Source of the DNA: Octopus vulgaris | Taxonomy: Eukaryota | Direction of reading: 5' to 3' | Length of the DNA stretch: 64,000 nt | Assembly (NCBI GenBank): GCA_951406725.2 | Contig: OX597821.1 | Location: forward strand, 23,994,001-24,058,000 | Made by a program: the position numbers and the translations under genes | Shown: positions 1 through 64,000 of the stretch, piece by piece | Position numbering within the stretch: the stretch's first letter is position 1 | Layout: every line of letters starts with the position of its first letter | The notes under the pieces: generated by a model | The model's database searches: none | The model's input: the letters and a program-made list of their open reading frames with translations, nothing else | Told to the model about the DNA's origin: nothing

Positions 1-419
1 TTCTCTCTACTGCCACCTCTCACAATAAATCTATTCCAGTCATCATGGGAGCCCTTTTTCACTTTGCAAACTGCAATGTGACTCACAAAAGTTTGATTCC
101 ACAAAAACCACCCAGTTCTCTCTGTAGAATAATTGATGTTAGGAAGAGTGTCCAAGAGTGTACAACACCACAACAATTATTCTGATGTGTATGGTACAAA
201 GAATGAAGAGGGGTCTAAGGTCTGTGACCGTGGCAGGTCTTCCAACTCATTCAATGCTGTCATTATGAATAATGGTCATAATTTAAGTATAGTTACATTC
301 TTTTGCTTGTTTCAGTCATTTGACTGCAGTCACAATGGAGCACTATCTTAATGGGTTTTAGTTGAAGAAATCGACCACTAAGTTACAGGGATGTAAACAC
401 ACTAACATCAGTAACAGAG

Positions 420-1830
420 GGACCAGTAATCTGAATCGACAGTAGCTTGGTAGATAAAGCAATTAAGGATAGGGAAAGAGGGAAAGCACACAGCCCTACA
501 GGAATCACTGCTGGGATGCTTCGGATATCTGGTGGAGTGGCATATGGCCTAGTCACCCATATACTTAATCAAGTTGTCCAAAAGAGAGTCAGCCCCCTCC
601 TATTTATCATAGTCCTCCAAGCCATAACAAAGGCTGCCCTTTGGAGCTTCTCTATGCTCCAAAGCATAGAGGAGCTCCAAAGGGCAGCCAATCTTAAATA
701 ACTGAACCACTGCCTGAACTACAGAGGAAATTTCAGGTGTGGAAGCAAGGTCTGGAATCTAAGGGCCTAGAGTTAATTTAGTTAAGACTAAAGTCCTAGT
801 AAGTAGGATAACAGACAAATCTCAGATCCCTTCAGGAAGCTGGCCCTGCTCATTATGTAGGAAAGGTGTTGGTAGAAACTCAATAGGGTGCACCCAGTGC
901 AAGCTATGGACACATAAGAGGTGCAACGGTTTCACGAGAAGGTTAACAGACAAAGCAGTCTTTGTGTGTGGCAGATGTGGAGGTACATTAAACACGAGGA
1001 ATGTGCAGAAAATAAACTCCTTTAAATGTCTGGGAGGATCCTTAAAAGTAATAGATGGTTTCCATTACTTAGGTGACCAAGTTAGCAGTGGAGGAGGAAG
1101 TTCTGAGTGTGTAGTTGCAAGAATAAGAACAGGCTGGGCAAAGTTCAGAGAGCTGCTACCTTTATTTGTAACAAAGGGCTTCTCATAAGAGTGAAAGGAA
1201 ATTGTATGATACCTGTGTACATACAGCTATGTTATATGGCAGTAAAACATGGGCTATGACTACAGGGGGTATGTGAAAAGCTTGAAAGAAATGGAGCCAG
1301 CATGTTCTGCTGAAGATCAGTGTGCATGTACAACAGAGCGTAAATGGTTTAAGAGAAAAATTGGGCATAAGAGACACATCATTTGTAGTGTGCAAGAGAG
1401 AAGACTGCACTGGTATGGTCATGTGATGCGTATGGATGTAGGCAGCTGCATAAAGAAGTACCAATCTCAAATTGTGGAGGGAACTTGTGAAAGAGGTAGA
1501 TTCAAAAAGATGTGGTATGAAGTAGTGAGAAAGAATCTTCAGATGTTGGGCTTCAGAGAGATGACAAGGGACTGAGACTTCTGATAGTTTGCCATGCTTA
1601 AGAAGACACATCAAGCTAAAACTGTGGCTGTCCATACATACAGGTATGTCCTTTATGTACCTCTCTCAGCTGAGAGGCCCTCCCCTTGAGGGCTCATGGG
1701 TGTGGGTGTCACAAAGAAAGCACTTGTGCTGATACCACATAAAAGCATTCATGCCAATGCTACATAAAGGCAACCATGCCAGTGCCATGTAAAACCACTG
1801 GTATTGATACTACATAAAAGTGCCCACAGC
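420..1830 (+). mobile_element. Decayed RTE-clade LINE (RT, C-terminus and 3' UTR short tandem repeats)
   Basis: ORF pieces GKAHSPTGITAGMLRISG, SPLLFIIVLQAIT and WELLYA (YADD region disrupted), FHYLGDQVSSGGG..VVARIRTGWAKFRELLP, ERRLHWYGHVMRM. Frameshifts and stops throughout. Confidence 0.9.
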
Positions 1831-2059
1831 AGATAAATAGGCAGATAGACAAACAGACACTGTTTCTGCAGGGGTGTAAGTCAGGATCTGAACCATCCTA
1901 GCTTGTTGGTTGACTGAAGATGCCTGGATTCAAAACACCTCTGTTGAAGAATTGTAGTTAATCCAAGAAGTGTATCCTGTACACAAACACACATATATAC
2001 ACACACACACATATATTAAAAAAAACAAAAACAAAAAGCTTTGAGAATTTTACAATTAA

Positions 2060-2437
2060 CTAGCAGTATCGCCCGGTGTTGCTCGGGCTTGTAAGGGAAA
2101 TAACTATATAAGAATTTTTGAGATGTAAAGTATAATAGCCATCTCAATATGGCTAACCACAAAGGGGGGGGGTTACTGTAGCTTTTTACGTTCTGAGATT
2201 TAATAAATTTTTAGAGAGTTACTTTCCTTATATATGCCAAAAATGCATTAAAAATGGGAAAAATTGATGGTAAATTTTTTTTTAAATCGTAGACGCGCGC
2301 TAATACCCAGACGGGCTCGATATGAATCACAACTATAAGATACCCAGTTTTGATTAAACTGCACTGCAAAATGTGGGAGTAGTTAGGAATCTAAATCGTA
2401 GGAGACAGACACACAACTTGACTTTTATATATAAAGA
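2060..2437 (-). mobile_element. Non-autonomous Helitron
   Basis: Minus strand starts TC(TTTATATATAAAA) and ends with a CCCGAGCAACACCGGG hairpin plus CTAG, inserted between A and T. Closely related copies at 43752 and 45268. Confidence 0.9.
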
Positions 2438-2870
2438 TAATAGAGAGAATTTGCGTTTTTTTTCAAAATATGCTACTAGTGTAATTCGTTTTAAAAGATG
2501 ATTGCTGAAATAAAAAAGAGAAATAAATAGCATGTTTTTCTTGTGAAATTCACATGATGATGGTAGTTGGTTTCTTTCTGATGGCTGCTAAGGAAACCAA
2601 TTATGAGTACCATGTAAATTTTACAAGGAAAACATTGAACTTCCAGAACCGATATCATAAAAAGTTGATTTCATTTTTATTTATTTCAGTTACTTTCACC
2701 TTTTCTTCCAACATGACCAAATTGTCTTTCAGAAAGATTGAAACTAGTACCACATTTTGATAAAATTGTAAATGCTTACATTTATCCATGATAAAGTACC
2801 CAAAGCATTTTCTTATTTTTGTTTTTTAAAATAATTATACTCAGGTGAAATTTCTTAATATCTTCAATAT

Positions 2871-3146
2871 ATATTGTTATATTTCGGAATGGTCATTTTG
2901 CCAGTTTAGCCAATAAAAACACATGCACAATATATTTGGTGTTATTTTGCTTCAGTGTTATTTATTTTTTACATTAATCTTAATCTTATTTCGGCCAGAG
3001 TTCTTTCGTCACACTCCTGTGGCCGAAATAAGATTAAGATTAATGTAAAAAATAAATAACACTGAAGCAAAATAACACCAAATATATAGTGCGTGTGTTT
3101 TTATTGGCTAAACTGGCAAAATGACCATTCTGAAATATAACAATAT
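2871..3146. repeat. Long fold-back inverted repeat (about 127-bp arms, 22-nt loop) of a Penelope-like tail
   Basis: 2871-2997 is the reverse complement of 3020-3146 with few mismatches. The arm resembles 63490-63550. Confidence 0.9.
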
Positions 3147-3202
3147 CTGTTTCAACACACGACTTCCCATAAAAAATCTTGCACAACAAATATATAAACG
3201 TA

Positions 3203-3281
<79 letters not shown>

Positions 3282-3294
3282 ATATATATTTATA

Positions 3295-4565
3295 TTGGGT
3301 TGTCCGGAAAGTTCGTGCCGATTTATAGTAGCTTACATTTCGACTTATTTTAGAACATGGTTGAGTCCATAAAATAGGATTTGACTACACCTCCATTAAA
3401 CGTTGAGCACAATTTAAGCTATCTTTTCATGAAAGAAGGTTTATGTTTCTATAACCTGTGTTAATTCTGTAACCCTTTAAAATGGAAGATAAGAAAGTTC
3501 ATTTTCGGCACTTGATGCTTTTCTTTTTCCGTAAAGGGAAAATGCCTCACAAGCAACCAAAGAAATATGCGCAGTTTACGGTGATGTGTCTTTATCCGAA
3601 AGAACTGTACGGAAGTGGTTTGTGAAGTTCCAAGCTGGAGATTGTAGCCTTATTGATAAAGAGTGATCAGGCAGACCATCCACTATAGATGATGAGCAAA
3701 TCAAGTCATTAACTGAGAATAACCCACATTGCACAACCCGAGAATTGGCAGAAAGCCCCAACTTATCAATATCCGTCATTCATGAGCACCTGGTAAAGCT
3801 TGGGTACACAAAGTGGTACGATGTTTGGGTACCACATGAGTTGAGTGAGAAGAACCTTTTCGATCGCATTTCCATCTGTGATTCGCTTTATAAACAGGAT
3901 GAAAACATGCTTTTTTTTAAAGCAAATTGTGACAGGTGATGAGAAATGGATTATCTACTGAAATGTTCAGAGAAAGTGATACTGGAGTAAGTGACATGAG
4001 CCACCCTGCACCACCCCAAAAGCGGGTCTTCACTCTAAAAAAATCTTGCTTTGTGATGGTGGGATTGGAAAGGAATTCTGTACTATGAGCTTCTCCCAAG
4101 TAACCAGACAATTAATTCTGAGAAATACTGCACACAACTGGATAAGTTAAAAACAGCAATTCAAGAGAAACGTCCAGAATTGGCCAACAGGAAGGGTGTT
4201 GATTTCCAACATGATAATGCAAAACCACATGTTTCTTTGGGAACCAGACAAAAAATAGCTGCAGCTTGGCTGGGATGTGTTACCCCACCCTCCATATCCA
4301 CCAGATATTGCTCCTTTGGATTTCCACCTTTATTCAGATCTCTGCGGAATAGTCTTAATGGTGAAAATTTCAATTCCTTGGATAACGTAAAAAGATACCT
4401 TGATGAATTCTTTGCCATGAAACCACCTCAATTCTGGGAAAAGGGTATTTTCAAGTTAAAGGAAAGATGGAGGTTCATATTTGGTTGATTAAAAATGTAA
4501 TGGCAAGTATTTATTGACCTCTTTCTTCCCTTTAAAAATTGCCACAAACTTTCCGGACAACCCAA
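3295..4565 (+). mobile_element. Full-length mariner DNA transposon (inactive)
   Basis: TIRs TTGGGTTGTCCGGAAAGTT / AACTTTCCGGACAACCCAA, TA target duplications, length about 1.27 kb. Confidence 0.95.
3482..4488 (+). pseudogene. Mariner transposase pseudogene
   Basis: MEDKKVHFRH start; WVPHEL, VTGDEKW, FQHDNAKPH and PYPPDIAP motifs spread across frames, with stops and frameshifts. Confidence 0.93.
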
Positions 4566-4579
4566 TATTTATATACATA

Positions 4580-4616
4580 TTTTTACGTTTCGAGCCTATG
4601 CTCTTCGACAGAAAGA
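4580..4616 (-). ncRNA. Minimal hammerhead-like motif, variant core (PLE tail)
   Basis: Minus strand: CTTT-CTGTCGA-A-GAGC ATAG GCTC-GAAA-CG-TA-AAAA. A6 is replaced by U. Confidence 0.5.
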
Positions 4617-4779
4617 TACACAGAAAAAAAACAAGGAGAGAGAAAAAAGTGCATGTAGGAACTAACGATCTATCATGGCGTTCTGACTTCAGGCAGAGGT
4701 CAGAGGTCAGACGCTAGAGGGACAATAGGGGAGATAACAGGGTCAAGTGACTTCCAAAACTAAGGTGTCGCCAACACAA

Positions 4780-5370
4780 AGGTGCGTGTGTGTATAAGAG
4801 AGTATGTATGAGCGTGTGAAAGATGGCTGGTGGTCTGGACGTGTGTATGTATGTATGTGTGGGTGTGGAGATGGGTATGTGGGTGGTGTGTTGTGATGTG
4901 ATATGTGTATGTTGGTGTAAAGATGTGGGGATGGGTGTGTGGGCAGTGTGCTGCGTTGTGATGTGATGTGTAATGTTGTATGGTGTAGTGGAGTGTGGTG
5001 TGATGTTGTGGGGAGGGGGGAAAGCCCAGGTGGGGTGTGGGTTTGGCTAGAGTGGGGGTTGTGGGGAGAGTGAGAGGGGAGGGGGAGGGGAAAGAGGAGG
5101 GGGACGCGGAGAGGAGGGGAGTGGTAGAGAGAGAAGGAGAGGGGGAGAAGGAGGAGGGGAGAGGCAGAGAGGAGGAGAGTGGTAGGGAGAGGAGGAGAGG
5201 TAGGTAGAGGAGGAGGAGGTGGAGGGAGAGGAGGAGGATGGGAGCAGGGGAGGGAGACGGGAGAGAAGGGAAGAGGAGGGAAAGAGAGTAGGGGTGAAAA
5301 GATGAAGGACTGAAGAAAAGTAGAGTTGGGGGGGGGAGGTTAGATGAAAAGGGGGGGAGAGTTGAGCCCA
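4780..5370. repeat. GT-rich then polypurine (GGA/GAG) low-complexity tract
   Basis: About 300 nt of almost pure G/A on the + strand at 5060-5360, preceded by degenerate (GT)n. Confidence 0.9.
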
Positions 5371-5374
5371 AATG

Positions 5375-5615
5375 GCGTAAAAGAGCGAAGAGAGTGTGCG
5401 CCCTCTGGTATTGCGAGTAGATGGCTTCCAGAAGAGAAAAGTAGAAATTACCTCTTTTTCAGCTCTACAACAATGTCCAGCAAACTGGACTCTCCTACCT
5501 TTCACAAGAGATGACACAGGTGGTAGTTTCCCATATATTTGCATTTTGGTTGAATGGCGCTTCCATGAGAGATTTTGAGCTCTCATAAGGAGGCGAGTGT
5601 AGGTTCCATACAACA
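5375..5615 (-). mobile_element. LINE (RTE/RTE-X-like) C-terminal fragment
   Basis: [41 protein letters not shown], typical of the post-RT region of RTE-group LINEs. Confidence 0.8.
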
Positions 5616-5619
5616 TGTG

Positions 5620-5650
<31 letters not shown>

Positions 5651-5654
5651 CTAT

Positions 5655-5701
<47 letters not shown>

Positions 5702-5814
5702 TCTATATACATATACACATATATATACATATATATATGTATATATATACATATACACATATATATATACACACACACATATATATACATATATATATGT
5801 ATATATATACATAT

Positions 5815-5865
<51 letters not shown>

Positions 5866-5886
5866 ATATATATATATATATATATA

Positions 5887-5924
<38 letters not shown>

Positions 5925-6165
5925 ACAAAGTGAAGTTGTAAGGTACCAAACCTTCTTTCATATATAATTCTACTCGTGCGGTACCTTACAACGTCACTTT
6001 CTTATATGTAAACACCACACGAGTCCCGAAAATGCCACCTAAGTCACAACAAGCAGAAAACTTATTGAACCAAAGCATCCTAAAAGAATTCAATTTTTTT
6101 CTAAAAAAGTGAAACCGGTCAAGTAAATAAACATCTTTTAAAATTGTATTTTCAAACCTTCTTTC

Positions 6166-6231
<66 letters not shown>

Positions 6232-6676
6232 TTTCTTCAATTAACTTGAATCCTTAACCTGCCCTTACCATCATTCTTATAACTAAGGAAATTTTTCTTA
6301 CAGCAGTTAGTTGCGAACTTAATTTTGGTCTGTTTGGCATCCTAACATTACTATCTCATGTTCCTGAAATTCATATCAACATCTTTATCTGTATATTTAC
6401 CTTCTCTAGGATGTTACTAATTGATTTGAGAATTTTATATTATTGGAAAACCTATATGAAATTAGCTGAAGATTACTTGATATATCTGCTGTAATATTTA
6501 CAGCTTTTAATAAAATGTTATAGTATGAAACAATTGTACTAAATTACCGGATCCATTCTTGTTGCTTATTTTTTATTATAATCACCCCGCATATTTTTAT
6601 GGATAATACCATTAAAATTTCTGGTGCATCTAAATTAAGTACCATATTCATTTGAATCTAAATTGTTTGCTGAACT

Positions 6677-6714
<38 letters not shown>

Positions 6715-6717
6715 TAT

Positions 6718-7015
6718 GGAGGTGCAATGGCCCGGTGGCTAGAGCAGCGGACTCGTGGTCGTAGGATCGCAGTTCCGATTCCCAGACCGGGCGTTGTGAG
6801 TGTTTATTGAGCGAAAACACCTAAAGCTCCACGAGGCTCCAGCAGGGGGTTGTGGCGATCCCTGCTGTACTCTTTCGCCACAACTGCTCACTCTTTCTTC
6901 TGTTGGCCTGCACGCTTAGCCAGTGGGGTGGCATCATTTGAAGGCTAAAACAATGCGAAGCGCATTGTGACCAGCGATGTGTAGCAACATCTGATAGCCT
7001 GGTTGGTCACGGTGA
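6718..7015 (+). mobile_element. tRNA-derived SINE, family B
   Basis: Head GGAGGTGCAATGGCCCGGTGGCTAG..GTTCCGATTCCC (box A/B). Homologous to copies at 12634, 42338, 44585 and 60700. Confidence 0.9.
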
Positions 7016-9294
7016 TATACATATATATATATACATATATACATACATATAATAATATAAATATATACATATACACATATGTACATACCTTCATATATAT
7101 GTATATATACATGCATATATGGGTACAGGATATATAAAAAAAAACGTTGACACAATGAGAAACGAAAACATAAAATCAAAAACATAGAAACGAACTTCTT
7201 TTCAAACAACGAAAAAAAAAAAACTCGAGAAACGAGACATACAACATAAAGAATATTCCCCTTCTTCAGTTGTCCCTGTTTCATTACTCCGCGTTACGAA
7301 GGTAAGGACAAGACGCAACTTCGTTGAAACAATCCTTCCCGCAAAGCAAATTAAAGAGTGAAAGAGAGAAGGGGAAGAATAACTGGGGAGGGTTGATAGA
7401 TCGATAGTAAAAGCATGTCAAGTGATATGTAAAATTCAAAGTTACATATACACACAGACATGTTCTAAAATAAACAAGGAAGATTATGTATTTTTAGACA
7501 TGTAAGTACCGAAGTCCAGCACCATAATTGATGTCACTAATCAGCACGACTAACTATTAATTAGTGAGTCACCTTTAATGTTATTTATATATATTACATT
7601 GGTTGTTGCATGAAAGCGAACCCTCTCACCTGCAGTACTTACCTTCAATAAATATATAAATAAAAAAATATTATTTAATCCTTTATGACATAATACCTGT
7701 GATTATAAAGAATGTGGAAACGTGAAGAGAGGATCTTTGACAGATGTTATTTGCCAGGAATGTAATGTGCGATCACCCAAAGACAAAGTCAAAAAGAGAT
7801 AGAAACAGAGAGAACATCAACAATTCACTTTCATTGACGTAGTTGTTGTCAGCCCCTGATCAGTTCGAATTGAGAAGACCAAAAGGCTTTCCAAACCGTG
7901 ACACTCCTGTCTATTTTCTTACATATAGTGTATCTAGGACTATATTGTCTAATATGTCCTCATCCAACTTTATTTCTTTCTTTTCGAAGATAGTATGGTG
8001 TAATTTGCGCGAGTTTTGTTGTTGTTTCTAGCAAGACGAGCAGAGTTGCAAAGAAAATATAACAGAGAGGTTTCGGTATTCCTTTACAATAGTCAGAAAT
8101 TATCGAGTGCGCTAAAAACGTAATTTTTTCGGATTTGTATGTTTTAAGCACGACAGATTACAAAACACATTTGCAGGAAAGCAAAACATCCTTCCTACTT
8201 GATTTTTTTTTTTCAATTTTAATTTTGCTTCGAATTTTTTCTTTCTTTCTATTCTATATTTTAAACATCTCAGATTATGATATTTCAGAATTAATTGTAA
8301 CACAAATCCGTAAGAGTTTTCGAAAGAAAGTTAAAACTGAAAATTTACAGAACCCCACCCCCACCAATAATATATATTAGAGAAATGACGATATGTTAAT
8401 AAATTTATGTTTATCTGTTAAAACTTTCCATTTTCTTCTTATACATACATACATACATGTATGTACGTATGTATGTATGTGTGTATGTGTGTGTGTTTTG
8501 CAGATTTGCAACCTACGATACTTAAAACGTGCAGATCCGAAGAAATCATAGTGCACTAAATAATTTCCGACTCTATTCCACAGGGATGCCGTTATTTCTA
8601 AGGCCAGTGACTTTTGAGAGAAGGTGGGGCTAGTTGATTGCATGGACACTAGACAAAGATAATCTCAGCGGAATTTGAACTCGTAACCAGAACAAATACA
8701 CTCCAATGATTCTGCCAGTTCAAAAGTTATTAACAGTTTCAAACAATTTTTTTCCTTCGGTTTTGGTGAAATCAATCCCTCGTCTCCAGCACCAAATCTG
8801 CTGTATGTTTTTATCAACAATTCGTCCCGGAAGAAAGATAGACAAAATGCATCGTCGATGAGATTGTGAAATGACAAGCATTGAAAAGGTGTAACTAAAT
8901 AAATACCCCTCAGATAATATCAGTGGAGTGGAAGGGAAGGAGATACTAGCATGCATGGGGACACTGCGGTTCTTCCAAACTTTGTCCAGGGCCTACATAT
9001 TTGAAATGAATTTCCGTAAGCAAATGTCATAACCAGAGATACGAAGGCCTCGGATGTGTGTGTTTAATATATATATAATGACCACCGTAGTGGCTGTTCG
9101 AAATTTCATCGATAGTGCCTTAACCAAAATAGTTTGTGGAATCAGTATCGACGAAGAAACTTCAGTCCGTTGATAAATATTTTGCTTTTACACACACACA
9201 AACAGTTTGTTTTGCTGTATCGAAAACAAGAACACAAGAGTGGAATATAATGCAATATGGTAAAACACACACACATGCATATATACGCGCGCAC

Positions 9295-9344
<50 letters not shown>

Positions 9345-9487
9345 CTAAATTGCGATATAATTATTATCTACAACAAATGAAGGGCAATTTGTAGAGGATT
9401 TCATTACAAAGTATCTATTTTTTTAAAAACGTTACGAGAAAACAAAATGGGCGGTGTGGGTACACTAGTGTAGGTATGTGTGTATAC

Positions 9488-9541
<54 letters not shown>

Positions 9542-9926
9542 TTATATATAAACAGAACCCCCCCCCCCAAATGTAGACTTTAATGTAATGTGGTTACATG
9601 CATACATGTGCGTGAAACTTTTGCTATCGTACATCGACACTCATTCCTTTTCGGGTTGCTCTCAATCCCGATCTCTTCATTCACACCCTTCGTTCCCGAC
9701 CGTCCCGATGTTTAAGTCAACAGGCGTTACTGCGAAGAATGTAGTACAAACACAATCCAGATACCGAGTATTCGCTCATGCAATAATAAGCAGTAAAGAA
9801 AATTAAATAAAACAAAATAAGCTAGTAATTAGCAAGGAGAATAAGTTGAGAGAAACAGTTGTTATACAAAAAGTACTTTATAAAACTTATTTCCTTTCGT
9901 CCTGAGACCAAACCCACTGTGGACAT

Positions 9927-9960
<34 letters not shown>

Positions 9961-10645
9961 TTTTTTCTTTTTTTTTAATCCAATAGTGACTGATAAAATG
10001 TGTAACAGTAATATACTAAGGTTAAATTCAATAGACTACAATCTTTGTACGGAAAACAAAAAGAATAAAAGAGCACTCGTCTCAAGATCTTCTCAACTAG
10101 TAATTGATCTGTCCTTCGATCCCGTTTATTGATCCGCCTGTCTATCTCTGTCTCTCACTGCCTATTTCACCCTGGCTTCTTTCGCTGGGTCTATCTGTCG
10201 GTCTATCTACTATATATATTTTACACACAGACACACAAACATAACTGGCTATGTTGTATATATATATTAACCTACTTAATTTTACGCACATGTACATATT
10301 TATGAGTAAATACATGTAAATAGATATTTAGATTAACACATTGAGTTACATGGTTAATAATATTAAAAGACCAATAGACTATCAATACATAAGTCCACGT
10401 ACACAAACAACTTGTATATATATATATGAGCCAGCGTAAAAGCCTCTACTCAGTAAACTCGATCTGCTAGAAATAGCAGTCAAATTACCCTCTACTATCA
10501 TACTGTAACATTGGTAAAATTTTACCCTAACATTTTAAAGAGGATTACAATAGATAATGCAATCCTGAAACAATGTAGACAGGTTGGTCAAGGCTGGAAT
10601 GCTCTTGATCATAAGTCTACAGATTTAGCCCAGGGTTGAACATTA

Positions 10646-10867
10646 CGAGGGGTTGCTGAAAATTTCCTGGCTTAAGAGTGTCGCGAAAGGCCTAAGTTGG
10701 AGGCCCGATCTTCCGAGTCCTTTAACAGGGCTTGGAAAACTGAAGGGTCGCTGCAGTAGGTATGTGAATCTGAGAGGGGAATGTATTCAATAAAAACATA
10801 ATTAACTGATCCTATTGTATTTTCGTTTACCCAAAGCCCAGGAACTTTTCAGCACCACCACCCCTCG
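10646..10867 (+). mobile_element. Tc1/mariner-type MITE
   Basis: TIRs CGAGGGGTTGCTGAAAATTTCCTGG / CCAGGAACTTTTCAGCACC..CCCTCG flanked by TA. A second copy spans about 14136-14990. Confidence 0.85.
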
Positions 10868-11071
10868 TACATGTGTAATATCATTGTGCCGTGTGGACCC
10901 AAACTGTGTGACAAGCAGGCTTGGCGGGGAGTACATTAGAGTCTGTGGAATACCCAGCCACTTGTACGCTAATTCGACGAGTAAACCCATGCATTGATTG
11001 AAAAAGTGTAATTACTCATCGTCCATCGAAACTGACGGAGATCCATTATAGATAGATAGATAGATGCAAAT

Positions 11072-11125
<54 letters not shown>

Positions 11126-11129
11126 ATTT

Positions 11130-11171
<42 letters not shown>

Positions 11172-11245
11172 TTCGAGAAATCTTGAGCACTTCATTCTGA
11201 AGATTTCTCTGATGTTATACATGTATATATATATATATTGATTTA

Positions 11246-11279
<34 letters not shown>

Positions 11280-11929
11280 TTTATACAGACACGTATAATT
11301 ATATACATACATGATCATATGTATGCATATAAATATTGTATATGTAAATACGTAAATATTATATACACTTACCTCAACTAAAAGTTATCCTACATACATG
11401 TATAGTGGCACTGTTTCTAACTTGTAGCACACTCTAGCACGCGCACTCTTTTACTCCCCCTCTCTCTTTCACTTCATGCTCCTCCGTCACCTCTGCCTCT
11501 CACTCTCTTTCCTCACCACATCTACTCTATATTTTTAACTCACTTTTTTTCTCTCCCCCTCTCTATGTGTCTCTCTAGTTCTCTTAAGTTTGTCACTTCG
11601 TTTCCTTTTTTGTAGTTTCTGTAATTTGCTTTGCTTTGCTTTGCTTTAACTTTTCTATTAATTAACCAACATTACTGTTAACGGTTAATTAATTACAAAT
11701 GACTTCAGAAGTCAAAGCAAAAACTTCGACAAAAGTTGCTGCCGGTTTAAAAAGTAGAGCAATGTCACTTTAGCTTGGGTATGAGAATGTGAAGAAGCGA
11801 CATAATAATTACGGAGGTGTACCTTTTCATAGCAAGTGAGTTGATCTGAGATCGTGTGCCGAAACAAAAACAATTGCAGCGTGGAAGATGTCTGCAAGCA
11901 TTTTAAGAACACACACACACACACACACA

Positions 11930-11982
<53 letters not shown>

Positions 11983-12633
11983 AAAGAAAAGAAAAACCGT
12001 CGGATTCACTTCAACATTTAAATTTGATTTGTGTCAAAATATATCTTCGTCGCTTTGAAACCGCGACCTGTTCACTGACAAAAAACTTCGTGCTGCATCA
12101 TAGTAATAATAATAATAATAGCAGTGACATTCCGGGGGTGGGGTTAAAAATAGCGGGGTTTTCTTAATTTAGTCAGTATGGTGAATATCAGAGATATAGA
12201 GCGCTTCGTTTAAATGAGAACAGAGTGCGTTGGTCACAACGCTGTGCGTGCGTGTTTGTGTGTGAGTGGGCGTGGGCATGGCATGTATGTATAAATGTAT
12301 AAAGTAGGCTAGAGACCGATTAGTTTAACAGAGCGTCGCCACCAACTTCGTGTCGTGTATTGCAATGTCTTAATATAAAGTAAAGATTATTTGCCAACAT
12401 AATGTAGCAGTCCTGATTAAGACGAATGTTACTGTTAATTAACCCCAGAAAACATCGTCTCATGGCTGGCTATCGACGCACTATCTACGTCCTTATATTT
12501 TCGAACAAGGGAATTTAATGTCCTCACTCGGCTCAAAGCATATAATGTCTTTACAGTTATTTGAATGACTACACACACACACACACACACGTATATTCAC
12601 TTACATTCATGCATACACTATATGTACATAGAG

Positions 12634-13015
12634 TGGAGGCGCAATGGCCCAGTGGTTAGGGCAGCGGACTCGCGGTCATAGGATCGCGGTTTCGATTCCC
12701 AGCCCGGGCGTTGTGAGTGTTTATTGAGCGAAAACACCTAAAGCTCCACGAGGCTCCGGTAGGGAATGGTGGTGATCCCTGCTGTACTCTTTCACCACAA
12801 CTTTCTCTCACTCTTACTTCCTGTTTCTGTTGTACCTGTATTTCAAGGGGCCGGCCTTGTCACTCTCTGTGTCACGCTGAATATCCCCGAGAACTACGTT
12901 AAGGGTACACGCGTCTGTGGAGTGCTCGGCCACTTACACGTTAATTTCACGAGCAGGCTGTTCTGTTGATCGGATCAACCGGAACCCTCGTCGTCGTAAC
13001 CGACGGAGTGCTTCC
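12634..13015 (+). mobile_element. tRNA-derived SINE, family B (long 3' variant)
   Basis: Nearly identical to 44585-44963. Confidence 0.92.
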
Positions 13016-13030
13016 ATCCATATGTACATA

Positions 13031-13773
<743 letters not shown>

Positions 13774-13912
13774 TATATTCATACATATGTAATCCGTTGG
13801 TCATAACTGAATGCCGCGGTCAAAACTAATAAGAGATTTAACTCTACAATTAGTTGGGAATAAATGATGTTACCATCTTTCAAATTCCTTTAAAATTAAC
13901 ATACACTTAAAG

Positions 13913-14098
13913 TGGCGAGCTAGTAGCATGTTAGGCGACATTTCATCTAGCTTTACGTTCTGAGTTCAAATTACTGCGAGATCGACTTTGCTTCTCATCC
14001 TTTCGGGGTTGATAAAATAAATATCAGTCAAGCACGGGAGTCGATGTAATGGACTGCTCCCTCCTCCAAAATTTCAGGACTTGTGCCTATAGTAAAGA
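13913..14098 (+). mobile_element. SINE family C (diverged)
   Basis: GGCGAGCT..GAGTTCAAATT..CATCCTTTCGGGGTTGATAAAATAA central domain. Confidence 0.75.
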
Positions 14099-14193
14099 AG
14101 AAAAAAAAAAAGAAAATAACAAGCGTATACTTATACAAGGTGGTGCTGAAAAGTTGTTGGCTTAGGAGTAAAAGGAAATAATGGAGGATCAGT

Positions 14194-14398
14194 TACTCTT
14201 TTACTTGCTTCAGTCATTTGACTACGGCCATGCTGGAGCACCGCCTTTAGTCGAGCAAATCGACCCCGGGACTTATTCCTTTGTAAGCCCAGTACTTATT
14301 CTATCGGTCTCTTTTGCCGAACCGCTAAGTGACGGGGACGTAAACACACCAGCATCGGTTGTCAAGCAATGGCTAGGGGGACAAACACAGACACACAA

Positions 14399-14446
<48 letters not shown>

Positions 14447-14604
14447 TATATAGAAGGAGTTCTACAGGACTAGTACTGTTTCATTCAAGAGAAATCTTCA
14501 GGAAGCTTCCTGAAGATTTCTCTTGAATGAAACAGTACTATATATATAATAAATTAATTTTACTATGTATTGAGTACCTACTTATAACCCGAATCAACCC
14601 GGGA

Positions 14605-14656
<52 letters not shown>

Positions 14657-14821
14657 TACGAAGGGCTTCTTTCAGTTTCCGTCTACCAAATCCACTCACA
14701 AGGCATTGGTCGGCCCGGGGCTATAGCAGAAGACACTTGCCCAAGATGCCACGCAGTGGGACTGAACCCAGAACCATGTGGTTGGGTAGCAAGCTACTTA
14801 CCACACAGCCACTCCTGCGCC
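14194..14821 (-). mobile_element. SINE family A with a PLE-derived insert in its microsatellite
   Basis: Reverse complement of the 13180 element. 14450-14610 is foreign sequence. Confidence 0.9.
14471..14540. repeat. Perfect 70-bp palindrome carrying a hammerhead core on each strand
   Basis: TAGTACTGTTTCATTCAAGAGAAATCTTCAGGAAG|CTTCCTGAAGATTTCTCTTGAATGAAACAGTACTA. Confidence 0.95.
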
Positions 14822-15404
14822 TATGTTAATTAAGATTTTTATCCAACATATTCCCCTGTCAGATCCACGCACTTGTTGCAGCGGTCCTTCAGTTTTTCTT
14901 AAAGCCCTGTAAAAGAACCAGGAAGTTTGGGCCTCCAACCAGGCCTTTCGCGACACCCTTAAAGGCAGGAATTTTTCAGCATTCCCACTTATAATTGTTA
15001 ATATGCGTGTCATTTTGTCTATTATATACGCTTTTATTCGTTTGATCTAGTGGTTAGGACTATACTGGAACACATGCATATGTTGATCACGGCCTACACC
15101 ATATATTTAATTACACATACGCGCGCGCGCACACACACACACACACACACGCACGCACGCACGCGCGCGTGCGCGCGCACATTACACGTATGTATTCGCT
15201 GATACCGGAAAACTATTTATTTTGAATGAGTCATGGGAAAGTGCAACGCCCACGACACTCTTCAGGACCTTCGAGACTGGTGGAACTAAAGAACGAAGTT
15301 ATTCGGAGACTGAAGTCTCCTACTGACCTAAATACTGGAAACAGAGTTGCAGTGACTTCATTTAGGCATAGAGCAGACGTTCGCGATCGAGCGTTCAGTT
15401 CGCT

Positions 15405-17120
15405 AGGGCTGCCCCCTGTCCCTCTGCTTCTGTATGTATTGGTTCTTGAGCCACTGCTGCGGAGGCTGGAGACCAAGGAGGGAGACCCGCGTGATCTATG
15501 TTTTGGTAGAGGTGTGACGGTATATGCGGATGATGTCATCATCATTGTGTCTGATGAAGGGCAGCTACCTCGTGTAGAAGACGCCATCAAAGATACGAAG
15601 CGGTGGTAGGAGCAAAAATTAACCAGGGAAAATTAGTCGGCATCTGGAGGGGCAAGTCGATGTCTCCCAATAGCGTCGTAGGAGTCTGGTTTGGACCAGA
15701 TCTCTAGATGGAGAAAAACTGGAGCGAGGTCAAAGGCAAGGTGACGGCCATAATACAGACTTGGTCTGGGAGGTCGTTATTCTTGCTAGGGAGGGCTAAG
15801 GTTGCACAGGTGTTTATAGCATCTGTGATAACCTACCGTCTAACCGTTGTGTCTTGCCCCGGTGTGTGGCTGACCAAGCTGGACGGATCCTTTCCCGATT
15901 TTTGTGGAATGGGAAACCACCACTTGTAAGACGCTCCATCTGCTGCCAGAAACCGTTAAAGGGTGTGTTAGGGATGCCTTGACTGATGATGCGTATGTAT
16001 GCGCTGATGCTGAGACACCTCTGGCTCTACCTGGATAGTGAACGGGTGTGGTCACCGAATGTCAAGTTCTTCCTGCCACAATTGACGGCCCTGCGGGACG
16101 TAGGCGCATGGATTACGCGGAGACCGCAATTGAGCGAATGGCAGAGGGAGTGCATACATGCACTCACTCTGTTCTCCCGAGCGAGCAATACCGGCAGCGG
16201 GGCTACCACTGCAGATTTTATAACGAGTTTGCAGAGCACGTGTCCGACGACGTCCCGCGGGATGGGGGACTCTATGCTTCGATGAGGAACAACAAGTCAA
16301 TTTGTTCGGAAGAACGTTCGGGCCGGGGTATCTGGAGACTTCCAGAAATCCCTAGCCTGGTTGTGCTAACCGATCGAGAGAGGTTGTCAAGGCACGGTGC
16401 TGGAACCCCATCCACATGTCCGAGGTGCATGCGTGTCAGTGAAACTGTCACGCACGCCTTCGTACATTGTGAGGAACTGGTGGGATTGGTAACTTATGCC
16501 GAACAACTGGTGTCAGATACGGAAAGAGTGCGGTTATCGACTGAATCTATCACCAAGATTGTGCCGCCTCCCTCCTTTAACAAGAAAAAGGAGGCATCAT
16601 TTTTCTGCGTAGTAGCCGTATTGAAAGAGACATTATGGGTGACCCGTGGAAGAGGAATTGTGACAGGCAACTTTATCTCCGGACACGGTTGGTTAGTTTC
16701 TTTAACTACCACCTGTCCAGGGAGATCAGTCTGGAGAAGAGGTGCCTGCCTGAAAGAACGTTTGATAAAAGATGGACAAATATCGTCATTAAGTTGAGAG
16801 AGAATGGGGCCGCGCTCGTGTAGCCGGTCTGAACGAAAAAGAAGGAAATAAACGGAAGAAAAAAACAAAAAATTATTATAAAGAGTAAAAAAGAAAAAAA
16901 ACCGGCGGGTCGAACATAAACCAGGGAAAATATATTATCATTTAATTCTTAATTCACTTAATTCTTTTCTATTTCATTGTATTCTTTAAATCCATTCGAT
17001 TTCATTATATCTGACTTTTTATACGAAGTAACTAATATATAACCCCAGTCCCTAAATGTTTTTGTTTTGTCCTTGTGCTATCCCTTTTATGTGAGCCATC
17101 TATTGGCAAATAAAGAAATT
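15405..17120 (+). mobile_element. Tx1/L1-like LINE, 5'-truncated and decayed
   Basis: PLLLYVLVLEPLLRRL, YADDV, LLGRAKVAQVFIASVITY, C-terminal zinc knuckle CPRC..ETVTHAFVHC, AATAAAGAA tail. Confidence 0.9.
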
Positions 17121-17121
17121 A

Positions 17122-17690
17122 GTGAGAATCGAGTCTGGCTGACCGGCTGAACGAAACGCCGTCTCTTAATGAAAAGACAGAGGGACAACTATGGTAACTC
17201 ACCAAACAAAGCAGTTGTTTCGTCCCACCATTCCCACTTTTACTGGCTCACTTTCTTTTCTCTACAACATTACCCTATCGCTATCTGTGGTTTTCTATTA
17301 CACAATGACGAGAACTCAAACACACCTATACAAGAAAATCTACGATGTCTCTCTTTATCTCGCATGCTTTACGAATTATATTGCACCAGCCCGTCGTGGT
17401 TTCGCTATATTACAAAGTAACAATAATAAATATTTGTTTACAACTTCGATCACTGTTCTTTCATCTTGCACATCTGCAACATCGACACCCGTTACATTTG
17501 GATAACCACTCAAGACGAATTACAGTATCAACCGTTACAACTGGTAACTGTCGACTCCAATACATATCCCAACAATTATCATAATACAAACCGTTACAAA
17601 TGGTGATCTCTGACCCCACCTAAAATATATCGTTACAACTATCCGAACATTTACCGTTACAGAGTGATCTTCAGAAAAAGCAGCCAATGG
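17122..17690 (+). mobile_element. LTR-like repeat with reiterated CCGTTACA ends and PBS-like sequence
   Basis: Homologous to 24400-24809. AATAAA at about 17425. CCGTTACA-AA-TGGTGATCTCTGACCCC at 17591. Confidence 0.55.
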
Positions 17691-17808
17691 CCAGGTGCTG
17701 GTGTTATGTGAAACTATCACTCGTAAACAAAATTTGTTTCCCTGACGAGCCACCATACAGATTCTGTCCACAAGTCTCTATCTGGTCTACTCGATGCTGT
17801 AAAAAGGG

Positions 17809-18165
17809 TAAAGACACCCTTCGGTTACGAATGGCCATGGGATCGCACCCAGAAAGTTCCCCTCCGAAGTACAAGTCAGGGCAAGGCTACTTGTGGAAGA
17901 CCAGCACTCACCCATGCATACCGGTTTCCTCTCTCCACGCCACTGATGTCCAAAGGATAGATAAAAGCTGACATAGCTTGGCACCAGTGATGTCGCAACT
18001 CATTTCTACAGCTGAGTGAACTGGAACAACGTGAAATAAAGTGTCTTGCTCAAAGAACACAACACACTCGAGGCTGTAGCAGAAGATAATTAACTTAGGC
18101 GCCGTACAGAGCGATTCCGAAATCATATAGTTGTGAAGTTGTTCTTCTTAACCCCACAGTCACGT
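17809..18165 (-). mobile_element. tRNA-derived SINE, family D
   Basis: Homologous to 46780-47110. Confidence 0.8.
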
Positions 18166-18444
18166 CTACATCCTTGGACATTTCTTTCATGTTTAATCTT
18201 TTATTTTTTATTTGTTTCAGTCATTAGGCCGCGGCCATGCCGTAGCAATACCTTGAGGAATTTTAGTCGAATGAATCAGCCGCAGTAACTTCTTTTTAAA
18301 AGCCTTGCATTTAAAATATCATCCCTTTTACCGATCCGCTAGGTTATGGGGACGTAAACACACCAACACCGGTTGTCAAGCGGTGATGGGGGTGCAAAGG
18401 GACCAATACATACACAAATACACACACACATATACATATACGTA

Positions 18445-18835
18445 TAGCTGTGTGGTAAGTAGCTTGCTAACCAACCACGTGATTCCGGGTTCAGTCCCAC
18501 TGTGTGGCATCTTGGGCAAGTGTCTTCTGCTATAGTCCCGGGCCGACCAATGCCTTGTGAGTGGATTTGGTAGACGGAAACTGAAAGAAGCCTGTCGTAT
18601 ATATGTACATATATATATAAGCGTGTGTGTCTGTGTTTGTCTCCCTAGCATTGCTTGACAACCGATGCTGGTGTGTTTATGTCCCCGTAACTTAGCGGTT
18701 CGGCAAAAAGAGACCGATAGAATAAGTACTGGGCTTAGAAAGAATAAGTCCCGGGTTCGATTTGCTCGACTAAAGGCGGTGCTCCAGCATGGCGGCAGTC
18801 AAATGACTGAAACAAGTAAAAGAGAGTAAAGAGTA
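18445..18835 (+). mobile_element. SINE family A
   Basis: Matches the 13180 copy. A diverged minus-strand partial copy abuts it at 18210-18395. Confidence 0.92.
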
Positions 18836-20029
18836 TACATACTTTACATCTGGATATAAAATTCCATTTTCTTTGATAGTAGAACGGTATGTCATGATAC
18901 TATTTAATTTTTAACTCCCCCAAAGATCTAATTTTAGATATTTTGAACACTACATTCTCTCAATTGTCTTCGATGCGTAGATAACAGGGTCACTACTCTC
19001 ATTCATACTCACTCTGTTTAGCCTACGCTAATTTCTAGTTTGTTTGTTGCTGTACTGTCTTTTTTTTCATTCTGCCAAAACATTTAGTAGCGGAATCATT
19101 ATAAATATTTGCTCTCTTGTAGTGATGATATGAATATATTTAAATATCTAACTTGTCCTTTATGCTGGAAGTCTATGCGGTCATCTGATAAGAAGGGTTT
19201 TCTTTGTAATGGTGTAATGCTTTCATTGATCAATTAAAGGAGTCGCTCGAAACGGCCGCAATGAATTGAAACATGCATCTATGTTACTCATTTACATTTC
19301 ATGTATGTATGTATGTATGTATGTATGTATGTATGGATGGATGGATGGATGGATGGATGGATGTACATATACATGCGACGTGCTTCTTAGAGTGTCTGTC
19401 TACCAAATCCACTCACAAGGCTTTGGTCGGCCTGAGGTTACAGTAGAAGACACTTGCTCGCGGTGCCACATTGTGGGACTGAACTCGGACCATATGATTG
19501 GAAAGCAAGCTTCTCACCGCACAGCCACTTCTGAGTCTATAATAATTTCTGCATAAACCACTTTTGTGTCATACAAAAGCAGTACCTGTGGAAATTTTTC
19601 TGAAACCTTTAATTTCACATACGTAAGTACTGAAGGTGTAGTTTTAGGAGAGAACATCTTTGAAAACTATATCATTCGTTTTACACATGTCATCTCTTCT
19701 ATCAGGAGTCGATAAAATAAAGTATCTGTCCAGTGACGAGTTGATGCAATCGACTAACCGCATCCGGTCAATATTGCTAGCTTTTTAACCAAATTAGAAA
19801 CAATTATTTTTATCCTGGCGTCAAGAAGGCAATAAATTTAATTAAGAAGTAGAATCAAAGATATCTATGATATCAATCTGCTACTGCACAACTATTTTTG
19901 TAAAACTTTTAACAAATTTTATTTTAATATACTGCACTACACCGTTATTTAAATAACAGTGAAAAGTATAAATGGCTGAACTTCAAGTCACAGTCTTGGT
20001 GAATGAAGTACAGTAGCTGACCAACAAAG

Positions 20030-20605
20030 TCATAGTTAGTTATGTTAGTAAATTTTTTTGGCTCAAAAGGCAAAAAGCAAGGCCATGTAGGGGGACATGG
20101 AGTTATGTACAGGGTGGTGTTCATGTAAAGAGTTCAGGCCACTTGAGGTCAAGGGAGACTGTGAACCGAGCGGTCGTCGGCATCTTCACCATCTCGTCTG
20201 GCAGCTTATTCCACGGATCCGCAACCCGGACGGAGAAAGCCCCTCTCCTTCGATTGAGATGAAATCGTCGCAGATAGAGCTTTTCGGAATGACCCCGCAG
20301 CCGACGCTCTGGAGCAGAAGTGAATAACAGCTCTTTCGAGAGGTTACACTTTCCGCTTGATGTTGTGAGCAAGAATGAGATCTCCACGGCGTCGTCGTTT
20401 TTCTAGAGAATAAAGGTCGAGCGTCTTCAGCCTTTCTTCATAAGACAAATTCTTGAGACCAAGAACCATGCGGGTAGCCAGCTTCTGGACTCTTTCGAGA
20501 TGCAGTATGTCTTTGAGGAAATAAGGAGAAGAGGCTTGAATCCCGTACTCCAATATGGGTCTCACCAGCGTGACATAGAGCGGTAGGAATATGGCTGCTG
20601 TGAAC
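20030..20605 (-). mobile_element. CR1-like LINE 3' end
   Basis: LYVTLVRPILEYG..SPY..DI.HLERVQKLATRMV.GLKNLSYEERLKTLDLYSLEKRRRRGDLI and RGH..KL..FSVRV..WNKLP; (CTAA)-like tail. Confidence 0.92.
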
Positions 20606-20622
20606 GCACTGGGCCAAATATA

Positions 20623-20691
<69 letters not shown>

Positions 20692-21041
20692 TATATAAAT
20701 ATAGTATTAATAAGGTTAAGGAGAACGGAAATTTTTCACATTCATAATTTTATTTAACAGTTATTTATATCACCTTTATGAGACCTACACGTATTTCAAC
20801 TGCAGCAACTGCACACTGGCTGAATATGCATATCCAATAGTATTAATATTATTACTTACTCTGCAGAAAATATGCAGTCCTGAACAGGACACTCAGATTT
20901 ACCCAACGGAAAAGTAACTAGAGCCGAGCAACTTATTGTTAGCTCGGGTACCACAAAAGGACCATTATGGTTAGCCGGCATTTGAAACCGAATTAAGAGG
21001 AAACACGGTAACACCAGGATAATATATCCCCTTAAACTCAT

Positions 21042-21101
<60 letters not shown>

Positions 21102-21130
21102 CATACATACATACATACATACATACATAG

Positions 21131-21545
21131 GGCGGCGAGCTGGCAGAATCGTTAGCACGCCGGGCGAAATGGGTAGTGGTATTTCGTCTGCCGTTACGTT
21201 CTGAGTTCAAATTCCACCGAGGTCGACTTTGCCTTTCATCCTTTCGGGGTCGATTAAATAAGTACCAGTTACACACTGCGGTCGATGTACTCGACTTAAT
21301 CCGTTTGTCTGTCCTTGTTTGTCCCCTCTGTGTTTAGCCTCTTGTGGGTAGTAAGGAAATAGGTATTTCGTCTAACGTTACATTCTGAGCTCGAATTCCA
21401 CCGAGGTCAACTTTGCCTTTCATCCTTTCGGGGTCGATTAAATAAGTACCAGTTACGCACTGGCGTCGATGTACTCGACTTAATCCCTTTGTCTGTCCTT
21501 ATTTGTCCCCTCTATGTTTAGCCCCCTGTGGGCAATAAAGAAATA
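21131..21545 (+). mobile_element. SINE family C with tandemly duplicated 3' portion
   Basis: GGCGGCGAGCTGGCAGAATCG head. About 21178-21361 is repeated at about 21362-21545. Confidence 0.92.
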
Positions 21546-22245
21546 TATACATATACCAGCAAACGCACCTGTCCTTTGGATAGTTTAAGTATTTTTTTCA
21601 CCAAGATTTATGAGTAGCATGACAATCTATGCTTCCGATTAACTTAGGAACGGAAAACCAAATTGAAGGCTGGTTATTGTGGAGGACATTGCACTTTAAT
21701 GATCATAGATCATATAAGTTTGCAAGTGATACAGAGTAGACCTACTGAAGTGTTTGGGGAGTAGATTACGGATAATGACTACAAAATAAAGTTGCTTTAC
21801 ATGAAAGCGAAATTTCTTGTGATTGATTAAAAATGGCTGGAACAACAATGCTAAAACGTATTTGAAACAATGGACAACAGTCAAAATATCATAATGGATG
21901 GGTAAATAAGCTTCCTTAAAGTGAATCAACGCAATGGTAGGTAAACGAAAGTATCAACAAATAAAAGATAGGGAAGGGAACACCACATTTCAAGTAACTC
22001 AGACTAGGTAAAGGCAAGATTGCCAAAATTTAAAGCAGTTTAAATAAGGAGATTAAAATAGTTTGTTATTGGATATTCATCGCGTACAGTGTTCCTAGCC
22101 AATTTAATCACCGTCGTGGGTCCAGAATCGAAATAAATAAATAGACAAAATACTTTCACTTTTATAATATCCTCTAACCGAAACATTCAAACAATACACA
22201 CTGTTACACATATGAAAAAAATATAGAAAGTAATAATATACAATA

Positions 22246-22410
22246 GGCGCAGGAGTGGCTGTGTGGTAAGTAGCTTGCTTACCAACCACATGGTTCCGGG
22301 TTCAGTCCCACTGCGTGGCATCTTAGGCAAGTGTCTTCTGCTGTAGCCTCGGGCTGACCAAAGCCTTGTGAGTGGATTTGGTAGACGGAAACTGAAAGAA
22401 GCCTGTCGTA

Positions 22411-22485
<75 letters not shown>

Positions 22486-22685
22486 TTATGTGTCTGTGTT
22501 TGTCCCCCTAGCATTGCTTGACAACCGATGCTGGTGTGTTTACGTCCCCGTAACTTAGCGGTTCGGCAAAAAGAGACCGATAGAATAAGTACTGGGCTTA
22601 CAAAGAATAAGTCCCGGGGTCGATTTGCTCGACTAAAGGCGGTGCTCCAGCATGGCCGCAGTCAAATGACTGAAACAAGTAAAAA
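22246..22685 (+). mobile_element. SINE family A
   Basis: Full head, microsatellite and 3' body. Confidence 0.95.
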
Positions 22686-23088
22686 ATAAATTGCAACATA
22701 TAAATAAATAATAAATCAAAACAATGAGAAAACGACGAAAAAATATTCTGTAATGCCAATATACGACCATACAGATTTAAAAAGTATGGAAGACCCTACA
22801 TTCAAAAAACTATGTACATACAACGAATTAGAGAAAAACACGTGTAAACCACCGTTTTTTCCCCGGTTTGTCCATTTACGTGTGTGTAAAGTTTGGTGAA
22901 AATCGGTTGAGAATTGTGGAACTGTAAACGTTAGTCAATATATACGCACACACTGTGATTTATATATACTAGATATATATAATTTAAAAAAAAACGGAGA
23001 AAAAAAGACAAGAAAAAAACAACAACGCGCGGACGTGCAACATGCAAAGTATTAATGAGACGCTCAGAGAAGGAAAGAAAAAGTGGTT

Positions 23089-23123
23089 GTTTTACGTTTC
23101 GAGCAAAGCCCTTCTTCAGAAAC
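23089..23123 (-). ncRNA. Minimal type I hammerhead ribozyme (PLE tail)
   Basis: GTTT-CTGAAGA-A-GGGC TTT GCTC-GAAA-CG-TA-AAAC. Palindromic stem III (ACGT), GUA cleavage triplet. Confidence 0.75.
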
Positions 23124-23182
23124 AGGAAGAAGGAGGGAAAAGTCGCCAACAGTCCACGTGTAGTTACATTTTGGAATGTACA

Positions 23183-23249
<67 letters not shown>

Positions 23250-23602
23250 GCACGCGCACACACACGCACGCGCACACACACACATATATAAAGCAAATAA
23301 GTACCAGCGATGTCCATGCATTAGTGCATTACGGCCGTTTCAAGCGGCTCAGTTTAATTGATTGATGCAAGCATTACATCAATTTGAAATAATCCGCTCT
23401 TTTCGGAAGCCTAAGACCATATAGATTTTCATTCTGGACATCCTTGTTACTTATTTGCCTTTTATTCAGCTAATTTCGAGCTCTGCGGACAATACTGGAC
23501 TGACTTGGCGCCTCAACTTAGGTACCTAATTCAACTGAATCTTAATATATATATAGAGAGAGAGAGGGGGTGGAGAGACGTTACTAAGGTGACTAAGGGT
23601 GC

Positions 23603-23836
23603 TGGCGAGCTGGCAGAATCGTTAGCACGCCGGGCGAAATGCGTAGCCGTATTTCGTCTGCCGCTACGTTGTGAGTTCAAATTCCGCCGAGGTCGACTTT
23701 GCCTTTCATCCTTTCGGGGTCGATTAAATAAGTACCATTTACGCACTGGGGTCGATATAATCGATTTAATCCGTTTGTCCGTCCTTGTTTGTCCTCTCTG
23801 TCTTTAGCCCCTTGTGGGTAGTAAAGAAATAGGTAT
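23603..23836 (+). mobile_element. SINE family C
   Basis: Matches copies at 21131, 25755 and 52145. Confidence 0.93.
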
Positions 23837-23901
23837 TGCTAGAAATAAGAGGCAGAACAACTCTTAGTCACGGGAATGACTGACAAGGGAGGCCGGGTGA
23901 G

Positions 23902-23949
23902 AGCCACTGATGAGTATCAATCAAATCCGAAATCATCGGTGATCTGGCT
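23902..23949 (+). ncRNA. Type I hammerhead ribozyme, intact core, at the apex of a ~200-nt rod
   Basis: AGCCA-CTGATGA-GTAT CAATCAA ATCC-GAAA-TCAT CG GTGA-TC-TGGCT. AUC triplet, cleavage predicted after 23944. Confidence 0.88.
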
Positions 23950-24324
23950 GTTGTAGGGAGCTGATCTCCCTTGTCAGTCTTTAGATAAGTGCTTCCCGTT
24001 ACTAAGAGTCGTTCCTACTTTTACTTTTAGCAGTCCCAGTGCTGACTAGCACCCTTAATCACGCTAGTGGCGTCTATACTTGTGCCTTTTGGTTGTAAAA
24101 ATTGCGAATAAGCCACCTTAATAATTTATATATAAATGTAGGAACTCGTTTGACCCGGTCTGCTTTAGATTCAAAACCGAATCTCGAAATTCTCCCCAAT
24201 CATACGGCCTATTGTCCTGTCAAAAGGGAACGCTGATTAATGTGTTTCCCGTTTGCGCCAGGACCTTGCTATACCATTGAAAGTTTAGATAAACAAAATT
24301 TGACCTACATTAATTTAGCCATTG

Positions 24325-24809
24325 TTATAACGGTATATCCATTTTCCTAGCTAGTCTGCACAATTATAAATACCAGCATTTTGTAAAGAAAATGCAGTGA
24401 GTGAGACCGACCAACAGAGAGGAGGCCGACCGGCATGAACGAAATACGGTCTCGACAGAACGTCAAAGAGGGACAGCTATGGAATTCTCCAGCGATACAG
24501 TTGTCCACCACTCTTTTTCTTTCTCACTCGCTCACTTTCGACAATATGACCTGGTCTATTTAGTTACGGCTGCTAGAACGACAGGAAATAAGTAAGTCCA
24601 ACGCTATCTATCCTTTTACAAGAAAATATAATTCTCGTTACCTCGTATACTTTCCAACTCTTTTTATACACGCTTTCCCGTCGTGGTTTGGCTTTAATTA
24701 TATGTAATGGTGAATAAAAAATATGTCATCTACAACTCCAACCACCGTCTTTCTTTCTTGGAATCAGCATCAATATCATCTTCACCTTCAACATAACACT
24801 ACCGTTACA
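24325..24809 (+). mobile_element. Solo-LTR-like repeat
   Basis: TATAACGG (decayed TGTAACGG) ... CCGTTACA inverted termini, AATAAA at about 24714, homology to the 17122 element. Confidence 0.55.
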
Positions 24810-24815
24810 AATATG

Positions 24816-24855
<40 letters not shown>

Positions 24856-25754
24856 TTCTTCTTGTCCTGTACTTTTCCAGACTTAATTATTGCTTGTTCT
24901 GTACCTTCCCAAGTTCAATATTTAAGAATATTCTAGGATTCTGCAACCGCATTTTTCATTCTGGTACACTCTTTCTTTCTCAGTTCATTTATGCTTTGTC
25001 ATTTCTTCCTTTCTAGTCAGCACCGTGCATTCCTTACTTTTCCCCCTCTCTACTGGCAGACAGCAACCTTTTTGTCACTATGGAAAAAATTTCGCGATCA
25101 TTACAAGCACTACTGTCTCTTTAACTACCTGTCGGGCAAGCGAATAAATATATGTAAATGGTATTTCTTCCTTCTTGGTGTTGATCCTTCCATGTTCAGT
25201 GGTTACTCCGGTGCTGGTACAATAACACACTTGCCCAAACTGAATTGCTGGAGTTATTTCATTTTCCCCAGAAAAATGAATTTAAAAAGTTACAGAGGTT
25301 TAAAGGATTGGCTGTATGCAAATGAGTTCATTACTGGGGTTCGGAACTCGCACGGGGAAAAAATTTCATGTGCGTACGCACACACATCTATGTGCGTTAG
25401 CGTGTTTCCTTTCTTTTATATTTTGGTTAAATTCGTGGGACATTTGTGTATGCATGCAGTGTGTGCAGGGGTACAATAGGTGTGGGCGCTTATATTGGGG
25501 GTACGGGTGAAAAAAAAGTCTATTGGGTGGGTGTCCGCCGTGCTGGGGCGTGTGTGTTTGTTTGTGGGTGCGTTAGTGCATGTTCTGGTCAAACTCTTTG
25601 CCGGACTCTCGAGTAGTGGTGGAGGACCGAAGTTGGGGGACTGGTGATTATAGTCATGATGAGGCACGCAGGTATGATAAGATGTATTTCGTTTCATATG
25701 GGCAAGGATTAAAAATTTCATTTCTGCTATTCAGGTAAATGCCTGGGTGCTGGG

Positions 25755-25978
25755 GGCTGGCAGAAACGTTAGCACGCCGGGCGAAATGCTTAGCGGTATT
25801 TCGTCTGTTGTTACGTTCTGAGTTCAAATTCCGCCGAGGTCGACTTTACCTTTCATCCTTTCGGGGTCGATAAATTAAGTACCAGTTTCGCACTGGGGTC
25901 GTTGTAATCGACTTACTCCGTTTGTCTGTCCTTGTTTGTCCGCTCTATGTTTAGCCCCTTGTGGGCAGTAAAGAAATA
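25755..25978 (+). mobile_element. SINE family C
   Basis: Family match. Confidence 0.9.
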
Positions 25979-26076
25979 TTTCTTGGCCAGGCACACACAC
26001 ACACAAACAAACAGACAGACATGCGCGCGCGCACATATAATCATATGAATAATAACAGACGATAGATAATTGTCAG

Positions 26077-26160
26077 CTCATTACGGCTGTTTCTTACGTA
26101 TTTTTTAATAGAAAAATGAGAACTTTACTTCATTACAAAAAACCGTAATCATCAGATGAA
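26077..26160 (-). ncRNA. Type I hammerhead ribozyme with long stem-II loop, intact core
   Basis: TTCAT-CTGATGA-TTACG[~45 nt]CGTAA-GAAA-CAGCCG-TA-ATGAG. Confidence 0.7.
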
Positions 26161-26241
26161 ACGTAATTTTACAAACAAAAGAAACCTACCTGGTGCATAT
26201 CTTTTCAAGTACCTGATTCTATCTGAATTCTTATTTTACCG

Positions 26242-26285
<44 letters not shown>

Positions 26286-26292
26286 CATACAT

Positions 26293-26323
<31 letters not shown>

Positions 26324-26546
26324 TGTATGCGTAGCTGTGTGGTAACAAGCTTCCTTCTCAATCACATGCTTCCGGGTTCAGTCCCATTGCGTAGCACCTT
26401 GGGAAAGTGTCTTCTATAGCCCCGGACCGACCAAAGCTGTGTGAGTGGATTTGGTAGAGAGAAACTGAAAGAAGCCCATCGTATATATGATATATATCAC
26501 CGCTTGACAACCGGTGTTGGTCTGTTTATTCAATTTTTTCACCCTT

Positions 26547-26598
<52 letters not shown>

Positions 26599-26705
26599 TG
26601 TGTGTGTATTAGCAATTCGTATAAAATTGCATCAATGACTTGAACTTGAATATGTGGTTTCACATAAATGGGGATAAATTAAAAAGGTGGCATAGTTTCG
26701 GTTGT

Positions 26706-27013
26706 AGTAGCACAGATTTCCGTCGATTTCCGTAAAAAACTTTTATTTTTTTACATAAGTAATGAGAGCGAAAGAGACTAAGAGGAAGCGATTTTACGAC
26801 GAGAAGGTTTCACTTTGAAGTCGGCCTGTGTGTGTTTGATGGGGGTGTGGGAGACAGACAGTATGTTGTGTAAGTGAAGTGCTTCTGTTAGTGTGTGCGA
26901 AGAGACAGACATACATATACACATACACCGAGTACATACATACATACATACACACACACACATACATAGATACATACACACACATACATACATACATACA
27001 CACACACATACTT

Positions 27014-27044
<31 letters not shown>

Positions 27045-27576
27045 CATACACACACACACATACATGCAGACATACATATACACATACACCGAGTAAAAAA
27101 TTACACTGAATCGACCATACATACATACACACATACATACATACACACATACATAGATACATACACACACACACATACATGCAGACATACATATACACAT
27201 ACACCGAGTAAAAAATTACGATGAATCGGCCATACATACATACACACACACATACTTACACACACACACATACATAGATACATGCATACATACATATACA
27301 CATACATGCATACATACATATACACATACACCGAGTAAAAAATCAGTTATCTCTCTCTTTCACACATTACTCTCTCTGTCTCTTCACACACACTAACAGA
27401 AGCACTTCACTTACACAACATACTGTCTGTCTCCCACACCCCATCAAACACACACAGGCCGATTTCAAAGTGAAACCTTCTCGTCATAAAATCGCTTCCT
27501 CTTAGTCTCTTTCGCTCTCATTACTTATGTAAAAAAATAAAAGATTTTTACGGAAATCGACGGAAATCTGCGCTAC
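26706..27576. repeat. ~200-bp inverted repeat enclosing a compound tandem array
   Basis: 26706-26909 is the reverse complement of 27375-27576. The spacer has four CACATACACCGAGTA-anchored units within microsatellite. Confidence 0.9.
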
Positions 27577-28309
27577 GACATGCGAAACTTCGCCAAAAGG
27601 TTTGTTGCTATTATTATTACTGTTTGACTATTGTAATCACGTTTGTTGGTTCCTCGTCAGGGAAACGTTGTTGTGTGTTGCATTTGTTAAATAATTGTAA
27701 ACCGTAACCCTCCCCCTTTCGGAGAAGGGGCTTTGGTTATTGTTTAAAAATTGAATTGTGTCCCTGTTTAGGGAAATTGACATTATTTTCACCGTCTTTA
27801 CGGAAGCATTTTTGTTAAAATGCCTTCGATAGAAGAAAGTCCACTTCTATACAAGAGGGAGGACAAGATCCAATTGATCGAAATTGCGAGAGACGGGCCT
27901 ACAATTCCAGTCTGTTATATATTTTGAGTATTGTTATCACTAGCGATATCAAGATATAACTTTGTATTTTGTATTTTATGTGTAGATGTATATAGATAGA
28001 TGTACATGTAATATGTACACATATATATACACATATATACATGCATAATATATCTACCCATACACACATACGCACACACACACACACACATACATAGGGG
28101 CAGGTGTGGCTGTGTGGTAACAAACTACGTTCCAAACACATGGTCCTGGGTTCAGTCCCACTGTGTGGTGACTTGGCATGTGTCTTCTGCTGTAGCTTCA
28201 GACCAACAAAAGCCTTCTCAGTGGATTTTGTACATATATACAGGCATACATACATATATATATATACATGCATACGTACATATTCGGCATAAACACTCTA
28301 CCACTACAA

Positions 28310-30155
28310 CTAATAACTGTTGGGAACACTTTCAAACCTGCCTTACATTCGAACCAGAATCTCAAAAACATTGTCCCCTTCAGCGCCAAGCTCAACTGCT
28401 CTATCCTGACATAGAAGGTATCAGCAATGAAATCTATAACAAAACACTCATTGACGTTGAAGACAGAATTGCTAAACTGGGTGGAAATGAATTGTCGACG
28501 TATGGCCTGCCACAAGCATTCAGGTCAGGGTCAAATAGCCTTCCCACTGCTGTCATTCGTGAAACAACCTACCACACTCAAGCGCTTTCAAAGTACATTG
28601 TTGAAAATGAGCCTAAATTACTTCCGGACCAGCTGCAGGCCTACAGAACTATTCTTAACAGTGTACACCAACGCGAGGGACGAATCTTCTTCCTCGATGC
28701 TCCTGGAGGGACAGGAAAAACATTTATTACAAAGCTTCTCCTTGCAGAAGTTAGGTAGCATCAGGACATTGCAGTAGCTGTAGCCTCCTCTGGCATTGCA
28801 GCTACTTTGTTACCCGGTGGCAGGACAGCACACTCAACTTTTAAACTCCCTCTCAATTTAGCAGCATCCGAAATGCCTTCATGCAACATCAACAAAAGCT
28901 CAGATCAGGGACAAGTACTTAAAATGTGTCATCTAATTGTCTAGGATGAGTGCACTATGGCACACAAGGGAGCTTTGGAAGCATTAGATAGAGCCCTGAA
29001 AGACATCCGAGACTGTCAGGCTCCAATGGGAGGTGTAACGCTTCTGTTGTCAGGTGATTTCAGGCAAACTCTTGTCATTCCGAAAGGCACAAGAGCAGAT
29101 GAAGTTCAAGCATGCCTAAAGTCCTCTACCCTGTGGCATCATGTTACAATCTTTAGTCTTACCACTAACATGAGAGCTCAGCTACACGGCAACAAAATGT
29201 CCACAAAGTTTGCACAGGACATTTTGACACTTGGTGAAGGCAAGATGCCTCTCGATGCTGCAGTACAAATGGAAGTGTGGTCATTTTCCTCTGTTGTTAA
29301 TCCTGTAGATGACCTCAAAAACAAAGTATTTCCCAACTTCACGCAAAACTACCAAAATCACAATTGACTGTGTGAAAGAGCAATATTAGCTCCAAAAAAC
29401 GTCGCTGTTAACAAAATTAATCAACAGCTAATGCATTCTCTTCCCGGCACTATACACACTTACAAGTCTATTGATATAATTCCAGATATAAATGAAGTTG
29501 TGAACTATCCTCCTGAATTTCTCAATTCACTGGAGCCCTCCTCGACTACCTCTACACATATTACCACTTAAAGTTGGAACTCCTGTAATGCTACTCCGCA
29601 ATCTGGAACCACCAAAACTTTGCAATGTAACACGACTGGTGATAAAGAAAATGATATTACACGTTATCGAGGTGATCATTCTTTCTGGATGTGGAAAAGG
29701 TGATAACGTCTTTATTCCAAGATTTCCTCTTACTCCACCAGGAACAGAAATTCCATTTACATTCAGAAGACTGCAATTCCCGCTTCGTGTCAGCTTTGCC
29801 ATGTCCATTAACAAATCTCAGGATCAAACCCTCTCTGTAGCTGGTCTTCTCTTGGAAGAGCCCTGCTTCTCGCATAGGCAACTGTTCAAGAGTAGGAACC
29901 AAAAGAAACCTTTTTGTATATGCTCCACAAGGAAAAACAAGGAACATTATTTACAACGAGGTGTTATAATCTCAACAGCCAGGAGGTATATACATGATCC
30001 CCTTTTTTTAACAAACTTCATGTACTTTCATGTATTTATATTAATATACATATATTTCTGTGTGTGTGTGTGTGTGTGTATCCATATATATATATAACAG
30101 AAAAGTCTAATTCTTATATTGAATGTAACCGGGCAACGCCGGGTATCTCTGCTAG
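28310..30155 (+). mobile_element. Helitron 3' half with PIF1-family helicase pseudogene
   Basis: FFLDAPGGTGKT (Walker A), ASSGIAATLL.GGRTAHS.FKLPL, DECTM (Walker B), GDFRQ, FRRLQFPLRVSFAMSINKSQ. In-frame stops. Terminal hairpin ACCGGGCAACGCCGGGT plus CTAG|T. Confidence 0.95.
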
Positions 30156-30571
30156 TAATAAATTGTTTAACTAGATCTTCTGTTTTGTTCTGCACTCGGA
30201 TGTGCACTCTGTAAATTATTCAAATGTATATAATATCAAAAGAAAATCAGAGAACAAATAAGGCTTAATTCACGTCTATCTTGATTGAATTTCAGATAGA
30301 CGTGAATTTACATTGATGTCTTATCCAACCTCATTCGAAATAGCAATTTTTCAATGCATACATACATACATACATACATGAAAAAAAACCTCCAAAAAAC
30401 ACAGAAACACTTGGTGTCCCAAGTTGTAATGAATATGTAGATTATGTCACATTTTTGTAGAAGATATCATACTGGTGATCCGCAGCTTCACAATAATGTC
30501 TTCAAGATACTACTTCCAATGTGACACGACATTGTCGCTAAGACAATATACAATAGCGTCTGAAAAAATAA

Positions 30572-30954
30572 CTACCAACCACACGGTTCCGGGTTCAGTC
30601 CCACTGCGTGGCACCTTGGGAAAGTGTCTTCTACTATAGCCTCGGGACGACCAAAGCCTTGTGAGTGGATTTGGTAGACGGAAACTGAAAGAAGCCCGTC
30701 GTATATATGTATATGTATATATGCGTGTGTGTGTTTGTGTGTCTGTGTTTGTTCCCCTAGCATTGCTTGACAACCGATGCTGGTGTGTTTATGTCCCCGT
30801 TACTTAGCGGTTCGGCAAAAGAGACCGATAGAATAAGTACTGGGCTTAGAAAAAAGAATAAGTCCCGGGGTCGAGTTGCTCGATTAAAGGCGGTGCTCCA
30901 GCATGGCCGCAGTCAAAGGACTGAAACAAGTAAAAGAGTAAAGAGTAAAGAGTA
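30572..30954 (+). mobile_element. SINE family A (5'-truncated)
   Basis: Family match. Confidence 0.9.
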
Positions 30955-30983
30955 CCCGGGATAAATATAAAGAAGCATCTATT

Positions 30984-31078
<95 letters not shown>

Positions 31079-31551
31079 TATTACTACCCTTCTTGTTTAT
31101 ATTCGCATATTACATGATGGATTTATTCGTAAAATTCTTCCCGGCATGCCCTATACTGCCGTGTAAGTTTTGCGTCTGCGCAGAGATTTGAAAAGTTAAG
31201 ATCTGCTAGTAGTCGAGATCAACACATGGTCCCACATTGCTGCAGACCTCGATTCAATCTAGGCGACTCTGATTGAATCGAGGTCATATTCTGTGTTTTG
31301 CTAGAAAGAAGCAGAAACCGTGCGGTTCGAGTTGTTAAAGTTATCGGTAAACGTTTTTGATTTTCACTCTCGATAAATTCATCCCCTTTTTGTGTTCCCA
31401 GCACTCGGCATCTTAATTTAGGAGCCCTTAATTGTATAACTACATGAATAATATTTTTCTATATGAATAATATTTTTGTCTTATGACTAATTCGTCTTTT
31501 GTGCTGGGTACCTGGTAGTAAATAATATTACTACCCTTCTTGTTTATATTC

Positions 31552-31616
<65 letters not shown>

Positions 31617-32124
31617 CGTCAACAAAATGAATACTGCTGGAGCATTTCAATCAATTCTATCTAGTGTGAACAGACCAGGCCGGATCCTGATGTTTGGGAC
31701 AAGCAAGAAAAGTTTACATGCCACCATAGAGGTCAGCTGCCCTGCTAATGTGAATATCTTCGAAAATCAAAGGGAAAGAGGAAAACTACGAACAACTGCT
31801 TCTAAATCTAGATTATAAATCCACATTTATACTAAAAATTGGTTTCTTGGTTTTGTGAGTTACGATCCGGATAAGCTAAGCTTTTCAGAAAAAGAAATCA
31901 ACCAACAAACTCGCACACTACAAATACTATCTGCAAGCAGAACAGTAAAAATATGCAAGATTTTTCTCAAGTTCAAAATGTGAAATTATTTTTGTTATAT
32001 ACCTTCCAACGACTGAGCTAAGAACCTGTGTTGGACTCCACATCCTTCCTTACAGGGAGATTTCAAATACTTAAAACTAGAAGAGAACATGCATACATAC
32101 ATACATACATACATATATACATAA

Positions 32125-32219
<95 letters not shown>

Positions 32220-32324
32220 TAATTATCAATAATAAAGGGTGAAATTAATTAATTTAGAAATAATCATTAATTTCAACAAGTAGAGTTCGGCATGTAAAAG
32301 CCCCATTCAAGGAAGGTTTAAGTA

Positions 32325-32451
32325 ATACTAAGTAATTAAGGGTTTAGCAACGATTTGCCTCACCACACACAATGGTGTGTGAACGATTTGCCTCACCACA
32401 CACCGGTGTGTGGTGAGGCAAATCGTTGCTAAACCCTTAATTACTTAGTAT
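32325..32451. repeat. Fold-back palindrome with internal direct duplication
   Basis: ATACTAAGTAATTAAGGGTTTAGCAACGATTTGCCTCACCACACAC and its reverse complement. Inner perfect palindrome centred on ACACCGGTGT. Confidence 0.9.
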
Positions 32452-32786
32452 ATATATATATGTGTATACACGTATGTATGTATCCATGTATGTATATGTA
32501 CATATATGCATATACACACATATGTATATACATATAAATATATATACTTGTATATATGTGTGCGTGTATGTGCGTGTGTGCATGTGTGTGTGGGTGGGTG
32601 TGTGCGCGCGTGACTGTGCGCGCGTATGTGTATGAATATGTATGTCAGTATCATATATATCGCACTTCAGTTATCTGATAATTGTCTTACAAATGATATA
32701 AATAATATATATGTTGTATTTGTCAGAGATTGTAACTTCGATTTTGTTCCATAATTCTAGCTTAAAATGTTACAGACAGTAATATA

Positions 32787-32831
<45 letters not shown>

Positions 32832-33054
32832 AACATGCAATATGCAAGCACATACATACATACATACATACATACATACATACATACATACATACATACA
32901 TACATACATACATACATACATACACATTATATACATGTGTTTTATATATATGTGAATGTGTGTGTGTGTGTGTGTGTGCATTTTTGTGTATATATATATA
33001 TATATATGTATACATCTCTCTCTCTCTCTCTCTCTCTTTGTACATATATATATA

Positions 33055-33715
33055 TATCATCATCATCATTTAGCGTCCGCTTTCCATGCTAGCATGGGTT
33101 GGACGGTTTAACTGGGGTCTGTGAAGCCAGAAGGCTGCATCAGTCCCAGTCAGATCTGGCAGTGTTTCTACGGCTGGATGCCCTTCCTAACGCCAACCAC
33201 TCCGTGAGTGTAGTGGGTGCTTTTTATGTGCCACCCGCACAGGTGCCAGACGGAGCTGGCAAACGGCCACGGACGGATGGTGCTTTTTACGTGCCACCGG
33301 CACGGGGGCCAGGCGAGGCTGGCAACGGCCACGAACGGATGGTGCTTTTTACGTGCCACCAGCACGGAGGCCAGTCGGGGCGGTGCTGGCAACGGCCACG
33401 ATCGGATGGTTCGCTTATTTGTCACCGGCACTGGTATCACAGCTGCAATTTCCATTGATGTTGATCGACTTCGATTTTGGTTCTGCTTTCTGATATCTGA
33501 TTTGATTTGGTTTGATTTTGATTTTGATTTTCACTTGCCTCAACGGGTCTTCACAAGTGGAGTTTTGTGTCCCAAGAAGGAAAGGTATGTATAAGTCGAC
33601 TGGTTACATACCAGATAGAAGCCACAGGTTATGGTCTCACTAGTCTTGCCGGGTCTTCTCACGCACAGCATACTTCCATAGGTCTCGGTCTCTAGTCATT
33701 TCCTTGGTGAGACCT
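33055..33715 (-). mobile_element. RTE LINE 3' end with ~60-bp tandem repeats in the 3' UTR and (GAT)n tail
   Basis: GLTKEMTRDRDLWKYAVREKTR matches the end of the RTE at about 1545-1610. Three GGTGCTTTTTAYGTGCCACC units. Confidence 0.85.
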
Positions 33716-34044
33716 CGAACAAATCGACCCCAGGACTTATTCTTTGTAAGCCCAGTACTTATTCTATCGGTTGTCAAGCGATGGTTGGGGGACAAACACA
33801 GACAAAAAGACACACACACACACACACACACACATGTATATACACGACAGGATTCTTCCAGTTTCCGTCTACTAAATCCATTCACAAGGGCTTTGGTCGG
33901 CCCGAAGCTATAGTAGAAGACACTTACCCTAGGTGCCACGCAGTGAAGCTGAACCCGGAAGCATATGGTTAGTAAGCAAGCTTCTTACCACAGCCAATCG
34001 GGTAATTACTTTTACTGTTTCTCGGACCGAGAAGCTAGAAAAAT

Positions 34045-34360
34045 ATCATATAGAAGAATAGCTTTACAGAATCCAGGTGACTTCGATGGCACTGAAAAGG
34101 CTGCAGGTCAAGTGGGACATCAATTTATCACTGTTCCTTGAATAGGCGGTATGCCAAAGGAGAACTGAAAGATTCAGTTTGAGCGTGAATGAATAACTAC
34201 ATCATATAGAAGAATAGCAATCCAGAATCCAGGTGACTGTGCGACGGCACTGAGAAGGCCACAGGTGAAGTTGAAGATCCATTTGTCACGGTTTCTTTTG
34301 ACATTTGAATAGGCCGTATGCCCAAGAAGAACTGAAAGATTCAGTTTCGAATCTGAACCA
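34045..34360. repeat. Two diverged ~155-bp tandem units; third copy at 35248-35372
   Basis: CATATAGAAGAATAGC..CAGAATCCAGGTGACT..GGCACTGA anchors at about 34048, 34204 and 35251. Confidence 0.85.
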
Positions 34361-34408
34361 GGTTGAGACTACGACTACAGATTTAGGTTTACTCGTCCTG
34401 TATGTGTG

Positions 34409-34975
34409 TGTAGTGATCCTATACAACAGCGCGCGCGAGCAACGCCCTCTCGCGAATACACGAAGTCCGGAGGAGGGAATTTTGCTGACGTGGCCTTAGC
34501 TTATAGAGGCAAGGGAGCGTGAGCCTTAACAAAGAGGCAAGGGAGCGTAAAGCGTTGACCATTAGCGTCCGGAGACAGCGGCAGACAGCGGCAGGCTTTT
34601 CATAGAAGCAGACGTTTAATTCGCTCTCTCTCCGGTTTTGATAGCAGCAGTCTTTTGGCCGAAGACTTTTAACCTGAATTGTTGCAGTCAAAATCATCTT
34701 CTTCCTCCGGACGCCATTTTGACCCGTTCTGTTTTTAGCGGCTGAACATTGTAAATATTACAATCGATTAACTTTCAGCCTTGCGCGCCCAGAACCAAGG
34801 ACATCAGATATACCACTGATTTCTCACCGGTATAAAACAATAAAGTATATCTATTTTTTACGTCTGCGTTTTGTGTTTCTTTGACTGGTAGAGTCTGGAT
34901 ATAAAAGCAACGGAAAGTGATTGCACCAACTTGCACCCCAAAAGTGCAAGAGGAGATATTCACATATTCCTTACA
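34409..34975 (+). mobile_element. Candidate solo LTR
   Basis: TGTA..TACA termini, 4-bp flanking duplication TGTG, CpG-rich interior, AATAAA at about 34838. Confidence 0.6.
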
Positions 34976-35042
34976 TGTGTATTATATAAGAGTAAAACAT
35001 GTCATAATTGAAGTAGAAAAAAGATGGATTTCATATATGAAC

Positions 35043-35240
35043 TTCTGTTTGTTCTTCAAGTTGCATTCCAGCAACTTTTAGTGTTTGGCCCTGACTTTTA
35101 TTAATGTTCATGGCAAAAGAAACTGTAAGGGCTTAAATTTGAATGGGACATTAGATGGTATAACTGGTATGTGAGGAACGAAGACGGTGTCACGTTTACC
35201 ACAACCAGTGAGAATATTTGCCTCAATGTAGTTCCTCATA
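35043..35240 (-). pseudogene. Helitron helicase C-terminal fragment
   Basis: IEANILTGCGKRDTVFVPHIPVIPSNVPFKFKPLQF, then MNINKSQGQTLKVAG after a frameshift. Confidence 0.85.
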
Positions 35241-35384
35241 GTTCCTACATCATATAGAAGAATAGCAATCCAGAATCCAGGTGACTGTGCGACGGCACTG
35301 AGAAGGCCACAGGTGAAGTTGAAGATCCATTTGTCACGGTTTCTTTTGGCATTTGAATAGGCCGTATGCCCATATATATATATA

Positions 35385-36278
35385 CGTGGCTTGATCAATA
35401 AATATCCGGACTGTATCCATAGTAACGAAGCTAAAACACGCAGAGTGAAGCCACTTGGCACAAATTGACCTAAAATTCTTTGTGCATGCGCACTAAGTTT
35501 TAACGTTCAAGCATACTTCCGCTGTTTACTGTAGTACTTGGAAGTAACGTGTGTAACGTGTAATCGTCGCATTGACTATGATGGAGAAAGTTGAGCAGAG
35601 AATCTGCATCGAATTTTGCCAAAAGCTTGGGGATACCTACTCAGAGGCCTACGCAAAGTTTCCAATGAGTTTTCATCGTTCTCGACACAATCAAGGAGAT
35701 CTTGTGCAATTGAAACCCCGAGAGTCATTTTGGTCAGCTGAAAGCAGTTTTGGCACAAAGTTGGTAGACACGCGTCTCATACCCAAATCTTCCGTGATAA
35801 TGGATTGAACTGAACCGTAACTAATCTGCACATCCTCTGATAACTCACGGATTGTGATTCGACGATTTCCCCTCACAGCTGCATGCACATCTACCATGTT
35901 TTCCTCAGCTCTGCTGGTTGCGGGTCTCCCAGAACATTCGTCTCTATCAACACTTTTCCGGCCATCTTGGAAACGTCTGAGCCACTCGTACATTTGTGTG
36001 CGAGTGATACACTTTTCTCCATACACTTTCTGCAACTTTGCCCAGGCCTCTGAGCAGGTGTCACCGTGAAAACTTTCTCTGTCATGGTCAATGTGACGAT
36101 CACACGTTACACGTTAATTCCAAGCACTGCTGCAAACAGGGGATGTGAACTAGAACGTTAAAACTTTATGTGCATGTACAGCACAGTTCAAGGTCAATCT
36201 GTGCCAAGCGGCTTCACTGTGCGTGCTTTAGCTTCGTTACTATAGCAACAGTCCGGATACTTATTGATCAGATTTCGT
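35385..36278. mobile_element. Mariner-derived element built from two inverted 5' ends
   Basis: TIRs TGATCAATAAATATCCGGACTG / CAGTCCGGATACTTATTGATCA. + strand MEKVEQRICIEFCQKLG; - strand LQKVYG..YEW..RF..GR..V....SGRP..FVPKLLS. Confidence 0.88.
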
Positions 36279-36649
36279 GTATATATAGCGTAAGGTGTTT
36301 GGTCCTGACTTTTATTAATGTTCATGGCAAAAGAAACTGTAAGGGCTTATGCATATGTCTTATACTATAGCCTCGGGCCAATCAAAGCGCTGAGTGGATA
36401 TGGTAGACAGAAACTGAAATAAGCACGTCATATGTGTGTGCGTGTGTGTGTGTGTGTGTCTGTCTGTGTCTGTGTCTGTGTCTGTGTGCGTGAGTGTGTA
36501 TGTGTGCGTATGCGTGTGTGTGAGTGTGTGTGTATGTATATATATAATAGTAGGGAATATAATTCCAAACTTACAGGGAAAAATTCAATTTAGCAATTCT
36601 AAATAAAATTTCATAATATATAATATATGTATATGATTAAGAGTAAAAC

Positions 36650-36899
36650 CCTCAATTAAGCAATTCAATAGTGAAATACATTATCCATTTTAAATAGAAA
36701 AAAAATTAAATATACTATAATAAATATTATTTTTAAAAATCAATAAATTAAATAAACATAAAATTGACTACGCGCGTGGTCAATTTAATGTTTATTTAAT
36801 TTATTGATTTTTTAAAAAATAATATTTATTATAGTATATTTAAATTTTTTTCTATTTAATATGGATAATGTATTTCACTATTGAATTGCTTAATAGAGG
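36650..36899. repeat. ~250-bp AT-rich near-perfect palindrome
   Basis: Arms of about 124 bp, centre GACTACGCGCGTGGTC at 36766-36781. Confidence 0.92.
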
Positions 36900-36941
36900 T
36901 TATTTCTCTTAATTATATTCATACATACATACATACATACA

Positions 36942-37027
<86 letters not shown>

Positions 37028-37279
37028 CCATTCTTTCAACCTATTTTTTCCAATTATTCGCCATGGTAGACCGCTGAAATCTACAAATTTTTTTCATTCT
37101 CTCTGTTTGTTTTCTCTTATTCTTTTCTGTTAAAGACTGTAGGCTCGAAAGGTAAAAGACTTTTCCATTTTCCCGAGCGTCAAACTAATACACTTGTTGT
37201 TCATACACCTGTCTTCGTCTTTTGTTTTTCTATAAATTTCGACTATATGCATATGTATATGTTTATCTGTGTGTGTATA

Positions 37280-37314
<35 letters not shown>

Positions 37315-37321
<7 letters not shown>

Positions 37322-37861
37322 TAAGGGGGAACCACTATGTGGAAGGCCTTACGCTAGAAAGAGATCCGCATAGGTCTCAACCACTAAGAATTGTTCTCCA
37401 GAAAGTTTAGCACACCAGAAACGTAAACGAGCAAGACAAATGAAAAATAACAAAAATATAGATTAATCCCAAACAAGTGTGTCACTATTAATAAATTACG
37501 TAATTTTACGTACACAATTTATCTGTAGATCGTCAGTGAGATCCTTTCAGTTAGATATAATTTGTAGAACTACATGCCAGATATCAACACGAGGTCGAAA
37601 ATGCATGTAGTTCCACCTATTATATCTGCGGTTATTTTCAAAAGTTCTCGTTTAGGCGCGCTAAATTACCGGAAATAAATACTGCATAAATAATTCACTG
37701 CGGTAGTTTTCGTCGCTTTGAGAATTTAAAATTAAAATCAAATAAATTTAATTAAATAAACATTAAAAATCAAAATGGAGAACGAGTCTTAGTGGTTGAG
37801 ACCTATGCGGATCTCTTTCTAGTGTAAGGTCTTCCACATAGTGGTCCCCCCTTATATTTAT
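37315..37861. repeat. ~86-bp inverted repeats about 375 bp apart
   Basis: 37315-37400 versus 37776-37861. The arm is related to the 49100/49565 direct repeats. Confidence 0.85.
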
Positions 37862-37977
37862 GTATTAAATCCTATTTACTGAATCTCAGTTTTTTATATG
37901 CTAGACCACTGGTGTTAAATTGATGTTATTAAATCAATATCTAATTTTCACCCTCATTTTGATTTTAATTCTCTCTA

Positions 37978-38013
<36 letters not shown>

Positions 38014-38043
38014 TGTATGTATGTATGTATGTATGCATGCATG

Positions 38044-38100
<57 letters not shown>

Positions 38101-38214
38101 TTATGTGTGTGTGTGCATCAAGTATAACCGATACGCAAAAAAATACGGAATATCCAGTATACGAAATAGAAAATGAATGATTTAATATTATGAATCCTAT
38201 GAACTTAGTAGAAA

Positions 38215-38253
38215 ACATTGCCGTCGGTTTCACGCTTTGCGATCATCAGATGT
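38215..38253 (-). ncRNA. Minimal hammerhead, U16.1-to-C mutant
   Basis: ACAT-CTGATGA-TCGC AAA GCGT-GAAA-CCG A CGG-CA-ATGT. Confidence 0.65.
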
Positions 38254-38594
38254 GTTCGTTCTTCGAATGTGAAACAGGCTGCAACTTCCGCTTCATCCTG
38301 GTCACATGCTGGTCCAAATCCAAATCGATAGATCTGATTATCGCAAACAATTGCTTGTCCGAAGAGACAGTAATTCAAATGATCGTAATATATAGTTCTA
38401 TGGATACTGAATGTTTGAAAACTGAAAGGTGGGACGGTCTCATAAGACACCACTGCAACAGTTATCCGAAAATTCGAACGATATTTATAGTGTATCTTTC
38501 TGCTATATGCATATGGTCTGAAAATTAGGATTAGAGTGGGTAGTCTATTCCATCGACCTCCAAAGCACAATGGTACTTACTTTTACTTTTACTT

Positions 38595-39001
38595 TACTTT
38601 ACTTTAACTTGTTTCAGTCATTTGACTGCGGCCATGCTGGAGCACCGCCTTTAATCGAACCACTCGACCCCGGGACTTATTCTTTTGTAAACCCAGTACT
38701 TATTCTATCGGTCTCTTTTGTCGAACCGCTAAGTGACGGGGACATAAACACACCAGCATCGGTTGTCAAGCAATGCTAGGGGGACAAACACAGACACACA
38801 AACACACACATACATATATATATATATATACATATATACGACAAGCTTCTTTCAGTTTCCGTCTACCAAATCCACTCACAAGGCATTGGTCGGCCCGGGG
38901 CTATAGCAGAAGACACTTGCCCAAGATGCCACGCAGTGGGACTGAACCCGGAACCATGTGGTTGGTTAGCAAGCTACTTACCACACAGCCACTCCTGCGC
39001 C
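38595..39001 (-). mobile_element. SINE family A
   Basis: Family match, full length. Confidence 0.93.
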
Positions 39002-39211
39002 TATACTTATTTTATCGATCTCGAAACGATGAAAAGTAAAATCGACCTCGACGGAATTTGAATTCAGAGCATTAAGACGGACGAAATTCTGCTAACATTT
39101 TGACTAGCCTGCTAACGATTCTGTGAGCTCGTCGCCTTCCCTAGAGTATTTATTATAATATTATAAAAAATATCGAAGTTAGCAATTTACTGATTCCATT
39201 CTTCGATACGC

Positions 39212-39271
<60 letters not shown>

Positions 39272-39594
39272 TGTGTGTGTGTACGCACTTGAAACGGCAA
39301 GGGATTAAACTAACGGTCTGCATAACATTAATAATGTACATATAGAAGAAGAATGGCACCAGCTGTACTATTTTGTTTCAGAAGAACAAAGAGACTTGTG
39401 TGTTAGAAACTACAAACCTCGCTCAGAATATCATCAGACACAATGTTTCGACCTCTTTCGTTCTCTTCAAGGAACAAAACAACTCCAGGTATTCCAAACT
39501 CAGTTTTTTAATATGTAAGTTTCTCTACTGCAAAACATCACTACTAACACCGTTCAAGGTTTGTATACATAACATTATGAATCTTATACGCATG

Positions 39595-39943
39595 TATACA
39601 TACATACATACATACATGCATGCATACATACATACATACATACATACATACACATACATACATACATGCATAAATACATACATACATACATACATACATA
39701 CATACATACATACATACATACATACATACACACACACATACATACATACATACATACATACATGCATGCATACATACATACATACATACATACATACACA
39801 TACATACATACATACATACACATACATACATGCATAAATACATACATACATACATACATACATACACACACATACATACATACATACATACATACATGCA
39901 TGCACGCATACATACATACATACATACATACACATACATACAT

Positions 39944-39980
<37 letters not shown>

Positions 39981-40048
39981 TACATACATACATACATACA
40001 TACATACATACATGCATGCATGCATGCATGCATGCATGCATGCATACA

Positions 40049-40079
<31 letters not shown>

Positions 40080-40230
40080 GCATGCATGCATGCATGCATG
40101 CATGCATGCATGCATGCATACATACATACATACATACATACATACATACATACATACATACATACATACATACATACATACGTACGTACGTACGTACATA
40201 CATACATATACACACACATGTATGCGCATA
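39595..40230. repeat. Compound (TACA)n/(TGCA)n microsatellite
   Basis: Direct reading. It is the source of the spurious YIHT/MYVC ORFs. Confidence 0.97.
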
Positions 40231-40969
40231 CAGACAGACAGGAAGATAGATCTTCGGGCTTGAACTGATAAATAAAGTATGTATAGCAAATGTGACAATG
40301 ATACGCGAATACAGTGTTTTAAACTTCAAGAATTACATATTCGTGCGTGTACGCACACTATTTTACTGGTTCCACCAAAAGTGTTCGTTGCCTTGCGAAT
40401 CATAAAAAATGTTACAGGAAAACTTCAATAAACCTACTGGATATTTTTAGCTGTTTCATTTCAGATACTGAATAAAACGTGATTTGTTTTCGTAATACAA
40501 ATTGTATTGTCATTGGGTACAAGGCATATATTGTCAATTATTAAGCCACTTAGAGAATATTAGTTTAATTAGCTTATTGTTTGTTGTAGTTTTAACAAAA
40601 TGTGACATTTTTCTTGTGAGCTTATTTCCTTTCAACACTTAGGGTTATTTCCGTCCATCCGTCGTCTGCAATTTGTTTGTTTGTCTGTCTGTCTGTCTGT
40701 CTGTCTACAGACAGCGCCGATATTGCCACTACTATAATAATAGTAGCAATAGTAGCATCACATGCGCGCGCACGCACGCATGCATGCATGCATATGGTTC
40801 AAATGACCAGAGAACAAAAGACAGACAGGTGAGGCAACAACAAGCAGGTGTATTAGTTTGACGCTTGGGAAAAATGGGAACGTCTTTAACGTTTCGAGCC
40901 TATGTTCTTCAATGGCAAGGGATGAGAAGGAAAAATGGAGAGAAAGAAGCCTGTCGAGATTAATATTTC

Positions 40970-41548
40970 CACATACATACATACATACATACATACATAC
41001 ATACATACATACATACATACATACATTCATACATACATGTATACATACATACATACATACATACATACATACAAACAACCCTACATACATACATACATAC
41101 ATACATACATACATACATACATACATACATACATACATACACACACACATACACACACACACATACATGCATACATACATACATGCATGCATACATACAT
41201 ACATACATACATACACACACACATACACACACACATACATACATACATACATGCATGCATGTACGCATACATACATACACGCATGCATACATACATACAT
41301 ACATACACACATACATACATACATACATACATACATACATACATACATACATACATGCATGCATGCATGCATACATACATGCATGCATACATACATACAT
41401 ACATACATACATACATACACATACACACACACATACATACATGCATACATACATACATACATACATACATACATACATACATACATACATACATACATAC
41501 ATACATGCATGCATGCATGCATACATACATACATACATACATACATGC

Positions 41549-41579
<31 letters not shown>

Positions 41580-41704
41580 CATACATACATACATACATAC
41601 AAACAACCCTACATACATACATACATACATACATACATACATACATACATACATACATACATACATACATACATACATACATACATACGTACATACATAC
41701 ATAT
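40970..41704. repeat. Compound (TACA)n microsatellite
   Basis: Direct reading. Confidence 0.97.
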
Positions 41705-42337
41705 GTAGGCGCAGTAGAACGAACGGTTCATAAAGTTCGCTCCGCAATCACAAAGTCCAGGCTCGATTCTCCTGCATTGGTAATCTTAAGCAAGTGTATC
41801 TTTTCATAGCCTTGAGTCAATGCATACTTTGTGAGCGAAACTGGATAGCTGGAATCTCGTCGGATGCATTGTACCCGTAATTCAAAATTTACAGTTACTG
41901 TGCCACCCGAGAATTACGTCAATGTTAGACGTTTCAGTGGAATGCTAAGTCACTTGCATGGGCAGGTAGTTCAGATGAATTGGACGACTGATTCCTCATC
42001 GCAGAACGACGTAGATCCCTACTGCATGTATGCACGTATGTATGTATGCATGTATGTATGTGTGTGTGTGTTTGTGCATGTGTGTGCGCGCGCGCGTACG
42101 CGTGTGTATTTAAAAACAATATTTTAAAGTCAGTTTCAAAACTGTCAATTTCTGTTCTCGAACGGTTTTTTTTGCTGAAAACTTTTTCGGCTGAAGAGAA
42201 ATACTTTGAAACGTATACATTTATGTGTGTGTGTGTGTATTTGTGTGTGTGTGTGTGTGTATGCGTTTGTGTGTGTGTATGTGCGTATGTGTGTGTGTGT
42301 GTGTGCATATGTGTATGAGGGATTATATATGCATATC

Positions 42338-42637
42338 ACGTCACGTGACTGACCAGGCCATCAGATGTTGCTACACATCGCTGGTCACAATGCGTTCGCA
42401 TTGTTTTAGCCTTCGAATGACGCCACCCCGCTGGCTAAGCGAGCAGGCCAACAGAAGAAAGAGTGAGAGAAAGTTGTGGTGAACGAGTACAGCAGGGATC
42501 ACCACCCCCTGCCGGAGCCTCGTGGAGCTTTAGGTGTTTTCGCTCAATAAACACTCACAATGCCCGGTCTGGGAATCGAAACCGTGATCCTATGACCGCG
42601 AGTCCGCTGCCCTAACCACTGGGCCATTGCGCCTCCA
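42338..42637 (-). mobile_element. SINE family B
   Basis: Reverse complement of the 6718 copy. Confidence 0.92.
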
Positions 42638-42675
42638 CATGAGTGAATATATATGCATATAAGTATGAGTATCTG

Positions 42676-42731
<56 letters not shown>

Positions 42732-43751
42732 ATGCAGAAGATGAATACGCATATACATAGACCATCCCTATTTTAGCTACAGTTTATGATGTAAAAATAC
42801 ACCTACTAATGTTTACATCTGAGGTGGGGGGGGCTTTATATTAAAAATGAAGTCTGTTTTACCACCTGTTCCAAGTTTGTTTGTTTTTTAATATTTTGTT
42901 GCCAATTTATATATTTTTATAATTTATTACTTCGCATTCATTGCTTTAATTATGCTAACATTAATCTAATTATTGTTTATTTTGCATACAGATAGCATCA
43001 CTCAGGAATTCAGTGTTTCTCGTTGGAGCATGGGGTGGATGTGAGCTTTGAGAAGCGAGGTGGAGGACAGATGTTTAACATTATGGCGGAGATAGAACAA
43101 TTATACTGATAGAAACCCCATTTCGTCTTATTAGGAGAGAGGAGAGAGAGGGGGAGAGAAAGGGAGGGAGGGAGGGAGAGAGACAGATAGAGAAAGAGTA
43201 AGGTAAATAAGTGAAGTTTGAGGACTATTTAAAGTATAAATTTCAGTAATCTATATAATCTAATAATGAGTTTATTGTATACTGAGCTCAGATGCGCTAC
43301 AAAGCCTTCTGTTCGACCGTTTGACATAACTTCATTCATTAAAACTTTATGAAACTTCTTACAACTTTCGTTGTAGTAATGTTTTGCTTTCATTTTGTTT
43401 GAAACTTCGTCGATGTGATTACTTTCATTTTGTGATAGAAAAAGTTACAATGCAGAAAATGCCAGCTTCTAAATCCTGTTTTCTAATTGGGTAAAAATGA
43501 TCAAACTCAAAATCGGATTCAGGTTATATCAATATACCAAATATGAATATTATCTCTTAATTTTAAAATGTCAAAATCTGTGATAGCAACAGAAAAAAAA
43601 AATCCCCCCCTCTCTATCTGTCTTCTCTGTCTTTTACGCTTTCCTCATAGTAAACTTCCCCCTCTATATATGCAACTGCTGCTACTCTTTCTCATTTTTT
43701 CTCTGTATATGTAATGTATACAATAAACTCATTATTAGATTATATATTAGG

Positions 43752-44045
43752 CTAGCAGTATCACCCGGCGTTGCTCGGGTTTGTAAGGGAAATAACCATA
43801 TAAGCATTTTTAGAGAGTTACTTCCCTTATATAAACCGAGCAAAAAATGCGGAAAAATGATGGTAATTTGTTTTTTAAATCGTAGACTCATCGTAGACGT
43901 GCGCTAATACCCAGAAGGGCTCGATATGAATCACGACTATAAGATACCCGCTTTTGGTTAAACTGCACCGCAAAATGTGGGAGTAGTTCGGAATCTAAAT
44001 CGGAGTAGACAGACACACACACAACTTCAGTTTTATATATAAAGA
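43752..44045 (-). mobile_element. Non-autonomous Helitron (short variant)
   Basis: TC start, hairpin plus CTAG end. Lacks an internal segment present in the 2060 and 45268 copies. Confidence 0.88.
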
Positions 44046-44129
44046 TGATATGCGAACGCGAGCCTCTGTCGCACGTTCTCAGGAGACACTCGATCATGCG
44101 CATCAGAACCTCCGTCGTACACACTTAGG

Positions 44130-44382
44130 AGACGATGTCCCATTTCAGTTCCAACGACTTCGGTTTCTAGTTAGTCTTACTTTTGCCATGACCATCAACA
44201 AATCGCAAAGACAAACATTTTCGGTTGCCGGTTTACATCTTGAAGAGCTCTACTTCACCCATGGTCAGCTTTACGTCGTATGTTCAAGACTAGGAAGTGA
44301 GAAAAATCTTCACATCTACGCACCAACAGGAAAAAACAAAAAAAACTTCGTTTATCGAGACGTTATACCTTGCTCCAAATAA
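44130..44382 (+). pseudogene. Helitron helicase C-terminal fragment
   Basis: PFQFQRLRF..FAMTINKSQRQT..AGL.L....FTHGQLYVVCSR. Confidence 0.9.
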
Positions 44383-44584
44383 TTCAGAAATCCGTCCTGG
44401 TCAAGAGGCCTATCCGTCGGGGACGACATGGTCTGATCGGTTACGTAACTAACTGGGGACCAAGGAGAGCTAGGGGAGCAACCGCTTGCCCCGAGCATAT
44501 TTTTCAAACAACTTTTTTTTTTTTTAAACTCTTTAGGTTACTTGTGCGATAAAAGAAGAATCTCTTTTGTTTATTTATTTATTT

Positions 44585-44963
44585 GGAGGCGCAATGGCCC
44601 AGTGGTTAGGGCAGCGGACTCACGGTCGTAGGATCGCGGTTTCGATTCCCAGACCGGGCGTTGTGAGTGTTTTTTGAGCGAAAACACCTAAAGGTCCACG
44701 AGGCTCCGACAGGGATGGTGGTGATCCCTGCTGTACTCTTTCACCACAACTTTCTCTCACTCTTACTTCCTGTTTCTGTTGTACCTGTATTTCAAAGGGC
44801 CGGCCTTGTCACTCTCTGTCACACTGAATATCCCCGAGAACTACGTTAAGGGTACACGTGTCTGTGGAGTGCTCAGCCACTTACACGTTAATTTCACGAG
44901 CAGGCTGTTCCGTTGATCGGATCAACCGGAACCCTCGTCGTCGTAACCGACGGAGTGCTTCCA
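44585..44963 (+). mobile_element. SINE family B (long 3' variant)
   Basis: Family match. Confidence 0.92.
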
Positions 44964-45267
44964 TATTTATTTATTTGTTAATCGCTTGGCCTTGAAAGGA
45001 CTTTCTAGAGTTATTACTTTATTTGACCAAACTTCCTGTGTTTTTTTAACTGTCTATTCAGTCTCCTGTAATGTGTTGGCTGCCGCTGGCATCTGAAGAA
45101 CCAAAGCAAACTCTGGTGCCATAACCTCTCCACGGGATGAAACTCCATGGGATCGTGGAGTTTCATCTTTTACACGTCACGCCTATATCAGTAGTTGTAA
45201 GTTACATACATAATGACATTGCTACCGAAGCATGAAATAAATGAATGAAGAATACAATTACGTATAA

Positions 45268-45660
45268 CTAGCAGTATCGCCCGGCGTTGCTCGGGTTTGT
45301 AAGGGAAATAACTATATAAGCATTTTTAGAGATGTAAAGTATAATAGCCATCTCAATATGGCTAACCACAAAGGGGGTGTTACTGTAGCTTTTTACGTTC
45401 TGAGATTTAATAACTTTTTAGAGAGTTACTTCCCTTATATATGCCAAAAATGCATTAAAAATGGGAAAAATTGAAGGTAAATTTTTTTTTTTTAATCGTA
45501 GACTCATCGTAGACGCGCGCTAATACCCAGAAGGGCTCGATATGAATCACGACTATAAGATACCCGGTTTTGGTTAAACTGCACCGCAAAATGTGGGAGT
45601 AGTTAGGAATTTAAATCGTAGGAGACAGACAGCACACAACCTCACTTTTATATATAAAGA
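45268..45660 (-). mobile_element. Non-autonomous Helitron
   Basis: A|TC...hairpin-CTAG|T. Near-identical to 2060-2437. Confidence 0.92.
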
Positions 45661-45879
45661 TATAACTAATTAAACACTTCGGGTAATAGAAGAGAAATGA
45701 GTTTAAAATAGTTTGGTGTATGACACAGCGCCATTTTTTAGAATCTAGTTACGCTACTGAGTTTGACATGGAATAAAAAAAATATTGAAATAGAAACATT
45801 CTACTGTGAAAATTGCCCGGCAACAGCGGACCAAAGTTTGCAAACTTTAAAAGCTATTAACTTTTCATTTATCAATTTA

Positions 45880-46700
45880 CTAACAATACATCCCGGCGTT
45901 GCCCGGGTGTTATGACTTACAGCCATACTGTATTATTTGTTCCTTTCTTATGGGCAGAATCAATACAGTTAATATATAGTGAACTGGATTACGGGCGTAA
46001 AAGTGAAATGGGGAGGGTACAGTTTGCATGGGTTTGCATGAAAGTCTTTTCTGTTCTTAAGAAGGATCACAAACTATGTATTGTTTCATCGTATAAAAGG
46101 GGGTTAATATGATTTTGGCCAGAAATTATGTTATCAAAATTCTAGTTTTCCCCCCGTCCCCACCACAATTTCTTAATTTGTAACTTTTTACGAAATTTTT
46201 TTTTTTATCCATGTAGAAAAAGACAAAGATTACGAATCTGTGAAATATATATATATATATATTTAAGTTTAATTTTCCTTAAAGAAACACCCTTTGCCCC
46301 TTCCCCCCACTTCGCGCACCCATCACCTACCCGCTTTCAAATGAAGAAATTGGGATGGGGAGGGGAAAAATTAAAATATTGAGAACATATTTTTGTGGCG
46401 ATATCCTAATTTTCTGTATTGAAAACATAGGAATCGGAAGAAATTTTGGAAAAACATCAGAGGTGGGGCACAAATGTCACCTCAGACATGTTAGAAGCAA
46501 CAGGTAAAGGACAGGGTTTCTGGGAGAACTTTCTTTTAAATTTATATCGAGGATCAGGTTTTTAAATGCACTCATCACAAACCCATCACAATTCGTCTTG
46601 GCCTAACGACCCTAAATGTCTGTCTTCATTGATTGCTTATTACCGTACATCCACCCTGTCGTTTGTTCGTTCGAAGCCCTAACCCTCCACAAATATTTTT
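45880..46700 (-). mobile_element. Older Helitron-like element (3' end clear, 5' limit uncertain)
   Basis: CCCGGGCAACGCCGGGA hairpin followed by TTAG|T on the minus strand. Confidence 0.5.
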
Positions 46701-46707
46701 TAAATTT

Positions 46708-46779
<72 letters not shown>

Positions 46780-47110
46780 GTAAAGACCCTCCTTTGGTCA
46801 TGAAAGGCCATGAGATTGCACCTAGAAAGTTACCCTCCGTGGCACAAGTCCGGGCAAGGTTGTTTATGGAAGACCAGCAATCGCCCATGCATACCCGCCT
46901 CCCATCTCTACGCCACTGATGTTATCCAAGGGAAAGGCAAAGACCGATACAGCTTGGTACCAGAGACGTTGCAACTCATTTCTACAGCTGAGTTAACTGG
47001 AGCAATGTGAAATAAAGCGTCTCGCACATCACACAGCCCGGTCCAGGAATCGAACTCACTACCTTATGAAATGAGCGTCCTACGCTCTAACCACTGAGAC
47101 ATGAGCCTTC
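46780..47110 (-). mobile_element. tRNA-derived SINE, family D
   Basis: Minus-strand head TGTCTCAGTGGTTAGAGCG..GAGTTCGATTCC. Confidence 0.85.
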
Positions 47111-47142
47111 ATATATATAAATACACACACACACACACACAT

Positions 47143-47212
<70 letters not shown>

Positions 47213-47253
47213 GAAAGAATGGAGTTGAACGACGAATTAACAAAATTCCTTTA

Positions 47254-47336
47254 TTTTCGACATATGTTTCGAAGGCTGCATATTCCTAATTTCGAAGGAA
47301 TAAGGGGTGCATTATGCCGCCTTCTCATAAGGAAAA
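47254..47336 (-). ncRNA. Type I hammerhead with extended stem II, G5-to-U mutant
   Basis: TTTTC-CTTATGA-GAAGGC[..TATTCCT..AGGAATA..]GCCTTC-GAAA-CATATG-TC-GAAAA. Confidence 0.72.
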
Positions 47337-47406
47337 ACAAGGAACTTATGTCAGCATCAAGATGCACAAAAACTTTTAGATGACTGCCCACACGGAGCCC
47401 ATAATA

Positions 47407-47460
<54 letters not shown>

Positions 47461-48084
47461 CGTGATCACCGTGACCGACCAGGCTATCAGATGTTGCTAC
47501 ACATCGCTTGGCATTGTTTTAGCCTTCAAATGACGCCATCCCGCTAGCTTAGCGAGCAGGCCATATATGTGTGTGCGTGTATGGCCTGCTCGCTAAGCCA
47601 GGGGCTTCTTTCAGTTTCCGTTACTTGTATATATTTTTCTATACCTCAATGATAGTAATTTTTGAATGGTTTTTAAAGTTGAATAAATAAATAGTCCGCG
47701 ATGTGTAATTTATTTTAAAAAATAAATAAATAACTTAAAGAAAAAGGTTTTCGCAGATTATCCAAGACCAAATGGAATTGTTGTCGCTAATGTGCCTCAA
47801 ACAGACATTTGGAAGCGGGATGTCTTTTTTGTTTTGTTTTTTACGCTGAACTTATGCAATGCATTTCTGGGCGAGCCGTTTAGAAAAGTTATAAGCGAAC
47901 AACTATTTGGGAGCGGTAAATCTCTTTGTACGTGGAACATGCTTAAATGAATGGTTTCAGCCAACCTAGCTGCTGTTTTTTTGGCGGGGGGGGGGGGGGT
48001 CAGATGTGCAGTACGTGAGCTGCCAAGTATAAAAAGCATATGATTGGTGGGGCTCCAACCAGTCGGTTAACTTAAAGTGCCATA

Positions 48085-48312
48085 AAGTGCTAGGTATGGG
48101 TTTTCGAAATACAGGTACAGCAGAAAGAGAAAGAAAGAGTGAGAGAAAGTTGTGGTGAAAGCGTACAGCAGGGTTCGCCACCACCCCCTGCCGGTGCCTC
48201 GTGGAACTTTAGGTGTTTTCGCTTAATAAGCACAACGCCCGGTCTGGGAATCGAAACCGCGATCCTACAACCGCGAGTCCGCTGCCCTAACCACCGGGCC
48301 ATTGCGCTTCCA
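48085..48312 (-). mobile_element. SINE family B (diverged)
   Basis: Family head and body. Confidence 0.85.
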
Positions 48313-48320
48313 TGTTATGT

Positions 48321-48869
48321 CAGGTCACTTTCGAGTGCTACTGGTAACATGTAACCCAGTACAACCTGTTTGCATGGTCGGGTCGTCGGCGACTAAACCG
48401 GCAACCCCACCAAGCTTGCTTGGTGAGGAGGGTGTTTATTGGACACCTTGCGGGATGAAAAACAAAACCTGTCAAAGGGCGGAGGAACTCTTGAGAGTCA
48501 ACGGCCATCCAATAAATGTCTTAAGGCTGTATCATGCGCGGGGACATAGAAATAATAGGACTGAATACCCGATCGTGCGGTTAAACCATTGGGAGTGAAG
48601 GACTCCTAGCCTTTGTTAGGGCATCCTTTTAGAAGAAGGTAACTCAGGTAACTAGGATAACTCCGACATAAAACCTGCGGCTCAGTGGTTACCGATAATG
48701 TTGACTTGTTCTTCTTTTCGGATTATGGCTGCTGTTGCTTAGTGAGTGGGATTGACTCAGTGCACAGCCTTTCCTCACTTAAAAAAATCTTCTTGAATAG
48801 ACATTGCACGATAACAACATTGATTAAACTTCGCGCAATGGCCATACCCGATAACGAGGGGGCAGCCAC
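48321..48869 (+). mobile_element. Non-coding RTE-type 5'UTR element with candidate HDV-like ribozyme
   Basis: GGGCATCCTTTTAGAAGAAGGTAACTC resembles RTE 5' UTR motifs from memory. Imperfect CATGT(T)ATGT flanking duplication. Confidence 0.5.
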
Positions 48870-49099
48870 CATGTATGTATGTATATGTGTATGTATGTAT
48901 GTATGTATGTATGTATGTATGTATGTATGTATGTATGTATTTATGTATGTATGTATTTATGCATGTATATGTATGTATGTATTTATGTATGTATATGTAT
49001 GTATGTATGTATGTATGTATATATATATATACATATATGTATATATATGTATGCACACACACACACACACACACATACACACATATATATATATATATA

Positions 49100-49779
49100 A
49101 TACAGTGTACATTTAAACACATTAAGAGGTTTCCATCATAGGACTCCCTTATGGTAGAAGGAACAGCTGAAGTCCAAACCATTAGTTAGGGATAAATTCT
49201 TGAAGAGAATGAAAAATAAAAACATTTACCATCTATATCCTGGACCATAGTTTCTGACTTATTTTAGCAAATAAAATAATTTGCTAGGCGAAGTCTTCGT
49301 CAACAAGTACGCCAAGTTTTAAACAAATAAACACGAAGCCACTTCAGCATGTGCCTCTTCTTATACATTTTAATTTTTTCAAATCTACCGTGCAAGCGCA
49401 GTCCTTTGTCGGCAGCGAAAAAATGCCGGCAATTTCTCCGAACGAATCTTCCAGAAATCATTATACATAATTAATATCAGGATAATATAGATTTTAGAAA
49501 TTTTTACTACCAGTGGCCTAGCGTATAGAAAAATTAGTCAATAGACTAAGTATTATTCATTTAAAATACAGTGTATATTTAAACATATTAAGAGGTTTCC
49601 ATCATAGGACTCCCTTACGCTAGAAGGAACAGCTAATGTCCAAACCACTAATTAGGGATAAATTCTCGAAGGGAAAGAAAAAGAAAAACATTTACCATCT
49701 ATTTTCTGGACCATGGTTTCTGACTTATAGCAAATAAAATAATTTGCTATGCGAAGTCTTCGTCAACAGGTACACCAAA
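49100..49779. repeat. ~215-bp direct repeats (pseudo-LTR-like)
   Basis: 49100-49315 is repeated at 49565-49779. Confidence 0.88.
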
Positions 49780-49789
49780 ATTTGCAAAA

Positions 49790-50488
49790 GTAACAGTCAT
49801 TAAAATGGTCTTTCAGCTCCCTCCATATCATTAGAATGGCAAAAGGCATGGACTTCTACTGATTGACCCAGTCACGTAAGCCATTTGAACAAGCTGAGCA
49901 GATAAAATGTGGTGCCCATAACTTGTCCTGATCTCCAAGAGGACAGTCAAAGTATAGCTTATAAATCTTCTTGATCTCTGGTGTTCTTGTATGTTTTTGA
50001 GCTTTCACAGTAAATTGTCCACAGACATAACAAAACACGTCTGGACGATTTCTACACTATCATGACATTCTTAACACTGCAAAACAAGTAAAGAAATAGA
50101 TACAAACGGTTATACTTATATTGAATTTGAGATGATGAACTATTTCACCAGACCAATTATGACTGGACAATTTGAGATGTTGAAATACCTATTTCATCAG
50201 ACAAAACCTGACAGGTTAATTTAAAATGATGAAATATTGCACCTGAACTATGCAGCAATGAATAAAGTAGTTTATTTTAAAGGTATGTTTTCCATGATGT
50301 AAAGGAAATACATGCACACATGTCATTAATTGGAATTTCTATATAATGCACGAGCTAAAACACAAAATCTTTTTCATCTTGAAAACTGTACGTGATGTCA
50401 AAAAACTAGTGGTATATTTGAAACAGCATTAAAAACTACACTAAGTACACCTTGACATATGCTTGATGAAAATTACATGTTGACCAGT
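49790..50488 (-). mobile_element. Chapaev3-like (CMC) DNA transposon 5' fragment
   Basis: PDVFCYVCG..YKLYF..LGDQDK.WAPHFICSAC zinc-finger N-terminus, (C)ACTGGTCAAC-type terminus. Family assignment is from memory. Confidence 0.7.
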
Positions 50489-51721
50489 ATTATTCGATTT
50501 GACTATATATATAAATATAATACAAAATGGGACAAGAATGCAAAACATCCGGACAACTAAGTGATACAAAAAGGGACAACAAAACATCCAGATAGACGAT
50601 ACAAAAAAACAAGGACGGGTCATTCGAAGCTTTCTATCCTCAGTCAAGAACCGGATCATCCTCGCAATTTCGGTTGATTAATCTTGAGATTGCTCCAATC
50701 TGGCCAGCCCCAAGGAAAAACTAAGCTAAGCGCATTAGATTCCTTGGAAGAAAGCATCGAATGTATACGAAAACAAGGACGGAAAAACAGACGATGTTAC
50801 ACAAATATAAATACAAAATACAATAAAAAATAAAAATAGTAACAGGGCATAACAACAGGTGTCTTTCGACTGGGGACGAATTGGATTCAGCAAACGTGTG
50901 TGGAAATGAAGCCTTACGGCAGAGATACAAAACTTTCACAAACACCAGGAAGAATATCGATGTTACACTGACCACGGTCAGATGCAAAAAGAGGGCTAGC
51001 AGTCTGGCCTATCAGTCACGTGGGAAGAGAAGAGAGAATCCTCTAATGTTCCCACAAACGCTTACTGCCAAGCCCCCTCGTACACACTGACAGATCTCCT
51101 TGTAACTGTCCAGCTATTACAATTGTCTTTATCTCCCTTTCTCATGCTTTTCTCAGCTGTTGCCTTCATTACTTTGATTTCTCTTTAATCAACCTGCCCT
51201 TCTCACTATGCCCTTCCATCTAATCCTTTCAACACGGTCTCTTTATTCTCATTAACTTTTTTATACTTTAAACATTGCTAAGAAGTACACCTTTTGCCAG
51301 CTTTGGGTGAGGGTGAACTAGCTTTGCCTAACAGACCCATAGGGACAGTTGTTATTTTATACACCTGCACACCCTGGATCTTTATTATGCATGAACATAG
51401 TTACGGCATAGGCATTGATGCTCCCGAAACAGCTGTTACGATAAGACAAGAGCATAATTCCTTTCGTTTACTTTATTTCTACTTACCGTTCTCTATATTT
51501 TGTATTCAATGTAAATATATGCATTAAATCTGCTCGTGTTTATCTATTGTTATACCAGCTCGACGAGGATCATCCTTATAGCTAATTTCTGATGCCGGGG
51601 GCACCGGGTTTGGTTGAAAGAGTTGGATGTTAAGTTCTCATCTGTCTGTGCACCGCTCTGTGGATATTCATACTTCACACTCTACTACACTGTATATGTG
51701 CGTGTGTGCGTGCGTGCGTGC

Positions 51722-51790
<69 letters not shown>

Positions 51791-52144
51791 CGTATGTCCA
51801 GTACAAAACGATGGCTACGACATATCAAGAGATAATCGCCTACATTTTGCCTAATAGTTGGCACATGCATAAAGGGTGTTGAGAGTAATGGAAAATTCCA
51901 TGCAGTTTCGCGCCAAATGATGGTTATAAATTGATATGCGCAAGAAATAAAAGCAAGAGATGATGGAGAGCACTGACAAAAGACGGCAGAGATTTTCTTG
52001 ATCAGGTAGGATTCATGCCACCCTGACCTCGTATTAAAAGACCACCTCACCAAGCATGAAGACTTACATTTTCCTCTCGCCAAGCATATATTCTCACACA
52101 CTAGCTCGTGGCATTTAGCAATTCAGCCTTCCGCAAGTAGCCAA

Positions 52145-52378
52145 GGCGGCGAGCTGGCAGAAACGTTAGCACGCCGGGCGAAATGCTTATCCGTATTTCG
52201 TCTGCCGCTACGTTCTGAGTTCAAATTCCGCCGAGGTCGACTTTGCCTTGCATTCTTTCGGGGTCGATTGAATAAGTACCAGTTACGCACTGGGGTCGAT
52301 ATAATCGACATAATCCGTTTGTCTGTCCTTGTTTGTCCCCTCTGTGTGTAGCCCCTTGTGGGGCAATAAAGAAATAAG
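52145..52378 (+). mobile_element. SINE family C
   Basis: Family match. Confidence 0.92.
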
Positions 52379-53403
52379 TAGCCTTTGTGACGTCAATATG
52401 GAAATAAGGAAACGAGATGCAGCCTGAAGAAATTTCCAGCTGCTACATAACCAAGCCGCAATCATAAGAAAAGAGACTACATTTTGTAAGTGTTTCGAGG
52501 ATCGAGAGCTCGATAAAAGTTTTCATCCGTGGAGATTGACTTTAATTTAAATGTAATTAAAGTGGAAAGCACTTGGACCTACCCCAAGCGAGGAAATAAA
52601 CAGTGCTGTGGTGCAATGTTTCGTTCGTTTTGCTTTTTAGACATTATGGTGTAGTTTAAGGAAGCTTTGGTTACTATTTCTAGCAAGTAAAGAGACCACA
52701 TAGAGGTTTCGTGTGTACTGATCTCTATGGCAATGGAAATCAGCACATGATATGCTGGCTATGGAAGTTTTTGATTGGCTAAAATTACATAACATCTTTA
52801 TTATTAAATTTTAGAACAAGAATGAATGTGATTTTCGTCATCAGCATGCAAATGTACATCCGAACTACATTTTTTTGAAAATAATATTGAAATTTTGAAA
52901 AACTTCAAGTGGTTGGAAGAAATTTACGGAATCCACGCACCCGCATTGCTCCATACACTTACACAAATATTGTCCACACATGCCTACACATACACTTATA
53001 CAACAACATATGCGCAGTTTATTTGCGTATGTCCCCGCCGCATACACACACATTCACTACATTCAAACACTACTTCATAAACATCGTGCACAGATACGCA
53101 CACAACACTTCTTGAACCAACTTTTACCACCGCCGTCCACACACACACATGTCTTTACTGATACTCATCCTTCCTCCTTTTTGGCCAATCTGCACTCTGG
53201 ATGACCTCTTCCCTTCAAAAGAAAAAAAAAGATACAAATTCAAAAACGTTTAAAAATAAACCACTCAGCATTTCCTCTGATTTCCGCTTCTAACGTAGCG
53301 TTCAGTCACACGACTACATTATGCTATTTTCTGTTTTATACAGCTTTCATTTCCTACCCACACTAAAAAATAAACATTCTTTTTTTTTTTTTTGTCAAGT
53401 ATA

Positions 53404-53800
53404 GGCGCAGGAGTGGCTGTGTGGTAAGTAGCTTGCTAACCAACCACATGGTTTCGGGTTCAGTCCCACTGTGTGGCATCTTGGGCAACTGTCTTCTGCT
53501 ATAGCCCCGGGCCGACCAATGCCTTGTGAGTGGATTTGGTAGACGGAAACTGAAAGAAGCCTGTCGTATATATGTATGTGTGTGTGTGTTTGTGTGTCTG
53601 TGTTTGTCCCCCTAGCATTGCTTGACAACCGATGCTGGTGTGTTTACGTCACCGTCACTTAGCGGTTCGGCAAAAGAGACCGATAGAATAAGTACTGGGC
53701 TTACAAAGAATAAGTCCCGGGGTCGATTTGCTCGACTAAAGGCGGTGCTCCAGCATGGCCGCAGTCAAATGACTGAAACAAGTAAAAGAAAAGAAAGAAA
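53404..53800 (+). mobile_element. SINE family A
   Basis: Family match. Confidence 0.95.
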
Positions 53801-53837
53801 AGTATATCTGCGATTTTGAATGCTCATTACATTTGGA

Positions 53838-53877
<40 letters not shown>

Positions 53878-53929
53878 CACATACACAAAACAACGTAATT
53901 GAAATGTTGTTGGCATCCTTTTTGTCTCG

Positions 53930-54295
53930 GGAGACAATGGAGTTGCGCATAAGGTAGTCTAGTCCGGCTTTTACATTTCATGTCCTGATACATTTCCTGC
54001 TGTGGCTGTGTAGTCCTCTCCTGGACAAACACTCCCTCTGGCAGGTACTGCAAATGTAGCGAAGACTGTTCCTGGCTGGTTATAATGCCATAGTTTCTTG
54101 TTGACGTCTTTTCTTGTCTTTCCATTTCTCCTCACTCTCTCTGTCACTCCTTTGTATTCCCTCTTTTACGGTACGTCGCCAGTCTCCACGGTTGCCGGCA
54201 ACTGCCTTCCAACCGCTAATATTGATGTTGCAGGCCTTCATGTCCCTTTTGCAAACATCCTTGTAACGTAAGAGCGGTCTACCCACAGACCGTAA
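53930..54295 (-). mobile_element. RTE (BovB-like) LINE C-terminus
   Basis: RSVGRPLLRYKDVCKRDMKACNI..W...A.NR..WR..VKEG plus C2H2-like FICSTCQRECLSRRGLHSH. Confidence 0.85.
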
Positions 54296-54375
54296 TTGAA
54301 ATAGCATGCAAACATGTACCTAACACTAACACATACACGGACTCGACATATAGCAACAGCCACCACACACACAAA

Positions 54376-54443
<68 letters not shown>

Positions 54444-54511
54444 TACGCACACTCACACACACATACAAACACACACACTCACACAAACATACACACATAT
54501 ACGCACGTACG

Positions 54512-54543
<32 letters not shown>

Positions 54544-54677
54544 AACAAATATACGCACATACTTATTCTTTAACAATCTCACTGGCTAATCGCGACACAA
54601 GCGCCTGTTCTGAAATTGTTATTCTTTTTATCGTTTAGCGAGGAGATGAGTCGCTGCTATTTCTTGCGGCCGAGCGT

Positions 54678-54725
54678 CCATCACTGATAAGAACCAAAGA
54701 AGGTCGAAATCATGTGATCTGATGG
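54678..54725 (+). ncRNA. Type I hammerhead (G8-to-A variant) in an enclosing stem
   Basis: CCATCA-CTGATAA-GAACC AAAGAA GGTC-GAAA-TCA TG TGA-TC-TGATGG. Confidence 0.8.
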
Positions 54726-55146
54726 CCTGTGGCGGGATTTATCTCCCCGCTATCAATATATACAAGGGTGCCTTTTGCACCAAAAGCCAGTATTAGAGTT
54801 TCTCTCATGGTATCTACCACAGTATAATCTGTTCCAATTGAACATCCACGTTTAAATAGGGATAAACACGTGTAATTTTCGTTGTATATGGATGCACATA
54901 AAAACGCAATCCTTTTCGTTACTAATTCGCTTGAGGCGGCCCCTGTTTCTGGCAGACAAACTTCCTTTCATCAACATTTCGTGTTAATTCCTGTCTTAAA
55001 CACCATATTATAATTCTGAAATGCGAAAAGTTTGTCTGGTTTTGGCATTGGAACGGGTTAAAGGCCACTAGATCCCGTCGGATTGACTCCAAAATTTACA
55101 GAGACATGTAAAATGAGGTGAATATGAGAGTGGGCTAGGTTAGAAA

Positions 55147-55506
55147 TCCCTATCTTAAAAGGTGTCGTTGCTAGGGCGAAAAACGCACACTTTGACAAGT
55201 CTACTCTCATTCTTTTATCTGCCTATCTTCCTCCATCTCTCTCTCTCTCCCTCTCTCTCTCTTTCCTCCCTTCCTTTCGTTTTCTCTCTATAACGTCGTT
55301 TGATAGCGTCTACTATCTTTCTTCCACCGCCTTCAATATTTTTACACTTTTTAAACACTTCGTCGTTATTCTCATTCACTCATTAATACTTTCTCTCTCC
55401 CCCTCTCTCTATATATATATAGAGAGAAAGATTTTCATGATTGTGTGGTGGTGGTTGTGGTGGTGCTGGTGGCGATGATAATTCTCTCTATGAATGCAGA
55501 CAGACT

Positions 55507-55540
<34 letters not shown>

Positions 55541-55916
55541 CAGCGCTGGCGAAGGTGGCGGAGGAAAGATAGTAGACGCTATCGAACGACGTTATAGAGA
55601 GAAAGTGAAAGGAAAGGAGAAAGTAATAATGAGTGAATGAGAATAACGACGAAGGGTTTAAAAAGCGTAAAAATATTTTCTTTCTCAACTTACTCAAGGT
55701 CTTTTGTTGTTTATAAAAAAGGGAGAGATAGATAGATAGAGAGTAAGAGAAAGCGAGGGAAAGTCCGAGAGGAATGAATAGTAAGAGAGTGGGAAAGTGA
55801 GAGAGAAAGGAGAGAGAAACAAAGAGGGGCAATGTGGCGATAAGAAACAGAAAGGAAGCAACAGAAAGTAACAACCACACCCTTACCCGCGCGTAGAGCG
55901 GGTCACCTTAAGCTAG
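55147..55916 (+). mobile_element. Non-autonomous Helitron with internal inverted blocks
   Basis: A|TC start (tentative); ACCCGC-GCGTAGA-GCGGGT hairpin then CTAG|T. Confidence 0.7.
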
Positions 55917-56179
55917 TCTTAATTATAATACAGTTATTTCACTAAATTCTTCATTATTTTCAAAATTAATTGGAAACAAATACAGTGTATTTCAACAAAA
56001 ATATAATGACGAAAGGGTTGACGAAAGAGTTTAATTCCATCCCATGAAGCTGAGTGTCTTTAGTGGAATCCACTTTGTTGCAAGCATTCGGACTAGTTTT
56101 CAGGGGTAAAAAGACGCTTCCTCGCTCTCTCTCCTATGAGTTTAACAGGGTCTGTAACAAGAAATAAAATAAAATGTGT

Positions 56180-56242
<63 letters not shown>

Positions 56243-56661
56243 TACACACACATATACTCACACGTATAGATATATCCACACATAGATCTACACACCACCA
56301 CATACAACTACACGGCCAACATACAAATGCTACGCACCAACACACACTATCGCACACAACTTCGTACGAAACGTACACATACATGTACACATACCAAAAC
56401 CACACTAACATATATCCAGAGCGCACCATGACACACACAATTACATGCCAAACATACGCATAAACATAGCGTATACACAAACCAATACTGCCGAAATAGT
56501 GCGCACACTCACACGCCCTGCATCAGCCAACAACTGGTGAAGGCTCCTTTCCGTCTTAACTCGTGGTGTTTTCCATTTTTTCCTCGTTGTTTACGTATTT
56601 CATGTTATTTGCACTGTTGGTAACATCCTGTACCCATATACGATGAGTGTTTGTGTGTGTG

Positions 56662-56693
<32 letters not shown>

Positions 56694-56754
56694 CATATGC
56701 TTTCGGTGCGTATGGTTTTTATACGGCGCCGTTTTTACAATCCTGTAGATAATA

Positions 56755-56941
56755 ATAATGGTATTTTCATATAAGCTTAAAGCTTATGGCAATCACCGTG
56801 CAATGACTGAGGAAAATAGTCTAATAAAGGGGCATATAAAGCCCTTGACAGAAAGCATTCTTTTTTACTGTCGAGGGCTTATATGCCCCTTTATTAGACT
56901 AATTTCCTAAGCTTTAAGCTTGTATAAAAAAAAACCATTAT
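56755..56941. repeat. Fold-back inverted repeat
   Basis: TAGTCTAATAAAGGGGCATATAAAGCCCTTGACAG versus CTGTCGAGGGCTTATATGCCCCTTTATTAGACTA, plus outer arm AAGCTTAAAGCTTA. Confidence 0.9.
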
Positions 56942-57049
56942 ATATATATATATATATATATATATAATGGTTTTTTGTGAAGTGAAATATTGTCGTATTT
57001 CCGGTCCGAGCGTTGCAATGCAGTGGTAGAGGAAGCACAATTATGACAC

Positions 57050-58130
57050 TACCACATTTATTCACTATGAACACCTCTGTTTCGAATCAAAGCCTTAACT
57101 ATAGGTACGAATGCTTCACACGCAGCAAGAAGCTGTTCTTGCGGAATCGAAGCCCATTCTTGTCGCAGTTTTGCCTTCAGAGCGTCGAGCGAAACATGAG
57201 AAGTGCTCGAGACCCTCGTATCCAAAATGGATTAAACAGAAAATCCAGCGGGTTGAAATCGGGGCTTCTTGAGGGCCATACATCCTTGCCTATGAACGAC
57301 GGAAAGTTTTTCTGAATCCAGTGTTGTGTTTGTTTGGACCTGTTGCATTGTGCCGAGACCAGAATGTCGCTAATGTAATGTCCTAATGTAATGTCGCTAA
57401 TATAATGGTAGTAATTTTAACACACCAGAGTACCAGTTGGCTGTCACAGCCGCCCAAACCATAATTGACTGCGGAGATTGACGTCGATTTACGAGTCTAA
57501 CCTCGACGGAGTCAGATACACTCCAAAGTCGGTCATTTTGGTTGTTTATTGTCTGTTCGATGTCAAATTTCTTTTCATCAGTGAACATCAAGTTGGGCAG
57601 CGTGCATTCAGCAATTTGACGCAGGATAAGACGACTTCTCTCCGGTTTCATGGCTTTATAAACTTGCGTAATCTCATGACGACGAATCATCTTGTAGGGG
57701 CGGGTCCTGAGATCCTCCTTCAGCACTCGATACGTCGATATTCGGCTTATTTTTGCTGTGGCAGCCAGTTTTCTGACGGAACAACAAGGATTTCGCCGTA
57801 TCTTTCCTCTGGTATTTTTGATAAGTTGAGGGGTCCGCACACTTCTTTTTCGGCTAGTTTCAGGTAGATCAGCGCTGGAACCAATCCCTTGAAATTTTTT
57901 GACAATTTTCCAGACTTTTTCGTTTAATTTTAAGTCTTTTCTCTATAGCTGTATTACTTTCGCCACCTTTGTGGTCTATAGCCATTATCTAATTTATAAA
58001 TCTGAATTTAGTCTGAAATGAAAAGAAGACACTAAGCTTTTATAAAGATGTATAATTTTCATATCTTGTTAATTTATTAATACTTATTAAAGCTCGAAAC
58101 TTCAGTCGCCTTAATTTCAGGACACCCTCT
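57050..58130 (-). mobile_element. maT/Tc1-like transposon relic
   Basis: LMFTDEKKF..NNQNDRLW..SIMVWAAVT and WPSRSPDFNPLDF. Terminus TA|GAGGGTGTCCTGAAATT. Confidence 0.85.
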
Positions 58131-58174
58131 AATATATATATATACTTTCATTAAAACTGAAAAACATCTTTACA

Positions 58175-58280
58175 AACTGTTACTCAGAATTTCGCGTTAC
58201 CGCTCGTCGGACAGTTATGATCATCCAGTGAGTATACTCACAACTGACCGACGAAAGGTAACGTGAAACTGAGTAACAGT
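58175..58280. ncRNA. Divergent pair of minimal hammerhead-like motifs (CCGACGA core)
   Basis: Minus 58175-58216: AACTGT-CCGACGA-GCG GTAA CGC-GAAA-TTCTGAG-TA-ACAGTT. Plus 58243-58280 is a related copy. Confidence 0.6.
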
Positions 58281-58999
58281 GAAGATTTTTGCAGCTTTAA
58301 TAAAAGCATATTATTCTGCTTTCTGTATTCGATTACTATTTTTTCCGCCTTGTTTTGCATACGTGTGTGGGTGTATGTGTATAATATTAAAGACACGACT
58401 ATGTTCGAGTTTGGTCTTCTTATTAAATGTTCTTTCATATTTTTTAATAATTAGTTTTGTCCTTTATTTTTCAGAATAAAATATTAGCGATCTTAAATCA
58501 ATATCGGTCTCTTTTTGCCAAACTGCTAAGTTATGGGGGACGTAAAAACTCCAACACGGTTGTCAAGCGGTGGTGGACAACAAATACAACACAGACACAA
58601 AGACACGCGAGCGCGCATAAGCTTACAAGGCTTTGGTGAGTCTGGGGCTTTAACAAAGTGCCGAGCAGAGGGACTGCACCCATGACCTCACAGTTGGGAA
58701 GCAAGCTTCTTAACCACATAGCCACATTGATATCTCAGGATATCTCAGCTCCATTCTCAGAATGAAATAATTGTAGGATAACGTATGTTTGCACGCTTTG
58801 CGTTGTGTTGCCAAGGATCATGAGAGTATTGGTGATTTTTTACCTCTTTTTTTTTTTTGGTTTTTTCAGTGTTGGGTTTAATAATTATTCAACAACTAAT
58901 TCCGTTAGATGTCAGAGTTAATTTCATATGCGTTGTTATAATATGTTGATTTTTGCCTTCCGCTTTTTCGATTAGCAAAGCCTCCATAGTCTCATATAG

Positions 59000-59079
<80 letters not shown>

Positions 59080-59519
59080 AATTCTATTGGCAATTGCAAT
59101 TTTCTATCGATTTTTGTTCCATATACTGCATTGTACTGCATTATGATAGTTCGTTGTGCATGCATAGTGAAACAGCGGGACAGAGTTTTATATTCGTATG
59201 ATCAATGTGACTATGTGGTTAAGAAGCTTGCTTCCCAACTGTGAGGTCATGGGTGCAGTACCTCTGCTCGGCACTTTGTTAAAGCCCCAGACCGATATGA
59301 TAAGTATCAGACTTACAAATAAGTACTGGGGTTAATTTGTTCGACTAAACCCTTTAAGGGTTAAGAAATTTACTTTGCAACCCCTCGGTTTTGGTTTCAG
59401 TCCCACTGCGCAGTATCTTGGGCAAGTGTCTTCTATTACTGCCCTGGATTGAAAAATGTCTTATGAGTGAATTTGGTAGGCGGAAACTGTGTGCAAGCCC
59501 ATCGTATGCACACACGTAC

Positions 59520-59551
<32 letters not shown>

Positions 59552-59760
59552 ATAGTTGTGTATGTGTTTATAGCTTCCTAAACTAGCGGTTCGGCAAACC
59601 AATAAGCACAAGTGCAAGTCTTAAAAAAAAGAACAAAACAAAATTATTACAGGAGCGATTTGTTCGACTAAACACTTCTAGGCAGCGCCCCTGCATGGTC
59701 ACACTCCGTATAACTGAAACAAGTAAACAGATGGAAAAAAAAGATAAAGATGTGTGTGTG

Positions 59761-59817
<57 letters not shown>

Positions 59818-60665
59818 ATTCGTTTAGCTTAAAGGTACAGAGCGCTCAGCCGGAATTTGATAAGTACAGAGTTCGAGTCTCTGTAACGGCTAGCTAGCCA
59901 CTTTCTCTGTCTTCTAAGGGTATGTGGCGAACTCTAGTGAACTTCCTCTCTCTATTATATATACATACATACGAACGTAGCAGGTAACAGCTAACCATTG
60001 GACGCTGTTTTGAACCCTGATGTGTCTGTCACTCTGATTGGTTGGTATTGGCGCAATTTGTCTCTTACTATATCGCGCGTCAATATGCAGCCCAACCAAT
60101 TGCAGCCTCCTAATAAATTACGTGAGACAGTCTGTTCCAAACTCCAATTTACGCCTACCGTTAGGTATAAAGAAACTCACCTACTCCTAGTCTCGACGTC
60201 TGTTGGTTCCAGACCTTCTCAGGTCTAACCACTGACCACATTACAGTGACCTTTATCTTCGTCGTCACCATCATGTCTCTCACCAACGTCGTCAACAACA
60301 TCTCTACACAGTACCAACGCACTGCACAGGTTTTAACATATCGCTGTTCGTGAGCCTCCTCACCAGGGTTAACAGCTAACATACAACCCACGCAGGCGCA
60401 TGTAGATATCTGAATAAATGTCCATCAACCACTTCCATTTATCCCCAGCTTGTGTGTATATATGTGAGGCCCACATTAAAGACATTTAAAGTTACCACCT
60501 TGTTCCATGTATTTCTTTATACCATGTTCCTGTCAAATTATATTACTGCCTTCTGAGTAGAGTCACATTAGAGAGGAATACATCCTCACCAGTTATAGGT
60601 GTTTACCCGATCATCGGTGCTGTTTTTACACATATTCTGCGCTTGAGATTTCCTCTACTTTTTGT

Positions 60666-60699
<34 letters not shown>

Positions 60700-60700
<1 letters not shown>

Positions 60701-60976
60701 CACGTGACCGACCAGACCATCAGATGTTGTTACACATCGCTGTTTTAGCCTTCGAATGACGCCACCCCGCTGGCTAAGCGAGCAGGCCAACAGAAGAAAG
60801 AGTGAGAGAAAGTGTGGTGAAAGAGTACAGCAGGGATCACCACCCCCTGCCAGAGCCTCGTGGAGCTTTTTAGGTGTTTTCGCTCAATAAACACTCACAA
60901 CGCCCGGTCTAGGAATCGAAACCGTGATCCTACGACCGCGAGTCCGCTGCCCTAACCACTGGGCCATTGCGCCTCC
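60700..60976 (-). mobile_element. SINE family B
   Basis: Family match. Confidence 0.92.
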
Positions 60977-61004
60977 ACACACACACACACACATATATAT
61001 ATAT

Positions 61005-62613
61005 AAATAAGGTATTTGAGAACAGTTATATACTTACACAAAAATGACTCTAAGAAACAGACAATAATGCCTTTTTACTGAAAATATTTTTGAGGATAAG
61101 AATAAACATACTATTTTGTCATTTTATTCAATAAAGACTCCTTCAGCTTCAATAACGGCTTTATAGATTAATAGATTGTACTTCATCTAATGTGATTCTA
61201 CTCAGAGGGCTGTAATATCATTTGACAGGAAACAGGGTATAAAGAATACATAAAACATGGCTGTGACTTTATATACCTTTAATGTGGCCACACGTATGCA
61301 CACGAACTGATTGATAAAAATGAAAGTGGTTTGATGCGTGGAGGCCATGGTCTTCTGTGCGTTAGCTATCTGCTACTGGCGTGTGGTGTGAGAGAGGACC
61401 GGTTAGGTTACGTCTTCACAGTTTCGTGTCCTGATGCAGAAAGAGGTAGTCGTAAGGGCTCGTGCCAGAATCTCACACTCTAACGCCATCTAGTGCCAGT
61501 TTGTTTAGTCCCGCTGTCAAGGTGGGTAACTGCGCCTACAGCTTCTATGCGAGGTCTGAATCGCCTATATGCTAGGATCAAGTGGTTTGTGTTCATATTG
61601 GACATTACTCTGACTATGGAGACTTTTAGGGATTCTTTGGTGTTATGAGGGTGCTCATTAACCAAGCATAGTAGTCGAATGGATTGAGATCAAGGGAGCT
61701 AGGAGGGCAAATGTTGTGGGTTATGTGGTCATGAACATTTTCCGCCATCCATTCCTGCGTTACTGTAGCCTTGTGTGATGGTACCGAGTCTTGTTGAAAC
61801 ACATAAGGTCTTCCGTTGTGTATATTATCGATCCATATCTTAACCACTGTATTCAGAACATCTATGTATGCAGCAGAGTTTACTCAAAGACTTTGTGGAA
61901 AGAAGTGAGGAGGCATCACGTCTTTCATTGCTGACAACTCCCAAAACAATGACAGTTTCAGGAAATTTTGTATGCATTACTCATTGAACTTCCGAAGGGT
62001 CTGTACATAGCCATCTATCATTTCTTCTGTTTACATTCTGATTTTCATCAAAGTTTTTTCTCGTAGAGAAGAACCAAATGACATCTTTCTCTTCTGGGTT
62101 TTTAAGTTTGTTCTGGAGTCTTCTAGATCTGATTAAGCGATATTTCTACACTTTTCTGACATGAAATTACCTTTCCTTATCACATAAGATTTATATTTGA
62201 TGTCTTTGTGGACAACATTCCGGATTGTTCTTTTTGACACATGGTGTTCTTTAGCAATCAGCCTCATGGATCTTCTGGGGTTGTCATGAAGGGTCTGCTT
62301 TACTCGTTGAATAAATTCTGGTGTTCTAATAGTCTCAGTGCGTCCACAATGTTTGACACTGGCGATACATTTCCGTTTTTAGCCTCTAACTCTTTGCAAA
62401 TTTTGTAGACGAAGGACCAGGCGGCTTCTAAAAATCGTGCTGTTTCTAAATTGCTATGTTCAGCCTTTAGAGCCACGATGACAACGTGCTTCTTAATTTC
62501 TTGTGTAATCATAGGGTCTGCCATTGATAATTCTGAAATATAGAAAATATTAAGTTGATAAATATGCTGCTATAGTAAAATTAATATATGTTCTCAAATA
62601 CCTTACGCACCCT
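61005..62613 (-). mobile_element. maT-type Tc1/mariner relic with internal insertion at about 61170-61535
   Basis: TIR core TAAGGTATTTGAGAACA at both ends. WFFSTRKNF (decayed FSDEK), YVFQQDSVPSH, PPSSLDLNPFDY. Confidence 0.88.
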
Positions 62614-62663
62614 GTATATATACATATATATATACATATATATACATATACACACACACACAC

Positions 62664-62762
<99 letters not shown>

Positions 62763-62941
62763 AGATAAGAAAATGGAGAAATACACCTAAATCAAATATC
62801 AATTACCATATAATACTCAATCACATACTTTATTAAACCACCACATAAGAGACTGTAGGGTTAGATATAAAAAGCAGAACAACAGTATATTGGATATATG
62901 TTATCCCATGGAGGGCTGCATTTACAACCCCTATCTCAATT

Positions 62942-63000
<59 letters not shown>

Positions 63001-63391
63001 AAATATGTGGAATTCCATTAAATAAGTCTAAAAAAACATATAATAGATGCACCAACAAACGGAAAACAAGCAGAAAAGGTCACTAAATCTTCATCAGTTA
63101 TCAGCCAGAGGGTCAAACGCATTATCGTTGAAAGCGCGAAATTGCGGACTCGGGTCCGTATGTATCATGTCAGGCTGGAGATGAGAACGATGATTTCCCT
63201 TTGCAAATACTGATAGGCACAGTGTGTTAATAGCCAACTGGAGGAGATGTCTTCCTTGGGCTATAAGGTACAGTAGCAACGTTCCTAATGGGTCAGCCAC
63301 TTTTAGGTGGCAAATATACATCATAACATATATATATATAATTCTGTCAGAATGGAGTAAGTTGAACAAGAACACACACGAAAACGAAAAG

Positions 63392-63436
63392 TGTCACTGA
63401 AGAAGTCACAGATGTGTGACGAAAGATTTCTGGACA
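63392..63436 (+). ncRNA. Type I hammerhead ribozyme (PLE tail)
   Basis: TGTCA-CTGAAGA-A-GTCACA GATG TGTGAC-GAAA-GATT-TC-TGGACA. Confidence 0.72.
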
Positions 63437-63611
63437 ATGGACATGAGTTAAAATAATAAAATAAGAACAGTAATAAACGAGTGAAGAAAAAATATATAGT
63501 GCGTGTGTTTATTTGGCAAAAAAGAAAAAAATGACCGACGCGAAATACAACAACATACATACATACATACATACATACATACATACATACATACATACAT
63601 ACATACATACA

Positions 63612-63645
<34 letters not shown>

Positions 63646-63661
63646 ATGACCGTCCCGAAAT

Positions 63662-63712
<51 letters not shown>

Positions 63713-63897
63713 AAAGTAAATAAATGGTACAACGAAGCACCGATATCTACTGGAAAATAGCGAACGTAATAAATACGACGCTAATGTATAGCTTCACTGT
63801 GTATGTACTAGTAAAGATGCGTGTGTGCAACAAACATGAAAAATTGTCTTACCTCTAGGAAAAACATCTGAAAAATGAAAAACCTAGATAATGGATA

Positions 63898-63970
63898 ATG
63901 TAGTACCGGTTTCGGATTTTTCAAGATACGCTTGCCAAACGTATACTTGATTTATCCTCATCAGCTGCAT
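63898..63970 (-). ncRNA. Type I hammerhead ribozyme, intact core, long stem II
   Basis: ATGCAG-CTGATGA-GGAT..TCAAG.ATACG..CGTAT.CTTGA..ATCC-GAAA-CCGG-TA-CTACAT. Palindromic stem III ACCGGT. Confidence 0.85.
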
Positions 63971-64000
63971 AAACCCCGACAATATTTCAAAAGTTACTAG

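Follow-up and report, generated by a model that had tools for sequence, protein, structure and literature searches.

Positions 23576-24130 of the window, by which we mean the entire 64-kb stretch of Octopus vulgaris DNA that was analyzed, constitute a single 555-bp insertion of a dispersed, hammerhead-bearing repeat family whose unit measures ~339 nt. The left part of the insertion is an inverted arm on the minus strand, whose outer piece (23576..23603) corresponds to unit positions 315->288, with 27 of its 28 nt identical to the unit (E 8e-7 in the 64-kb window); this piece terminates, on its outer side, at the inner of the family's 3' end sites (class B), and a (TA)/(GA) microsatellite adjoins it on the left. 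The arm is divided by a SINE-like repeat of very high copy number on the plus strand (23604..23834, the right end being uncertain by ~3 nt), which repeat took the place of 13 nt of the arm (unit 275-287), with no TSD seen. A further copy of the same repeat is located at 25756-25985 (90%), 184-bp pieces of it stand in tandem at 21178-21545, and its summed contig depth was 1e6-1e7; we take it to be a tRNA-derived SINE, and ARAGORN recognized no tRNA within 23604-23834. Beyond that repeat the inner piece of the arm (23835..23891, minus strand) continues the unit from 274 to 203 with a 12-nt deletion and 40 of 42 nt identical, and supplies both the 42-nt outer stem and the 14-bp perfect stem that are considered below. 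The forward copy (23893..24130, plus strand) comprises unit positions 121-368 of the ~339-nt unit and is accordingly 5'-truncated, with 9.7% substitutions relative to the majority sequence of its own subfamily and a deletion of ~11 nt after the hammerhead. Three features lie within it, all on the plus strand: a type I hammerhead (23901..23950) with a 5-bp stem I, a complete core, and a self-complementary stem III; the 3' strand of the basal helix of the native stem I extension (23966..23979; unit ~203-217), which strand pairs here with the inverted arm, since its native partner (unit 87-100) is absent from the window copy; and an optional ~50-nt "tail" (24079..24130) between the family's two fixed 3' end sites, found at only one end of this insertion and followed by TATA.

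Contigs from two public runs of one study, possibly that of the source sample (X1 and X2), cover 23838-24128 with 1 difference, and a contig from a run of another study with another organism label (X3) covers 23813-23948 with 4 differences. Since contigs from these three runs cross the junction between arm and hammerhead, that junction is real DNA and not an assembly error. Elsewhere in the window, open frames at 4057-4485, 35694-36113, 57400-57942, and 28945-30094, which we inspected by eye, presumably represent pieces of mariner-type transposase and Helitron-type helicase; in that inspection no host exon was recognized among the window's open frames.

The initial annotation had described a rod-like RNA of ~200 nt at 23835-24034, with an intact hammerhead at its apex, as the monomer of a retrozyme-like family. 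Most of the pairings on which that description was based we were able to confirm: the outer arms pair over 50 nt with 76% complementarity (8 mismatches in 43 aligned columns for 23835-23877), the 14-bp perfect stem is formed by 23878-23891 with 23966-23979, the competing GGGAG...CTCCC hairpin is present in the sequence, and no ORF forms part of the element. The proposed folding of 23830-24040 by an RNAfold-type calculation likewise bore out a strong structure, at -90.6 kcal/mol with a z of -7.88 and none of 200 shuffles as good. The boundaries of the element, for their part, had to be redrawn, in that the unit has ~339 nt, the forward copy reaches 24130, and the arm resumes at 23576-23603 past the SINE. 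What was first described is the middle of the 555-bp insertion, in which the left arm repeats, in reverse, the 3' part of the right arm. The outer rod is a DNA-level inverted duplicate of the 3' part of the unit, with ends that vary between copies; and in place of a monomer able to give a circle, the window contains a 5'-truncated, two-armed insertion diverged by ~10%. Nor is the element without a neighboring tail of a Penelope-like element (PLE), as had been stated, 24079-24130 being the family's optional end extension of ~50 nt.

The type I hammerhead itself was correctly recognized, with its complete core of CUGAUGA (23907-23913) and GAAA (23929-23932), a 5-bp stem I (23902-23906/23945-23949), a complete stem III at 23932-23943, and an AUC with the cut predicted after C23944, all on the plus strand; a strict type I scan of the 64-kb window returned a single hit, with the core at 23907, and the motif occurs on one strand only. 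The hammerhead can nevertheless not be called intact: stem II retains three of the five pairs of the family, and a change acquired by the copy enables a 9-bp pairing of the core with stem III, which competing helix was calculated at -11.2 versus -5.3 and -2.6 kcal/mol. Its location at the apex of the rod holds for the motif in the sequence and fails in the predicted fold, where the core pairs with stem III. The predicted probability of the hammerhead stems was ~1e-9 for the window copy versus 1e-3 for the family majority, both as monomers, and the stem II of the window copy is predicted to misfold in the dimer too. These models make it likely that self-cleavage of the window copy is low and that the copy is largely inactive. 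The suggested Rfam scan gave no hammerhead model at the locus (E<=5), and no hammerhead family at E<=1 in 4 loci holding copies with intact core and stems; the Rfam models therefore appear not to cover this hammerhead variant.

To the family as such we assigned 105 distinct places, in agreement with the earlier proposal of a dispersed, non-coding family of type I hammerhead repeats of the retrozyme kind. A DNA search of the genome (G000; 2.8 Gb and rich in microsatellites) with the locus gave 58 matches from the best 40 scored of 268 candidates, an exact search for the full core pattern gave 15 hits with 0 in the control, and five DNA or pattern searches yielded the 165 loci that reduced to those 105 places, among which two pairs that resemble local duplicates were retained. 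All family loci were drawn from top-scoring hits, so that the counts do not represent a random sample; the total copy number probably amounts to many hundreds, to judge from the 1425 candidates reached in a first look. Mapping of the loci gave a unit of 338-339 nt arranged head-to-tail, in which unit no ORF was found. The search for copies and arrays that had been recommended produced copies and partial tandems: 46 of the 105 places are longer than one unit and extend up to ~2.6 units, and long arrays were not seen in the 3-kb loci examined. The median substitution was 11.7% against the nearer of two subfamily majorities, the lowest value being 5.6%, which median is inflated by a third subfamily; an octopus calibration given in the accessible part of PMC13282606 equates a JC of 0.12 with ~33 million years, and if that rate applies the family would be roughly 30 million years old. 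Among the loci, L067, L072, L075, L143, L146, L188, and L203 belong to further subfamilies with an altered stem I, and L188 and L203 have a different self-complementary center of stem III. Four runs guessed to be RNA contained 22 records on 23838-24140, none of them at least 95% identical to the locus; these 22 records must therefore be other copies of the family. A short motif that continues from the end of the unit in two of the guessed-RNA runs had no exact match in the octopus genome.

As to the conservation of the core that was to be looked for in the copies, a part of them display it, the full core being present in 43 of the 99 copies that span the motif and the core together with the stems in 17 of the 99, with none of those 17 sharing a locus. 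In the 62 of the 99 hammerhead copies that were ungapped, on which covariation was calculated, 87.1% of the cells were paired and 40 double changes occurred, each of which values was beaten by none of 500 shuffles; measures counting pairs or pair types did not rise above the shuffles (320/500 and 75/500). Stem II changed from G-C to C-G in 15 of the 62 and stem III from U-A to C-G or G-C in 16 of the 62, and the covariation signal reflects mainly about two events between subfamilies, one in each of those stems. The ribozyme would, on these sequence data, have been under selection in the source lineages. We did not read the lower mismatch in core than in non-core columns (0.073 versus 0.138, and 0.058 versus 0.125) as a sign of selection on the genomic copies, because some loci had been picked by the core pattern and the non-core columns include differences between subfamilies. 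The 12 nt of stem III are self-complementary, and in co-folding each of the two subfamily majorities gives a double hammerhead whose core is open, a dimer mode of hammerheads with palindromic stem III that is described in the available portions of PMC4209133 and PMC7229834.

In the intact unit, stem I is predicted to be extended by a helix that joins unit 80-134 with 173-224 (42 and 37 pairs >0.5 in the two majorities). Folded as a circle, the majority sequences of the two subfamilies gave z values of -6.9 and -3.2, with a paired fraction of 0.59 that was not above the shuffles. According to these models, the family RNA is predicted to bear the hammerhead at the tip of a native rod, which prediction is a point in favor of the first reading: the intact family unit would possess a hammerhead-tipped stem of its own, different from the rod described at the locus, and the 14-bp stem of the window copy would mimic the base of that native stem.

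An inverted piece was present on the 5' side in 34 of the 105 places and on the 3' side in none, with no inverted arm in the remaining 71; the inner and outer ends of the arms, as well as the arm lengths, differ between copies. In 58 of the 105 places the 3' end is located at unit 359-376, in 26 at 305-335, and in 21 elsewhere; the first two groups define sites ~50 nt apart, and of 86 such ends 72 are followed within 30 nt by a microsatellite, versus a background of 21% in the flanking DNA. Among the 16 two-armed places where both ends could be classed, 10 (the window copy included) have ends of opposite class and 6 of the same class. No excess of TSDs was detected (8/71 versus 10.5% by chance, with 34 places flanked by simple repeats on both sides omitted). 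Forward copies starting at unit 170-176 were found in 2 of the 105 places, which frequency is about that of chance in a sample whose queries mostly favored ribozyme-spanning copies, and a cut-site footprint in the forward 5' ends was on that count discarded. A joining through base-pairing between the arm and the homologous unit 87-99 was also discarded, in that the forward copies following arms that stop at 203-220 do not start near 100.

In the accessible text of Craig and colleagues, the traits of PLE insertions include partial tandems, an inverted 5'-truncated copy at the 5' end, a one-ended tail of 30-40 bp, and a bias toward microsatellites (10.1101/2021.04.23.441226). The available sections of PMC11167929 state that the PLE protein cuts and extends both strands, that two internal start sites bound the tail, and that the RNA substrate is mostly uncut; these three properties explain why the family has two arms, two ends, and copies running across the cut site. 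By analogy with those elements, the layout of the present family—an inverted arm at the 5' side, two fixed 3' ends, and microsatellite flanks—is a PLE-like insertion footprint.

We therefore consider it quite likely that the locus is a decayed two-armed insertion of an old non-LTR retrozyme of ~339 nt that was probably copied by a PLE enzyme, with the outer rod being an inverted duplicate of its 3' part. Cleavage in the source RNAs would have proceeded by a double hammerhead, formed through the self-complementary stem III. A PLE protein would bind a multimeric or circular unit RNA and nick both strands of a TA-rich target, with reverse transcription beginning on both, at unit ~368 and ~315; one cDNA would pass through the uncut ribozyme to position 121, while the other would go no farther than position 203, where it met the stable stem beneath the ribozyme, whereupon repair would link the two cDNAs back to back. 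The SINE would have inserted in the arm at a later time, and both arms would since have drifted. Against this explanation must be counted the length of the tail, which, at ~50 nt, exceeds the 30-40 bp of published PLE tails.

With respect to the halting of the second cDNA, 14 of the 34 arms (that of the window copy, set by hand, included) terminate at unit 203-220, whether they started from the outer or the inner site, the p of this clustering being 7e-10 under a uniform spread and 0.003 under a best-window null in which arm lengths were resampled. The helix at unit 203-220 is the first that a reverse transcriptase entering from the 3' side would encounter. A tentative proposal, which we regard as possible and still rather doubtful, is that reverse transcription of the second arm stalls at the base of the hammerhead stem after starting at two fixed sites on both target strands, and that one locus to be described below (L063) names the PLE lineage responsible as Neptune-type. 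Were that proposal true, the family would constitute a DNA record of a PLE enzyme in the act of copying a retrozyme RNA, and the clustering of arm ends provides a concrete prediction for a PLE reverse transcriptase in vitro.

As to the possible source of such an enzyme, the octopus genome contains PLEs with RT and GIY-YIG domains, several with full frames of 781 aa, which PLEs we assume from the cysteine linker to be Neptune-type. An unlikely alternative to the explanation just given would make the unit the pseudo-LTR (pLTR) of an extinct autonomous PLE, and the insertions solo or truncated pLTRs. The hallmarks of the insertions are indeed all PLE hallmarks, and dispersed single hammerheads have been described, in the part of PMC4209133 that is accessible, as truncated PLEs. 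Reading upstream from the copies, however, leads into another unit—in the 46 of 105 places longer than one unit—and not into an ORF; as a terminal repeat of an autonomous PLE the unit had no match in 30 GIY-YIG loci and 13 longer stretches, and 57 PLE loci among the top candidates scored gave a single match of 37 nt to it. Similarity to PLE protein within 1.5 kb was detected in only 2 of the 105 loci (L063 and L146), and in L146 the PLE piece is situated past a microsatellite and looks independent. Also in favor of the alternative is L063 (1303-2210; G000:C4:21254450-21255360), where the terminal part of a PLE ORF, together with the beginning of its 3' UTR, is directly joined, on one strand, to unit 131-367, with an RT fragment and the 3' end of the same PLE family placed back to back on the other strand. 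Of the other 39 scored matches, however, none contains that junction, and the PLE family in question has a 3' end of its own that is unrelated to the unit. L063, though a single case, fits one insertion that used both retrozyme and PLE RNAs; its junction may instead have arisen by insertion of a retrozyme into an older PLE copy with a deletion.

Another notion, that the 200-nt rod is itself the functional RNA, a viroid-like monomer or circle tipped by the hammerhead, we hold to be very improbable in spite of the strong fold, the complete core, and the native stem and well-folding circle of the family unit. That rod is specific to the window copy and extends past the SINE; it bears one hammerhead and hence cannot release a unit-length RNA; and, as stated, the hammerhead stems are predicted to be nearly absent from its fold, with the 9-bp helix competing and stem II broken. 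Its arms, furthermore, are decaying independently of one another. In the comparison of the window arm with the forward copy, 13 of 85 positions differ without compensation and one change is shared, and in 30 other arms of at least 55 nt, 2747 positions included 512 changes that were private and 104 that were shared, the latter belonging mostly to copies of the second subfamily scored against the first majority. To judge by these changes, the window rod is evidently not being kept. A "viroid-like rod with a hammerhead tip" in genomes of this type can, then, be a by-product of insertion. Within 23835-24047, 11 of the 13 differences are on the forward side and 2 on the arm, through either chance or two different templates, which lopsidedness an origin from a single template does not predict. 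The weakest alternative, a MITE or foldback DNA transposon whose TIRs captured a hammerhead by chance, would explain the inverted arms about a center here and in the 34 of 105 places, and is yet so improbable as to be set aside, given that 71 of the 105 lack an arm, that the arms are confined to the 5' side with variable lengths and ends, that the hammerhead is part of the unit, and that the flanking TSDs named beforehand as the sign of such an element are not in excess and neither fixed TIRs nor a constant TSD exist across the 105 places.

The window element is accordingly neither a MITE nor a viroid. Hammerhead viroids and viroid-like satellite RNAs share with it the hammerhead core and a rod-like predicted fold, whereas the window element is a genomic repeat with a retrotransposon footprint, carries the type I motif on a single strand, and owes its long rod to an inversion of DNA. 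From its sequence characteristics, the family is a metazoan non-LTR retrozyme, old and with a sequence of its own, of a kind already known from many animals: the family, though not the window copy, has head-to-tail repeats of a non-coding unit in the ~150-450-nt range with one type I hammerhead. With the retrozymes of Cervera and de la Pena (2020, PMC7229834), above all the 350-390-bp mussel repeats, it shares, so far as the available text describes them, a non-coding unit of a few hundred nt, one type I hammerhead, tandems, a low GC, a predicted well-paired circle, and a genome that contains autonomous PLEs as well. It differs from them in its own sequence, its age, the limitation to partial tandems, and the 5' inverted arm with two fixed ends; the word "inverted" has 0 occurrences in the accessible text of PMC7229834.

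The study of Li, Clavereau, and Pollet (2026, 10.64898/2026.07.22.740005), in its accessible part, likewise proposes a dependence on PLE enzymes and reports many dispersed monomers, most of whose tested copies (8/9) did not cleave; two consecutive units with complete hammerheads are there called "active," and the window copy has one. That work concerns vertebrates and four non-mollusc invertebrates and is based on co-occurrence and pLTR homology, whereas the present family offers an insertion footprint, and no pLTR homology was found for it among the top candidates scored. Animal retrozymes have been proposed to borrow PLE enzymes on the grounds, so far, of co-occurrence and homology, to which the insertions described here add the evidence of a footprint. 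With the insertions of EN+ PLEs, as described in the available portions of 10.1101/2021.04.23.441226, PMC11167929, and PMC4209133, the family has in common the 5' truncation, the partial tandems, the inverted copy, the one-ended tail, the microsatellite targets, and a hammerhead with a palindromic stem III and a mode of action, predicted for the family, as a dimer; it differs from EN+ PLEs in the lack of an ORF and in a canonical hammerhead with a 4-bp stem III, as opposed to the minimal form usual in metazoan pLTRs. In the literature searched we found no report of hammerheads or retrozymes in cephalopods, though the family may already be listed in repeat libraries or supplements, and the word "ribozyme" is absent from the main text of the 2026 octopus repeat annotation. 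Taken by itself, the locus is ordinary and would serve poorly in experiments; its value resides in the family.

Other hammerhead-bearing repeats were observed in the same genome. A young PLE at L106-L109 (e.g., G000:C16:20834800-20844700) has an upstream ORF, a 781-aa RT-GIY-YIG frame, and 456-bp pLTRs that are 99.3% alike, which pLTR appears by eye to hold a minimal hammerhead with a U3-A8 variant of the core. Two short repeats with hammerheads and inverted arms are located in TA tracts (L107, 5350-5760, and L113, 6010-6370; minus strand). No alignment of the family with either of these, with the pLTR of the young PLE, or with the two arrays that follow rose above shuffles (z <=2.0). L271 (1765-4237) contains a young array of a 359-bp repeat, with 6.5 units at 99%, and L272 (1717-3086) a young array of a ~495-bp repeat, both with inverted arms and both unrelated in sequence to the family; these young arrays would make better experimental material than the family of the window.
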